DNA of 45,665 nucleotides, taken from positions 1 through 45,665 of the forward strand of contig CAZXFQ010000005.1 in the NCBI GenBank assembly GCA_964640685.1, given 5' to 3'. Below, one piece after another: positions 1 through 45,665 of this stretch. Both the position numbers and the translations under genes were made by a program. Below the pieces are notes generated by a model, which had not been told where the DNA came from, made no database searches, and saw only the letters and a list, made by a program, of their open reading frames with translations. Position 1 is the first letter of the stretch; every line of letters starts with the position of its first letter. The stretch comes from an uncultured Candidatus Saccharibacteria bacterium (GTDB lineage Bacteria > Patescibacteriota > Dojkabacteria > CALFHW01).

Positions 1-2
1 TA

Positions 3-818
3 GATGGACAATTATTAGGACAGACTCCTTATATTGGAGCAGTTAGAGTTGGTAAACATAATCTGGTTCTGAAAGTAGATGGCTATCAGGACGTAGCGCA
101 AGAGATTTCTTTGAACGCTAATCAGCGCCTAGATTTGAACTATACTCTAGAGGCTTTTGTAATTGACATTTATCAGGATTTCAAGTCACTTGAGCTATCC
201 AGCTTTGGTATCAGTCTGCGTTACCCTGGGGATTGGGAAATCGAAACCTTTGATGATGACATTCTGCAGTTCCAGAACTTTTCTCCAAGCTTAATTAGAG
301 GCAATTTTAGGGGTAATAATTCTATCTCTCAAGTTGATATCAATATTGGTAGTGAAGTAGTTAAGGGCAAATCTGCTACTTATACTATTCCCCTAGCTAT
401 TGTGGACATTCCCGACAATCAAATCCAGTTAATTCCTGGATCATCAAATCTGAAGTTTCAGCTAGCAATTTACGACTATAGTTCTGCGCCTTTTACGGGG
501 ATTACTCGTGAATTTAGGCTGAACAATAACTCCGATGAGAATGCTTTGCGTACTTTTTTTGAAGACTATATTAAGCTACACCCTCAGGCAAATTTCTTCT
601 ATGAAATGGACTTAAGACAGACAAAAAGAGATATTACTGTCAGTGGCAGTACACGATTTCCATCTCCAGCTTCCGCAGCACTTGTGAGTGATGTTGGGGC
701 TAAGGAGGCCGGAGAATTATTGCAAGCAATAAAGACTATTTATAGTCTTAATTACAACAATCAGTCGGATACTGGTATTATCAAGGCAACAGAGCCTGCA
801 AGCTTTTCAATAAAATAG
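3..818 (+). CDS. PEGA-domain protein (5' end lies outside the window)
   Basis: The frame is open from base 3, upstream of the listed TTG at 111. Translation DGQLLGQTPYIGAVRVGKHNLVLKVDGYQDVAQEISL matches the PEGA pattern (G..lG.TP......G.h.v.v...Gy). The C-terminal about 230 aa has no recognisable motif. Confidence 0.6.
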   Translation, partial: DGQLLGQTPYIGAVRVGKHNLVLKVDGYQDVAQEISLNANQRLDLNYTLEAFVIDIYQDFKSLELSSFGISLRYPGDWEIETFDDDILQFQNFSPSLIRGNFRGNNSISQVDINIGSEVVKGKSATYTIPLAIVDIPDNQIQLIPGSSNLKFQLAIYDYSSAPFTGITREFRLNNNSDENALRTFFEDYIKLHPQANFFYEMDLRQTKRDITVSGSTRFPSPASAALVSDVGAKEAGELLQAIKTIYSLNYNNQSDTGIIKATEPASFSIK

Positions 819-840
819 TTATAAACTAGTTATAAACTAG
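816..840. repeat. 11-bp tandem direct repeat (tagttataaac x2 plus tag) spanning two convergent stop codons
   Basis: Read directly: tagttataaac at 816-826 and 827-837, then tag. It contains the TAG stop of the + gene (816-818) and the stop of the - gene (837-839). Confidence 0.8.
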
Positions 841-1553
841 ATTATTTCTAAAAGATGCGCGTTGCGCTTTAGCCAAATTCTATGTTGGCGGTAATCAGCT
901 TGCAAGCTTTCTACTAGTTGCCAGAATTTCGCAGAATGATTATGTTCCTTGAGGTGTGAAAGTTCATGCACTATTACATACTTATAAACTGCCAGAGGCG
1001 CTAAAAGAATTTTCCAATTAAAGTTCAAACTTCCAGAGCTAGAGCAGCTGCCCCAGCGACTTTTCTGCTCACGAATACTGATACCTTGAAAACTAAAGTC
1101 GTGTGCAAGGCCCAAATCATTAACATCTTGCGTAATTCTATCCCTTGCCAGGGCGATGAGCCTTTTCCTCAGAAGCTTTCCCAACTCTTCTCTTTCAGTA
1201 TTTACGTGTGCAAAAACGTAGACTTTATGGGCTTGCCTGTCCAAGTGCAACTTTAGCTGTGAATCAGCTGAGTTTAGACGCACTACTTCCCAAACAGAAT
1301 CTAGTATCGTGAATGTCTCTCCGCTGTAAAACTGTAAATTAGCTTTGCTAGGTAATTTTTCTAATACTTTGCGAATCCAGTCCTGTTGACTTGCCAGAAA
1401 ATGTTGAATAGCAACATCTGAGGCAAATAAGGGCGCAGTTAGTCTGATCTCCCCTACAGGGCTGATGCTGAGCCTCAAATAGCGGTTTCTTCGAGACTTT
1501 TTTACAGATATTTTGCCTTCAATCTCTTGTGCTGTAGTCGTTGCCAATTGCAT
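837..1553 (-). CDS. YgjP-like (DUF45 / M48-type) zinc metallohydrolase
   Basis: WGSCSSSGSLNFNW...YVIVHELSHLKEHNHSAKFW is the characteristic WGSC plus HEXXH(X)3NH signature of the YgjP family. Confidence 0.8.
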   Translation of the reverse strand: MQLATTTAQEIEGKISVKKSRRNRYLRLSISPVGEIRLTAPLFASDVAIQHFLASQQDWIRKVLEKLPSKANLQFYSGETFTILDSVWEVVRLNSADSQLKLHLDRQAHKVYVFAHVNTEREELGKLLRKRLIALARDRITQDVNDLGLAHDFSFQGISIREQKSRWGSCSSSGSLNFNWKILLAPLAVYKYVIVHELSHLKEHNHSAKFWQLVESLQADYRQHRIWLKRNAHLLEII

Positions 1554-1600
1554 AATTAATAGTATACTATACTAGTTAATTTAGATTTACTGCCTGTACT

Positions 1601-2416
1601 ATGGAGGAACTACCCAAAACTACTTTAACTCAGAGACGTACTGAGGTGCTCTCAGGAGCCAAAAAACTCACAAAGTCAAAGCTAGATCACGAAGACGAAC
1701 ACAAAACCCCAGATCGCTCTGCGGTTATCAGAATTGCAATTTGGATTGCAGTTGTAGTCTTGATTGGTATAGGTTCAGCACTTTTTCTGACACAATTTCT
1801 GAATGGCCAAAACAGATTGCCAGCAAATAATTCAAACAACCAAATTGGTACCCCGAAAAAGCCAGATTCATTGCCGGTTGTAGGTCAAGTTGTCGAAGAT
1901 ACAGATGTTGATCCAACTACACCAGCTGTAAGCACACCGCCAAATACCCCGCCTGCAACCGTACCTCAGACTAATCCGGCGGCTAATCCACTCTCCGGCA
2001 GTCAATCTTTAGTCAGCTTGGCGGAATATGCCAATACAGATCGCGCCGCTTCAGCTACAACAGCTCAATCAACTTTGATACTGAATAAAGTTAAATATTT
2101 CGAGACGGTGACGGAGTTCAACTACCAGTTATTTGAGGTCAAAGCAAATTCTGGGATGATTGATCCGGCTATTAGTATCAGCTATGAAGGCAATGATGTC
2201 ATTTTTTCTTTCAAGAATGTTAGCAAGGATAGTGTTATTGGTGAGGAAAAAAGCTTTACTCGTGCATTTACAAATGTAGTCGGGATCACACGTTTACTTG
2301 CGGAAAATAAAGCTAGTGTTTCTAGCTTTAGATTCACTCTTACAAAAAAGGTCCCTGTACGTGTTGTAGTGGACAAAGAAGCCGGGGAGGTATTGCTACA
2401 GATTGACAATAGATAA
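1601..2416 (+). CDS. membrane-anchored hypothetical protein (N-terminal TM, Pro/Thr-rich linker, beta-rich C-terminal domain)
   Basis: TM helix IAIWIAVVVLIGIGSALFLTQFL, then linker TPAVSTPPNTPPATVPQTNPAANP. No family motif recognised. Confidence 0.6.
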   Translation: MEELPKTTLTQRRTEVLSGAKKLTKSKLDHEDEHKTPDRSAVIRIAIWIAVVVLIGIGSALFLTQFLNGQNRLPANNSNNQIGTPKKPDSLPVVGQVVEDTDVDPTTPAVSTPPNTPPATVPQTNPAANPLSGSQSLVSLAEYANTDRAASATTAQSTLILNKVKYFETVTEFNYQLFEVKANSGMIDPAISISYEGNDVIFSFKNVSKDSVIGEEKSFTRAFTNVVGITRLLAENKASVSSFRFTLTKKVPVRVVVDKEAGEVLLQIDNR

Positions 2417-2466
2417 ACTGATCCTAGTCAGCTCTTAAGCTGTTGTGATATGTCCGTATTTGGGAA

Positions 2467-3111
2467 CTATTTGTCTATTCCAAGTTCTTTGCAGAGCTCA
2501 ACAAAGACAGTCTTTAAGATTTCTAACTCCATAGGCAAGAAGTCACTGAGTAAATACCTATGACCGTGCAAATAATCTGCTGCGCTTGCCAGCGTGCCAA
2601 TTGGAGTGTCAGCTTCAGCCACAATTCCAGTCTTAGAGTTAACAACGGTCTTTTCTGTTTGATTGGGCTTCCCCACTCCAATTCTAATATGCCAAAAAGC
2701 CTCTGTCCCAATAGTTTCTATTAATGAGTTGATCCCGTTGTGACTGCGTGGTGATTTGCCCCAGCTTAGCTTGTAACTTCCAAGGCTGATATCTAGATCA
2801 TCATAGGCAACTGCTAATGATTCTGCCCCCAGCTTGTAGAACTGCAATAAGGGCGCTATAGCAGGTCCAGAATCATTCATGTAACTCATGGGTGTGGATG
2901 TTATCAGCTTTTTTGCAGTATACTTCTTTGTAATTAACCTAGCTTCGTTGTTAGTTTGTGACTGCAATCCCTGAATACCTAATAATTCATCCAGGTAGCT
3001 GAGAAATAAAAAACCAGCGTTGTGACGGTTGTTAAGATACTCCCTGCCTGGATTGCCTAAACCAACTAAGAGCTTAAGCTCTGAGTTTTGAAAAAACTGC
3101 TGGATATTCAC
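2467..3111 (-). CDS. pth: peptidyl-tRNA hydrolase
   Basis: N-terminal LLVGLGNPGREYLNNRHNAGF and HNGINS motifs. GTG start. It carries an insertion of about 25 aa (NQTEKTVVNSKTGIVAEADTPIGTLASAADY) relative to E. coli Pth before the C-terminal helix. Confidence 0.9.
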   Translation of the reverse strand: MNIQQFFQNSELKLLVGLGNPGREYLNNRHNAGFLFLSYLDELLGIQGLQSQTNNEARLITKKYTAKKLITSTPMSYMNDSGPAIAPLLQFYKLGAESLAVAYDDLDISLGSYKLSWGKSPRSHNGINSLIETIGTEAFWHIRIGVGKPNQTEKTVVNSKTGIVAEADTPIGTLASAADYLHGHRYLLSDFLPMELEILKTVFVELCKELGIDK

Positions 3112-3117
3112 TACTGA

Positions 3118-3393
3118 TTAGTTGCTAATAGCTGAGGGAATAATGTCAATAGCTTTCTTGCCTTGCTTGTGCCCGGTCAAATTGCGAAACTTAACCTGTC
3201 CATCAATTTTAGAGAAGATAGTGAAATCACGACCCATATCAGTGTTCAGACCAGGATGAAATCTTGTACCACGCTGTCTAACAATAATATTTCCTGGTCT
3301 AACTACTTCACCTGCAAATTTCTTTACGCCCAATCTTTTGCCGATAACGTGTACTACTCTATTTGCAGCTCCTTGTGACTTTGTATGTGCCAT
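3118..3393 (-). CDS. rpmA: 50S ribosomal protein L27
   Basis: [12 protein letters not shown]...[30 protein letters not shown] is canonical L27. It lies 6 nt downstream of rplU. Confidence 0.95.
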
Positions 3394-3399
3394 TGTGCT

Positions 3400-3930
3400 T
3401 TATTTGATCGAATTTAAGGTGAATTCAATATAGTGAGGTCTAAATCCAACTTTACGTCGGTATCTAGATTTCGCTTTGAACTTAGCAGTAGTAACTTTAT
3501 CTCCTTTAACAATTTCGCCTAGCTTAAAGTCCACCTTATTTGTTAGATATGGTGTTCCGTATGTAAACTCGCTGCCAAAAACCAGTCCCAGCAAGTTTAC
3601 TTCTGGGGTTGCAGTTGGGTCTAGATCGATTCTACAAGTAATAGTTTCACCTTCAGCTACGATATATTGCATATTGTTGATCTCCAATATTGCCAACTTA
3701 GTTGCAATCTTATCAGTTCTTTCAGTAGTCATTTTGCTAGTTGTTTTAGCAGTTGCCTTGCTATCTGCCTTAATGTCTACTTTAGTTTTTGCAGTCTTCA
3801 TAGTTTTGGTAACTTCGCTAACGTCGTTAGTTTTGGTTGAAACTGTTGCGTTAGTAGCAGTTTCTGCTACATTAGTCTCTTGCTCTGTTTGTGTCTCTGC
3901 TACTTCAGTAGCTTCAGTCTTTTTTGCCAT
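3400..3930 (-). CDS. rplU: 50S ribosomal protein L21 with an N-terminal low-complexity extension of about 80 aa
   Basis: The C-terminal about 95 aa (MQYIVAEGETITCRIDL...KVTTAKFKAKSRYRRKVGFRPHYIEF) is L21-like. The first about 80 aa are T/K/A/E-rich. Confidence 0.85.
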   Translation of the reverse strand: MAKKTEATEVAETQTEQETNVAETATNATVSTKTNDVSEVTKTMKTAKTKVDIKADSKATAKTTSKMTTERTDKIATKLAILEINNMQYIVAEGETITCRIDLDPTATPEVNLLGLVFGSEFTYGTPYLTNKVDFKLGEIVKGDKVTTAKFKAKSRYRRKVGFRPHYIEFTLNSIK

Positions 3931-3936
3931 GAGTCC

Positions 3937-3942
3937 ATTATA
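3937..3942 (-). promoter_or_regulatory. -10 box TATAAT placed 6 nt upstream of the rplU ATG (leaderless arrangement), with TTGGAA 16 nt further upstream
   Basis: Minus strand reads cTTGGAAaatagctaatttctagTATAATggactcATG. No purine-rich SD lies in between. Confidence 0.45.
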
Positions 3943-3976
3943 CTAGAAATTAGCTATTTTCCAAGCCCCATAAGGT

Positions 3977-5335
3977 CTAATTATCTCTTATTCCGCTAAT
4001 AAATTCAAATTTCTCTGCATTATTAGTGGCTTTTAGGCTACTGCGCATAGATTGCACCAACCCTAAGGCTAGCATAATTACAATTACTGAGCTGCCGCCA
4101 TGGCTTAATAAGGGCAATGGTACACCTGTTACAGGCAAAATTCCAATATTCATACCAACATTAATAAATGAATTAATAATAATAATGCTGGCGCACCCAA
4201 AACACACTAATTTTGCAAATTGATCATTGCTTGCGAATGCAACAGCTAAAATGCGCCAAATTAAGCCTCCATATAACATGAACAAGATTATTATACCAAC
4301 AAAGCCGAATTGTTCCGCAAGGGCGGCGAAAATAAAGTCAGTGTGAGCAAACGGCAGTACTTGTAGAGTGCTTTGTCTACCTTGCAGAAATCCGCGTCCG
4401 AATATTTGTCCCGAGCCCACTGCGATGATTGATTGACGCACCTGGAACGACTGGTTCTCTGCCGAATCTCCAGCACTAACAAAGGTTTCGATTCTTTGTC
4501 TCTGGTACCCAGCCAGCACGTTATTATAAATAAACTCGGTAGCAGGCGCAAAGCCAAGGCATACAAGAAATATGCCAATCAAAAGTAGCTTGGAATAATT
4601 AAACAGTCTGATTAATAAAAAGAATATTATAGCTATGGCGACAAATATGAATGCCTTCCATGCAAGATCGCCTAAAAAACTATAATTAGCAATGTCTGCA
4701 AAGATACCCACACGGTAGTAAGCCAGTAGTATCAGAGCGCCTAACCCAAGTGAGATAGTTGTTCTCAACGACATTGGCACATAACAAAATATCACGCTCG
4801 CCCAGATTATGATCAAAATTAAACTGTTTCCTAAGGATTTTTGCGCAAAGACTAATAATGCTGTTACTACAACTAATAAAATGCTGAGGATATACTTCTT
4901 TAGCTGAATTTGCTTTGATTGCTCCATTTTTAGCGCATCGTTTTTCCAGCTAAGTATAAAGGCCGTAATTAATACAACTCCAATCTTGGCAAATTCTGCT
5001 GGCTGAAAGCTGAATGGCCCTAGAATAATCCAACGTAGTGTATTGGCCCTGGCCTCTGCAAAGACCAACACGTAGATGAGTGTAATGATGGTAAAGGCCA
5101 GAACCAATAGGATCACAGTGCGCTGCTTCAGCCAATGGATATCTATCAGTGAAAGCATAAAATACACTGAGAAACCTACCACAAAAAATACAATTTGTCT
5201 GAGCACAGCTCCTTGGCCTTCTTGAGGATTATCAGCACTATATGTAGTAGCGAAGATTAACAATAAAGACAATAAAGTCAGAATTGCTAGTATAATGGTA
5301 ATCAGCCAGTCGTGTTGTTTAAGCTTTGCTAGCAT
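3977..5335 (-). CDS. SEDS-family peptidoglycan glycosyltransferase (RodA/FtsW family), copy 1
   Basis: Polytopic membrane protein with PAEFAKIGVVL, HTDFIFAALAEQFGFVG and GVPLPLLSHGGSS motifs. Confidence 0.9.
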   Translation of the reverse strand: MLAKLKQHDWLITIILAILTLLSLLLIFATTYSADNPQEGQGAVLRQIVFFVVGFSVYFMLSLIDIHWLKQRTVILLVLAFTIITLIYVLVFAEARANTLRWIILGPFSFQPAEFAKIGVVLITAFILSWKNDALKMEQSKQIQLKKYILSILLVVVTALLVFAQKSLGNSLILIIIWASVIFCYVPMSLRTTISLGLGALILLAYYRVGIFADIANYSFLGDLAWKAFIFVAIAIIFFLLIRLFNYSKLLLIGIFLVCLGFAPATEFIYNNVLAGYQRQRIETFVSAGDSAENQSFQVRQSIIAVGSGQIFGRGFLQGRQSTLQVLPFAHTDFIFAALAEQFGFVGIIILFMLYGGLIWRILAVAFASNDQFAKLVCFGCASIIIINSFINVGMNIGILPVTGVPLPLLSHGGSSVIVIMLALGLVQSMRSSLKATNNAEKFEFISGIRDN

Positions 5336-5369
5336 TGTATTTTAATTTTACTGCACAATCTGCGATATT

Positions 5370-6239
5370 ATGTTAATTCCTCAGATAGATCCGAATAGTA
5401 TCAATACTCTAGTATACGACACCTATAAACGTCCAACAGGTGTATTTTTAATTAATAAACCTAGGGGCATCACTTCGCATGATGTAGTAGATGTAGCACG
5501 CAGAGCTCTGCATACTAAGCGAGTTGGACATGCAGGCGCGCTAGATCCCTTTGCTGAGGGCTTGTTAATAATTTTGGTAGGGAAATACACTCAGTACACC
5601 GAGGCTCTCATCGCTCAAGACAAGTCGTATTTAGCCAACGTAATTTTAGGAATACAGACCACTACTCAAGATCCCGAGGGTGACATTATTTTGCAATCAC
5701 AAGTGGATTTAGCTAAGCTTCCCAGCAGTGCTGCAATGAATGTGGCCTTATTGAAGCAGTTCAGTCCCAGCTATGAACAGTCAGTTCCCTTATTTAGTTC
5801 AGTCAAGCTTAACGGCGAGAAACTAAGAGTGTTGGCTAGGTTTGCACAGACGATTGAATATTTGGCAAATGACGAACTGAGGCTCACATTTGCTAAGGTT
5901 TTCAAGTATAACGGCACTAGCTCACTTGAGCATGTCATTAAGCTGCCTAAAAAGCATGTAAAGATCAATAAGCTCGAGCTCCTCTCAACTGCTGCCGTTA
6001 CTAAACTAGAGGTAATGGGTGCCGAAGTGGTTGGTCAATTTAGCAGTCTTGAATTTGCCGTGCATTGTTCAAAGGGCACATACATTAGACAATTGGCTCA
6101 AGATATTGGTGATTCTCTGGACTATCCTGCATTTTTATACGAACTTACTCGAGATTCAATCGGTGTTTTCGGCCTGGAACAGGCACTTTCTTTAGAAGCT
6201 TTAGAAGCACTGGGTAGTAAGTACGCTTTATCTCAGTAA
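5370..6239 (+). CDS. truB: tRNA pseudouridine(55) synthase
   Basis: GHAGALDPFAEGLL catalytic-Asp motif, N-terminal GVFLINKPRGITSHDVV, and GTYIRQLAQDIG. Confidence 0.9.
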   Translation: MLIPQIDPNSINTLVYDTYKRPTGVFLINKPRGITSHDVVDVARRALHTKRVGHAGALDPFAEGLLIILVGKYTQYTEALIAQDKSYLANVILGIQTTTQDPEGDIILQSQVDLAKLPSSAAMNVALLKQFSPSYEQSVPLFSSVKLNGEKLRVLARFAQTIEYLANDELRLTFAKVFKYNGTSSLEHVIKLPKKHVKINKLELLSTAAVTKLEVMGAEVVGQFSSLEFAVHCSKGTYIRQLAQDIGDSLDYPAFLYELTRDSIGVFGLEQALSLEALEALGSKYALSQ

Positions 6240-7026
6240 CTAAAAGAATCGCTAACACACAAGTGCAAGCAAGGTAGCTGATCTGCCCCCAGCTCATTAC
6301 CCCTGAATTCAAAGTAGTCATGCTAGTTTGTGACTGCATGAAATTAATCATACTGCTTTCGTTTCCATCGATCTGAAGTTCCATCCGCGTTTCCGCTTGT
6401 TTGTAATTTACTCTATCTAAATAATGATGTGGAGTAAGATAGTCTTGGTTTAAACGTCGATAAAATTCCTGTGCTGCTCTATCCTGATTCAATTGAGGGG
6501 TCTTTGTAGATATTGATACAGCGACTGCTGCCTCTGACTGTTTGAAAATTCCTGGCAGGGGGAATGAATCTGGACAAATGAGTGCAGTAAGGTTATTGAA
6601 TTGAAAATTATTGATTGCGACATTTTCAACTGACTGGCAAGTATTTATGAGTCGAGTTACCAAGTCGTCTGCAGTGTTTTTATATTTGAACTCTTGAATT
6701 GGCTCAGGAGCATTTGCTGCTTTCAGGAAAATACTGGCGGGACTGTTTAGCAGGCTGAAGTTGAGCTTTGTAGACTGCTCCATTGAAACATTTGGAGGCC
6801 GGCTTTCTAGGTTGGCTAGTAAATAGTAAAAACTATGACGGGGAATAATTCTTGCTTCACTGCTCAATGCTTGATAATTGCCAGAGTTGGTTTTCATCTG
6901 AAACTCAGCAAGATTCAAAGCAGCTGAGCTATTGTTGAAAACCTCTAGCCACTCAGCTTTACTATCAGTTCCAGCTGGATTTGGTAAGACTGCACTAATT
7001 ATTAGATTCTGTTGTAAGGGGTTCAT
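6145..7026 (-). CDS. lamin-tail-domain (LTD) protein with a single C-terminal TM helix
   Basis: N-terminus IISAVLPNPAGTDSKAEWLEVFNNSSAALNLAEF fits the LTD signature (I.Ev..NP.g.D...EwiEl.N). C-terminal TM ISYLACTCVLAILLV is followed by a basic tail. It is the last gene of the prfB-ftsEX-M23 transcription direction. Confidence 0.65.
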   Translation of the reverse strand: MNPLQQNLIISAVLPNPAGTDSKAEWLEVFNNSSAALNLAEFQMKTNSGNYQALSSEARIIPRHSFYYLLANLESRPPNVSMEQSTKLNFSLLNSPASIFLKAANAPEPIQEFKYKNTADDLVTRLINTCQSVENVAINNFQFNNLTALICPDSFPLPGIFKQSEAAVAVSISTKTPQLNQDRAAQEFYRRLNQDYLTPHHYLDRVNYKQAETRMELQIDGNESSMINFMQSQTSMTTLNSGVMSWGQISYLACTCVLAILLVTEIKRTYYPVLLKLLKKVPVPGRKHRLNLE

Positions 7027-7093
7027 TTGCTTTCTAGTGTAACTAGAAAAGCTTAACTAATAATAATGCAGGAGAAAATTAACTCTTACAAAC

Positions 7094-8362
7094 TTACTTT
7101 AAATGCCAATATAGTGATTTCAGGCCCTGATTGCAATTGGCTTTGTTTTCGCAAAGTATTACATAGTTGGCTCCACCAGATTTGCATAACGAGTTGGTTG
7201 AGCTACAAGCCGAAAAGCCCCTAACATAATAACCATCATGTGCTGCATAAACCGGCGCATTATTAGTAGGATGAGCAATGTCTATGGCAGCATGAAACGA
7301 AGAGGTACCCTGTCCAAGATTACGTGCCCCGTAACCACTAGTAAATGCGAATGAGCCTTGTAATGGCCAAGATAATGAACCATTTCCAGCACAGAAACTA
7401 AATTTACCAGCGGGTAGATAGCCACAAGGATTTTGATAGCTACCGTTCAGCTGCACTCCGAAGTGTAAGTGGTAACCAGTTGTTAGTCCAGTCAGACCTT
7501 GTTGACCAATTATTGTACCTTTGCGTACAAAAGTGCCATTATTTACTGAACTAATCTGGTTAAACAGCCTTTGTTGCAGTAGTTCTTGGTCGGCTAAAAG
7601 TTTTGATTCCTGATCACTTAAAGATGCTTGGGCTTTTTTATTAGACTCAATTGACTTCTGTGATTCACTGCGCAAGTTGCTAAGCCGGTTTAGTTTTCCC
7701 TGTAGGTCTGTCTTCTTTTTATCTAGCTCTACGCGTTCTTTATCAAGCGAGCTTTTATCCAGGTTTACTTTCTCTTTATCTCCTTCTAGTCTGGTCTTAT
7801 CTGTCTTTAGCTTGTTATTCTCAGTTTCCAACTGCGTTAAAGCAGAATTAGTATCATCTTGAATTGAGCGTTGATATACATTTTGTTTTACGAAGTCAGT
7901 AGTTGGCTCCGTAAAGATCAAGCTAATGCTGTTGTTATAGGTCTTCTGATCCAAGTACATCTTAGTCAACTGTACATCTGCCTCATCCTCTAGTCCCTTA
8001 ATTTCAGACTTGGTTTTCTCGATCACTTTCTCAGTACTGGCAATATTGCTAGTGAGTATCTCGATTTGCAGATTTAATTCTTTAATAACCAATTCCTTCT
8101 CTTTAATCTCTTCTTCTAACAAGTCCCTTTCTCTGGCTACTCCACTGATTTCGTTTGTGTACTGCCCTTCTCTGTTTTTCTCACTTTTAATGGCATTATT
8201 GATGTCTTCCTTACGTTTCTTGAGGTCCTGTAATTGTTTCTGTACCGCTGCTAAATCTTCGGCAGGGCCTGCGTTAATCGCTCCAGGATATGAGGAAAAT
8301 AGCAGGATTAGCACTGTTAACACTAGCAGGATTTTCGCTTTTATTGAAATACTTTTTGGCAT
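7094..8362 (-). CDS. secreted coiled-coil peptidoglycan hydrolase with an M23 (LytM-type) domain whose halves are in permuted order
   Basis: Signal peptide, then about 240 aa of heptad-rich E/K/L coiled coil. Next comes VRKGTIIGQQGLTGLTTGYHLHFGVQLNGSYQNPCGYL (the HxH half), followed by WPLQGSFAFTSGYGAR...FHAAIDIA...PVYAAHDGYYV...SLYWHLK (the HxxxD half). It lies immediately downstream of ftsX. Confidence 0.8.
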   Translation of the reverse strand: MPKSISIKAKILLVLTVLILLFSSYPGAINAGPAEDLAAVQKQLQDLKKRKEDINNAIKSEKNREGQYTNEISGVARERDLLEEEIKEKELVIKELNLQIEILTSNIASTEKVIEKTKSEIKGLEDEADVQLTKMYLDQKTYNNSISLIFTEPTTDFVKQNVYQRSIQDDTNSALTQLETENNKLKTDKTRLEGDKEKVNLDKSSLDKERVELDKKKTDLQGKLNRLSNLRSESQKSIESNKKAQASLSDQESKLLADQELLQQRLFNQISSVNNGTFVRKGTIIGQQGLTGLTTGYHLHFGVQLNGSYQNPCGYLPAGKFSFCAGNGSLSWPLQGSFAFTSGYGARNLGQGTSSFHAAIDIAHPTNNAPVYAAHDGYYVRGFSACSSTNSLCKSGGANYVILCENKANCNQGLKSLYWHLK

Positions 8363-8419
8363 TAATATATACTAGCAGAGAAAGTTTACTACTACTAGAT
8401 TTTGAGCTAATTGCTATAT

Positions 8420-9337
8420 CTACTTAATATAGCGCCTTATTGCCACATAACTATTAATAACTCCTACAGCGATCCCCAAGGCTAATACCACAGCAAATCC
8501 CAGTGCCAAACGCGAGACCGTAATCGTCGGCCAATCCAAATTACTTACAAACCCTTTAGAAAAATTTAACTTGCCACTACTCCACTGCTGGAAAATAAAT
8601 ATGGCAATTCCTCCTACGATTAGATTGGAAAATAAGGCTCCCAAAAAGCCATAAATTGCGCCTTCAATAATAAATGGCAAGCGAATATATCCTAGACTGC
8701 CTCCCACCAGTTGCATAATCTCGATCTCTTCTGCCCTACTATGCATTCGGAATTCAACAGTTAGTAATGTAAATAGGACGATTACAATCAGCAACATTCC
8801 TATAATCAGCCCACCACCTAGCCTCAGCCAACTAAATACCTCACGAATATTCTCAGCAATTTCCCTAGTGAAGATAATCTGCTTGATCGCAGGATTTTCC
8901 GCCTTAGCCTTGTCTAGCTCGTCATTGACAGTATTGGCGAAGTCAAGTCTAGTAAGCCTCACAGCCAGTGTTGCTGGAAGCTGACGCTCCTCTACAGCGC
9001 GCGCTGCTAGCTCATTTACTTGTCTTTGGCTACGGGCAAAATCTTCTCGGGCTTTATCTTCACTTGTATATTCTGCATACTCCACTCCATTGAATTCCTC
9101 TACTTTGTTCTTTAGGGAATTGATTTCAGATTCCGGGGTACCTATTTCAAGCACCACGTAAATTTGCGGTTCTCTTTCTACACTGGTAAGGAATAATTCA
9201 GCAGTATATGCCAAAAATCCAAAAATAGTAGAGACTAATACTGCTAGAGCCATCACGGCTGTAGAGGCCCATGCTAACCAACCTGAGCGTCTTACCTGTT
9301 TTAATGATGTACGAAAAGCACTAACAATTTTTTCCAT
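8420..9337 (-). CDS. ftsX: cell-division ABC transporter permease-like protein FtsX
   Basis: About 300 aa with one N-terminal TM, a large extracytoplasmic loop and three C-terminal TMs. It follows ftsE by 22 nt. Confidence 0.85.
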   Translation of the reverse strand: MEKIVSAFRTSLKQVRRSGWLAWASTAVMALAVLVSTIFGFLAYTAELFLTSVEREPQIYVVLEIGTPESEINSLKNKVEEFNGVEYAEYTSEDKAREDFARSQRQVNELAARAVEERQLPATLAVRLTRLDFANTVNDELDKAKAENPAIKQIIFTREIAENIREVFSWLRLGGGLIIGMLLIVIVLFTLLTVEFRMHSRAEEIEIMQLVGGSLGYIRLPFIIEGAIYGFLGALFSNLIVGGIAIFIFQQWSSGKLNFSKGFVSNLDWPTITVSRLALGFAVVLALGIAVGVINSYVAIRRYIK

Positions 9338-9359
9338 CGGCAGATATTAAAATTATAAT

Positions 9360-10541
9360 TTATTCAGTAGTTAGGTAACGTTTGATTGCTTTGGCTAGTT
9401 GCCGGATTTCGGTTTTGTTAAGCTTTTCGTTCACTGTGCCAACGCCAGCTTTTAAGATATCTTCTACATCCAAGTAACCTAGTTCTGCAAGCTTATCCGT
9501 AAGTTTATTGGTAAGCTTCAAGACCTGCAAATTTACAGTATCTGCTTTAGCAAGAACCTCGACAACTGCTTCGGCTTGTGACTCCGAGGCACTTACAACC
9601 TCTAGGCTTAGATCAATAGTTGCTTCCCCAAGTGGCTTAGGGGCACCTAGAATGATAATTTCATTGGTGGCTATGCTGTTTACGGAAGGCAAATCAGGAG
9701 TATCTAAAGTTCCTGGTACCTCTGGGATTGAAAATGTTTCCTCACTAGGTTTTTCAGATGCATCTGACTTTACCGGGGCCTTTTGAGATTTGTCTTTAGA
9801 AGTTTGCTTTTTTTCTTCTTGCATCAAAATTTTCATTGAGTATTCGTCTAGCTCCTCATAAACGCCTTTTTTATCGTCTCGCAGTAATTTGCCGTCTGCC
9901 AGCTTAAGTACTCTTTTTTGCAAAGAATTGACAATATCTGTCCCGTGAGTAGACATTACAATGGTAGTGCCCCACTTATTGATCTTGGCTAAAATTTGCA
10001 CAATATCCCAAGCTGACTCTGGGTCAAGATTACCAGTTGGTTCATCTGCAATCAATAATTTGGGGTTATTAGCGATTGCACGCGCAATTGCCACTTTTTG
10101 CTTCTCCCCACCTGATAACTGTGTGGGGAAGGCATTGGCACGATGTGAAAGGTTAACAATGTCTAGTACATAAGGCACTGTTTCTTTAATCTCTTTGTTA
10201 CTCTGTCCAGCTGCTTCCATAGCGAAGGCCACGTTCTCGTATGCATTTTTGTGTTCAAGCAATTTATAATCTTGGAACACGATTCCGATTTTACGTCGCA
10301 GTTTATATACTCCGGAACGCCTCAGTCGACTAATGTCTTCGTCCTCAAAAAAGATCTTGCCTGCACTGGGTAACTCTTCACGAATAATCTGTCTCAAAAT
10401 AGTAGTTTTGCCTGAGCCGGAGGGACCGACTAAAAATACAAACTCACCTTGATTTATCTCAAAAGAAACATCATCCAAAGCTAAAATAGCTTTTGGAGAA
10501 GAGGGATAAATTTTAGTGACATTCAAAAATTGAATCATCAT
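9360..10541 (-). CDS. ftsE: cell-division ATP-binding protein FtsE with a C-terminal extension of about 170 aa
   Basis: Walker A GPSGSGKTT, signature LSGGEKQKVAIARA, Walker B LLIADEPTGNLD. The canonical FtsE part is aa 1-225. Residues 226-393 are an extra acidic/Ser-Pro linker plus a helical end. Confidence 0.9.
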   Translation of the reverse strand: MMIQFLNVTKIYPSSPKAILALDDVSFEINQGEFVFLVGPSGSGKTTILRQIIREELPSAGKIFFEDEDISRLRRSGVYKLRRKIGIVFQDYKLLEHKNAYENVAFAMEAAGQSNKEIKETVPYVLDIVNLSHRANAFPTQLSGGEKQKVAIARAIANNPKLLIADEPTGNLDPESAWDIVQILAKINKWGTTIVMSTHGTDIVNSLQKRVLKLADGKLLRDDKKGVYEELDEYSMKILMQEEKKQTSKDKSQKAPVKSDASEKPSEETFSIPEVPGTLDTPDLPSVNSIATNEIIILGAPKPLGEATIDLSLEVVSASESQAEAVVEVLAKADTVNLQVLKLTNKLTDKLAELGYLDVEDILKAGVGTVNEKLNKTEIRQLAKAIKRYLTTE

Positions 10542-10557
10542 TATAGTCTACCTAAGA

Positions 10558-11682
10558 CTAACCATTGCTAGCAAGTTTCGCAAGGTATTTCACGCCTGCA
10601 TTAATGAATTCCTGCAATTTCCCGTCCAGCACATCTTCTACTTGGTCAGTTTCCACTTTGGTACGTAGGTCTTTGACCAACTTGTAAGGATGTAAAACGT
10701 AATTCCTAATCTGACTCCCCCAAGAAGCGCTGAAGGACTTGCCGCCTTCATTGGAAATTAAGTTTTGACGTTTTTCCTCTTCTAGTAATGCTAATTTACC
10801 TCTAAGCAGTTCCATGGCTAGCTCTTTGTTTTGTAATTGGCTGCGTTCATTGGACGAAGAGACCAAGATTCCTGTCGGTATATGTCTTATTCGAACTGAG
10901 GTAGCAACTTTGTTGACGTTTTGACCACCAGCACCGCCTGAGCGCACTGCAGAAAAATCTATGTCTTCAGGTTTAATTTCAACGTTGGCGTCGCCACTAA
11001 CCACAGGTACAACTTCTACTCCTGCAAATGATGTCTGCCTTAGCCCCTGGGCATTGAAGGGGGAAATCCTCACAAGTCTGTGAGTCCCATGTTCCACTTT
11101 GAGGTAGCCATAGGCATAATCGCCTGCAACTCTTACACTTACTGAACTAATTCCAGCCTCGGTGCCTGGAGTTTTTTCTATGATCTCGCTAGTCCAGCCT
11201 TGCTTTTCAAAGTAACGTAAATACATTCTTAGCAGAATTTCTGTCCAATCATGTGCTTCAGTGCCACCCTGGCCAGCAAAGATACTAATTACTGCATTGA
11301 ATTTATCTAGTTTGCCACTTAGAAATCGCTTTAGTTTATATTCTTCAACCTCGGCTGTTAAGGTCAGCAGTATCTGTTGGTAATCATTCACATAGGCGGA
11401 TTCTCCATTTTTGATTTCGCTAGCCAAGAAATCTAGATCAGCAGCCAGCTGCAACAGTCTGTTAGACTGTTCTAGAGCTTTTTTTAACTGTGAAATCTTG
11501 CTATTGACTGTTTTGGCTCTTTCCTGGTTATTCCAAAGTTCTGGGTCTAAGGTATGTTGGTGTTCTGCAATTAGCTCTGTTTGTATACTTTGAATTTGTG
11601 CTTCTAATTCTAGAGAATTAACAGCAGAAATTGTTTGGGCGTGGTACTGTTGATCTGGGCTAAAATCCGTTGCTGCTGGCAT
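10558..11682 (-). CDS. prfB: peptide chain release factor 2 (single uninterrupted ORF)
   Basis: SPF tripeptide (RISPFNAQG) and GGQ motif (SGGAGGQNVNKV). Confidence 0.95.
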   Translation of the reverse strand: MPAATDFSPDQQYHAQTISAVNSLELEAQIQSIQTELIAEHQHTLDPELWNNQERAKTVNSKISQLKKALEQSNRLLQLAADLDFLASEIKNGESAYVNDYQQILLTLTAEVEEYKLKRFLSGKLDKFNAVISIFAGQGGTEAHDWTEILLRMYLRYFEKQGWTSEIIEKTPGTEAGISSVSVRVAGDYAYGYLKVEHGTHRLVRISPFNAQGLRQTSFAGVEVVPVVSGDANVEIKPEDIDFSAVRSGGAGGQNVNKVATSVRIRHIPTGILVSSSNERSQLQNKELAMELLRGKLALLEEEKRQNLISNEGGKSFSASWGSQIRNYVLHPYKLVKDLRTKVETDQVEDVLDGKLQEFINAGVKYLAKLASNG

Positions 11683-11774
11683 TAAGTGAAAATCTAGTGT
11701 AAAATTAATCCTGAAATATGTTCATTTTACCATTAGCATATTTGGAACTTAAATTATTAGTTTGTTTTGTATAA

Positions 11775-12053
11775 ATGGCAAACACGTCTTCAGCAAAAAA
11801 AGCAGTGCGCAGTAGTGCTCGCAAAGCCAGTATGAACGGCAAGTTAAAAGAGAGTTATAAGTCAGCAAAGAGAGCAGTCACTAAGGCGGCTGTTACCTCA
11901 GATAAAAAGTCTGGGAAAAAAGATGTCGAGGTTAAACTAAGTGCTGCTTACAAAGCAATCGATAAGGCCGCAAAGAAATCGGTCAACATCCTTTCTAAAA
12001 ACAAGGCCAACAGGCTTAAAGCAAAATTAGCCAAACAAGTTGCTAAGCTCTAA
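11775..12053 (+). CDS. rpsT: 30S ribosomal protein S20
   Basis: MANTSSAKKAVRSSARKA... is a basic 92-aa protein typical of S20. Confidence 0.9.
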   Translation: MANTSSAKKAVRSSARKASMNGKLKESYKSAKRAVTKAAVTSDKKSGKKDVEVKLSAAYKAIDKAAKKSVNILSKNKANRLKAKLAKQVAKL

Positions 12054-12073
12054 ATAGCAGCTTACAATTGAGT

Positions 12074-12625
12074 ATGTTTCATGAAAGATTTCTGCGAATA
12101 ATTGACTACTCACTTTTGCCTTTAAGCATTGTAATACTTGCTAAGGTATTCGGCTTGTATTTGATTTTTCACACATTGAACATTGATTGGGGGGTGGCAG
12201 ATTTTCCAAATTCAACTATTAGTGTCACCCCATTGGTGTTTGGCAGGGATTTATCTATAGTCTCCACGTATTCCAATATAGTACTCTATTTTGTTTTGCT
12301 GGCTAGTTACTCAGTGCAGTTTATTCTCTCTAATTTGCAGTATAGGCAGTACAAGCAAATGCTCCTAGTAAAAATCGTTTTATTTCTAAATAACTTAAAA
12401 TTATATAAAAGCGGAGCTGAGGTCTACCTGCGCAGCTTTGTCTGGTATGCGTTTCTAGTGTTGGTCACTATTTACTTGGTTTATGACGCCATCATGGGCC
12501 ACACTGCTTTATGGCTGCCTATAGTGGCATTCCTGTTCACTGGAGCCCTGGGTGCTTCTTTATTAAAAACGCATGCCCAGGCGGAGCAACAAGAAGCTGT
12601 AAACCCCCACACAATGGCGCTTTAG
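12074..12625 (+). CDS. hypothetical integral membrane protein (4-5 TM)
   Basis: Hydrophobic segments run throughout. I prefer the ATG at 12074 over the TTG at 12068. TACAAT lies 5 nt upstream of that ATG. Confidence 0.55.
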   Translation: MFHERFLRIIDYSLLPLSIVILAKVFGLYLIFHTLNIDWGVADFPNSTISVTPLVFGRDLSIVSTYSNIVLYFVLLASYSVQFILSNLQYRQYKQMLLVKIVLFLNNLKLYKSGAEVYLRSFVWYAFLVLVTIYLVYDAIMGHTALWLPIVAFLFTGALGASLLKTHAQAEQQEAVNPHTMAL

Positions 12626-12676
12626 ATATATTTACAATTACTAGAGATGTGTTTATAGACTAGTAAGATTCCGTTT

Positions 12677-14806
12677 TTATTTTAGGGTCTCCAGCGCGTC
12701 GCGCAATTTTGCAGCTTTCTCGAATTCCAAGGAATCAGCAAATATTTCCATCTGTACTCTCAATTTGTCCTTGAGCTCTTTACGGGCTTTAGGTTTTAGG
12801 GAAGGATAACTATTGATCATCGCCATAAGCTTAGTTTCACCAGCGTTTTTGACTTCTACATCAGCTTCTTCTGCCTTCTCCTGACGCTCTAGCTGAGTTT
12901 TGATGCTGCTAATAATAGTAGTGGGCGTAATGTCATGTTCAAGGTTGTATTTCTCTTGAATCTGCCTTCTTCTCTTAGTCTCTGAGATAGCGCTGAGCAT
13001 TGATCCAGTGACTTTATCTGCGTACATGATAACTCTGCCTTCAGAGTGCCTTGCAGCTCTGCCAATGGTCTGCACAAAACTCGTGTTGGAACGTAGGAAT
13101 CCTTCTTTATCTGAGTCTAAAATCGTCACCAAAGATACTTCTGGCAAATCCAGACCTTCGCGGAGTAAATTGATGCCTACTATCACGTCGAATATTCCTA
13201 GTCTAAGGTCTCTGAGGATATTAACGCGCTCTATGGCATCAATATCAGAGTGAATGTATTGCACCTTTATTCCAAGGTCTTTCATATAATTGGTCAACTC
13301 CTCTGCCATACGCTTGGTGAGAGTAGTGACAATTACTCTCTGCTGCTTGGCAATTGTAACTTTAATCTCAGTAAGTAGATCCTCAATTTGGTCTACCACG
13401 GTGTGTTTTTGTAGCTCTGCTAGTTCTGTAGTCAGATTATTGTCCAAAAGAGACTGCTCCAATTTGACCAAACTTTTACTGGTTGAGGGTCGCAGGTAAA
13501 TAAGTGGATCTAGTAGACCGGTAGGTCTAATAATCTGTTCGGCAATTGCGGGCTGGTTCTTAAACTCCGGCTTGGCGTCTGCCAGCTTATTGTATTCAGC
13601 TTTGGCTAAATCAAGCTCATATTCAGTAGGAGTAGCAGTTATATATATAGCTTGATTTATTTTGCCAGTAAACTCTGCAAACTTAAGTGGGCGATTATCC
13701 AAAGCTGATTTAAGCCTAAAGCCATATTCTACTAGGATCTCCTTGCGAGCGCGGTCACCATTGTACATTCCTCTAACTTGGGGCATAGTAATATGTGATT
13801 CGTCCACTATCAATAGCCAATCTTCTCCTAGATAGTCGATAAGCGTGGAAGGCGGTGTACCTGGAACACGGCCATCCAAATAACGGGAATAATTTTCAAT
13901 ACCTGTGCAATAACCCACCTCTTGCATTAGCTCCAAGTCATAATTAACACGCTGCTCAAGTCTGGTAGCCTCCAGTAATTTGCCGCGTCGCAAAAGCTCG
14001 GCTTTTTCTTTGTCTAGATCCTCTCGAATCTTGGGAATTACAGACTTGACCCTATCGTATGGAGTGACGTACTGCTTGGCAGGAAAGATAGTAAATTCAT
14101 TTGGTTTCTCTATTACCTCTCCGCTGATGGAATTGATCAACTTAATACTTTCTACCTCATCCCCAAAGTAGTCAATTCTTAGGGCACGCTCTTCTGCGAC
14201 TAGATTGATATCGATAGTATCACCGCGAACTCGATATAGTCCTGGGTAGAAATCGTACTCACTGCGATAATACTGCATATCAGTCAAATGAATCAAAAGC
14301 TTGCTGCGCGGGTAATTATCACCAACCTTTACAGTTCTAGCTAAAGCAGAATAGTCATCTGGATTGCCCAAACCATAAATGCATGAGACCGAGGCAACAA
14401 TGATCACGTCCTTACGGCTCAAGGCTGCTTGTGTAGCGGCGTTGCGATAGCGCTCGATGTCTTCATTGATCTCAGTCTCCTTATCTATAAACAGATCACG
14501 GCTAGGTAAGTATGCCTCTGGCTGATAATAGTCATAATAAGAAATGAAATAGCTCACCGCATTTTCCGGGAAAAATTCTTTAAACTCGGCAAACAGCTGT
14601 GCTGCTAGGGTTTTATTGTGTGCCAATACTAAGGTTGGTCTCTGTAAGTTTTGAATCACGTGCGCCATAGAATAGGTTTTGCCTGAGCCTGTCACGCCTA
14701 AAAGTGTTTGGTGCTTGGCACCAGCCAGTGCGCGTTTGGTCAACATAGATATGGCTCTAGGCTGGTCGCCGGCTGGTTGGTATGGAGACTTTAGTTGAAA
14801 TCGCAT
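12677..14806 (-). CDS. uvrB: excinuclease ABC subunit B
   Basis: GVTGSGKTY Walker A, DESH box (VDESHITMPQ), helicase motifs, and the C-terminal UVR motif (FEKAAKLRD). Confidence 0.97.
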   Translation of the reverse strand: MRFQLKSPYQPAGDQPRAISMLTKRALAGAKHQTLLGVTGSGKTYSMAHVIQNLQRPTLVLAHNKTLAAQLFAEFKEFFPENAVSYFISYYDYYQPEAYLPSRDLFIDKETEINEDIERYRNAATQAALSRKDVIIVASVSCIYGLGNPDDYSALARTVKVGDNYPRSKLLIHLTDMQYYRSEYDFYPGLYRVRGDTIDINLVAEERALRIDYFGDEVESIKLINSISGEVIEKPNEFTIFPAKQYVTPYDRVKSVIPKIREDLDKEKAELLRRGKLLEATRLEQRVNYDLELMQEVGYCTGIENYSRYLDGRVPGTPPSTLIDYLGEDWLLIVDESHITMPQVRGMYNGDRARKEILVEYGFRLKSALDNRPLKFAEFTGKINQAIYITATPTEYELDLAKAEYNKLADAKPEFKNQPAIAEQIIRPTGLLDPLIYLRPSTSKSLVKLEQSLLDNNLTTELAELQKHTVVDQIEDLLTEIKVTIAKQQRVIVTTLTKRMAEELTNYMKDLGIKVQYIHSDIDAIERVNILRDLRLGIFDVIVGINLLREGLDLPEVSLVTILDSDKEGFLRSNTSFVQTIGRAARHSEGRVIMYADKVTGSMLSAISETKRRRQIQEKYNLEHDITPTTIISSIKTQLERQEKAEEADVEVKNAGETKLMAMINSYPSLKPKARKELKDKLRVQMEIFADSLEFEKAAKLRDALETLK

Positions 14807-14811
14807 AGGGT

Positions 14812-14817
14812 ATTATA
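14812..14817 (-). promoter_or_regulatory. -10 box TATAAT placed 5 nt upstream of the uvrB ATG (leaderless arrangement)
   Basis: Minus strand reads gattgTATAATaccctATG. No SD. Confidence 0.45.
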
Positions 14818-14845
14818 CAATCTTTGACGAAACTATATACGGAAA

Positions 14846-15937
14846 CTAGTTATTTTCGGCTCGTAAATCTGCTAAAAGCTTTGAATAAAAGTTTAGATTG
14901 TTTATAGTGGCCAAACGCATTCCCGCAGGTTCCTTGATTCTTAGCAAATGTCGCAAATAGGCTCGCGAAACGTTTTCTAGACTGGGATGTTTCAGCGAGC
15001 TAATTGGTTCGTTGCTAAATTTGTAACGCTCTGCTTTGATATGCAATACAGAGTAGTGCTTGTAATCTACATCACCTTCACCTAAAGGCACATAGAGGTA
15101 ACCATGTCTGGCATTGCGAGTCGGCAGCACACAGTCGAAAAGGTCCCATCCCATGTGGGCTAGAGCGAAAATATCATCAGGAGTGCCAATTCCCATTGCA
15201 TAGCGCAGCTTATTTTTAGGTAACAAACCCACAAGGTACTCCGACAGTTCCAAATCTAAACTTCCATCTGGTCTCAACGGCAAACCACCAAAATTGTAGC
15301 TGTCAAAGCCAATCTCTGCTAGTTCATAGGCACTTTGCATGCGCAATTTCTTGTCTCCTGCCCCCTGTACTACCCCTGTCAGTAATGGCCTGCTGCCAAG
15401 CTGGGGATCCAGTGCATTAAACTCAGCAAATTTGTTAGAGTCTAGCTTTTCCAACTCCAAAAATTGCATCTTGGAGCGTTTAGCCCAGGCACTAGTCCTA
15501 GCCACTGAGGTCGAATTAGCCTCATGACTTGCGTCTAAGGCTAAAGGTTCATCAAGTACTGTGCGGATATCAGAATCTAATTTATGCTGAATAATTTGCG
15601 AGCTTTCAGGGGTTAACTCGTGCACAGTACCAGTTTTATGGTCCTTGAAATAAGCACCATGGTTAGTTAAATAATTATGCTTGCTTGAGCGACGATGGAT
15701 AAGTGAGAAGACCTGGAACCCCCCACTGTCAGTTAGTATTGGCCTATTCCAATTGAAGAACTTATGCAAACCACCAAATTTTTGGATATAGTCAGAACCT
15801 AGTCCTAATTCCAAGTGAAGTGTGGTAGTTACTATCTCGTCGACACCTGCGCTAGTGGCATCTGCGAAGCTGATTGAATTAATCGACCCGTATGTGGCGT
15901 CGGGTAAAAATGCAGGTGTATTAATCTCACCATGCAA
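14846..15937 (-). CDS. tgt: tRNA-guanine transglycosylase homologue (divergent, all zinc ligands substituted)
   Basis: Motifs ILTDSGGFQVFSL, VLDEP, YAMGIGTPDD, FDCVLPTRNARHGYLY and SRAYLRHL. The listed start is TTG. The frame stays open and TGT-like up to 15994, but that stretch contains only ATT/ATA codons. Confidence 0.85.
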   Translation of the reverse strand: MHGEINTPAFLPDATYGSINSISFADATSAGVDEIVTTTLHLELGLGSDYIQKFGGLHKFFNWNRPILTDSGGFQVFSLIHRRSSKHNYLTNHGAYFKDHKTGTVHELTPESSQIIQHKLDSDIRTVLDEPLALDASHEANSTSVARTSAWAKRSKMQFLELEKLDSNKFAEFNALDPQLGSRPLLTGVVQGAGDKKLRMQSAYELAEIGFDSYNFGGLPLRPDGSLDLELSEYLVGLLPKNKLRYAMGIGTPDDIFALAHMGWDLFDCVLPTRNARHGYLYVPLGEGDVDYKHYSVLHIKAERYKFSNEPISSLKHPSLENVSRAYLRHLLRIKEPAGMRLATINNLNFYSKLLADLRAENN

Positions 15938-15987
15938 GGTATTGATTTTTAATTTACGTAAGCTAGAAATATTAATAATAGTTAATA

Positions 15988-16815
15988 TTAATTCTTAATA
16001 TTTTTGACAGTTTTAGTTTCACTGAATAGACTTAGGAAGTCCTGCTGTATAAGGGCTTCAGCTCGGGTATCTTTTGATATCTTCAAAGAATTAAAAATCG
16101 TCTCCCAATCTTTATTTTTAAATAGTCTGCGAAAATTATTAATTAATTTTTTTCGAGGGTTTTGAAAACTAAGTTTTAGAAATTCTATATACCCTTGGAT
16201 TAGCTCTGGTTCTATCACTAAATGGTCTCGTCCTAGGCTGGTAAACCTAATAGCAGCGCTATCAACCTTGGGCACTGGGAAAAACTTGGATTTTTCTACT
16301 GTATAACCTAGTTCAACCTCAGTAAATATTGTCAAAAACTGATTGAGGAAATTGGTTCTAGGTTTGGCAGCGTAATTAAAAGCTACTTCCTTCTGTAACA
16401 TAAATACCGCTGCCTCTAGTACAATCTCTATATCTGCGCAGCAGAGCTCGATTATCCTCTTAGAAATATTGTATGGCAGAGCTCCAATGATTTTATTGAT
16501 TTTATGAGTATGAATAAGCTCGCGAATATTAATTTGCAGTACATCAGCAGTCAAGATTTCTACGTGGCTATAGCTGGCGAACTTTTCTTTGAGAAGCTCA
16601 GCAAGTGCAGGATCGATTTCTAGAAGGATTAGTTTTTTGACGTTAGGAACTATAAATTCAGTCAGCGCCCCAGCGCCTGGACCAATCTCCAGGATTATGT
16701 CATTGCTATCTAGCTCCAAGGCCTCTATCATCCCCAGGATAGCTTCGGTGTTGCGCAGAAAGTTTTGGCCTAGCTGCTTTTTAAAATTAAACTTGCGTAG
16801 AAATGCGTCTTCCAT
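15988..16815 (-). CDS. rsmA: 16S rRNA (adenine1518/1519-N6)-dimethyltransferase
   Basis: KKQLGQNFLRN plus the SAM motif ILEIGPGAGALTE. Confidence 0.92.
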   Translation of the reverse strand: MEDAFLRKFNFKKQLGQNFLRNTEAILGMIEALELDSNDIILEIGPGAGALTEFIVPNVKKLILLEIDPALAELLKEKFASYSHVEILTADVLQINIRELIHTHKINKIIGALPYNISKRIIELCCADIEIVLEAAVFMLQKEVAFNYAAKPRTNFLNQFLTIFTEVELGYTVEKSKFFPVPKVDSAAIRFTSLGRDHLVIEPELIQGYIEFLKLSFQNPRKKLINNFRRLFKNKDWETIFNSLKISKDTRAEALIQQDFLSLFSETKTVKNIKN

Positions 16816-16816
16816 T

Positions 16817-17593
16817 TTAATCTAAATCATGTCTAGTTAATATATATCTGTGGGCAGCAATTTCAGCCGTGTCATCTAATGGCTTCAAATGCACTGCAGT
16901 TTTGTATTTAGTAGTTAATGCCTTTGTAATCAGCCAATCTGCTAAATGAGGATTTTTAGGTAAAAGCGATCCATGCATGTAGCTACCGATCACATGTTTA
17001 TAAACGATTCCATCACTAACACAGTCAAAATTATCACCAACTCCTACTAAGACTTTCCCTAGGGTCTGAATCTTGGCACTAGGGTTGAGTCGTGTGCGTC
17101 CGCTATGGTTTTCAAATCCCACTAGAGTTCCCAACCCTGACGGGTGTTGTTTAAGTGCCGAAGTGACCTCTAACCTGGTGACCAGATCACCTACTGCCCT
17201 TTGGCGCATTTCACTAGTGGGAGCAACTGTCTCCATGTCTAGTAAGCCAATCCCTTCAATCCGATTGCCATTACTATCTAAGAAATATTTACCCAAAAGC
17301 TGGTAGCCTCCGCAAATTGCCAGCATAGGTACATCACTTTCTAAATCAATCAATAGCTGTGCACGTTTGTGCGCAAGTAAATCTGGGTAGGTTCTTAATT
17401 GATCAGCGTCTTGACCACCCCCGAAGAAGTACAAATCGTTCTGACCAGCCTCCAATTGAGAACCAATAGAAATATTATTGACCGTAACTTTAATTCCGCG
17501 CCATTCGGCACGTTTTTGTAGACAGACCACATTGCCAAGGTCCCCATATAGATTCATCAAATCCGGGTAAAGATGCGTAATATTTAACTCCAT
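16817..17593 (-). CDS. gatD: lipid II isoglutaminyl synthase glutaminase subunit GatD (CobQ-type GATase)
   Basis: HLYPDLMNLYGDLGNVVCLQKRA, ICGGYQLLG (nucleophile Cys), VGFENHSGRT and YMHGSLLPKNP are colinear with Staphylococcus GatD as recalled from memory. Confidence 0.8.
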   Translation of the reverse strand: MELNITHLYPDLMNLYGDLGNVVCLQKRAEWRGIKVTVNNISIGSQLEAGQNDLYFFGGGQDADQLRTYPDLLAHKRAQLLIDLESDVPMLAICGGYQLLGKYFLDSNGNRIEGIGLLDMETVAPTSEMRQRAVGDLVTRLEVTSALKQHPSGLGTLVGFENHSGRTRLNPSAKIQTLGKVLVGVGDNFDCVSDGIVYKHVIGSYMHGSLLPKNPHLADWLITKALTTKYKTAVHLKPLDDTAEIAAHRYILTRHDLD

Positions 17594-17660
17594 GCCCTAT
17601 TTTACCTTAAATGATTGTCTCCACAAGAAGATTCTGAGATAATGTACTTGCCTTGCTAGT

Positions 17661-17731
17661 TGGGGGATCGTCTAATGGCAGGACAACGGCCTTTGAAGCC
17701 GTGTATCATGGTTCGAGTCCATGTCCCCCAA
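17661..17731 (+). tRNA. tRNA-Gln (anticodon TTG)
   Basis: Hand-folded cloverleaf: acceptor TGGGGGA/TCCCCCA, D stem GTCT/GGAC, anticodon stem ACGGC/GCCGT with loop CTTTGAA, T arm CATGG-TTCGAGT-CCATG. No CCA is encoded. Confidence 0.9.
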
Positions 17732-17748
17732 TAGCTTCTATGAGGACT

Positions 17749-18394
17749 ATGAAAATCTTGGAAACTATGGACGTGAATGACAGGGCCAAAAAACATCGCT
17801 GCTATTAAAAAAGGAATTTCCCACTGTGAAAGTTACTCTTAATCATTCAAGCGCACTAGAATTACTAATTGCCACAATTCTGTCGGCTTAGTGAACAGAC
17901 CTTCGTGTAAACGAAACTACGAAAGTATTATTTGCAAAATATAAAACGTTAGATGACTGTGCGGTTGCAAGTGCAAATGAACTTTCTGAGGGTGTAAATT
18001 CAATATCATTACGTAATAATAAATCAAGAAATATTATTGCACCAGCGAAGATACTAATTAATGAATTTTCTCGGACTATTTCCAGCAATATGAATGATCT
18101 TTTGAGCCTGTCAGGCGTTGGCAGAAAGACAGCAAATATTATTCTTGGAGAATGGTTTCAATTACATCAGGTTTTGTAGTTGATACGCATGTAAAAAGAT
18201 GCGCATACAGGATGGGATTAACAGATAGCCATGGTGTTGCAGAGATCGAGGCAGATCTGATGAATATTTTCCCCCAAGTAGAATGGGCTGATATGGCTTC
18301 CAGGATAATATTTCACGGTAGAACTACCTGCCCCGCTTCAAGGAAGGCGGGGCAGCATTGTAGTTTAGGAGAATTATGTAAGGTGCGAGAATGA
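17749..18394 (+). pseudogene. nth: endonuclease III (nth) pseudogene
   Basis: Nth-like translation is spread over three frames. MKILETMDVNDRAKK shifts frame to LKKEFPTVKVTLNHSSALELLIATILSA. Then TAG-TGA at 17889-17894 replaces the conserved Gln and the residue after it in the LSAQxTD motif. The reading continues TDLRVNETTKVLF...LLSLSGVGRKTANIILGE, shifts frame near 18150, and ends SGFVVDTHVKR...C-x9-C-x5-C, where the second Fe-S cysteine has become Gly. Confidence 0.8.
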
Positions 18395-18395
18395 A

Positions 18396-18420
18396 TCTAT
18401 CTATTTATCTATCTATCTAC
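18396..18420. repeat. imperfect (CTAT)n tetranucleotide microsatellite
   Basis: tctatctatttatctatctatctac lies directly after the nth remnant. Confidence 0.7.
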
Positions 18421-18466
18421 CTTTACCGTGGTGGGGAACCCTTGATTGTGTAATAATCTAAGCACT

Positions 18467-19273
18467 ATGAATTCACCAGTGAGAAAGTTTCATAAAAGCA
18501 ATGGAATTACCTTAAGCTATTTAGAGATTATAAACCCAGCCGCTGCCAATAAAACTACCCTTGTAGTTTTGCCTCAAGGTTTGCGCGACGCTGTATACAT
18601 GACAGATGTGGCTACATTTCAGGGATTAAGCGTACACAAAATTATTTTCTTAGATATGTTAGGTAGAGGGGAAAGTACCAATTTGTCTGACCTCCCCAAA
18701 ATTGAATTGGCCGAGTGCTCTAGAATCTATTCTGATTTTTGTGCAGCGGCTTTCGAGGATGCTGATCAGATTATCTGCTTGGCAAAATCTTTTGGGACAA
18801 ATTATCTTATGCATTTATTACAATCATATTCTGCAGATGAATTAAAAATCGACCATGCAATTATCATTGCTGGGCCTACATTTACCAAGCGGCAAAAAAA
18901 GTGGCTGAACTATTTAGTGGGGTTATACTTTAAAATTAAAACTGTAAATTTTTTAGTACGCGCATTTTTTTGGATTAATAAACGCATTGGCTTAAAGCAT
19001 ATAGATTTTAGTTATGTTAATTGGAGAAGTGCTGATGCTTGGCATGACTATCGGCTTATCAGTAGTTATAAATTAGTGGCTAAGTCATTGGCTGCTAATA
19101 CACACTTTGTGCTCAATGCTAAAGATGAATTGGTGACTGAGGAAGTAAGAATTCAGATCAGACAGTTGGCCCCCGCAGAAAATTTTTATACTTTGTCTAC
19201 ACAATCGCATTTTGGTGCTCTAACGGAAGATGAGATCCAAGTCGTGCAGAGCTTGATTATGAAACTGGCTTAA
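18467..19273 (+). CDS. alpha/beta-hydrolase-fold protein (tentative)
   Basis: NGITLSYLEI...TLVVLPQG, LDMLGRGEST and a nucleophile-elbow-like AKSFG. I prefer the ATG at 18467 over the listed TTG at 18446. Confidence 0.5.
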   Translation: MNSPVRKFHKSNGITLSYLEIINPAAANKTTLVVLPQGLRDAVYMTDVATFQGLSVHKIIFLDMLGRGESTNLSDLPKIELAECSRIYSDFCAAAFEDADQIICLAKSFGTNYLMHLLQSYSADELKIDHAIIIAGPTFTKRQKKWLNYLVGLYFKIKTVNFLVRAFFWINKRIGLKHIDFSYVNWRSADAWHDYRLISSYKLVAKSLAANTHFVLNAKDELVTEEVRIQIRQLAPAENFYTLSTQSHFGALTEDEIQVVQSLIMKLA

Positions 19274-19283
19274 ATAATAAAGG

Positions 19284-19310
19284 CAATAAAAAGCCTGCTT
19301 TCGGAGGCTT
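19284..19310 (-). terminator. rho-independent terminator oriented for the minus strand
   Basis: Stem aagcct / aggctt (6 bp, 19291-19296 and 19305-19310) with an 8-nt loop. On the minus strand it is followed by TTTTTATT. On the plus strand there is no U-tract. Confidence 0.5.
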
Positions 19311-19358
19311 ATCTGAAGCGATAAAAGTCTATTACAGACAAACCTCCTTAGCCCTTAA

Positions 19359-19493
19359 CTATGGCGTAGCAGAATTAATAGATATTGCACCACAGTTGAC
19401 TCCGACTTGCAAGCTATTTGTTCTAACCAGTGTTTCTAAAAGATTAGAGTGGGCACCCTCACTATAATCGTTGCGGAAACTATACTTGGGCAT
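19359..19493 (-). pseudogene. 44-codon relic of the 5' end of a threonine-aldolase / beta-eliminating-lyase-family (PLP) gene
   Basis: The minus-strand ATG at 19493 gives MPKYSFRNDYSEGAHSNLLETLVRTNSLQVGVNCGAISINSATP*. The first about 30 aa match my recollection of the conserved N-terminus (YSF.NDYSEGAHP.IL.AL..TN..Q..GYG) of that family. The rest of the gene is absent. Confidence 0.5.
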
Positions 19494-19568
19494 TATTCGG
19501 TAGCTAAAAAGTTACATATAAATAAATTGTAAGGTAAAATCGAAATAATACCTGTCACTATTATTTTC

Positions 19569-20345
19569 ATGTATGAAAAGTACTTAAAATTTGCACTTGA
19601 AGTTGCCTCCCACGCAGGGAAGATGATGCGTGCTGGCTTCTCTTTGGAGATTACCCCAGAGTGGAAATCAGATAATACCCCGTTAACTGAAACTGACAGC
19701 GCGATTAATCAAATGGTACTTGAGCAGGTGGCACTTAAATTTCCGGGGCATGCGGTTTTAGGTGAAGAATCCAGCACTCAGGAGATAAATACAGAGTATG
19801 TGTGGGTATGTGATCCCATTGACGGCACCCTAGCCTTCTCGCATGGGCTGAATATTTCTACTTTTAGTTTAGCTTTAGTGAGAGATGGCAAGCCAGTTGT
19901 GGCAATTGTCTTAGACCCTTTTCAGAAATTACTATACCAGGCAACTATAGATGGCACTACTAAGCTTAATGGACAAGTTACGCATGTGAATCAAATTGCC
20001 AATCTTAATCAAAAAATAGTCTCTGTAGAGGCCATCGGCCCTAAAGTGGAGGTATTGAAATCTATTAAAGCTCAAGGCGGGTACTGTTTTTCTTGTACCT
20101 CATTCATTTTCGGAGCCAAAATGGTAGCTTCAGGTCATTTTAGTGCAGCAATATTTGCAAAATCCAATCCTTGGGACGTGGCCGCCATTAAACTTATAGT
20201 TGAACAAGCAGGCGGAAAGACCTCAGATTTAGAGGGTAACACGCAAGATTACAATAAGCCCACCAAGGGGTTTCTTGCTAGCAATGGTTTGGTACATGAA
20301 CAATTATTAAAAATACTGCAAGAACATAAATTAATTGCTACCTAG
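19569..20345 (+). CDS. inositol monophosphatase family protein
   Basis: LGEESS and WVCDPIDGTLAFSHGL (WxxDPIDGT) motifs, with WD near the C-terminus. Confidence 0.85.
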   Translation: MYEKYLKFALEVASHAGKMMRAGFSLEITPEWKSDNTPLTETDSAINQMVLEQVALKFPGHAVLGEESSTQEINTEYVWVCDPIDGTLAFSHGLNISTFSLALVRDGKPVVAIVLDPFQKLLYQATIDGTTKLNGQVTHVNQIANLNQKIVSVEAIGPKVEVLKSIKAQGGYCFSCTSFIFGAKMVASGHFSAAIFAKSNPWDVAAIKLIVEQAGGKTSDLEGNTQDYNKPTKGFLASNGLVHEQLLKILQEHKLIAT

Positions 20346-20356
20346 GAATTTTAATT

Positions 20357-20728
20357 ATGGCAAAGTCCTTAGCTGAGATTACGAAGATTATCGATAACTT
20401 TGGCAGTGAGAGGGGCTGGAAGAACGAAGATCCGAACCAATTACTGACCTCTATTTTCATCGAGCTAGGAGAGCTAGCTGAACATTATCAATGGAAAAAT
20501 AAATTCTGGAAACTTGATAAGGATCAGCAAACAGAGATTGGGTTTGAATTTGTCGATGTGATCTTTTATCTATTCAGACTAGCCAGTCAGTCAGGAATAG
20601 ACCTAGAGGCAGCTTTCGACCAGAAATTGCCTAAGCTTATTGAGAAGTACCCAATTGGCAGAAAAGAGTTGTGGGATAAAAACCACCAAGAATATCGCGC
20701 TACAGGTAAGAATAAAAAATACGAATAA
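20357..20728 (+). CDS. MazG-like nucleotide pyrophosphohydrolase (single-domain, all-alpha NTP-PPase)
   Basis: ELGELAEHYQWK ... EFVDVIFYLFRLA shows the EExxE/D-type metal helices typical of small MazG-domain proteins. Confidence 0.75.
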   Translation: MAKSLAEITKIIDNFGSERGWKNEDPNQLLTSIFIELGELAEHYQWKNKFWKLDKDQQTEIGFEFVDVIFYLFRLASQSGIDLEAAFDQKLPKLIEKYPIGRKELWDKNHQEYRATGKNKKYE

Positions 20729-20768
20729 ATTAAAACTATTTTTAATTAATTTTATTTTCACACAAATC

Positions 20769-20990
20769 ATGGAATTTCGCCCAGGAATTTATCAGCACTA
20801 CAAAGGTAATAAATATTTAGCATTGACTGTAGCCAAGCATAGCGAAACTTTAGAGCAGCTGGTCGTTTATGTGTGTTTGTATGAAAATGCAGAAAGCAAG
20901 ATGTGGGTGAGGCCCTTGACGATGTTTATGGAAGAAATTGAAGTCAACGGTGCCAGGCAGCCTCGATTCAAATTTCTAAGCAGTTACTAA
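20769..20990 (+). CDS. DUF1653-family small protein
   Basis: GIYQHYKGNKYLALTVAKHSETLEQLVVYVCLY....WVRPLTMF matches the DUF1653 pattern. I prefer the ATG at 20769. The listed 20640 start would overlap the MazG-like gene. Confidence 0.75.
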   Translation: MEFRPGIYQHYKGNKYLALTVAKHSETLEQLVVYVCLYENAESKMWVRPLTMFMEEIEVNGARQPRFKFLSSY

Positions 20991-21030
20991 AACTCATACT
21001 TAACTATACGCTTAATTTAAAACATATTAA

Positions 21031-22068
21031 ATGGACAAATTCACCCAACTATTAGACTTATTGAAGCAGTCTCCTTTGTTTGGGGCGTACCATGATCTGT
21101 CTGATTTTCAGCATAAACCAGAGATTATCCAGGAAGTGAAGAAATTTCTAGAGTTAGAAGCGCAGCAGTTTGGGGTAGATGTTGAGAATAAAGATTTTAA
21201 TCCAATAGTACTTAAGACATTCATATATACGGGCCTAATAGTTAGCGGGTATGCAGAGTTGGGCAAGCTGTTGCCACTGATGAAGATTACGTCTTTAGCC
21301 TATCTACTTGATGAACTAGTTGATAACTCAGATAAGCCCGATCATTACCTAAATGTAATTACGGGTTTGGCAGGTGGCACGCCATTACCGCTGACAAAAT
21401 TAGTGAACCAGCAGTTAACTCAATTCCCCCAAGAATATTCTGAATTAATAAGAGAAATGGCCTTCCAGGACATTTCTAGGCCTCAGTTCCTTCTTAGGGA
21501 AATGGCCTTGAAATATTTCCTAAATACAGATAACAAAATTATCAGTGAAAACTCTGGTTTGATCATCAGTTACAAGATAACCAGTATTGGTTTAAGAATG
21601 GTGGTATTCTCAATTTATATCGTTCTATTGCAAGAAGGAATTGTAAGAACTCCACTGGCAGAAATGATTGATAAGCATGAACGCCTAATTAGAATATTGG
21701 AAGGATTCCTAAGACTAGCAGATGATCTTGGAGATCTGGAAGCTGATGAAGGACTCAATATCAACATATTTAATTTATCGGAAGCTACTTTTTTGCAAAG
21801 CTTCTTGTCGTTTTGTGGCATAAGTCATAAACTAGCTGAAAATACCACAAGATTAGAGATATTTAGAATATTTTATAATTCATCAAAGTTGGAAATCGCA
21901 AAAATTGATAATACTTCCAGAGATACGCAGATATTTTTAAGTTTACTGCTAAGATTTATGGAAGGTGGATTCATTAACATTGTGGGAGATGCATTTTTTG
22001 AGAGTGCAAATTATGAATTATCCCCAGAAGTATTATTAATTTTAAAAGATTTCAACTATCAATTATGA
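21031..22068 (+). CDS. hypothetical all-helical protein with two Asp-rich motifs (class I isoprenoid-synthase-like, speculative)
   Basis: DELVD at aa 94-98 and DDLGDLEADE at aa 231-240, 137 aa apart in a 345-aa protein. The stop overlaps the kinase start (ATGA). Confidence 0.35.
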   Translation: MDKFTQLLDLLKQSPLFGAYHDLSDFQHKPEIIQEVKKFLELEAQQFGVDVENKDFNPIVLKTFIYTGLIVSGYAELGKLLPLMKITSLAYLLDELVDNSDKPDHYLNVITGLAGGTPLPLTKLVNQQLTQFPQEYSELIREMAFQDISRPQFLLREMALKYFLNTDNKIISENSGLIISYKITSIGLRMVVFSIYIVLLQEGIVRTPLAEMIDKHERLIRILEGFLRLADDLGDLEADEGLNINIFNLSEATFLQSFLSFCGISHKLAENTTRLEIFRIFYNSSKLEIAKIDNTSRDTQIFLSLLLRFMEGGFINIVGDAFFESANYELSPEVLLILKDFNYQL

Positions 22069-23978
22069 AACCAATAGATTTGCTAAAGCGATTTGCGGGT
22101 TTAATTGAAAACTACGAGGATAAGGAGACGATCAAGAAACTAGTTATAAAATTGGTTACTGAGCAACTAGATTTCACTTTAGGTGGGGTATTTGAGGTCA
22201 AAGGTAATTTAGCTCTCAACGCAGTCACTTCTAGTTCAGACATTATCTTGTCAGCTGTGTATGGATTATTAGGCGCGGGATTTTCTGAACTTGAATTTGA
22301 CCTAAATGAACCTACTAATATTTTCTCAATTGCCAAAAATTCAAAGAAGTATCAATTAGCGACCGGAGTTAAAGAATTTATTCCGGGACTTAATTACCAA
22401 ATTGGTAATCTAGAACATCTGCTACAGGCAATAATGAGACTTTATGGAATAAAACAGTTAGGAGTCTTTCCCTGTTTCTATAAAGGAGAGTTAAAAAGTT
22501 TCTTTGTTACTGGTCATAAAACTGCTTTTACTGACGATGATATAGATATTATTAATGTAGTTTCCAATCAATTAGCAGCCTACATCTCTTTTGCCGATCT
22601 AACTAATAATCTAAAGACACAAGCATCTGAGCTTCAAAAAAAGACTGAGCAGATTGAGCTAGTCAATAAATTGGCAAATCAAATTGTCTCGACTCTGGAA
22701 TTTGAGGACTTGCTGCAAAAGATTGTGGATATCTTGCCAGAAGCTATGGGTTATAAGCTGATTATGGTAAGCCTTTTAGAAGAGGAGAATCGTATATTGA
22801 AGGTGAAGGCAGTAACCCGTAATTCTTTTACTCAAGTAGCGATAGATATGCTAGATCAAGATGTGAGCACATATGGTCTAGATATTACGGCGCTTAATAC
22901 TCAACAAAATATTAGCGTAATCGCAATTAAGACCAAGCAAACGCTTATCAGCACTGACCTGAAAGATGCATTTGGGAGTATGCTTCCTGAGCAAACTATT
23001 GAAACTATTCAATCAACACTGCAAGTCAGTTGTATCGCAGTTACGCCTATTACCTCACGGGGGGCAGTGTTAGGTAGCATTACCATTTTATTTTCTGGCA
23101 AAACTAAGGAAGAAGTAATTGTGGCTGAGAAGTATTTTATAGATACTTACGCGGATGTAATTGGGGTTGCATTGGATAACGCGCATAGTTTTGCAGAAAA
23201 GCAGTTAGCACTGACTCAGCTAGAAGAAAAGATTGGGGACTTAGAAGAGGCTTATCGCAAGGAAAAAGATATGATGGACATACTTGCACATGAACTGCGA
23301 ACACCGATTAGTACTGCTCGCAATGCTTTCTCATTATTGGAGACGATGCTGAAGTCGGCCCAACATCCCGATCCGGAAAAAATTGCCAGTTATGCCAAAA
23401 TAGTGAGGACCAATTTGCAAAGAGAAATTAAGCTACTAGAGATCATGCTTTCCAGCACCAAAGTGGATAATAATAAAATTACATTAAAATTAGCACCATT
23501 GGACCTAAATCCAATCCTGGAGCAGATCGTTTTGAATTATCAACTGGAGGCAAATAACAAAGGAATTAAATTGAGCCGAGAATTGTCCACCACTCCAGTC
23601 ACGGTAACTGCAGATGTAGATAGAGTATTTGAAATACTCGATAATCTGGTAGGTAACGCACTTAAATACACTATTGCCGGAAGTGTAATAATTAGAAGTG
23701 CCTTAGGAGGTGAGTTTAACTCAGTTAGTGTAACTGACACTGGAGAAGGTATTCCAGCCAATGAAATACCTAATCTTGGCAAAAAGTTTTATAGAATCAA
23801 TCAGTATATTGATGACGGCACTGACAACCCTATCAAATTTACTCGACCTGGGGGCACGGGGCTAGGTTTGTATGTTGCTTTCAATTTGGCTAAAATGATG
23901 CAAGGCAGCGTGTCAGTGCGCTCAGAAATAGGCAAGGGTAGCGAGTTCAGTTTGAACCTCCCAGCATATAGTATTTAA
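22065..23978 (+). CDS. cytoplasmic GAF-domain sensor histidine kinase (no adjacent response regulator)
   Basis: H-box HELRTPIS, N-box DNLVGNALKYT, G1 DTGEGIP, G2 GTGLGLYVA. About 390 aa of N-terminal GAF-like sensor region with no TM helices. Confidence 0.85.
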   Translation: MKPIDLLKRFAGLIENYEDKETIKKLVIKLVTEQLDFTLGGVFEVKGNLALNAVTSSSDIILSAVYGLLGAGFSELEFDLNEPTNIFSIAKNSKKYQLATGVKEFIPGLNYQIGNLEHLLQAIMRLYGIKQLGVFPCFYKGELKSFFVTGHKTAFTDDDIDIINVVSNQLAAYISFADLTNNLKTQASELQKKTEQIELVNKLANQIVSTLEFEDLLQKIVDILPEAMGYKLIMVSLLEEENRILKVKAVTRNSFTQVAIDMLDQDVSTYGLDITALNTQQNISVIAIKTKQTLISTDLKDAFGSMLPEQTIETIQSTLQVSCIAVTPITSRGAVLGSITILFSGKTKEEVIVAEKYFIDTYADVIGVALDNAHSFAEKQLALTQLEEKIGDLEEAYRKEKDMMDILAHELRTPISTARNAFSLLETMLKSAQHPDPEKIASYAKIVRTNLQREIKLLEIMLSSTKVDNNKITLKLAPLDLNPILEQIVLNYQLEANNKGIKLSRELSTTPVTVTADVDRVFEILDNLVGNALKYTIAGSVIIRSALGGEFNSVSVTDTGEGIPANEIPNLGKKFYRINQYIDDGTDNPIKFTRPGGTGLGLYVAFNLAKMMQGSVSVRSEIGKGSEFSLNLPAYSI

Positions 23979-23996
23979 TTTTAATTATTATTAATT

Positions 23997-25151
23997 ATGC
24001 AAGATTTTAATTTTCATTCACCAGTGAGAGTAGTTTTTGGTAAAAGTTCACACTTAGGTCTCAAGAACTTAGTAAGCAATTATGGAAACAAAGTACTGCT
24101 AGTATATGGAGGAGGTAGCATCAAAGCCAATGGTGTATATCGGAAAGTACTCGAGCAGCTGCAAGGCTTGGAAGTGCAAGAATTCGCAGGGATTGAGCCC
24201 AACCCTAGAGTAGAGACAATCCGAAAAGCAGTTGTCTTGGGAAAGCAGTTTCAGCCAGATTTGGTCTTGGCAGTTGGCGGTGGTAGCGTGATTGACGCTG
24301 CAAAGTTGATTGCCGCAAGTATAAACTATCAAGGAGATCCTTGGGATTTTTTGGTTAAACCACATACTGAGTCAAGTAAATACGTAGCTCTGGCAACTGT
24401 TCTAACTCTGGCAGCCACTGCTAGTGAACATAACTCAGGTGCTGTGATTACAAATTGGGAGACTCATGAAAAATTATTTTTTGGTCGCGACCAGCTCTAT
24501 CCAAGATTTAGTATCTTGAACCCTGAATTCACTTTTAGTGTCAATAAAGAGCAAAGTGCTTACGGAACAATTGACGCCTTCGTGCATGTACTTGAACAGT
24601 ATATCAATACAAGCCTACAGACTCCTATGCAGGATAGATTTAGTGAAGGTATTTTATTAACACTAATCGAGAATGGGCCAAAAGTGTTGGATGAACCTGA
24701 GAATTATGATGTTAGGGCAAATATAATGCTCTGTGCTAGTTTTGCATTAAACGGAATGATTGCAATGGGAGCGGGGCAAGATTGGGCCACTCATAGTATC
24801 GAGCATGAATTTAGTGGTTTTTACGATATTCCTCATGCAGCAGGTCTTGCAGTAATTTTGCCGCATTATCTTCGGGTAGCAAAATCGCATAAATTGGCTA
24901 AGCTGGTCCAGTATGGAAAGCGAATTTGGAATCTTAGCGGCAGTGATACAGATATTGCCGAAGCAGCAATTCAAAAGACAGCTGACTTCTTTAATTCATT
25001 GGGTGCCAAGCCAAACCTTAAGGCATGGGATATTGATAGTGAGCACTTTGATACAATTACCTCCAGGCTGATGAGCATTGGCAGTGTAGGTGAGATTAAA
25101 CTAACTGAAGGGGAGTTGCGCATTGTTCTGGAGAAATCTCTAGGCGTTTAA
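23997..25151 (+). CDS. iron-containing (group III) alcohol dehydrogenase, YqhD/butanol-dehydrogenase-like
   Basis: GGGSVIDAAK nucleotide motif and the HSIEHEF...HAAGLA metal-binding histidines. Confidence 0.85.
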   Translation: MQDFNFHSPVRVVFGKSSHLGLKNLVSNYGNKVLLVYGGGSIKANGVYRKVLEQLQGLEVQEFAGIEPNPRVETIRKAVVLGKQFQPDLVLAVGGGSVIDAAKLIAASINYQGDPWDFLVKPHTESSKYVALATVLTLAATASEHNSGAVITNWETHEKLFFGRDQLYPRFSILNPEFTFSVNKEQSAYGTIDAFVHVLEQYINTSLQTPMQDRFSEGILLTLIENGPKVLDEPENYDVRANIMLCASFALNGMIAMGAGQDWATHSIEHEFSGFYDIPHAAGLAVILPHYLRVAKSHKLAKLVQYGKRIWNLSGSDTDIAEAAIQKTADFFNSLGAKPNLKAWDIDSEHFDTITSRLMSIGSVGEIKLTEGELRIVLEKSLGV

Positions 25152-25170
25152 TTATAATAATTTTATTAGT

Positions 25171-26433
25171 ATGAAAAGTTATGATCTGGTTGTAGTTGGC
25201 GGAGGAGCTGCTGGGATGATGGCCAGCATTTCCGCTAAGAAACACCACCCTAACTTCAAGGTAGCCCTACTAGACAGAACATTCGCTCTGGGTCGCAAAA
25301 TTCTAGTATGTGGAGCAGGCAGATGTAATATTACCAATATAAATTTGCAGGCAGGTGTGGAAGGCCACTACTATGGGGCTGATACTTCATTTGTACGGCC
25401 GGTGTTTTCGCAATTTGGCTACGCAGATATTGTAGAATACTTTGAGGATTTGGGGGTCGAACTTTATGTAGAACGCAAAACTACAGTCGGCAAGTTGTTT
25501 CCAATAACAGACCAGGCCAAGACAATCACCGCTATGTTAGAGGATGAGCTAGAAAGACTGGGTGTCGAAGTTATGCTTAACACTGAGGTCAAGTCAATAG
25601 TGTCTAATAATGGTAGCTTTACAATCGGAATTAGCAATGAATCACCAATAACTGAGCTAAGTAGCCAATATGTGATCTTAGCGGCCGGGGGGATGACCTA
25701 CCCTGCTCTTGGATCTAATGGCTCTGGATACAATTTGGCAGAGCAATTAGGACATAAGCTTGTCACCCCGGTGCCTTCAGCCTTACCTTTGGAAGGCAAA
25801 AATGATTTGTCTCAAGAACTACAAGGGATCAAGCTAGAGGCTGAGGTCACCTCTATCATTGCTGGAAAAGTAGTAAAGAGTCGAGTTGATGATGTAATGT
25901 TTACCAAATATGGATTATCGGGACCAGCAGTTTTGAATATTAGCCGAGAAGTGTCTCTACGAATTAACCGTGAGCAGAAGCATGATGTAGAAATAAAATT
26001 AAATTTATTTCCTGGTAAGTCTTCAGACGATGTGAAGGATCTACTGTCTAAGCGTTGGCGCAAGAGGTCTGAGCAGACAATTGAAAAAAGCCTTTACGGA
26101 CTATTCCCTAACAAAATTGCCCCAGTAATTTTAAAATTAATTAATATTAATTCCACCAAGCTTGTAAAAGCTTTGTCTGCAGACGAAGTTGAGAAGCTCG
26201 TTGAAATTCTTAGCGACTATAGAATTAAAATTAGCGCCACCAGAGGTTGGAATGAAGCAGAATTTACCGCTGGTGGGGTAGATACAACAGAACTAAAGCC
26301 AAATACGCTGGAGTCTAAATTGCACAAAGGCCTATATTTGTGTGGAGAAATCTTGGATGTTGATGGAGACGTTGGTGGTTTCAATCTATCTTGGGCTTGG
26401 GTGTCGGGTTTTGTTTCTGGAAAGCTGTCTTAA
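25171..26433 (+). CDS. HI0933/BaiN-family NAD(P)/FAD-dependent oxidoreductase
   Basis: YDLVVVGGGAAGMMA dinucleotide fold, GRCNITN, and C-terminal LYLCGEILDVDGDVGGFNLSWAWVSG. Confidence 0.85.
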   Translation: MKSYDLVVVGGGAAGMMASISAKKHHPNFKVALLDRTFALGRKILVCGAGRCNITNINLQAGVEGHYYGADTSFVRPVFSQFGYADIVEYFEDLGVELYVERKTTVGKLFPITDQAKTITAMLEDELERLGVEVMLNTEVKSIVSNNGSFTIGISNESPITELSSQYVILAAGGMTYPALGSNGSGYNLAEQLGHKLVTPVPSALPLEGKNDLSQELQGIKLEAEVTSIIAGKVVKSRVDDVMFTKYGLSGPAVLNISREVSLRINREQKHDVEIKLNLFPGKSSDDVKDLLSKRWRKRSEQTIEKSLYGLFPNKIAPVILKLININSTKLVKALSADEVEKLVEILSDYRIKISATRGWNEAEFTAGGVDTTELKPNTLESKLHKGLYLCGEILDVDGDVGGFNLSWAWVSGFVSGKLS

Positions 26434-26924
26434 AGCGAGTTATAGTATTTGGCTAACAGCTCAGACTTAGCGTCTACACTGCGTATTCCGTATGCCTTGG
26501 CAAAGGCTTTGAAATTTGTGCCATAAACTCTCACGTACTCTCGAGAAATCTTGGGAATTAATGCGGCAAAAGCCATTTCAAAACTTGAATATTGCACATT
26601 ATTTAAGTATCCAAAACAATTATACTTTTTATAGTTCGCGCGGCAAAACCCTGACTCTACACCTGCAATTGCCACTATCATCTTGTAATCCCCCCCACTC
26701 CGCTCTGATGTTGATATTATCTGTTCAGCCAACTTACGATTTGCTACAGGAGAACCCTGACTCCTGAGGTAATTTACTAGGCGTGTAATGCTCTTTTCAC
26801 GCTCTTTAGCCCGTGAGGTTTTTTTCTCTAGCTCCTTGTAAAAAGATTCTACTTGATCAATCTTAGCTTGGGTCTCATCCTGTAGTATTGAGTCTGTTTG
26901 AGTGCTAGTGCTTGTGCCTAACAC
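26430..26924 (-). CDS. putative secreted peptidoglycan glycosidase (glucosaminidase/GH73-like, tentative)
   Basis: MIVAIAGVESGFC....YNCFGY resembles the A.A..ESG......N.FG active-site pattern. The listed start is GTG, but the frame continues upstream to 27071 and encodes a classic signal peptide without any ATG/GTG/TTG. Confidence 0.45.
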   Translation of the reverse strand: MLGTSTSTQTDSILQDETQAKIDQVESFYKELEKKTSRAKEREKSITRLVNYLRSQGSPVANRKLAEQIISTSERSGGDYKMIVAIAGVESGFCRANYKKYNCFGYLNNVQYSSFEMAFAALIPKISREYVRVYGTNFKAFAKAYGIRSVDAKSELLAKYYNSL

Positions 26925-27106
26925 TGAATTAAAGGCAAAATTAATATTCAGTATAGAATTAGCAGTCTTCTGACTTGGCGCGGCTAATGCCGCTGTGCTG
27001 ATGTTAGGGCTCAGCAGGACTAGCGCACTTGCGATTAATGTTATTTTTGCAATTCTTAATAAGCTGCTAATTTCGATAAGATTTTTATATAGAATTAAAA
27101 TTCAGT

Positions 27107-28570
27107 TTAGTTATCCGCAGGAAGTTTGTCATCTTTAGTTTTTTGCAACTGCAGCTGTGCAATCTCCTCAGTGGTCATTTCCTCTGTCCCATAAATCTTT
27201 TCTTCTTCAGGCGTAATTAAATCCAGATTGTATTTTTTTCTAGGCTCAGTGATTAGCACTTCTGGAAGTATCAAACTGTCAAGTTCTGCTTGCAGGTGTC
27301 TTTTACGTAAATAGTAAATGCCTACACCAACTCCTCCCATAATAATCAAAGTGAAGAATACTACTGCAAACAAATTTGAAACATTATTTTCAGTTCTGGG
27401 CTTACTATAGTTTATGGTAAAGATTTCCTCTACCTGTTCGCCGTTGTCTAACTTTACCTGCACTCTAAAACGGTTGCTACCATCTACAAGCTGCACAGTC
27501 TGGTTTACACTTCCATCAACACTTGGCAAGGATGGAATGTTTACTGGTTGCCCATTATTTATCACTGTGATTGTTGAATTGAGATTGTCAACCCTGAAAT
27601 CCAATTTGAAACTATCGCTAGAAACCTCATATACTTTTAGTGTCTTATCAGTACCTTCTAGTGTGTTAGTGCCCAGCCCCTCAAGATTTAGCTGTAAACG
27701 TGGCACGACTGTGTACGTAGAAAATCCGCTTACTATGAAACTTAGTTCTTCATTCTTGTAAGATAATTCCTTTGGGTCAGACATAATGCTATTGTCCCTT
27801 TTTATTTGTGCCAATTTTCCGTCTTCCCAACTCACTAGCTTGATGCCAGACATAGTGACTTTGGCTGATTTATTGAACACTGGAACAAGTTCAGTATTGA
27901 ACTTCACTTTGCCCCGGGTCTCTAAATCTAGATAGTTGGCTAATAAACTGATTTTGCTATATTCATTGTAGTTAGATAGATCGAGAGTATCTACATAGCT
28001 TATCTTGTTTACTCCAGGATTATCAAAAATAAAGTTAGGTACCGAAGCCAGCTTAGTTTTATCCAACTCGGTAAATTTAGTCGAAACGCTGCCTATTTTC
28101 ACTAGATTATCAGGCAGTCTGATGCTACGGATTTTCTCTAAGTTCTCATCAACTGGGGGTGCTTTCTTATTTAGCAGGAAATTCACGTCATCAGTTTGGT
28201 TGGTTTCAGTGAGAGTCACCGTGGCTGAATCAATAGTACCTGCTAACACTTCGTATTCACTAGAGCGAGGGAGTATCAGCTGAATAATGTAGGTTCCAGC
28301 TTCAGCAAGGGTAAATTTGCCATCAGCGGTTTCAGTTGAAGTATAACTTTCATTTTGGCCGTTGCCACTTAGCCTTACCTCAAGTCCAGCTACTCTGTTG
28401 CCACTATTTTTTATAACTACATTAATCTGGAAATTTTCCTGGGGGCTTACCGGAGGACTTATGGGAGGAGTTATTGGTGGAGTTTGGGCAATTACAGAAG
28501 CTAGTGCTTGACTAAAAACAACGCTACTCAGAATAAAAACAGTTAACAATGTTGTTGTAAGCTTTTTCAT
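27107..28570 (-). CDS. surface protein: signal peptide, Pro-rich linker, CarboxypepD_reg-like beta domain, C-terminal TM anchor and acidic cytoplasmic tail
   Basis: MKKLTTTLLTVFILSSVVFSQALA signal, PPITPPISPPVSP linker, C-terminal TM LFAVVFFTLIIMGGVGVGIYYL. The start lies 2 nt after the ftsW-like stop. Confidence 0.6.
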   Translation of the reverse strand: MKKLTTTLLTVFILSSVVFSQALASVIAQTPPITPPISPPVSPQENFQINVVIKNSGNRVAGLEVRLSGNGQNESYTSTETADGKFTLAEAGTYIIQLILPRSSEYEVLAGTIDSATVTLTETNQTDDVNFLLNKKAPPVDENLEKIRSIRLPDNLVKIGSVSTKFTELDKTKLASVPNFIFDNPGVNKISYVDTLDLSNYNEYSKISLLANYLDLETRGKVKFNTELVPVFNKSAKVTMSGIKLVSWEDGKLAQIKRDNSIMSDPKELSYKNEELSFIVSGFSTYTVVPRLQLNLEGLGTNTLEGTDKTLKVYEVSSDSFKLDFRVDNLNSTITVINNGQPVNIPSLPSVDGSVNQTVQLVDGSNRFRVQVKLDNGEQVEEIFTINYSKPRTENNVSNLFAVVFFTLIIMGGVGVGIYYLRKRHLQAELDSLILPEVLITEPRKKYNLDLITPEEEKIYGTEEMTTEEIAQLQLQKTKDDKLPADN

Positions 28571-28572
28571 GG

Positions 28573-29850
28573 TTAATCTAATTTTACCTTTTTGCTGATA
28601 TTTAACAATAGCCCCACACCTATTAATGAGGCTAATAATGAGCTACCTCCATAACTCAGGAACGGAATAGTCATACCTGTTAAGGGAATCAGTCCCACAT
28701 TTACCCCTAGATGAATTACCGTCTGTAGAAAAAACCAAATTCCTATACCCAAAGCAAGTAAGCTGCTGAAGGCATTAGGGGCGTTCTGGGCAATCTTTAG
28801 AGCTCTAAAGATCAGAATCACATAGGCTAAGATAACTAAAATTGAACCTAAGAAACCGAATTCTTCTGCTACGATAGCGAAAATAGTATCGCTAAAAGCG
28901 GTTTCCTGTAGGTAGAAGTACTTTTGTTTTGATTGTCCAAACCCAAAGCCATTAAAGCCTCCAGTGCCCACTGCGATGAGAATTTGCCTGAGCTGGTAGC
29001 CGGTATCTGTAGGGTCTTGTACTTCTCCAGTCTCTAGAAATTGGATGTATGTATTGACTCTGTTAACTCGATATTGCTCAGACAAGGAAAAGCCAATTCC
29101 AGCTACTATAGCGATTGCAACTAAGCCAATAGTGATGATGTGATGTAGTCTAGAATTCACTGCAAAAAAATACACTCCCAGGCACATCGCACCCACTAGT
29201 CCAGCAGTAGCAAGGTCCTTTCCTAAAAAAATCAACCCCACTATAGGCAAAACTACTAGAAGAAAAGGCAAAAGGCTGTGTTTGGCATAGCTTTCCAGTT
29301 CTTTCAAATCTTTAGTATTAATCTTGGCCAGAAGCCCTGCAATGTATACCAATAAGAAAGGTTTTGCAAACTCTGAGGGTTGTAAGCTGAATGGTCCAAT
29401 TTTGATCCATAATTTGGCGCCATTGATTTCACCCGGAATTGCCAAGACAATTAGCAAAAGTATGCCGATAGTTAGTAGAGCTGGCAGTGCAAGTGCCTTA
29501 ATGGTGCCCAACGGTAATTTGTAAAAAATAAACCCTGCTACGGAACCTACAACTAGCCATGCTGCTTGCAATATGAAAAAATGATATGGATTATTGGGAG
29601 TAAAGATTGTATTTGCCCTTTGGCTGGCAACATAGAAAGAGCCGCTGTAAATCATCAGTAATCCAAATATACATAGACCTGCCACCACGTATAAGATAAT
29701 CCAGTCGTGCTGTTTTGGGGTTTCATGGGGGGCACTACTTCTGCGTAAACTTATCTTCGATAGTTTGTCTCGCAAATTGGCTACAATGCCTTTAAGTCGT
29801 GTTTTCCTGGCCTTTGATTTTCGTGCAACCGCTCTTTGGGCTAATTTCAA
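28573..29850 (-). CDS. SEDS-family peptidoglycan glycosyltransferase (FtsW/RodA family), copy 2
   Basis: PSEFAKPFLLVY, FSDTIFAIVAEEFGFLG and GMTIPFLSYGGSS motifs. TTG start with a basic N-terminal tail. Confidence 0.9.
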   Translation of the reverse strand: MKLAQRAVARKSKARKTRLKGIVANLRDKLSKISLRRSSAPHETPKQHDWIILYVVAGLCIFGLLMIYSGSFYVASQRANTIFTPNNPYHFFILQAAWLVVGSVAGFIFYKLPLGTIKALALPALLTIGILLLIVLAIPGEINGAKLWIKIGPFSLQPSEFAKPFLLVYIAGLLAKINTKDLKELESYAKHSLLPFLLVVLPIVGLIFLGKDLATAGLVGAMCLGVYFFAVNSRLHHIITIGLVAIAIVAGIGFSLSEQYRVNRVNTYIQFLETGEVQDPTDTGYQLRQILIAVGTGGFNGFGFGQSKQKYFYLQETAFSDTIFAIVAEEFGFLGSILVILAYVILIFRALKIAQNAPNAFSSLLALGIGIWFFLQTVIHLGVNVGLIPLTGMTIPFLSYGGSSLLASLIGVGLLLNISKKVKLD

Positions 29851-29883
29851 CTCGAGGGTCTAAAAGATTAAATCCTAATCTAG

Positions 29884-29889
29884 TATAAT
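29884..29889 (+). promoter_or_regulatory. -10 box TATAAT placed 6 nt upstream of the ATG at 29896 (leaderless arrangement)
   Basis: ctagTATAATtgtcctATG. It shares the ctagtataat decamer with the rplU promoter. Confidence 0.45.
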
Positions 29890-29895
29890 TGTCCT

Positions 29896-30162
29896 ATGGA
29901 TCAAAGTGCAACTAAAAATACAGCCGCAGAAACAGTAACTGTGATTACAGGCGATATGTTGATATCTGATATTGTTGAAACTTTTCCTCAGGTAGTAGAT
30001 TATCTAATTGCAGAATATGGATTTCACTGCGTGAGCTGCTTTGTCTCATCATTTGAGGCGCTTGAGGATGGGGCTAGAGTGCATGGAATTGTGGGGGCAG
30101 ATTTCTTGGAAATGGTGGACAATGCCAATATGATTGCCACTGGCGAGCTTATCTACCCATAG
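29896..30162 (+). CDS. DUF1858-domain protein (hybrid-cluster-protein-associated redox disulfide domain)
   Basis: ITGDMLISDIVETFPQVVDYLIAEYGFHCVSCFVSSFEALEDGARVHGI shows the typical DUF1858 pattern with the CxxC pair. Confidence 0.75.
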   Translation: MDQSATKNTAAETVTVITGDMLISDIVETFPQVVDYLIAEYGFHCVSCFVSSFEALEDGARVHGIVGADFLEMVDNANMIATGELIYP

Positions 30163-30215
30163 CTTTATTCTAAGTCTAAATGATATAATTACAGCGTAAA
30201 AGCACTAGCCAAATT

Positions 30216-30288
30216 GCCGAGGTAGCTCAGTTGGTAGAGCGCTCCCCTGAAGAGGGAGATGTCGTCAGTTCAACTCTGACCCTCGGCA
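30216..30288 (+). tRNA. tRNA-Phe (anticodon GAA)
   Basis: Hand-folded: acceptor GCCGAGG/CCTCGGC, D arm GCTC-AGTTGGTA-GAGC, anticodon stem CTCCC/GGGAG with loop CTGAAGA, T arm GTCAG-TTCAACT-CTGAC. Confidence 0.9.
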
Positions 30289-30296
30289 CATTGTTA

Positions 30297-30369
30297 GGGC
30301 AGTTAGCTCAATTGGTGGAGCACACGGTTTACATCCGTGGGGTTATAGGTTCGAGTCCTATACTGCCCA
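30297..30369 (+). tRNA. tRNA-Val (anticodon TAC)
   Basis: Hand-folded: acceptor GGGCAGT/ACTGCCC, D arm GCTC-AATTGGTG-GAGC, anticodon stem CACGG/CCGTG with loop TTTACAT, T arm ATAGG-TTCGAGT-CCTAT. Confidence 0.9.
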
Positions 30370-30439
30370 TTCTTCTTTCTAGGTCTCACTTTTCCTGCAG
30401 ATAAATGTTACAATTCAAGCATAAATTGCTGTAAATACT

Positions 30440-30730
30440 ATGCTAGGCCCAGAGAAATCATTAATCGCCCGTATCAAAGAAAAAGAGCTTAAACACCAGG
30501 AAAACCTCGAGCAAACGGTAGAGTTACTCAAAGATATAAAGAAGGTCTTGAAGACCAACAAAATCACCAGCCTGGAATCCTTTAGGAATGGTGTTCTTGC
30601 GGGCTTGGGCACAGTTTTGGGAGCTACTCTAGTACTGGCTATACTTATTGCAATTTTGCAACAGCTCATCACCGTGCCCTTGATAGGAGCCTATGTGAAG
30701 CAAATAGTGGAGATTGTGCAGAATAAATAA
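30440..30730 (+). CDS. small membrane protein (N-terminal coiled helix plus two C-terminal hydrophobic segments)
   Basis: GVLAGLGTVLGATLVLAILIAILQQL TM segment. No enzymatic motif. Confidence 0.5.
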   Translation: MLGPEKSLIARIKEKELKHQENLEQTVELLKDIKKVLKTNKITSLESFRNGVLAGLGTVLGATLVLAILIAILQQLITVPLIGAYVKQIVEIVQNK

Positions 30731-30768
30731 TTAAACCACACAATATTAGTGTTCAAATATTAAACCTC

Positions 30769-32157
30769 ATGGACAAGAATACAAACGCCTTTGACAAAGT
30801 AGTAAACCTATCTAAGCGTAGGGGTTTTATTTTCCCCAGCTCTGAAATCTACGGAGGCTTGGCAAATACATACGACTTCGGACCATACGGCACGGCTCTA
30901 AAAGAAAATATCAGACAATTATGGTGGAAAAAGTTTATTAGTAGCCGCGAAGACATGTTTGGGATTGACAGTAGCATTATCATCAATCCTAAAGTGTGGG
31001 AGGCCTCTGGGCACGTTGCTAATTTCGGTGATGTAATGGTGGAGGACAGAAAGACTCATAAACGTTATCGCGCAGATCATATTATTGAAGATTTTTTTGC
31101 TGGCAAAGGCGAGGAAGTGAAAGTTGATGGCAAAACCGCTGCAGAATTGCAGGAGATTATAGAAAAAAATAGTATCAAGAGCCCTGAAGGTAATGAAATG
31201 ACAACAGCTAAAAAATTCAATTTGTTATTTCAAACCCAAATTGGAATCATTGAAGGAGAAGGAAGCACAGTGTATTTGCGTGGTGAGATTGCTCAAGGGC
31301 TGTTTATCAACTTTAAAAATATTATCGACTCACTCCACCCTAAACTACCATTTGGTATTGGACAAGCTGGTAAAGCTTTCCGCAACGAAATTACTAAAGG
31401 ACAGTTTACTTTTAGGACGTTGGAATTTGATTTAATGGAATTTGAGTACTTCTTCGACCCTGAAATTCAAGATATTAATGAGTTGTTTGATTATTGGAAG
31501 GGATTAATGACAGAATTCAGCCAAGCAATTGGCCTGGATCAAACTAAGCTGCGCTGGCGCAAGCATGAGGAGTTCGAGCTATCACATTATTCCTCACGTA
31601 CAGAAGATTTAGAATATGAATTTCCATGGGGATTTAAAGAAATGTGGGGGTGCGCTTACCGCAGTGATTTTGATTTGCGCACTCATACAGAAGCTTCCGG
31701 TCAAGAGTTGGTATATACTTACCCCGAAGGTAAGAAGCTAACACCACATGTGATTGAGCCTACTTTTGGTTTATCGAGATTGGTGACTATTATTTTGATG
31801 GACGCTTACCGCGAAGAGATAGTCAATGGCGAACAACGGGTACTTTTAAAGTTAGATCCCAAAATAGCACCAGTGAAGTTGGCGATTCTGCCTTTAGTGA
31901 AAAAAGGTGGCTTAGCTGAAAAAGCCCGCGAGTTATTTGTGAGTTTGGGTGAAAGCTTTATCTGTGAATACGATCAGTCAGGTTCAATCGGCAAGCGCTA
32001 CCGCAGACAGGATGAAATCGGCACACCTCTGTGTTTGACTATCGATTTTGAAACTCTAGAAGATGACTCTGTTACGGTTAGAGACCGCGATACTATGCTG
32101 CAATCACGAGTTAAGATCGCAGAACTGCTAGCTTTCATTAAGGCGCGATTGCAATAA
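30769..32157 (+). CDS. glyQS: glycine--tRNA ligase (homodimeric class II type)
   Basis: N-terminus FDKVVNLSKRRGFIFPSSEIYGGLANTYDFGPYG, motif 2 FRNEITKGQFTFRTLEF, and a C-terminal anticodon-binding domain. Confidence 0.95.
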   Translation: MDKNTNAFDKVVNLSKRRGFIFPSSEIYGGLANTYDFGPYGTALKENIRQLWWKKFISSREDMFGIDSSIIINPKVWEASGHVANFGDVMVEDRKTHKRYRADHIIEDFFAGKGEEVKVDGKTAAELQEIIEKNSIKSPEGNEMTTAKKFNLLFQTQIGIIEGEGSTVYLRGEIAQGLFINFKNIIDSLHPKLPFGIGQAGKAFRNEITKGQFTFRTLEFDLMEFEYFFDPEIQDINELFDYWKGLMTEFSQAIGLDQTKLRWRKHEEFELSHYSSRTEDLEYEFPWGFKEMWGCAYRSDFDLRTHTEASGQELVYTYPEGKKLTPHVIEPTFGLSRLVTIILMDAYREEIVNGEQRVLLKLDPKIAPVKLAILPLVKKGGLAEKARELFVSLGESFICEYDQSGSIGKRYRRQDEIGTPLCLTIDFETLEDDSVTVRDRDTMLQSRVKIAELLAFIKARLQ

Positions 32158-32159
32158 CA

Positions 32160-32570
32160 ATGAGTAATAATTCTATAGTCTATCTAGTTGTATTTTTAGC
32201 GTTTGTAGCGCTAACGGCCGTCGCTGTAGCTTTTCTCAAATCCCGCAATCGTAATTCCGATTGGCAGTCTAAAGTTACTGAGAGGCTAGCGCAAATACAG
32301 AGCCGTAAGGGTCTTGATCCTAAGCTTTTGGTCATAGAGTTGGACAAGTTAGCTGAGTTTGCCCTACAGCAAAAGTTCAATTCCAAACTCAGCTTGGGAC
32401 AGATTCTGAAAGAGAAAAAGAGCAAATTTTCCAAGAAAACTTTAGATGAAGTCTGGGCTGGGCATAAATTTCGCAATAATCTAGTGCACGAGTTCAATTT
32501 CAAAGCCACTCCAACTGAACTCGGCAAAGCAAGTAAACAGCTTAAAGGCTTTGTGCAAGATTTGTTCTAA
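32160..32570 (+). CDS. N-terminally membrane-anchored small protein with an HEPN/DUF4145-like Rx4H motif (tentative)
   Basis: TM IVYLVVFLAFVALTAVAVAFL. C-terminal helical domain with LGQILKEKK...LDEVWAGHKFRNNLVHE (R-N-x-x-x-H). The start lies 2 nt after the glyQS stop. Confidence 0.35.
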   Translation: MSNNSIVYLVVFLAFVALTAVAVAFLKSRNRNSDWQSKVTERLAQIQSRKGLDPKLLVIELDKLAEFALQQKFNSKLSLGQILKEKKSKFSKKTLDEVWAGHKFRNNLVHEFNFKATPTELGKASKQLKGFVQDLF

Positions 32571-32622
32571 AGTATTCTTTGCACTATACTAATGGTATTA
32601 ATTAACAATTATTCTTATTGCA

Positions 32623-32934
32623 ATGGCAAAACTAACTAACGAAGAAATTACTGAGGAGTTAAAAAAATACAATGGCTGGGCTTTAGATCCAGAGACTGGT
32701 AAGCTGGTGGCAGGATTTGAATTCGATGATTTTGAGCAGGCACTGAGTTTCCTTAATTCTGTAGCCGAAGTTGCCACTGAGACTAAGCATCACCCTGATT
32801 TGCTTTTGCACGACTACAGCTACGTGACAATTTTCACCTTTACTGAGGATGAGAAAGCTATTAGTCATAAGGATTTCGAATTGATTGCTGCAATCGAGTC
32901 AGCTTTGGTAGCCATGGCACCAGAACTAGACTAA
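32623..32934 (+). CDS. pterin-4-alpha-carbinolamine dehydratase (PCD/DCoH family)
   Basis: GWALD...FEFDDFEQALSFLNSVAEVATETKHHPD is the family signature. Confidence 0.85.
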   Translation: MAKLTNEEITEELKKYNGWALDPETGKLVAGFEFDDFEQALSFLNSVAEVATETKHHPDLLLHDYSYVTIFTFTEDEKAISHKDFELIAAIESALVAMAPELD

Positions 32935-35320
32935 ATAAGCCTGACATTCCAAGTAGATAGTAACCCAAGAAGTTTTCTAGGCTATCCCCTGTCTTGGCAA
33001 ATTTAGGTGTAACATTTTGTGACTGAGCTTGAGCATCTTTTCCAATTACGTTTATTTCATCGATATTTGAGCTAATATCTATCCCAGTAGTTTCTTGCAG
33101 ATTGACGAAGTTGCTTATCTTGCTTAATTCTTTAGGATTCAAGCCGGCATTAATCATTACAGAAAATTGTAAAGTTAGCTTGTCGCCTGCAGCTAAATTG
33201 GGAATATTCCAATTTAGCAATAGTTGGTTGGGATCGTAGCTATGTGTAAGACTGTCCAAGAAACCTTTGAAGCTAAGCCTGTGATCCAGTTTATCGCTTA
33301 CTATGATATCACTGGCATTGGCGCTGCCTTTATTCTCTAGCGTAATATAATAGGTCAATAGTGACTGGTCAGAGATACTAGATTGAGTTCCGGGTAGCTG
33401 AGCAGTCTTTGTAATTACTAATAAAGGCTGTTCCACAACTACGGATACTGAGCTTGAGTTAGGATCAACTTGAGGATTATCCGCGCTGATGCTCAAGATA
33501 TTTGTAATTAGCCGTGGCTCTTTGTCCCCAGCTAGTTCAAGATTGTTCAAGTCAGCTAGCTTTATTGCCATGCTGATACTTTGCCAGTCAGAGGAAACGG
33601 GTAAATTGAACGGCGAGCTAATAAAGCCAAGGCTATCCGGATTTTCGACTAGCTCCCAGCCTACAGGTAGATCTACAGCATTCGCAGTAATAATCTGAAA
33701 CTTCTCCCCTGTCTTGAGAATTACGTGTTTATTAATCGTATCTTTCAGTGTCACCGAAGTAGAAATATTACCAGTATTTCTGTAGCTGAGGATATAAGTC
33801 AGTATCTGATTGGGATTAACAGCTAGAGCGGGGTTAAGGCCGGCTAAAGTCTTTTGCACCTCCAGCTTAGGCCAATAGTGCACCTGAGATTGGGTAGCAG
33901 CTTCCACGCGGTAGTCCCCCCAGCTGGCAATTACTTTATTGGTCACAATATGATCCCCGATTGTCTGAGGTCGCTTTAGTTTTAACCTTGGAGTAAAACT
34001 CACTTCAGCACCTGGATCTAATGAGCCAAGGTTCCATTGCATTGTATTGTCAGGATTGAGAGCAGCGTCACCTAGTTCTGCTACTTCAAAGAACTCATTG
34101 GGAAATATATCTAAAAGCTTTATCCCACTGAGTCGAGGGCCATTATTCTTTAGCTGGATTGTATAATTCAAAACCTCTTCAGCGTTCGCAGTATTGCTTT
34201 GTACATTCTGTTCATCCGAGTCTGAAACTAGTTTACTAATAGTTAAGTCTGGGGCAATAAATACGGTAGTGCTGGTTGTGCTAAAGCTGTAGGGAATTAT
34301 TTCTACTGAGATGAGATTTCTTTCAGCCTGACCCCAGCTCGGTTGTAAACCAGACCAGGAAGGAGCAGAGGAATCATTACGCCAAACGTAAGCTGTGCGG
34401 GCCTCATAATTGTCTACGGCATTAGGGCTACTATACTTAGAACCACTATGTTCGCGATAATAATTATTATCTTGGATAGTGGCGGGCGAGATACTAATAC
34501 TAGTTCCATAGTTTGTGCCCAAATCAGCTTCATAGTTAATAGTTTTAGTTTCATTGGCATTAAGACACAAATCCTGCTGAAAATTAATGCCATTGGGTAA
34601 GTTATCCAATACTTTGAGTCCGCAAACATTATAGGTTGAAGAGTTGCGTAAGGTAAGGCTATAGTTAAGCTTGAGGTTGGCACCAGTTTTTACGGGTGTC
34701 ACGCTCCTGCTGACAAGCTGGATGGGCTGAATAGTTGTGAAACTATAAAAAATCCTACCTCCAGTGTGCACTCTGTTTTGGTAAGTCCCTAAGGGTCCCG
34801 TACTAACTTTTTTACCTAATCTAGTTTTGGAATTCTGGTCAAATCTAATTTCACCTTGACGCCCGCCCGCCCCAATTCTGGTCAGATCACCTAAACTCGG
34901 GTCAGTTCTAGAAGTAAACAGCTCAATGCCCTGCACACCGATTGTATGTCCAGAATAGTTCCAGGCAAACAACCCCACTTCTACCTTGGTATTTGGCGGT
35001 ACTGACACGGAGTCGGCTACACCTGGGTAGCGGCGCGCATCGGGAAAGCTTATATCAGCTACATCATTCATTGTCTTGTTTTGAAGCCAATTTCCGGACT
35101 CGCCTTGCAGGCTGCCAGCATTAAAATTCACACCTATGCCTGGATTTTGATACTGAACTCCAATTGTGCTGGCAAATTGGCAGTTGTCGATTTCTCCTGT
35201 AGGGAAAAAGCTATCAGCATGTATATTTGTTTGGCAAAACTGCCATGCTAACCAGATGCACACGATTGCACAAAAAAGACGCAAAGATCGAATTGAATTC
35301 ATGTCGGTTTCCCAGTTCAT
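32861..35320 (-). CDS. large surface protein with at least four DUF11 (conserved repeat) domains and a C-terminal LAXTG-like sorting signal
   Basis: Repeats of the type LNYTIQLKNNGPRLSGIKLLDIFP, LTYILSYRNTGNISTSVTLKD, LTYYITLENKGSANASDIIVSDKLD and LNYSLTLRNSSTYNVCGLKVLDNLP. N-terminal signal peptide (a start at M7, coordinate 35302, is possible). The C-terminus is FAKTGD plus a hydrophobic helix plus a basic tail. Confidence 0.8.
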   Translation of the reverse strand: MNWETDMNSIRSLRLFCAIVCIWLAWQFCQTNIHADSFFPTGEIDNCQFASTIGVQYQNPGIGVNFNAGSLQGESGNWLQNKTMNDVADISFPDARRYPGVADSVSVPPNTKVEVGLFAWNYSGHTIGVQGIELFTSRTDPSLGDLTRIGAGGRQGEIRFDQNSKTRLGKKVSTGPLGTYQNRVHTGGRIFYSFTTIQPIQLVSRSVTPVKTGANLKLNYSLTLRNSSTYNVCGLKVLDNLPNGINFQQDLCLNANETKTINYEADLGTNYGTSISISPATIQDNNYYREHSGSKYSSPNAVDNYEARTAYVWRNDSSAPSWSGLQPSWGQAERNLISVEIIPYSFSTTSTTVFIAPDLTISKLVSDSDEQNVQSNTANAEEVLNYTIQLKNNGPRLSGIKLLDIFPNEFFEVAELGDAALNPDNTMQWNLGSLDPGAEVSFTPRLKLKRPQTIGDHIVTNKVIASWGDYRVEAATQSQVHYWPKLEVQKTLAGLNPALAVNPNQILTYILSYRNTGNISTSVTLKDTINKHVILKTGEKFQIITANAVDLPVGWELVENPDSLGFISSPFNLPVSSDWQSISMAIKLADLNNLELAGDKEPRLITNILSISADNPQVDPNSSSVSVVVEQPLLVITKTAQLPGTQSSISDQSLLTYYITLENKGSANASDIIVSDKLDHRLSFKGFLDSLTHSYDPNQLLLNWNIPNLAAGDKLTLQFSVMINAGLNPKELSKISNFVNLQETTGIDISSNIDEINVIGKDAQAQSQNVTPKFAKTGDSLENFLGYYLLGMSGLFSLVLVPWLPKLTRLQQSIRNPYD

Positions 35321-35454
35321 AGATAGTATTTAATATTGTCCATTTATAACTGCTCAAGATTTGCAAAAGCTTAACGCACGGTAAAAAAACTCTTACAATT
35401 AGCTTTTTTAGGCAAATTGAGTATTATTTAAGTAGTAACTTAAACATTCGGCCT

Positions 35455-36450
35455 GTGAATAAGAGATTTTTAGGATTGTTAGTGGCTTTTCTTGCAGTGG
35501 CCCTAACCATAGTTATTGGTGCGCTGCTTATAGAGGGAAACTCCAATGCAGCCAAAACCGGTAAAGCCTTGGTGTCCGGAAGGCTGGAACCTGGCTACGA
35601 GTTTGTAGGCTACATCATTTCCGACCAAAATAAGGTCTGTGCAGGGACTTTACTCGACCCGCTCACGATTATCACAGCAGGGCATTGTCTTGCATATTCA
35701 GCTGGCGATAATTTTAAATTTGGAATTAATGAGTTTAGCTTAGAAGAGGAAGAATTAGTGGACATTAGTAGTATTAGCTTTTTGACTGGTTTTGACCCTA
35801 GCTCAAATAAAGGTCCTGATGTGGCGATTGCCAAACTGGCAAGGCCAATCAATCTAACTAGTTACGGTCAGGTAAACAGCGCTCCCATCACTCCAAGTTG
35901 CGAGGTTTCAATTGTGGCGTATGGAGCTGGTATCAGTAGTGGCGAAGCTAGTCCTGACAGTTTTAAACGCAAGTCAGGTGAGGGTTGCAGTAGATCAATT
36001 AGTAGTAGTTTTTTTGTGGAGTTTAATTCTGAGGTGGGTATGTGTTTTGGTGATAGTGGGGGCCCTGTTTTCAAGTCAAATGGCAGTAATGAAATAATAG
36101 GAGTACTGTCTGGAGGAATAGTTGACCCTTTGCTAGATAAATTACGTTGCGATCCAGGCAATGTTGGCTTATTCTATAACCTTTCAAACTTCGCCAGCGT
36201 AGTTACAGAGATGAAATTAGGTAGTAATAAGGGTGGCTATACTACACGTCTAGCAGGACAAAAGTCCATACCTAATTTTTTTGAGAGCCTCAATCAAGCT
36301 TTAGGTGCCCAAGTGAGTGGTCAAGTCGGGGGTGAGGTACCAACTGACCAAAACCTTACTCTAAATAACAATATTCGTACAGCATTGTTTTTAAGCATAG
36401 GGGCAGTGATTTTAGGTCTCTTAATAATTAGCTTGAAAGTTTTGCATTAA
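35455..36450 (+). CDS. membrane-anchored trypsin-like (S1) serine protease
   Basis: Catalytic His in ITAGHC, Asp in GPDVAIAKL, Ser in GDSGGPVF. N-terminal signal/anchor, C-terminal TM ALFLSIGAVILGLLIISL. GTG start. Confidence 0.85.
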   Translation: MNKRFLGLLVAFLAVALTIVIGALLIEGNSNAAKTGKALVSGRLEPGYEFVGYIISDQNKVCAGTLLDPLTIITAGHCLAYSAGDNFKFGINEFSLEEEELVDISSISFLTGFDPSSNKGPDVAIAKLARPINLTSYGQVNSAPITPSCEVSIVAYGAGISSGEASPDSFKRKSGEGCSRSISSSFFVEFNSEVGMCFGDSGGPVFKSNGSNEIIGVLSGGIVDPLLDKLRCDPGNVGLFYNLSNFASVVTEMKLGSNKGGYTTRLAGQKSIPNFFESLNQALGAQVSGQVGGEVPTDQNLTLNNNIRTALFLSIGAVILGLLIISLKVLH

Positions 36451-37103
36451 TGTATTTAATTTATAATGAGCAAACTATAGTTGCTCCTCTGGCAGATGAG
36501 GTTACCAGACTCTTTGCAGAGGGATTTCTATGGGGTAGAAAGCATCCCGGTTATATTTATACCACCAGATCCTTGCGCTTAGATTTGGCAGAGTTTACTT
36601 TAACGAGTGAAAATAGACGTATTCTTAAAAAACATAATTTAGACCTAGTGGCACAATCGTTGCCACTGGCTTCAGTGATCTACCGTTGGCAAATCCATGC
36701 TTTAGGCAAAGAATTTTATAGTCAGAAATTTCCAGAGACGAAGTTTTCCGCAGCAAAAATCCGTGAGTTATTAACTGTTAATCATAATTTCAATTTGCTG
36801 TTTAATTTCACCTTTAACTCCCAACCTGATTTAGGTTATGCAATCAGCTATCAGAACGAAGAGATACTGCATTATTCTTACCCGTTTTATAAATTGGAGC
36901 TTAGTAATAGTAACCTAGGCATGTATATGATGCTGCAAGCAATATTATGGGCACAAATGCATGGCAAAAGATTTGTCTACTTAGGTGGAGTGACTAGACC
37001 TACAGATAAATACAAACTACAGTTCAATGGATTGGAATGGTGGGATATAGATTCAGGAAGTTGGACAACTGACCTAGATCTACTGAAAACTTTGCTTTTG
37101 TAA
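36450..37103 (+). CDS. ATE/Bpt-like aminoacyl-tRNA--protein transferase homologue (short form lacking the Cys-rich N-domain)
   Basis: EGFLWGRKHPGYIYTTRSLRLDLAEFTLTSENRRILKK resembles GFRRSG..Y.....R..v..F..SrsqRR..kk. YPFYKLELSNSNLGMYMMLQAILWAQMHGKRFVYLGGV...KYKLQF resembles FYDP....SLG....L..I..A...G..Y.YLGY....M.YK..F. The start overlaps the protease stop (TAATG). Confidence 0.5.
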   Translation: MYLIYNEQTIVAPLADEVTRLFAEGFLWGRKHPGYIYTTRSLRLDLAEFTLTSENRRILKKHNLDLVAQSLPLASVIYRWQIHALGKEFYSQKFPETKFSAAKIRELLTVNHNFNLLFNFTFNSQPDLGYAISYQNEEILHYSYPFYKLELSNSNLGMYMMLQAILWAQMHGKRFVYLGGVTRPTDKYKLQFNGLEWWDIDSGSWTTDLDLLKTLLL

Positions 37104-37182
37104 GAGATAATTTCTAGTTTGTTTATAACTTCCTCATTAGGTAGCTCTAAGATTAGGCATATCTAATTTTAGTTTGCTGATA

Positions 37183-37572
37183 ATGAATCAACAAACCCTA
37201 GTCCTCATGGGACGTGCTACAAGGGACGCCGAAACCCTTACTACAAAAACCGGCAAAGAGTTCTCTAAATTTGGCATGGCAATCAACGAATACAGAGGCC
37301 AAGACCGCCAAGACGAGGTAAGCTTCTACGATGTTGTGGGATTTAGTAACCAAACCAAGGTCGTTGGGAAGCGGGTCCGTAAGGGGGATGTGGTGCTAGT
37401 ATTTGGCAAGCCTGAAGCATCCGCCTATCAAAGCAAGGACGGTGAGCTTAAGGCTAATTTTTCCGTTAGTGCTAACTACATAAATCTATTCTCAGCTCCA
37501 GAGCATTTGCGCAAGGCAAATGCAAATGAGGAAAGCCTAGATGCAGAAGATGACTCAGAGCAAGAGCTATAA
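37183..37572 (+). CDS. ssb: single-stranded DNA-binding protein
   Basis: OB-fold pattern LVLMGRATRDAE...FSKFGMAINE...VSFYDVVGFSNQ...KGDVVLVFGK with an acidic C-terminal tail (EDDSEQEL). I prefer the ATG at 37183. Confidence 0.8.
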   Translation: MNQQTLVLMGRATRDAETLTTKTGKEFSKFGMAINEYRGQDRQDEVSFYDVVGFSNQTKVVGKRVRKGDVVLVFGKPEASAYQSKDGELKANFSVSANYINLFSAPEHLRKANANEESLDAEDDSEQEL

Positions 37573-37590
37573 CATGCGCTTTAAGCAATT

Positions 37591-37620
37591 GCTATGAACA
37601 AGTGCTATGAACAAGTGCTA
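37591..37620. repeat. 13-bp tandem direct repeat (gctatgaacaagt x2 plus gcta) between the convergent ssb and lysS
   Basis: Read directly from the sequence. Confidence 0.8.
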
Positions 37621-37635
37621 CACTGCCCAACTGCC

Positions 37636-40536
37636 CTAATGTTGAAACGTACTGATAAGGTTTTGAATATGCTCTTCTAAAGTGATGCCTAGCTCTTGAA
37701 TGCCAAGTTCAATGTCAGCACGGTTTAGCTTAGCGGCAAAACCTTTGTCTTTGAATTTTTTCAGGACGCCTTTGACCTCCATATCATTGTAGCCTCCTTT
37801 CATCTTACTGTATGCAAATAATAGACCAGCCATCTCGTCAATTGCGAGTAAGGCCTGCGCCATTTTGCTAATGCGCGAGGTATTCAATTCAAGTTTGTGG
37901 CCGAGAATGGCTAGGATGATGTCTTCTGGATAGCCTTTTGCACGCAGCCTATCTACATTCCGCTCTGGGTGGCCCTCAGGATCAAATTGATAGTCCCAGT
38001 CATGAACCAATCCACATACAGCCCAACGTTCCGGGTCAAAGGCTTCGCTGTCAGAAAGCTCAGGGTATTTTTCGGCCATGATCGAAGCATATTCGCGCAT
38101 GGCCTTAGATACCATTTCGGCGTGATGGCGTTGATATTCATCACTTACACTCTCACGTAGTAGTTTGCGAGTGTCATCTAGGCTAGGAAAAGAGCTGAGA
38201 TGATGATTAGCAATGTAGGTATTGGCCAGACTGACATCATTTGCTACTACAATATTAAAACCTGTGGCTTTAGCTCCAGTGTGTTCACTTAGCCTGTCTT
38301 GTAGAATAGCCAAAGCAGCTTCTATTTGTTGGTTGCTTACATCTTGATGTCCGTCCACAAATACTATGATTCTATTTGTCTGCCCTGTAACTTTGGTGCG
38401 ATCAGCGTCTCGATAATTAAAGTCAACGCAGGTTACACCTTCACTATCACTGTAGACCAATTCTCCAGCCTTGATAACTGTCGGTTCAGTTTCACCAATT
38501 TTTTGAATGGTCTCACCCTCGGCGGCAAATCTTAACTGTAAATTACCAACGACTTGATCTAAGTCATAAGCAGCCATCGGCAGGCTAAGCTCCACAGAGG
38601 TGGCATTGTACGTGTCTACCACATTGTTAATGTTGTAGATTCCTTTCCCGCTCAAGACCCTACTGATCAATGCTTCGGCGCTGTTCATACGACCGTCCGG
38701 ATCAACTCCACTAGCCTGGTAAATTTTTCTAAACCCGGAAATGTTGTTAGTATTCTTCAGGGTTTGCTTGTCTGGAAATGACTGCTTAGCATCTGTCTCC
38801 ACTTTAACTTTTAGTTGCTTCAGTGCTTTATTAGCCATAGTGACATTCACTCCTTCAAGAACCAGGTAGCCAAACTTAATGCCAGGGAAGCGCTCAGATA
38901 CTTGAGCATCGATGCTAGCTAACCCTAGTTTAGGCAATGCCAGTAGTTTCTGATTATCCCGCAGATCAGCCACTGTATCTTTATTAGCAGACTCAAGCTG
39001 GGCAAAGGCATCTTTGTAAATAACCCTGCTTAACCTGTCGTAATCCATTTTTAATAGCGGGAAAGGCACACCTTCTCTTGCAGTTACATTCTCCAAAAAC
39101 CAGAATACCCTTTCAGAGTGACCGTAGCCAAATGTCGGCGGCATTCCATACTCCAGCATTTCTACATAATCAATATCTAACCATTGTGCTTCAGCATCAC
39201 CACCATCTCTCAACTTTTGCTGTTCTAAGAATCTGTCGTATTGATCTACTGCGTCGTTGACCTCACTCCAGCCATTGCCCAATTCACTGCCAGCAATAAT
39301 TGGCTGAAATCTCTCCACCATCAGAGGGTTCTCCAGACTTGGCTTCTGCAGTGGAGATAAATATTTAGGGTGATTTATTAGAAATGCTGGACCATTAATT
39401 GTTTTTCTGATTCTTTTCCATAGCGCGTCTACACCCCGTCCAATATTTACACTTCTATCAAATTCAATTTCGTTCTTAGTTAATAGTTCTTTAACTTCTT
39501 CAATAGTAATAGTGTAAATATCCTTAATTCCATAACGTTCCTGCATGATTGAATTGAAATCCAGCAGCTCCCATTCCTTGGAAAAATCAACTTCAAACTC
39601 TCTGATATTAAATACCATTTGTCCGCTATATACCTTCTCAATAATGTATTTGTAAAGCTCCTGTATCAGCTTCATCCCATTCTCCCAATCAGCATATGCC
39701 CAATAAAATTCCATAGCTACATGTTCAGGTAAATGCTCATCCGAAAGGCCTTCATTTCTGAATCTAGCCCCAATATCATAAACCTTATTAAACCCTGCAC
39801 CAATTAGTCTTTTCAAAGGAAGTTCGTGCGAAATCCTAAGAAAGAAATCTTCCTTCAGTGCGTTCATATGCGTGGTAAATGGCACAGCGTCGCCACCACC
39901 AGGTACATGCTCAATTACTGGGATGCTTATTTCATAAAATCCACGGTCATTGAAGAAATCTCGGTGCGCTTGCCAGAATAAACTTCGCCTTTTCATTCGT
40001 TCACGCACTTCAGGATTGACATTCATATCAACATACCTGCGTCTAAAGCGCTCTTCCTTATCTTCGAGAGTAGCTGGCAATGGCCTAATAACTTTGGCCA
40101 ACATTCTTAGATAGTTCACTTGTACAGATAATTCGCCACTCTGAGTTTTAGTGATTTCTCCATAAGCTTCTATAAAATCAAAAGAGTCTACTAGATCTAG
40201 CTCGTCAAATTTGAGAGTTCTCCCACCTGCAATTTCCTTAACTTCTAATACATCAGCTTTGACATATAATTGCAGCTTGGCATTGTCCTCATTAATATCG
40301 ATAAACAGAATCTTCCCGTGTCCTCTGATTGAACCAACTCTACCTGCCACTACAACTTCACTTCCAATTATATCTTCACCAGCATCAATAATCTGGCCAA
40401 TTGTATGAGTACAGTAAGTTTTTGCTGGGTATGGATCTATTTCTAGTTCACGCAACTTAGCAACTTTTGCTAAGCGTAGCTCGCGTTGTCCAATGAGATC
40501 CGAACTTTGAAGATTGGTGCTGTTTGCAGTCGACAT
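37636..40536 (-). CDS. lysS: lysine--tRNA ligase (class II) fused to a B3/4 domain and a COG2316-type HD-domain hydrolase
   Basis: aa 1-496 form the LysRS core: OB anticodon domain, FYEISIPVIE, FLRISHELPLKRL, YDIGARFRNEG, GNGWSEVND, GYGHSERV, REGVPFPLL. aa 535-765 are B3/4-like: FPGIKFGYLVLEGVNV, SAEALISRVLSGKGIYNINNVVDTYNATSVELSLPMAAYDLD, FNYRDADRTKV. aa 785-966 are HD: RHHAEMV, GLVHDWDY, GYPEDIILAILGH, FKDKGFAA. Confidence 0.9.
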   Translation of the reverse strand: MSTANSTNLQSSDLIGQRELRLAKVAKLRELEIDPYPAKTYCTHTIGQIIDAGEDIIGSEVVVAGRVGSIRGHGKILFIDINEDNAKLQLYVKADVLEVKEIAGGRTLKFDELDLVDSFDFIEAYGEITKTQSGELSVQVNYLRMLAKVIRPLPATLEDKEERFRRRYVDMNVNPEVRERMKRRSLFWQAHRDFFNDRGFYEISIPVIEHVPGGGDAVPFTTHMNALKEDFFLRISHELPLKRLIGAGFNKVYDIGARFRNEGLSDEHLPEHVAMEFYWAYADWENGMKLIQELYKYIIEKVYSGQMVFNIREFEVDFSKEWELLDFNSIMQERYGIKDIYTITIEEVKELLTKNEIEFDRSVNIGRGVDALWKRIRKTINGPAFLINHPKYLSPLQKPSLENPLMVERFQPIIAGSELGNGWSEVNDAVDQYDRFLEQQKLRDGGDAEAQWLDIDYVEMLEYGMPPTFGYGHSERVFWFLENVTAREGVPFPLLKMDYDRLSRVIYKDAFAQLESANKDTVADLRDNQKLLALPKLGLASIDAQVSERFPGIKFGYLVLEGVNVTMANKALKQLKVKVETDAKQSFPDKQTLKNTNNISGFRKIYQASGVDPDGRMNSAEALISRVLSGKGIYNINNVVDTYNATSVELSLPMAAYDLDQVVGNLQLRFAAEGETIQKIGETEPTVIKAGELVYSDSEGVTCVDFNYRDADRTKVTGQTNRIIVFVDGHQDVSNQQIEAALAILQDRLSEHTGAKATGFNIVVANDVSLANTYIANHHLSSFPSLDDTRKLLRESVSDEYQRHHAEMVSKAMREYASIMAEKYPELSDSEAFDPERWAVCGLVHDWDYQFDPEGHPERNVDRLRAKGYPEDIILAILGHKLELNTSRISKMAQALLAIDEMAGLLFAYSKMKGGYNDMEVKGVLKKFKDKGFAAKLNRADIELGIQELGITLEEHIQNLISTFQH

Positions 40537-40636
40537 AGGTGAATTACTAAATTAACTGGTAGATTATATAATATTGGTTGGTCTATTGGATAGATTTGTA
40601 AAATTTGGCAGTCTACTTGGCTAACTAGCTGGCTTA

Positions 40637-41437
40637 TCAGTTGGCTACAAAGCACAAAAATAATGGAAATTCCTGTCGCGCTGCATTCTCTGCTTTGGCT
40701 TTACCGCCCGGCTCACTAGTCTTATTTGAGTACCACTCTTTTAAACCATTGACGCTGAGTCCTTGCTTAGCTAAAATGTCAAAATAATAGTTCAAGGGAC
40801 GATGGAAACTCCAGGTGATTTCATTCTTGATATTTGCGTCTTTTCTGGCTTTGAATGGTCTGGATTCAATCGGGATAGATAGACTTGTACCATAAAGATC
40901 AATCCGTCGGTACTGCAGTTTCTTAGATTCATCCCAACCCCAATTACTCTGTCTGGGGATTCTGAAGCAAGGGTGATTGATCACAATAATCAGCTTACCA
41001 TTTGTGGCTAAAAGTTTTTTACTTTCAGAAATTACCAGTTCTGCTTCAGCTATGTTTTGTATTGCCAATACACATAAAATGGCATTGAACTTTTGACCAG
41101 GGAAGTACTTGCTGGCCTGTCTTGCGTCACCTGTTAAATAATTAATATGTTTATTTGAATACTTTTTAGCCGCTACGATTAAATCTGCAGCTAGATCTAG
41201 TCCGCTAACTTTAAAACCTAATTTATCTAATTCTCTGGTAATAATTCCCTGTCCACAAGCCAAATCCAGAATTAAGGGTGAACTGCCAGTGTGCGCTGAA
41301 GAATTTTCAGGAAATTCGCTCTGTAACAGCGCTAAGATTTCAGGTAAAATAACCTCTTTGTGGTACGTACCCTCGCCGCTTTTGCCTAGATGTTTGTCGT
41401 ACCAATCAGCCACTTTCTGCCAAGAAGTATTGCGCAT
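40637..41437 (-). CDS. class I SAM-dependent methyltransferase
   Basis: Motif I ILDLACGQGIITREL. I prefer the ATG at 41437 (MRNTSWQKVADWYD) over the listed upstream start at 41500. Confidence 0.8.
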   Translation of the reverse strand: MRNTSWQKVADWYDKHLGKSGEGTYHKEVILPEILALLQSEFPENSSAHTGSSPLILDLACGQGIITRELDKLGFKVSGLDLAADLIVAAKKYSNKHINYLTGDARQASKYFPGQKFNAILCVLAIQNIAEAELVISESKKLLATNGKLIIVINHPCFRIPRQSNWGWDESKKLQYRRIDLYGTSLSIPIESRPFKARKDANIKNEITWSFHRPLNYYFDILAKQGLSVNGLKEWYSNKTSEPGGKAKAENAARQEFPLFLCFVAN

Positions 41438-41507
41438 TATGAATTTATTAGATATTAGCCCATCATAACATAACCGAAAATCATTTCGGCTTCGAAGCAA
41501 TATTCGC

Positions 41508-41513
41508 TATAAT
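41508..41513 (+). promoter_or_regulatory. -10 box TATAAT placed 6 nt upstream of the dinB ATG (leaderless arrangement)
   Basis: cgcTATAATcttcgtATG. No SD. Confidence 0.45.
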
Positions 41514-41519
41514 CTTCGT

Positions 41520-42776
41520 ATGAGTATTATTTTCCATCTAGATATGAATGCTTTCTTTGCTTCAGTAGAACAGGTATTAAATCCATCCCTGCGAGGTAGG
41601 CCAGTGGCAGTGGTGAGCTCGAACAATTATCAGGGTGCGGCGATCCTGGCTAGATCCTATGAAGCCAAATCCCGGGGCGTCGCTAGTTTCATGCGATTGC
41701 CAGAGGCGAAACTGGCTTGCCCAGAGTTAATTACGATTACTCCCAAACATGAAAACTATTATGAATTCAATAAACAATTAACCAAGATTATGCAGCAGTT
41801 TACAGATACCTTAGAAGTTTATAGTATTGACGAATTCTTCCTAGACATGACTGACTACCTGGCTATTCGACCTTGGCTCAGCGTGGTCGAATTAGCGCAA
41901 CAAATCAAAGACACAATAGCTGAAAAGATTAGCCCTGTACTTAAATGCTCTATCGGGGTGAGCTCCAATAAGCTTTTAGCTAAAGTAGGCTCAGATTTTA
42001 AGAAACCTGATGGTTTAACAGTGATTCCTTGGGAACGGCGCTTTGAGTTCCTGGATCAGCTTAGCTTCCGCGAGATTTGGGGGATTGGCTATAACTCTAT
42101 ACCCAAACTGCATAGCCTGGGTATCCACAATACCGCCCAGATCCGTGCTTTGGATAAGCGAGTACTAGAGAGTTTAGTAGGAAGCTATTGGAATAGACTA
42201 CAGCTGATTGCCAACGGTGAATGTGAAGATCCTGTACATTCCAATCTAATAGGCAAGCCCAAGAAGTCTATGCAGCATGCTCACACTTTAGACCGTGCTA
42301 CCAGCGATTTGCATGAACTCCAGACTTTGGCACGTAAACTATGTGAAAAACTTAGTTTACGTTTACGTAAATACCAGCAATTGGCAGGCGTGGTCGGTCT
42401 AATTTTAAGACCTGCTAGAGAAGAGAATTACGGCTGGGGGCGCAAGCCTAGACTCCATGCTCAAATAGCTTTAGGATTTTTTAGTGATCATGGGGAGCAT
42501 CTTTATCAAGCAGCAGACAAATTACTGCAAGGCCTTGACATCAATGGTATTGAAGTTAGGCTTATGGCAGTGACAATTACGCATTTACACTCTGGGCAAC
42601 AGCCACAACTATTGGAATCACGCTCTTCCAAGTTGATACAGCTAGATAAAGCCATTGATCAGATTAATCATAAATTTGGTTCCTTTACTTTGCGCAGTGC
42701 TGACATCCTGCATCAGCAGGCTAAAAACAAAGTATTCAGTATTGATCATGCCAGTATTCCGTTTCACCCTGGCTAG
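41520..42776 (+). CDS. dinB: DNA polymerase IV (Y-family)
   Basis: IFHLDMNAFFASVEQ, SIDEFFLDMT, and the helix-hairpin-helix region IWGIGYNSIPKL. Confidence 0.92.
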   Translation: MSIIFHLDMNAFFASVEQVLNPSLRGRPVAVVSSNNYQGAAILARSYEAKSRGVASFMRLPEAKLACPELITITPKHENYYEFNKQLTKIMQQFTDTLEVYSIDEFFLDMTDYLAIRPWLSVVELAQQIKDTIAEKISPVLKCSIGVSSNKLLAKVGSDFKKPDGLTVIPWERRFEFLDQLSFREIWGIGYNSIPKLHSLGIHNTAQIRALDKRVLESLVGSYWNRLQLIANGECEDPVHSNLIGKPKKSMQHAHTLDRATSDLHELQTLARKLCEKLSLRLRKYQQLAGVVGLILRPAREENYGWGRKPRLHAQIALGFFSDHGEHLYQAADKLLQGLDINGIEVRLMAVTITHLHSGQQPQLLESRSSKLIQLDKAIDQINHKFGSFTLRSADILHQQAKNKVFSIDHASIPFHPG

Positions 42777-42821
42777 CTAGTCAAGCAAGCTAGCCAAACC
42801 AAGCAGGCGACATCAATAGCT

Positions 42822-44969
42822 ATGCCTGATACAATTAGTCATATCAAAATTGACATGCAAATTAAGACGCAGATTAAAAAGGATTTACCAAAATATGTGT
42901 TAGATGCAGCTCAGACTCTGCAGGCTGCTGGACACGAGGCCTATCTAGTTGGCGGCTCAGTGAGAGATATATTGCTGGGCAAGAACCCTAAAGACTATGA
43001 CATTGCCACCAATGCCTATCCTGAGGTAGTTGAAGCACTATTCCCAAAGTCTATCCCCACGGGAGCAAAATTCGGCACAATGTTAGTGCTGCTGCCTGAT
43101 GAGGCAGGAGAAATGCAAGATATAGAAATTACCACTTATAGATCCGAAGCAGATTATTTTGGAGGTAGATGGCCAGCCAAAGTGGAGTTTACCAAAACCA
43201 TCCAGGAGGATTTGGCTAGAAGAGACTTTACTATCAACGCAATTGCTCTCAAACTAGACGACGCCGAGGTTACCGACCAGGATGTGGTGGACCCCTTTGG
43301 TGGGGTTAAGGATTTGCAGGCTAAGTTGCTAAAAGCAGTAGGCGATCCCTTAGAGAGATTCTCAGAAGATGGTTTGAGGTCTTTGCGCGGTTGCAGGCTA
43401 GCTGCCAATCTAGGCTTTAGTTTTGATACAGCCACATTTGAGGCAATTAAAGATACCCTGCACGTTACCAAGCACGTGTCTTTGGAGAGAGTACGCGATG
43501 AATTTACTAAGTTACTGCTCTATTCGGCTAAACCTTCCATTGGGATTGAGCTAATGCGAGTATCTGGGTTGCTGGAGTTATTTATCCCGGAACTCTTAGA
43601 GTGCATAGGTGTAGATCAGCCTCAATTTCATGTTGACGATGTTTACACTCATTCCTTAAAAACAGTAGATCTAGCCGAAGATAGTGTCAAGTTGGCCGCT
43701 ATGCTGCATGACATTGGCAAACCTAGAACAATGACTCAAGACGCCAATGGTAATCATTTCTATGGACATGATAAGGTAGGTGCTGACATGGCAAAAGAGA
43801 TTTTGACCCGCTTGCGTTTTTCCAACGCTGAGATTGCTAAGACTACGTTACTGATTAGGCATCATATGTTCTATTACCCTACAGCTGATTGGCGCAAAGA
43901 CAGTTTAGGCAAAATTATTGCTTACAATGAAGAAAATCAAATTGATAATATTACTACTCTAACTCTATTAAGACATGGACAAAGTGGGTTAAACATTAGT
44001 GGAAAGGTCAACGGCCAAGTTGATGACCCGCTTACAGTTGTTGGCAGGGAGCAAGTGACGGCAACTGCAGAACACCTAGCCATGAGCAAGATTGAAGTGA
44101 TTATTAGTTCGCCTTTAAGCAGAGCTCAAGAATCAGCTGACATCGTGGCAGCCAAATTAAACCTACCAGTTATTTTAGAGCCACGGTTAGCAGAAAGGCA
44201 CTTTGGAGAGTTACAGGGATTAAGTTGGGAGGAGTTCAGCCTGAAGTACCCTGACTTAGCTAGCTATCCAGGCAATTCTGCACAGCGTCAAGAATATCTA
44301 CCCGGTGGCGAAACTATCAGTGCGGTGGAATCACGAGTCAAGGTAGTTCTATTCAACCTCCTGATGAAGCATTGGGGCAAGCATATATTATTGGTAACGC
44401 ATTCTGGGATTATTCGGGTTATTGGGCGCAGTCTAGGCAATAGCGCTATTGGTGTGAAGTTGACTGATCTTGCCAACGCAGAATCTCTGCAGATTGATGT
44501 AGATCACACACTGCTCGATCCAAACTTTCTTACTGACGAGCAACTAGAGCGCGTGCGTGAGGAACACTCTGAAGCCAGTTTCGCTGGTGGCTGGAAAGAC
44601 TCTGCGATTAGGCGCTTTATTCGCAACTTAGGCTCAGTGGAGATGATTAATGAATTACTGAAATTAAGAATAGCAGACGCATTGGCCAATCCCAAAAGTG
44701 CTTTCAATCCGCGCGAGTTACAGGTCTTATCTGAACGAATAGCAGTGATTACAGCTAAAGACATGGCATTGAAAATTACAGACCTAGATATCAAAGGACA
44801 TGATTTAAAGGCAGAGCTCGGGCTACAGCCAGGAAAATCAATGGGAAAGATGTTAAATTATCTATTAGAAAAGGTCATTGACGAGCCACTTGTGAATGAA
44901 AAGTCACAATTACTGGAACTAGCTAGGGATTACCTTCAGTCTAAGCCAGATCTAGATGAGCTTGGGTAA
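42822..44969 (+). CDS. cca: CCA-adding tRNA nucleotidyltransferase (HD-containing type) with an internal histidine-phosphatase (PGAM-like) domain
   Basis: Head GGSVRDILLGKNPKDYDIAT, RRDFTINA, and HD region LAAMLHDIGKP / LIRHHMF. Then aa 357-588 carry LLRHGQSGLN, SPLSRAQESA, ERHFGELQG and LVTHSG, the histidine-phosphatase catalytic set. The normal CCA C-terminus then resumes (WKDSAIRRFIRNLG...ITDLDIKGHDL...PGKSMGKML). Confidence 0.9.
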   Translation: MPDTISHIKIDMQIKTQIKKDLPKYVLDAAQTLQAAGHEAYLVGGSVRDILLGKNPKDYDIATNAYPEVVEALFPKSIPTGAKFGTMLVLLPDEAGEMQDIEITTYRSEADYFGGRWPAKVEFTKTIQEDLARRDFTINAIALKLDDAEVTDQDVVDPFGGVKDLQAKLLKAVGDPLERFSEDGLRSLRGCRLAANLGFSFDTATFEAIKDTLHVTKHVSLERVRDEFTKLLLYSAKPSIGIELMRVSGLLELFIPELLECIGVDQPQFHVDDVYTHSLKTVDLAEDSVKLAAMLHDIGKPRTMTQDANGNHFYGHDKVGADMAKEILTRLRFSNAEIAKTTLLIRHHMFYYPTADWRKDSLGKIIAYNEENQIDNITTLTLLRHGQSGLNISGKVNGQVDDPLTVVGREQVTATAEHLAMSKIEVIISSPLSRAQESADIVAAKLNLPVILEPRLAERHFGELQGLSWEEFSLKYPDLASYPGNSAQRQEYLPGGETISAVESRVKVVLFNLLMKHWGKHILLVTHSGIIRVIGRSLGNSAIGVKLTDLANAESLQIDVDHTLLDPNFLTDEQLERVREEHSEASFAGGWKDSAIRRFIRNLGSVEMINELLKLRIADALANPKSAFNPRELQVLSERIAVITAKDMALKITDLDIKGHDLKAELGLQPGKSMGKMLNYLLEKVIDEPLVNEKSQLLELARDYLQSKPDLDELG

Positions 44970-45665
44970 CTCAGCAATATCGCTGAGTTTACTATAAAGC
45001 TGGTTGATAGGCTCTGCTCTGAACATATGCCAGCTGCCTCTAGGAATGTAAACTGCCCTAACACCAACTTCCAGTGCGGGATTAATATCACTGCGGATTG
45101 AATTGCCTACCATAGTAATATTTTCAATGCCATACTCGTCGGCCAACCTACTAAGCACTGCTTTTTTATCTCCATCAACTACGAAATTGATTTCTTGGAA
45201 GAACTTGTTTAGTCCGGTTCTGTGGATTTTTTTGCTTTGAATTGCCTCAGTGCCTACGGTCAATAGTCGCAGTTGATAAATTCCTTGTTCTTTCAACGCT
45301 TCCAAAGTTTCAATTGCTCCAGGAATAACAAAATATGGTGGGTCAAAGTTCTGCATTACCAAGCCTTCTAAAATCAAATTTACATGAGGTTTAGCTTCGA
45401 CATTGTGTAATTGGCAAAGTTTTTGGTAAGTATCCAGCCAAGTACTTAAAAGTCGCTCAGGGCTATATCGCCTTTCAGCTGGCCAGCTGAGGAGTTTGTC
45501 ATTATCCAACTGCCTAGCCAATTGCAAGATCTCATCGATCTGCGGGGCTTTAGTTTCAAAAGCAAGTAAGATAGTTTTGATGCAATCACAAAAAGTGATT
45601 TCAAATTTATAGCTATCGTCAATGAGGGTATCATCGAGATCGAAACAGAGTATTTTGGTCGACAT
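44952..45665 (-). CDS. HAD-superfamily hydrolase
   Basis: Motif I ILCFDLDDTLIDD. The ATG sits exactly at the window edge. Motif III/IV-like GNSIRSDI. There is an 18-nt convergent overlap with cca. Confidence 0.75.
   Translation of the reverse strand: MSTKILCFDLDDTLIDDSYKFEITFCDCIKTILLAFETKAPQIDEILQLARQLDNDKLLSWPAERRYSPERLLSTWLDTYQKLCQLHNVEAKPHVNLILEGLVMQNFDPPYFVIPGAIETLEALKEQGIYQLRLLTVGTEAIQSKKIHRTGLNKFFQEINFVVDGDKKAVLSRLADEYGIENITMVGNSIRSDINPALEVGVRAVYIPRGSWHMFRAEPINQLYSKLSDIAELPKLI

What the first reader, a model, noticed from the sequence alone, without database searches (positions are those of the whole stretch)
7094..7534. FtsEX-linked coiled-coil hydrolase carries a circularly permuted M23 (LytM) catalytic domain
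In every M23 peptidase I know, the order is WP..G...FG.R...HxGiDi...G.pV.A...G.V...(Y.HL)...V..G..V..GQ.IG..G.TG..tGpHLHFE...NG..vnP. Here the order is swapped. After the coiled coil comes TFVRKGTIIGQQGLTGLTTGYHLHFGVQLNGSYQNPCGYLP (aa 277-317), which is the canonical C-terminal half with HxH. That is followed by LSWPLQGSFAFTSGYGAR..FHAAIDIAHPTNNAPVYAAHDGYYV...ANYVILCEN...SLYWHLK-stop (aa 330-422), which is the canonical N-terminal half with HxxxD. It ends exactly where the first segment would normally continue. All zinc ligands (H357, D361, H298/H300) are retained, so the enzyme may be active. This contrasts with the degenerate LytM domain of EnvC. The gene sits directly after ftsE-ftsX, the position of EnvC/PcsB/RipC-type FtsEX-controlled hydrolases. 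A permuted catalytic domain changes where the regulatory coiled coil attaches relative to the active-site groove. That could be a different autoinhibition or activation geometry for FtsEX control.
Basis: partly seen in the sequence, partly recalled or inferred. Interest (0 to 1): 0.7.

Follow-up and report, generated by a model that had tools for sequence, protein, structure and literature searches.

The report
Circularly permuted M23 hydrolase beside FtsEX
In an uncultured ultrasmall (CPR/Patescibacteria) bacterium, the cell-wall-cutting enzyme encoded next to the division regulator FtsEX has the two halves of its catalytic domain in swapped order; a small family shares this swap, and it puts the regulatory coiled coil's attachment point next to the active-site strand.

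Summary
Confirmed. Window 7094-8362 (-) encodes a 422-aa secreted protein with a long antiparallel coiled coil followed by an M23 (LytM) metallopeptidase domain whose halves are swapped. The HxH half (aa ~270-317) precedes the HxxxD...YxHL half (aa ~330-422), and the protein ends two residues after the catalytic His of YWHL. Profile alignments to solved M23 structures are non-collinear, with the break 2-3 residues after the canonical YxHL strand. Doubled canonical domains align collinearly. At least 59 clusters (50% identity) among 1.84 billion representatives share this order. All five catalytic or zinc-binding residues are invariant, as are two linker cysteines; a second cysteine pair is conserved in 34/35. 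AlphaFold gives one compact domain (pLDDT 95, pTM 0.89), but Foldseek could not superpose it on M23, so the fold is not confirmed structurally. In 6 of 7 informative loci the gene directly follows ftsX. hhalign (E 1e-40) shows whole-protein homology to canonical-order coiled-coil M23 proteins that follow ftsX in Firmicutes. I found no published description. Verdict: a new variant of a known kind, probably an active FtsEX-controlled endopeptidase. The proposed change in activation geometry is untested inference.

The parts
7094..8362 (-). Whole gene: 422-aa secreted coiled-coil protein with a circularly permuted M23 domain (stop codon at 7094-7096)
   Evidence: ORF; Pfam M23 44.7 bits; family profile 209.9 bits over hmm 2-162, and the only such ORF in the window
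8270..8362 (-). N-terminal signal peptide or membrane anchor (aa 1-31: basic n-region, hydrophobic ILLVLTVLILLF, then AINA/GP)
   Evidence: Read directly from the sequence; AlphaFold helix 7-23 followed by a low-confidence linker
7928..8266 (-). Coiled-coil helix 1 (aa 33-145)
   Evidence: AlphaFold full-length model; aligns column by column with helix 1 of the canonical Firmicutes FtsEX-linked proteins in hhalign
7898..7927 (-). Hairpin tip loop (aa 146-155), flanked by the nearly invariant Y136 and Y163 and the IQxxTN motif; inferred FtsX-binding region
   Evidence: pLDDT below 50 at aa 144-155; conservation in A2; the position corresponds to the CC_PcsB Pfam match in the canonical counterparts. 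FtsX binding is inferred by analogy with EnvC-FtsX
7562..7897 (-). Coiled-coil helix 2 (aa 156-267), running straight into the catalytic domain; its last turns occupy the position of EnvC's restraining arm
   Evidence: AlphaFold model; Foldseek best match is EnvC in the FtsE/FtsX/EnvC complex 8tzl_E, with PcsB, EnvC-FtsX and RipA-N also listed
7412..7555 (-). M23 'C-half', now placed first (aa 270-317): VxxGxxIGxxGxTGxxTGxHLHF...NP, with H298 (catalytic) and H300 (zinc ligand)
   Evidence: Pfam HMM 55-96; PDB alignments to the late part of M23 chains; H298 and H300 invariant in 35/35
7376..7411 (-). New linker joining the old C-terminus to the old N-terminus (aa 318-329). C324 lies inside it and C313 lies just upstream in the preceding C-half part; both are invariant
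   Evidence: Unaligned to canonical M23; C313 and C324 are Cys in 35/35
7097..7375 (-). M23 'N-half', now placed last (aa 330-422): WPxxG...SGYGxR...FH357xxxD361...AAHDG..., a Cys-rich insert (C386, C393, C404, C410), then Y418-W-H420-L-K-stop
   Evidence: PDB alignments to the early part of M23 chains, ending at the canonical YxHL; hhalign to the canonical N-half; H357, D361 and H420 invariant
8420..9337 (-). ftsX (305 aa): extracellular domain plus permease domain; presumed partner
   Evidence: Pfam FtsX_ECD and FtsX; NCBIfam FtsX models at E 1e-44; directly upstream of the permuted gene in 6 of 7 informative loci
9360..10541 (-). ftsE (393 aa): ABC ATPase with a ~170-aa C-terminal extension
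   Evidence: NCBIfam TIGR02673 FtsE 266.2 bits, above the 264.85 cutoff; the extension has no Pfam match

Best explanation
The gene encodes the FtsEX-coupled peptidoglycan hydrolase of a CPR/Patescibacteria bacterium. It is a secreted or anchored protein with an EnvC/PcsB-like antiparallel coiled-coil hairpin and a C-terminal M23 (LytM-type) zinc endopeptidase domain that is circularly permuted.

Compared with the canonical-order coiled-coil M23 proteins that follow ftsX in Firmicutes, the last ~45 residues of the domain (the HxH segment) now sit between the coiled coil and the rest of the domain. A ~12-residue linker bracketed by cysteines joins the old termini. The chain now ends two residues after the catalytic His of the YxHL strand.

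Shown here: the permuted order, its conservation in a family, the invariance of all catalytic residues, the whole-protein homology to the canonical family, and the recurrent ftsE-ftsX-gene order.

Inferred: the two segments refold into one normal M23 active site and the enzyme cuts peptidoglycan cross-links itself, as PcsB, CwlO and RipC do, rather than activating an amidase as EnvC does. The hairpin tip is inferred to bind the FtsX extracellular domain, and ATP-driven movement of FtsEX to travel along helix 2 to release autoinhibition. Because helix 2 now enters the sheet at the strand next to the catalytic-His strand, instead of at the peripheral N-terminus, the coupling between coiled coil and active site is probably more direct than in EnvC.
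For: Permutation:
- Non-collinear alignments to Pfam and PDB M23.
- The break falls within 2-3 residues after the canonical YxHL.
- Doubled canonical domains align collinearly over hmm 14-162 at 85-87 bits.

Family:
- 59 of the top 150 representatives have HxH before HxxxD and match in one stretch, mostly at the C-terminus of 410-445 aa proteins. Canonical proteins are NC and tandem ones NCNC.

Active-site retention:
- H298, H300, H357, D361 and H420 are invariant in 35 sequences that are 26-50% identical to the target. Their roles follow the M23 review.

Fold:
- AlphaFold domain model has pLDDT 95.2 and pTM 0.89. The full-length model has helices 33-145 and 156-267 plus the domain.
- Foldseek's best full-length match is EnvC in the FtsEX-EnvC complex.

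Context:
- prfB-ftsE-ftsX-gene order in the window/L089, L004, L085/86 and L092; ftsE-ftsX-gene in L003; ftsX-gene in L090.

Ancestry:
- hhalign A2 vs A6 gives probability 100%, E 1.4e-40 and 327 columns. The coiled coil aligns throughout, the target's HxH segment is skipped as an insertion, and the canonical C-terminal segment is left unaligned. blastp HSP geometry agrees.
- 28 Firmicutes loci have ftsX followed by a canonical-order intact M23, giving Pfam 2-96/96 plus CC_PcsB.

Host:
- The nearest named UvrB relatives are Candidatus Dojkabacteria and Patescibacteria.
Against: - No structural superposition on a solved M23 was obtained. Foldseek with the domain-only model returned no significant PDB hit at all. 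This is what a sequence-order-dependent aligner might do with a permuted domain, but it is not positive evidence.
- No coordinates were available, so I could not measure the geometry of the five catalytic residues or the position of helix 2 relative to the groove.
- Activity, zinc binding and FtsX binding are untested.
- Linkage to ftsEX is not universal (L087). A short subfamily with the same permuted domain follows an HtrA-like protease gene instead, so the domain is not tied to FtsEX control as such.
- The target's coiled coil does not itself reach the CC_PcsB Pfam model.
Confidence: 0.8

Rival explanations
1. It is an EnvC-type regulator. The permuted LytM domain does not cleave peptidoglycan itself but serves as a docking and activation surface for a separate amidase, released by FtsEX.
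For: The overall architecture and the best structural match are EnvC in the FtsEX-EnvC complex. EnvC works this way.
Against: EnvC lacks the catalytic residues needed for hydrolysis. Here all five are invariant across a divergent family, which implies selection for catalysis. The homologous canonical Firmicutes proteins also keep both motifs.
Confidence: 0.1
2. The two segments do not refold into one intramolecular M23 domain. Either they are remnants of two decayed domains, or the halves complement each other between two chains of a coiled-coil dimer (a domain swap).
For: Foldseek did not retrieve M23 structures for the model. Coiled-coil proteins often dimerise, and PcsB crystallised as a dimer (my own knowledge, PDB 4cgk).
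Against: The segments are exactly complementary, with no overlap and a gap of 2-3 canonical residues. Every catalytic residue is invariant in both halves. AlphaFold predicts one compact unit at pTM 0.89 and pLDDT 95. The linker with two invariant Cys is conserved.
Confidence: 0.06
3. It is an artefact: a mis-assembly, frameshift or pseudogene that scrambles a normal M23 gene.
For: The window comes from a metagenome-type assembly, and one related contig (L002) has a chimeric-looking 5' end.
Against: The same order and the same C-terminus (YWHL plus 0-5 residues) occur in dozens of independent assemblies from JGI, NCBI, ENA and Logan, down to 23-35% identity. The ORF is uninterrupted, and the next gene starts 67 nt downstream.
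Confidence: 0.01

Closest known systems
Firmicutes FtsEX-adjacent coiled-coil M23 peptidases (Pfam CC_PcsB + Peptidase_M23; for example the ORFs after ftsX in L005, L007, L014 from Oscillospiraceae, Acetobacterium and Ammonifex MAGs)
   Same: Same size (~380-445 aa) and the same slot directly after ftsX. N-terminal signal, two-helix coiled coil with a conserved tip motif, and a C-terminal M23 with intact HxxxD, YxH and HxH. Whole-protein homology by hhalign at probability 100%, E 1.4e-40.
   Different: Their M23 domain is in canonical order (Pfam 2-96/96, ~110 bits). In the window's family the final HxH segment has moved to between the coiled coil and the HxxxD half. The family also has four conserved Cys that the consensus of the canonical set lacks.
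EnvC (E. coli, V. cholerae), the FtsEX-controlled amidase activator
   Same: Coiled-coil hairpin plus C-terminal LytM/M23 domain, functional pairing with ftsEX, and the best Foldseek match (8tzl_E; also 6tpi_A). The mechanism of FtsX binding and a restraining arm is described in PMC7668044.
   Different: EnvC's LytM domain is catalytically degenerate and in canonical order, with a kinked restraining-arm helix between coiled coil and domain. Here the catalytic residues are invariant, the order is permuted, and helix 2 is predicted to be continuous up to the domain.
PcsB (Streptococcus pneumoniae), CwlO (Bacillus subtilis), RipC (mycobacteria and corynebacteria)
   Same: FtsEX-activated hydrolases of bacteria without an outer membrane, in which the coiled-coil protein carries the catalytic domain itself. 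PcsB 4cgk appears among the Foldseek hits. One family member carries the JGI name 'CwlO-like'.
   Different: Their catalytic domains are CHAP or NlpC/P60 cysteine peptidases, not M23 metallopeptidases.
Circularly permuted NlpC/P60 families (YaeF/poxvirus G6R and LRAT-like)
   Same: A precedent for a peptidoglycan-hydrolase superfamily in which the catalytic residues are swapped in sequence by circular permutation (Anantharaman & Aravind 2003, as cited in PMC6403190).
   Different: A different fold and different chemistry, and not FtsEX-linked.

Membership tests
Peptidase family M23 (MEROPS M23 / Pfam PF01551) | Zinc-binding and catalytic motifs H(x)nD and HxH, plus the additional His about 30 residues before HxH | tested here: met
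   H357xxxD361, H298xH300 and H420 in YWHL are present and invariant in 35/35 family members. The extra His lies after HxH in sequence because of the permutation.
Peptidase family M23 (MEROPS M23 / Pfam PF01551) | Score above Pfam's gathering threshold | tested here: met
   44.7 bits against a 28.7-bit cutoff, in 2 stretches
Peptidase family M23 (MEROPS M23 / Pfam PF01551) | Collinear match to the domain model (HxxxD ... YxHL ... HxH) | tested here: not met
   The best stretch covers only HMM 55-96. The early part of the model matches downstream of it. Canonical controls match 2-96/96.
Peptidase family M23 (MEROPS M23 / Pfam PF01551) | M23 three-dimensional fold with the catalytic residues around one zinc site | tested here: inconclusive
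   The AlphaFold domain model is a single compact unit (pLDDT 95.2, pTM 0.89). Foldseek gave no significant PDB match, and no permutation-aware aligner or coordinates were available.
Peptidase family M23 (MEROPS M23 / Pfam PF01551) | Zinc-dependent peptidoglycan endopeptidase activity | not testable with these tools
   Needs biochemistry.
FtsEX-coupled coiled-coil hydrolases and activators (EnvC/PcsB/CwlO/RipC class) | Gene adjacent to ftsE-ftsX | tested here: met
   In the window and in 5 other distinct loci, 6 of 7 with usable upstream sequence.
FtsEX-coupled coiled-coil hydrolases and activators (EnvC/PcsB/CwlO/RipC class) | Secretion signal, long antiparallel coiled-coil hairpin, C-terminal wall-hydrolase-type domain | tested here: met
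   AlphaFold helices 33-145 and 156-267 followed by the domain. The top Foldseek hit is EnvC in the FtsEX complex. hhalign to FtsEX-linked Firmicutes proteins that carry CC_PcsB.
FtsEX-coupled coiled-coil hydrolases and activators (EnvC/PcsB/CwlO/RipC class) | Physical binding of the coiled coil to the FtsX extracellular domain, and ATP-dependent activation | not testable with these tools
   Inferred only from gene order and homology.
EnvC proper (amidase activator) | Degenerate LytM domain lacking the catalytic residues; acts through AmiA/AmiB | tested here: not met
   All catalytic residues are invariant. NCBIfam EnvC (NF008644) is not among the target's hits at E<=1.
PcsB | C-terminal CHAP domain and the CC_PcsB coiled-coil model | tested here: not met
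   No CHAP or CC_PcsB hit for the target at E<=10.

The most novel reading that the evidence does not exclude
The permutation is an adaptive re-wiring of FtsEX control rather than a neutral rearrangement. Regulatory helix 2 is now attached to the strand beside the catalytic-His strand, and the chain ends at that His. In this reading FtsEX mechanotransmission gates catalysis by directly positioning or distorting the active-site sheet or the free C-terminal YWHL strand, instead of removing a steric 'restraining arm' as in EnvC. The conserved four-Cys set would staple the re-joined termini to make this possible.
Probability: 0.15. Interest if true: 0.8.

Novelty: new variant of a known kind. Interest (0 to 1): 0.6.

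Why it matters
M23/LytM domains are among the most studied peptidoglycan hydrolases. They include lysostaphin, LytM, EnvC, NlpD and ShyA, and are defined by a fixed HxxxD ... HxH order. A recent family-wide review does not mention permutation, and five full-text searches found no description of a permuted M23 domain.

A naturally permuted family with a conserved, catalytically intact active site has three uses:
- It explains why domain annotation sees only a weak half-domain in these proteins (Pfam 'weak' or 'faint' flags).
- It is a natural experiment on how the FtsEX coiled-coil partner transmits force to its enzymatic domain, because the attachment point has moved while the rest of the protein stayed homologous to a canonical family.
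- It identifies the likely septal hydrolase of Dojkabacteria-like and some other CPR bacteria, whose division machinery is essentially uncharacterised.

Tried and rejected
- Foldseek of the full-length model against PDB was dominated by coiled-coil matches and said nothing about the M23 domain.
- Foldseek of the domain-only model against PDB gave no significant hit. I treat this as inconclusive, not as evidence against M23.
- Foldseek against BFVD gave one unnamed hit, A0A510E7V3_3 (E 4e-5, TMq 0.55), which I could not identify. tblastn of the domain against 50,697 phage genomes found nothing.
- The word-index homologue search was nearly blind to the family, with 1 and 9 hits. The exhaustive HMMER search was needed.
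- The genome-contig scan was swamped by the generic TGxHLHF pattern and gave few family loci: L002, L004 and the truncated L003. It did supply the canonical Firmicutes controls.
- The metagenome scan with a family-specific pattern gave only 4 loci.
- Tandem-M23 proteins (NCNC order, e.g. P0063 and P0108) were considered as duplication-deletion intermediates. I rejected them because their N-terminal regions are unrelated, with no coiled coil.
- The promoter and terminator scan was at chance level and neither supports nor contradicts co-transcription.
- The FtsE C-terminal extension gave no Pfam match.
Full report
**1. The observation**

The minus-strand ORF 7094..8362 encodes a 422-aa protein. 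The gene lies 57 nt downstream of ftsX (8420-9337; Pfam FtsX_ECD and FtsX). Upstream of that are ftsE (9360-10541; NCBIfam FtsE 266 bits) and prfB (10558-11682), all on the same strand. A lamin-tail-domain (LTD) protein gene follows 67 nt downstream.

**2. Is the order really swapped?**

Pfam Peptidase_M23 passes its threshold (44.7 vs 28.7 bits). The best stretch places aa 271-312 on HMM positions 55-96 of 96, the end of the model. Against solved structures, phmmer aligns query 326-379 to residues 119-170 of chain 6jmx_A and query 273-316 to residues 203-246 of the same chain, so the order is inverted.

A profile of 55 family domains (A4) against 5j1l_A aligns profile 78-162 to chain 39-117 and profile 16-60 to chain 121-165. 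The family's last residues therefore match canonical residue 117 (the YxHL strand), and its first domain residues match canonical residue 121. This is a clean cut-and-swap with nothing missing or duplicated.

As a formal permutation test I doubled eleven canonical M23 domains. Single copies give two non-collinear hits, for example P0081 with hmm 73-162 on residues 16-97 and hmm 15-61 on residues 100-146. The doubled copies of two of them give one collinear hit across the whole profile: P0081 at hmm 15-161 (86.9 bits) and P0148 at hmm 14-162 (84.7 bits). In the other nine the junction-spanning hit runs collinearly from about hmm 12-17 to about hmm 122-131.

**3. A conserved family, not a one-off**

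An exhaustive HMMER search of 1.84 billion cluster representatives found 25,836 M23-like proteins at E<=1e-3. Among the top 150 listed, 59 have HxH before HxxxD (spacing ~50-75 aa) and match the permuted profile in a single stretch. Most of these matches lie at the C-terminus of 410-445 aa proteins that end at or just after YWHL. Canonical M23 proteins in the same list are HxxxD...HxH, and tandem ones alternate.

In a 35-sequence full-length alignment (26-50% identity to the target), H298, H300, H357, D361, H420, C313, C324, G289, G292 and G377 are invariant. According to the M23 review, H357, D361 and H300 correspond to the zinc ligands. H298 and H420 correspond to the two water-activating histidines. 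Selection has therefore preserved a complete active site. C404 and C410 are Cys in 34/35, and C386 and C393 in about 60%.

The family is rare. Clusters hold 1-7 members, mostly from metagenome assemblies.

**4. Structure**

With the 35-sequence alignment, AlphaFold2 predicts an N-terminal hydrophobic helix, two very long helices (33-145 and 156-267) joined by a low-confidence tip (144-155), and a confident β-rich domain from ~270 to 422. Mean pLDDT is 83.7. Foldseek's best PDB match is EnvC in the V. cholerae FtsE/FtsX/EnvC complex (8tzl_E). PcsB, EnvC-FtsX and the RipA N-terminal domain are also listed.

The domain alone, with 55 sequences, gives pLDDT 95.2 and pTM 0.89, which indicates one compact unit. 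However, Foldseek found no significant PDB match for it, not even M23. Foldseek aligns in sequence order, and I had no coordinates or permutation-aware aligner. The claim that the halves rebuild a normal M23 fold therefore rests on sequence complementarity, invariant catalytic residues and the confident single-domain prediction. I rate the fold test as inconclusive.

**5. Context and host**

Where upstream DNA is available, the long form directly follows ftsX in six of seven distinct loci:
- window/L089, L004, L085/86 and L092: prfB-ftsE-ftsX-gene (L004 and L085/86 have one extra small gene after prfB)
- L003: ftsE-ftsX-gene
- L090: ftsX-gene

L087 is the exception. L085 carries two tandem permuted paralogs.

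A shorter subfamily (300-336 aa; membrane anchor plus a shorter helical region) has the same permuted domain. One member, P0040, carries the NCBI label Candidatus Dojkabacteria. In the one case examined (P0072, loci L083/84) the gene follows an HtrA-like protease gene rather than ftsX.

The window's UvrB is closest, among named proteins, to Candidatus Dojkabacteria (WS6) and 'Patescibacteria group' sequences at 59-62% identity. Another member is from a Candidatus Saccharibacteria MAG. The host is therefore a CPR bacterium.

**6. Relationship to known proteins**

The genome scan also returned at least 28 Firmicutes loci in which ftsX is followed immediately by a 380-445 aa protein with a canonical-order M23 that keeps both motifs. 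The two examined (L005, L007) carry Pfam CC_PcsB plus a full collinear M23.

Profile-profile comparison of the permuted family (A2) with 22 of these proteins (A6) gives probability 100%, E 1.4e-40 and 327 aligned columns. Both coiled-coil helices and the conserved tip motif align. The target's HxH segment (aa ~270-325) is then skipped as an insertion, and the HxxxD half aligns up to YxH. The canonical protein's own C-terminal HxH segment is left over.

blastp shows the same geometry. For L007, target 7-421 aligns to subject 10-341, and target 272-316 aligns to subject 345-389. The permuted family is thus a derivative of, or sister to, the canonical FtsEX-linked coiled-coil M23 family.

The usual duplication-then-truncation route is plausible, but I found no intermediates. 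The tandem-M23 proteins in the hit list have unrelated N-termini.

**7. Mechanism**

Shown:
- the permutation
- conservation of the active site
- an EnvC/PcsB-like coiled coil
- the recurrent ftsEX linkage
- homology to the canonical family

Inferred:
- The enzyme is an active peptidoglycan endopeptidase, like the FtsEX partners of other bacteria without an outer membrane, which carry their own catalytic domain.
- The hairpin tip, flanked by conserved Y136 and Y163, binds the FtsX extracellular domain.
- ATP-driven FtsEX movement is passed along helix 2.

In EnvC a kinked restraining arm between coiled coil and LytM domain blocks the groove. Here helix 2 is predicted to run uninterrupted into the strand that, in canonical order, follows the catalytic-His strand. 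The polypeptide ends two residues after that His. The old terminal regions, which per the review contain groove loops 1 and 4, are tied together by a short Cys-bracketed linker. The coiled coil is therefore attached at the core of the active-site sheet rather than at its edge. This could change how autoinhibition and activation work, but nothing here tests that.

**8. Novelty and score**

Five full-text searches found no description of a permuted M23/LytM domain:
- circular permutation + M23 + peptidase
- circularly permuted + LytM
- FtsEX + Patescibacteria
- permuted / M23 / EnvC
- circular permutation + lysostaphin

The 2022 family review contains no 'permut' string. Circular permutation is known in the NlpC/P60 hydrolase superfamily and between different families of the wider hybrid-barrel superfold. 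The phenomenon therefore has precedents, and the system it sits in (FtsEX plus a coiled-coil hydrolase) is well known.

I rate it a new variant of a known kind, interest 0.6. A peptidoglycan-hydrolase or FtsEX specialist would be surprised and could use it as a natural experiment. It does not overturn the known logic of the system.

Noticed in passing
window 9360-9866 (- strand; FtsE aa ~226-393); also L085 2033-3487: FtsE carries a ~170-aa C-terminal extension beyond the ABC ATPase domain (393 aa in total; 484 aa in L085). It starts with a charged, low-complexity stretch and ends in a helical segment. There is no significant Pfam match (best E 0.02).
   Followed up: partly
window 6145-7026 (-); L082 1432-2409; L090 ~2280; L091 ~900: A lamin-tail-domain (LTD) protein with a C-terminal hydrophobic segment is conserved immediately downstream of the permuted M23 gene in several relatives. 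It may belong to the same operon or envelope module.
   Followed up: partly
window 6145-6239; L082 2279-2409: The convergent truB (+) and LTD (-) ORFs overlap at their 3' ends by ~95 nt in the window and ~130 nt in L082. This is an unusually long convergent overlap that is conserved in synteny.
   Followed up: no
L085 4501-5790 and 5842-7143 (also L086): Two tandem paralogs of the coiled-coil permuted M23 protein follow ftsX in one lineage. Both end in YLHLSSY or YWHLSGF.
   Followed up: partly
L083/L084 5001-5903; proteins P0037, P0039, P0040, P0042-P0046, P0049, P0050, P0072: A short subfamily (300-336 aa, with one 401-aa member; N-terminal membrane helix and a shorter helical region) has the same permuted M23. 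One member, P0040, is labelled Candidatus Dojkabacteria by NCBI. In L083/84 the gene starts at the stop codon of an HtrA-like Trypsin-PDZ protease gene instead of following ftsX.
   Followed up: partly
window 7097-7426 (aa 313-422): Four family-specific cysteines are conserved: C313 and C324 in 35/35, C404 and C410 in 34/35. A further pair, C386 and C393, is present in ~60%. The consensus of the canonical Firmicutes counterparts has none of them. They could form disulfide staples or a structural metal site stabilising the re-joined termini and the Cys-rich insert.
   Followed up: partly
proteins P0028, P0029, P0034, P0047, P0055, P0068, P0086: One subgroup extends past YxHL with a conserved tail of the form C-T-A/G-E-P-x-S-S-x-R-S-C-K (two more Cys). 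This shows that the new C-terminus tolerates additions.
   Followed up: no
BFVD entry A0A510E7V3_3: This was the only significant structural neighbour of the domain model: E 4e-5, TMq 0.55, 184 columns, 22% identity. It is a segment of a large unnamed viral protein and could be a tandem or a permuted M23 in a phage structural protein.
   Followed up: no
window 3400-3930 (-): Ribosomal protein L21 carries a ~79-aa N-terminal extension rich in T, K, A and E (176 aa in total, against 137 aa in the syntenic L082).
   Followed up: no
L004 (CAYMSV010000004.1): This MAG contig is labelled 'uncultured Pseudomonadales', but it carries the CPR-style prfB-ftsE-ftsX-permuted M23 cluster and a 1100-aa surface protein. 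The label may be a binning or classification error. Its ftsE contains a masked run of N.
   Followed up: no
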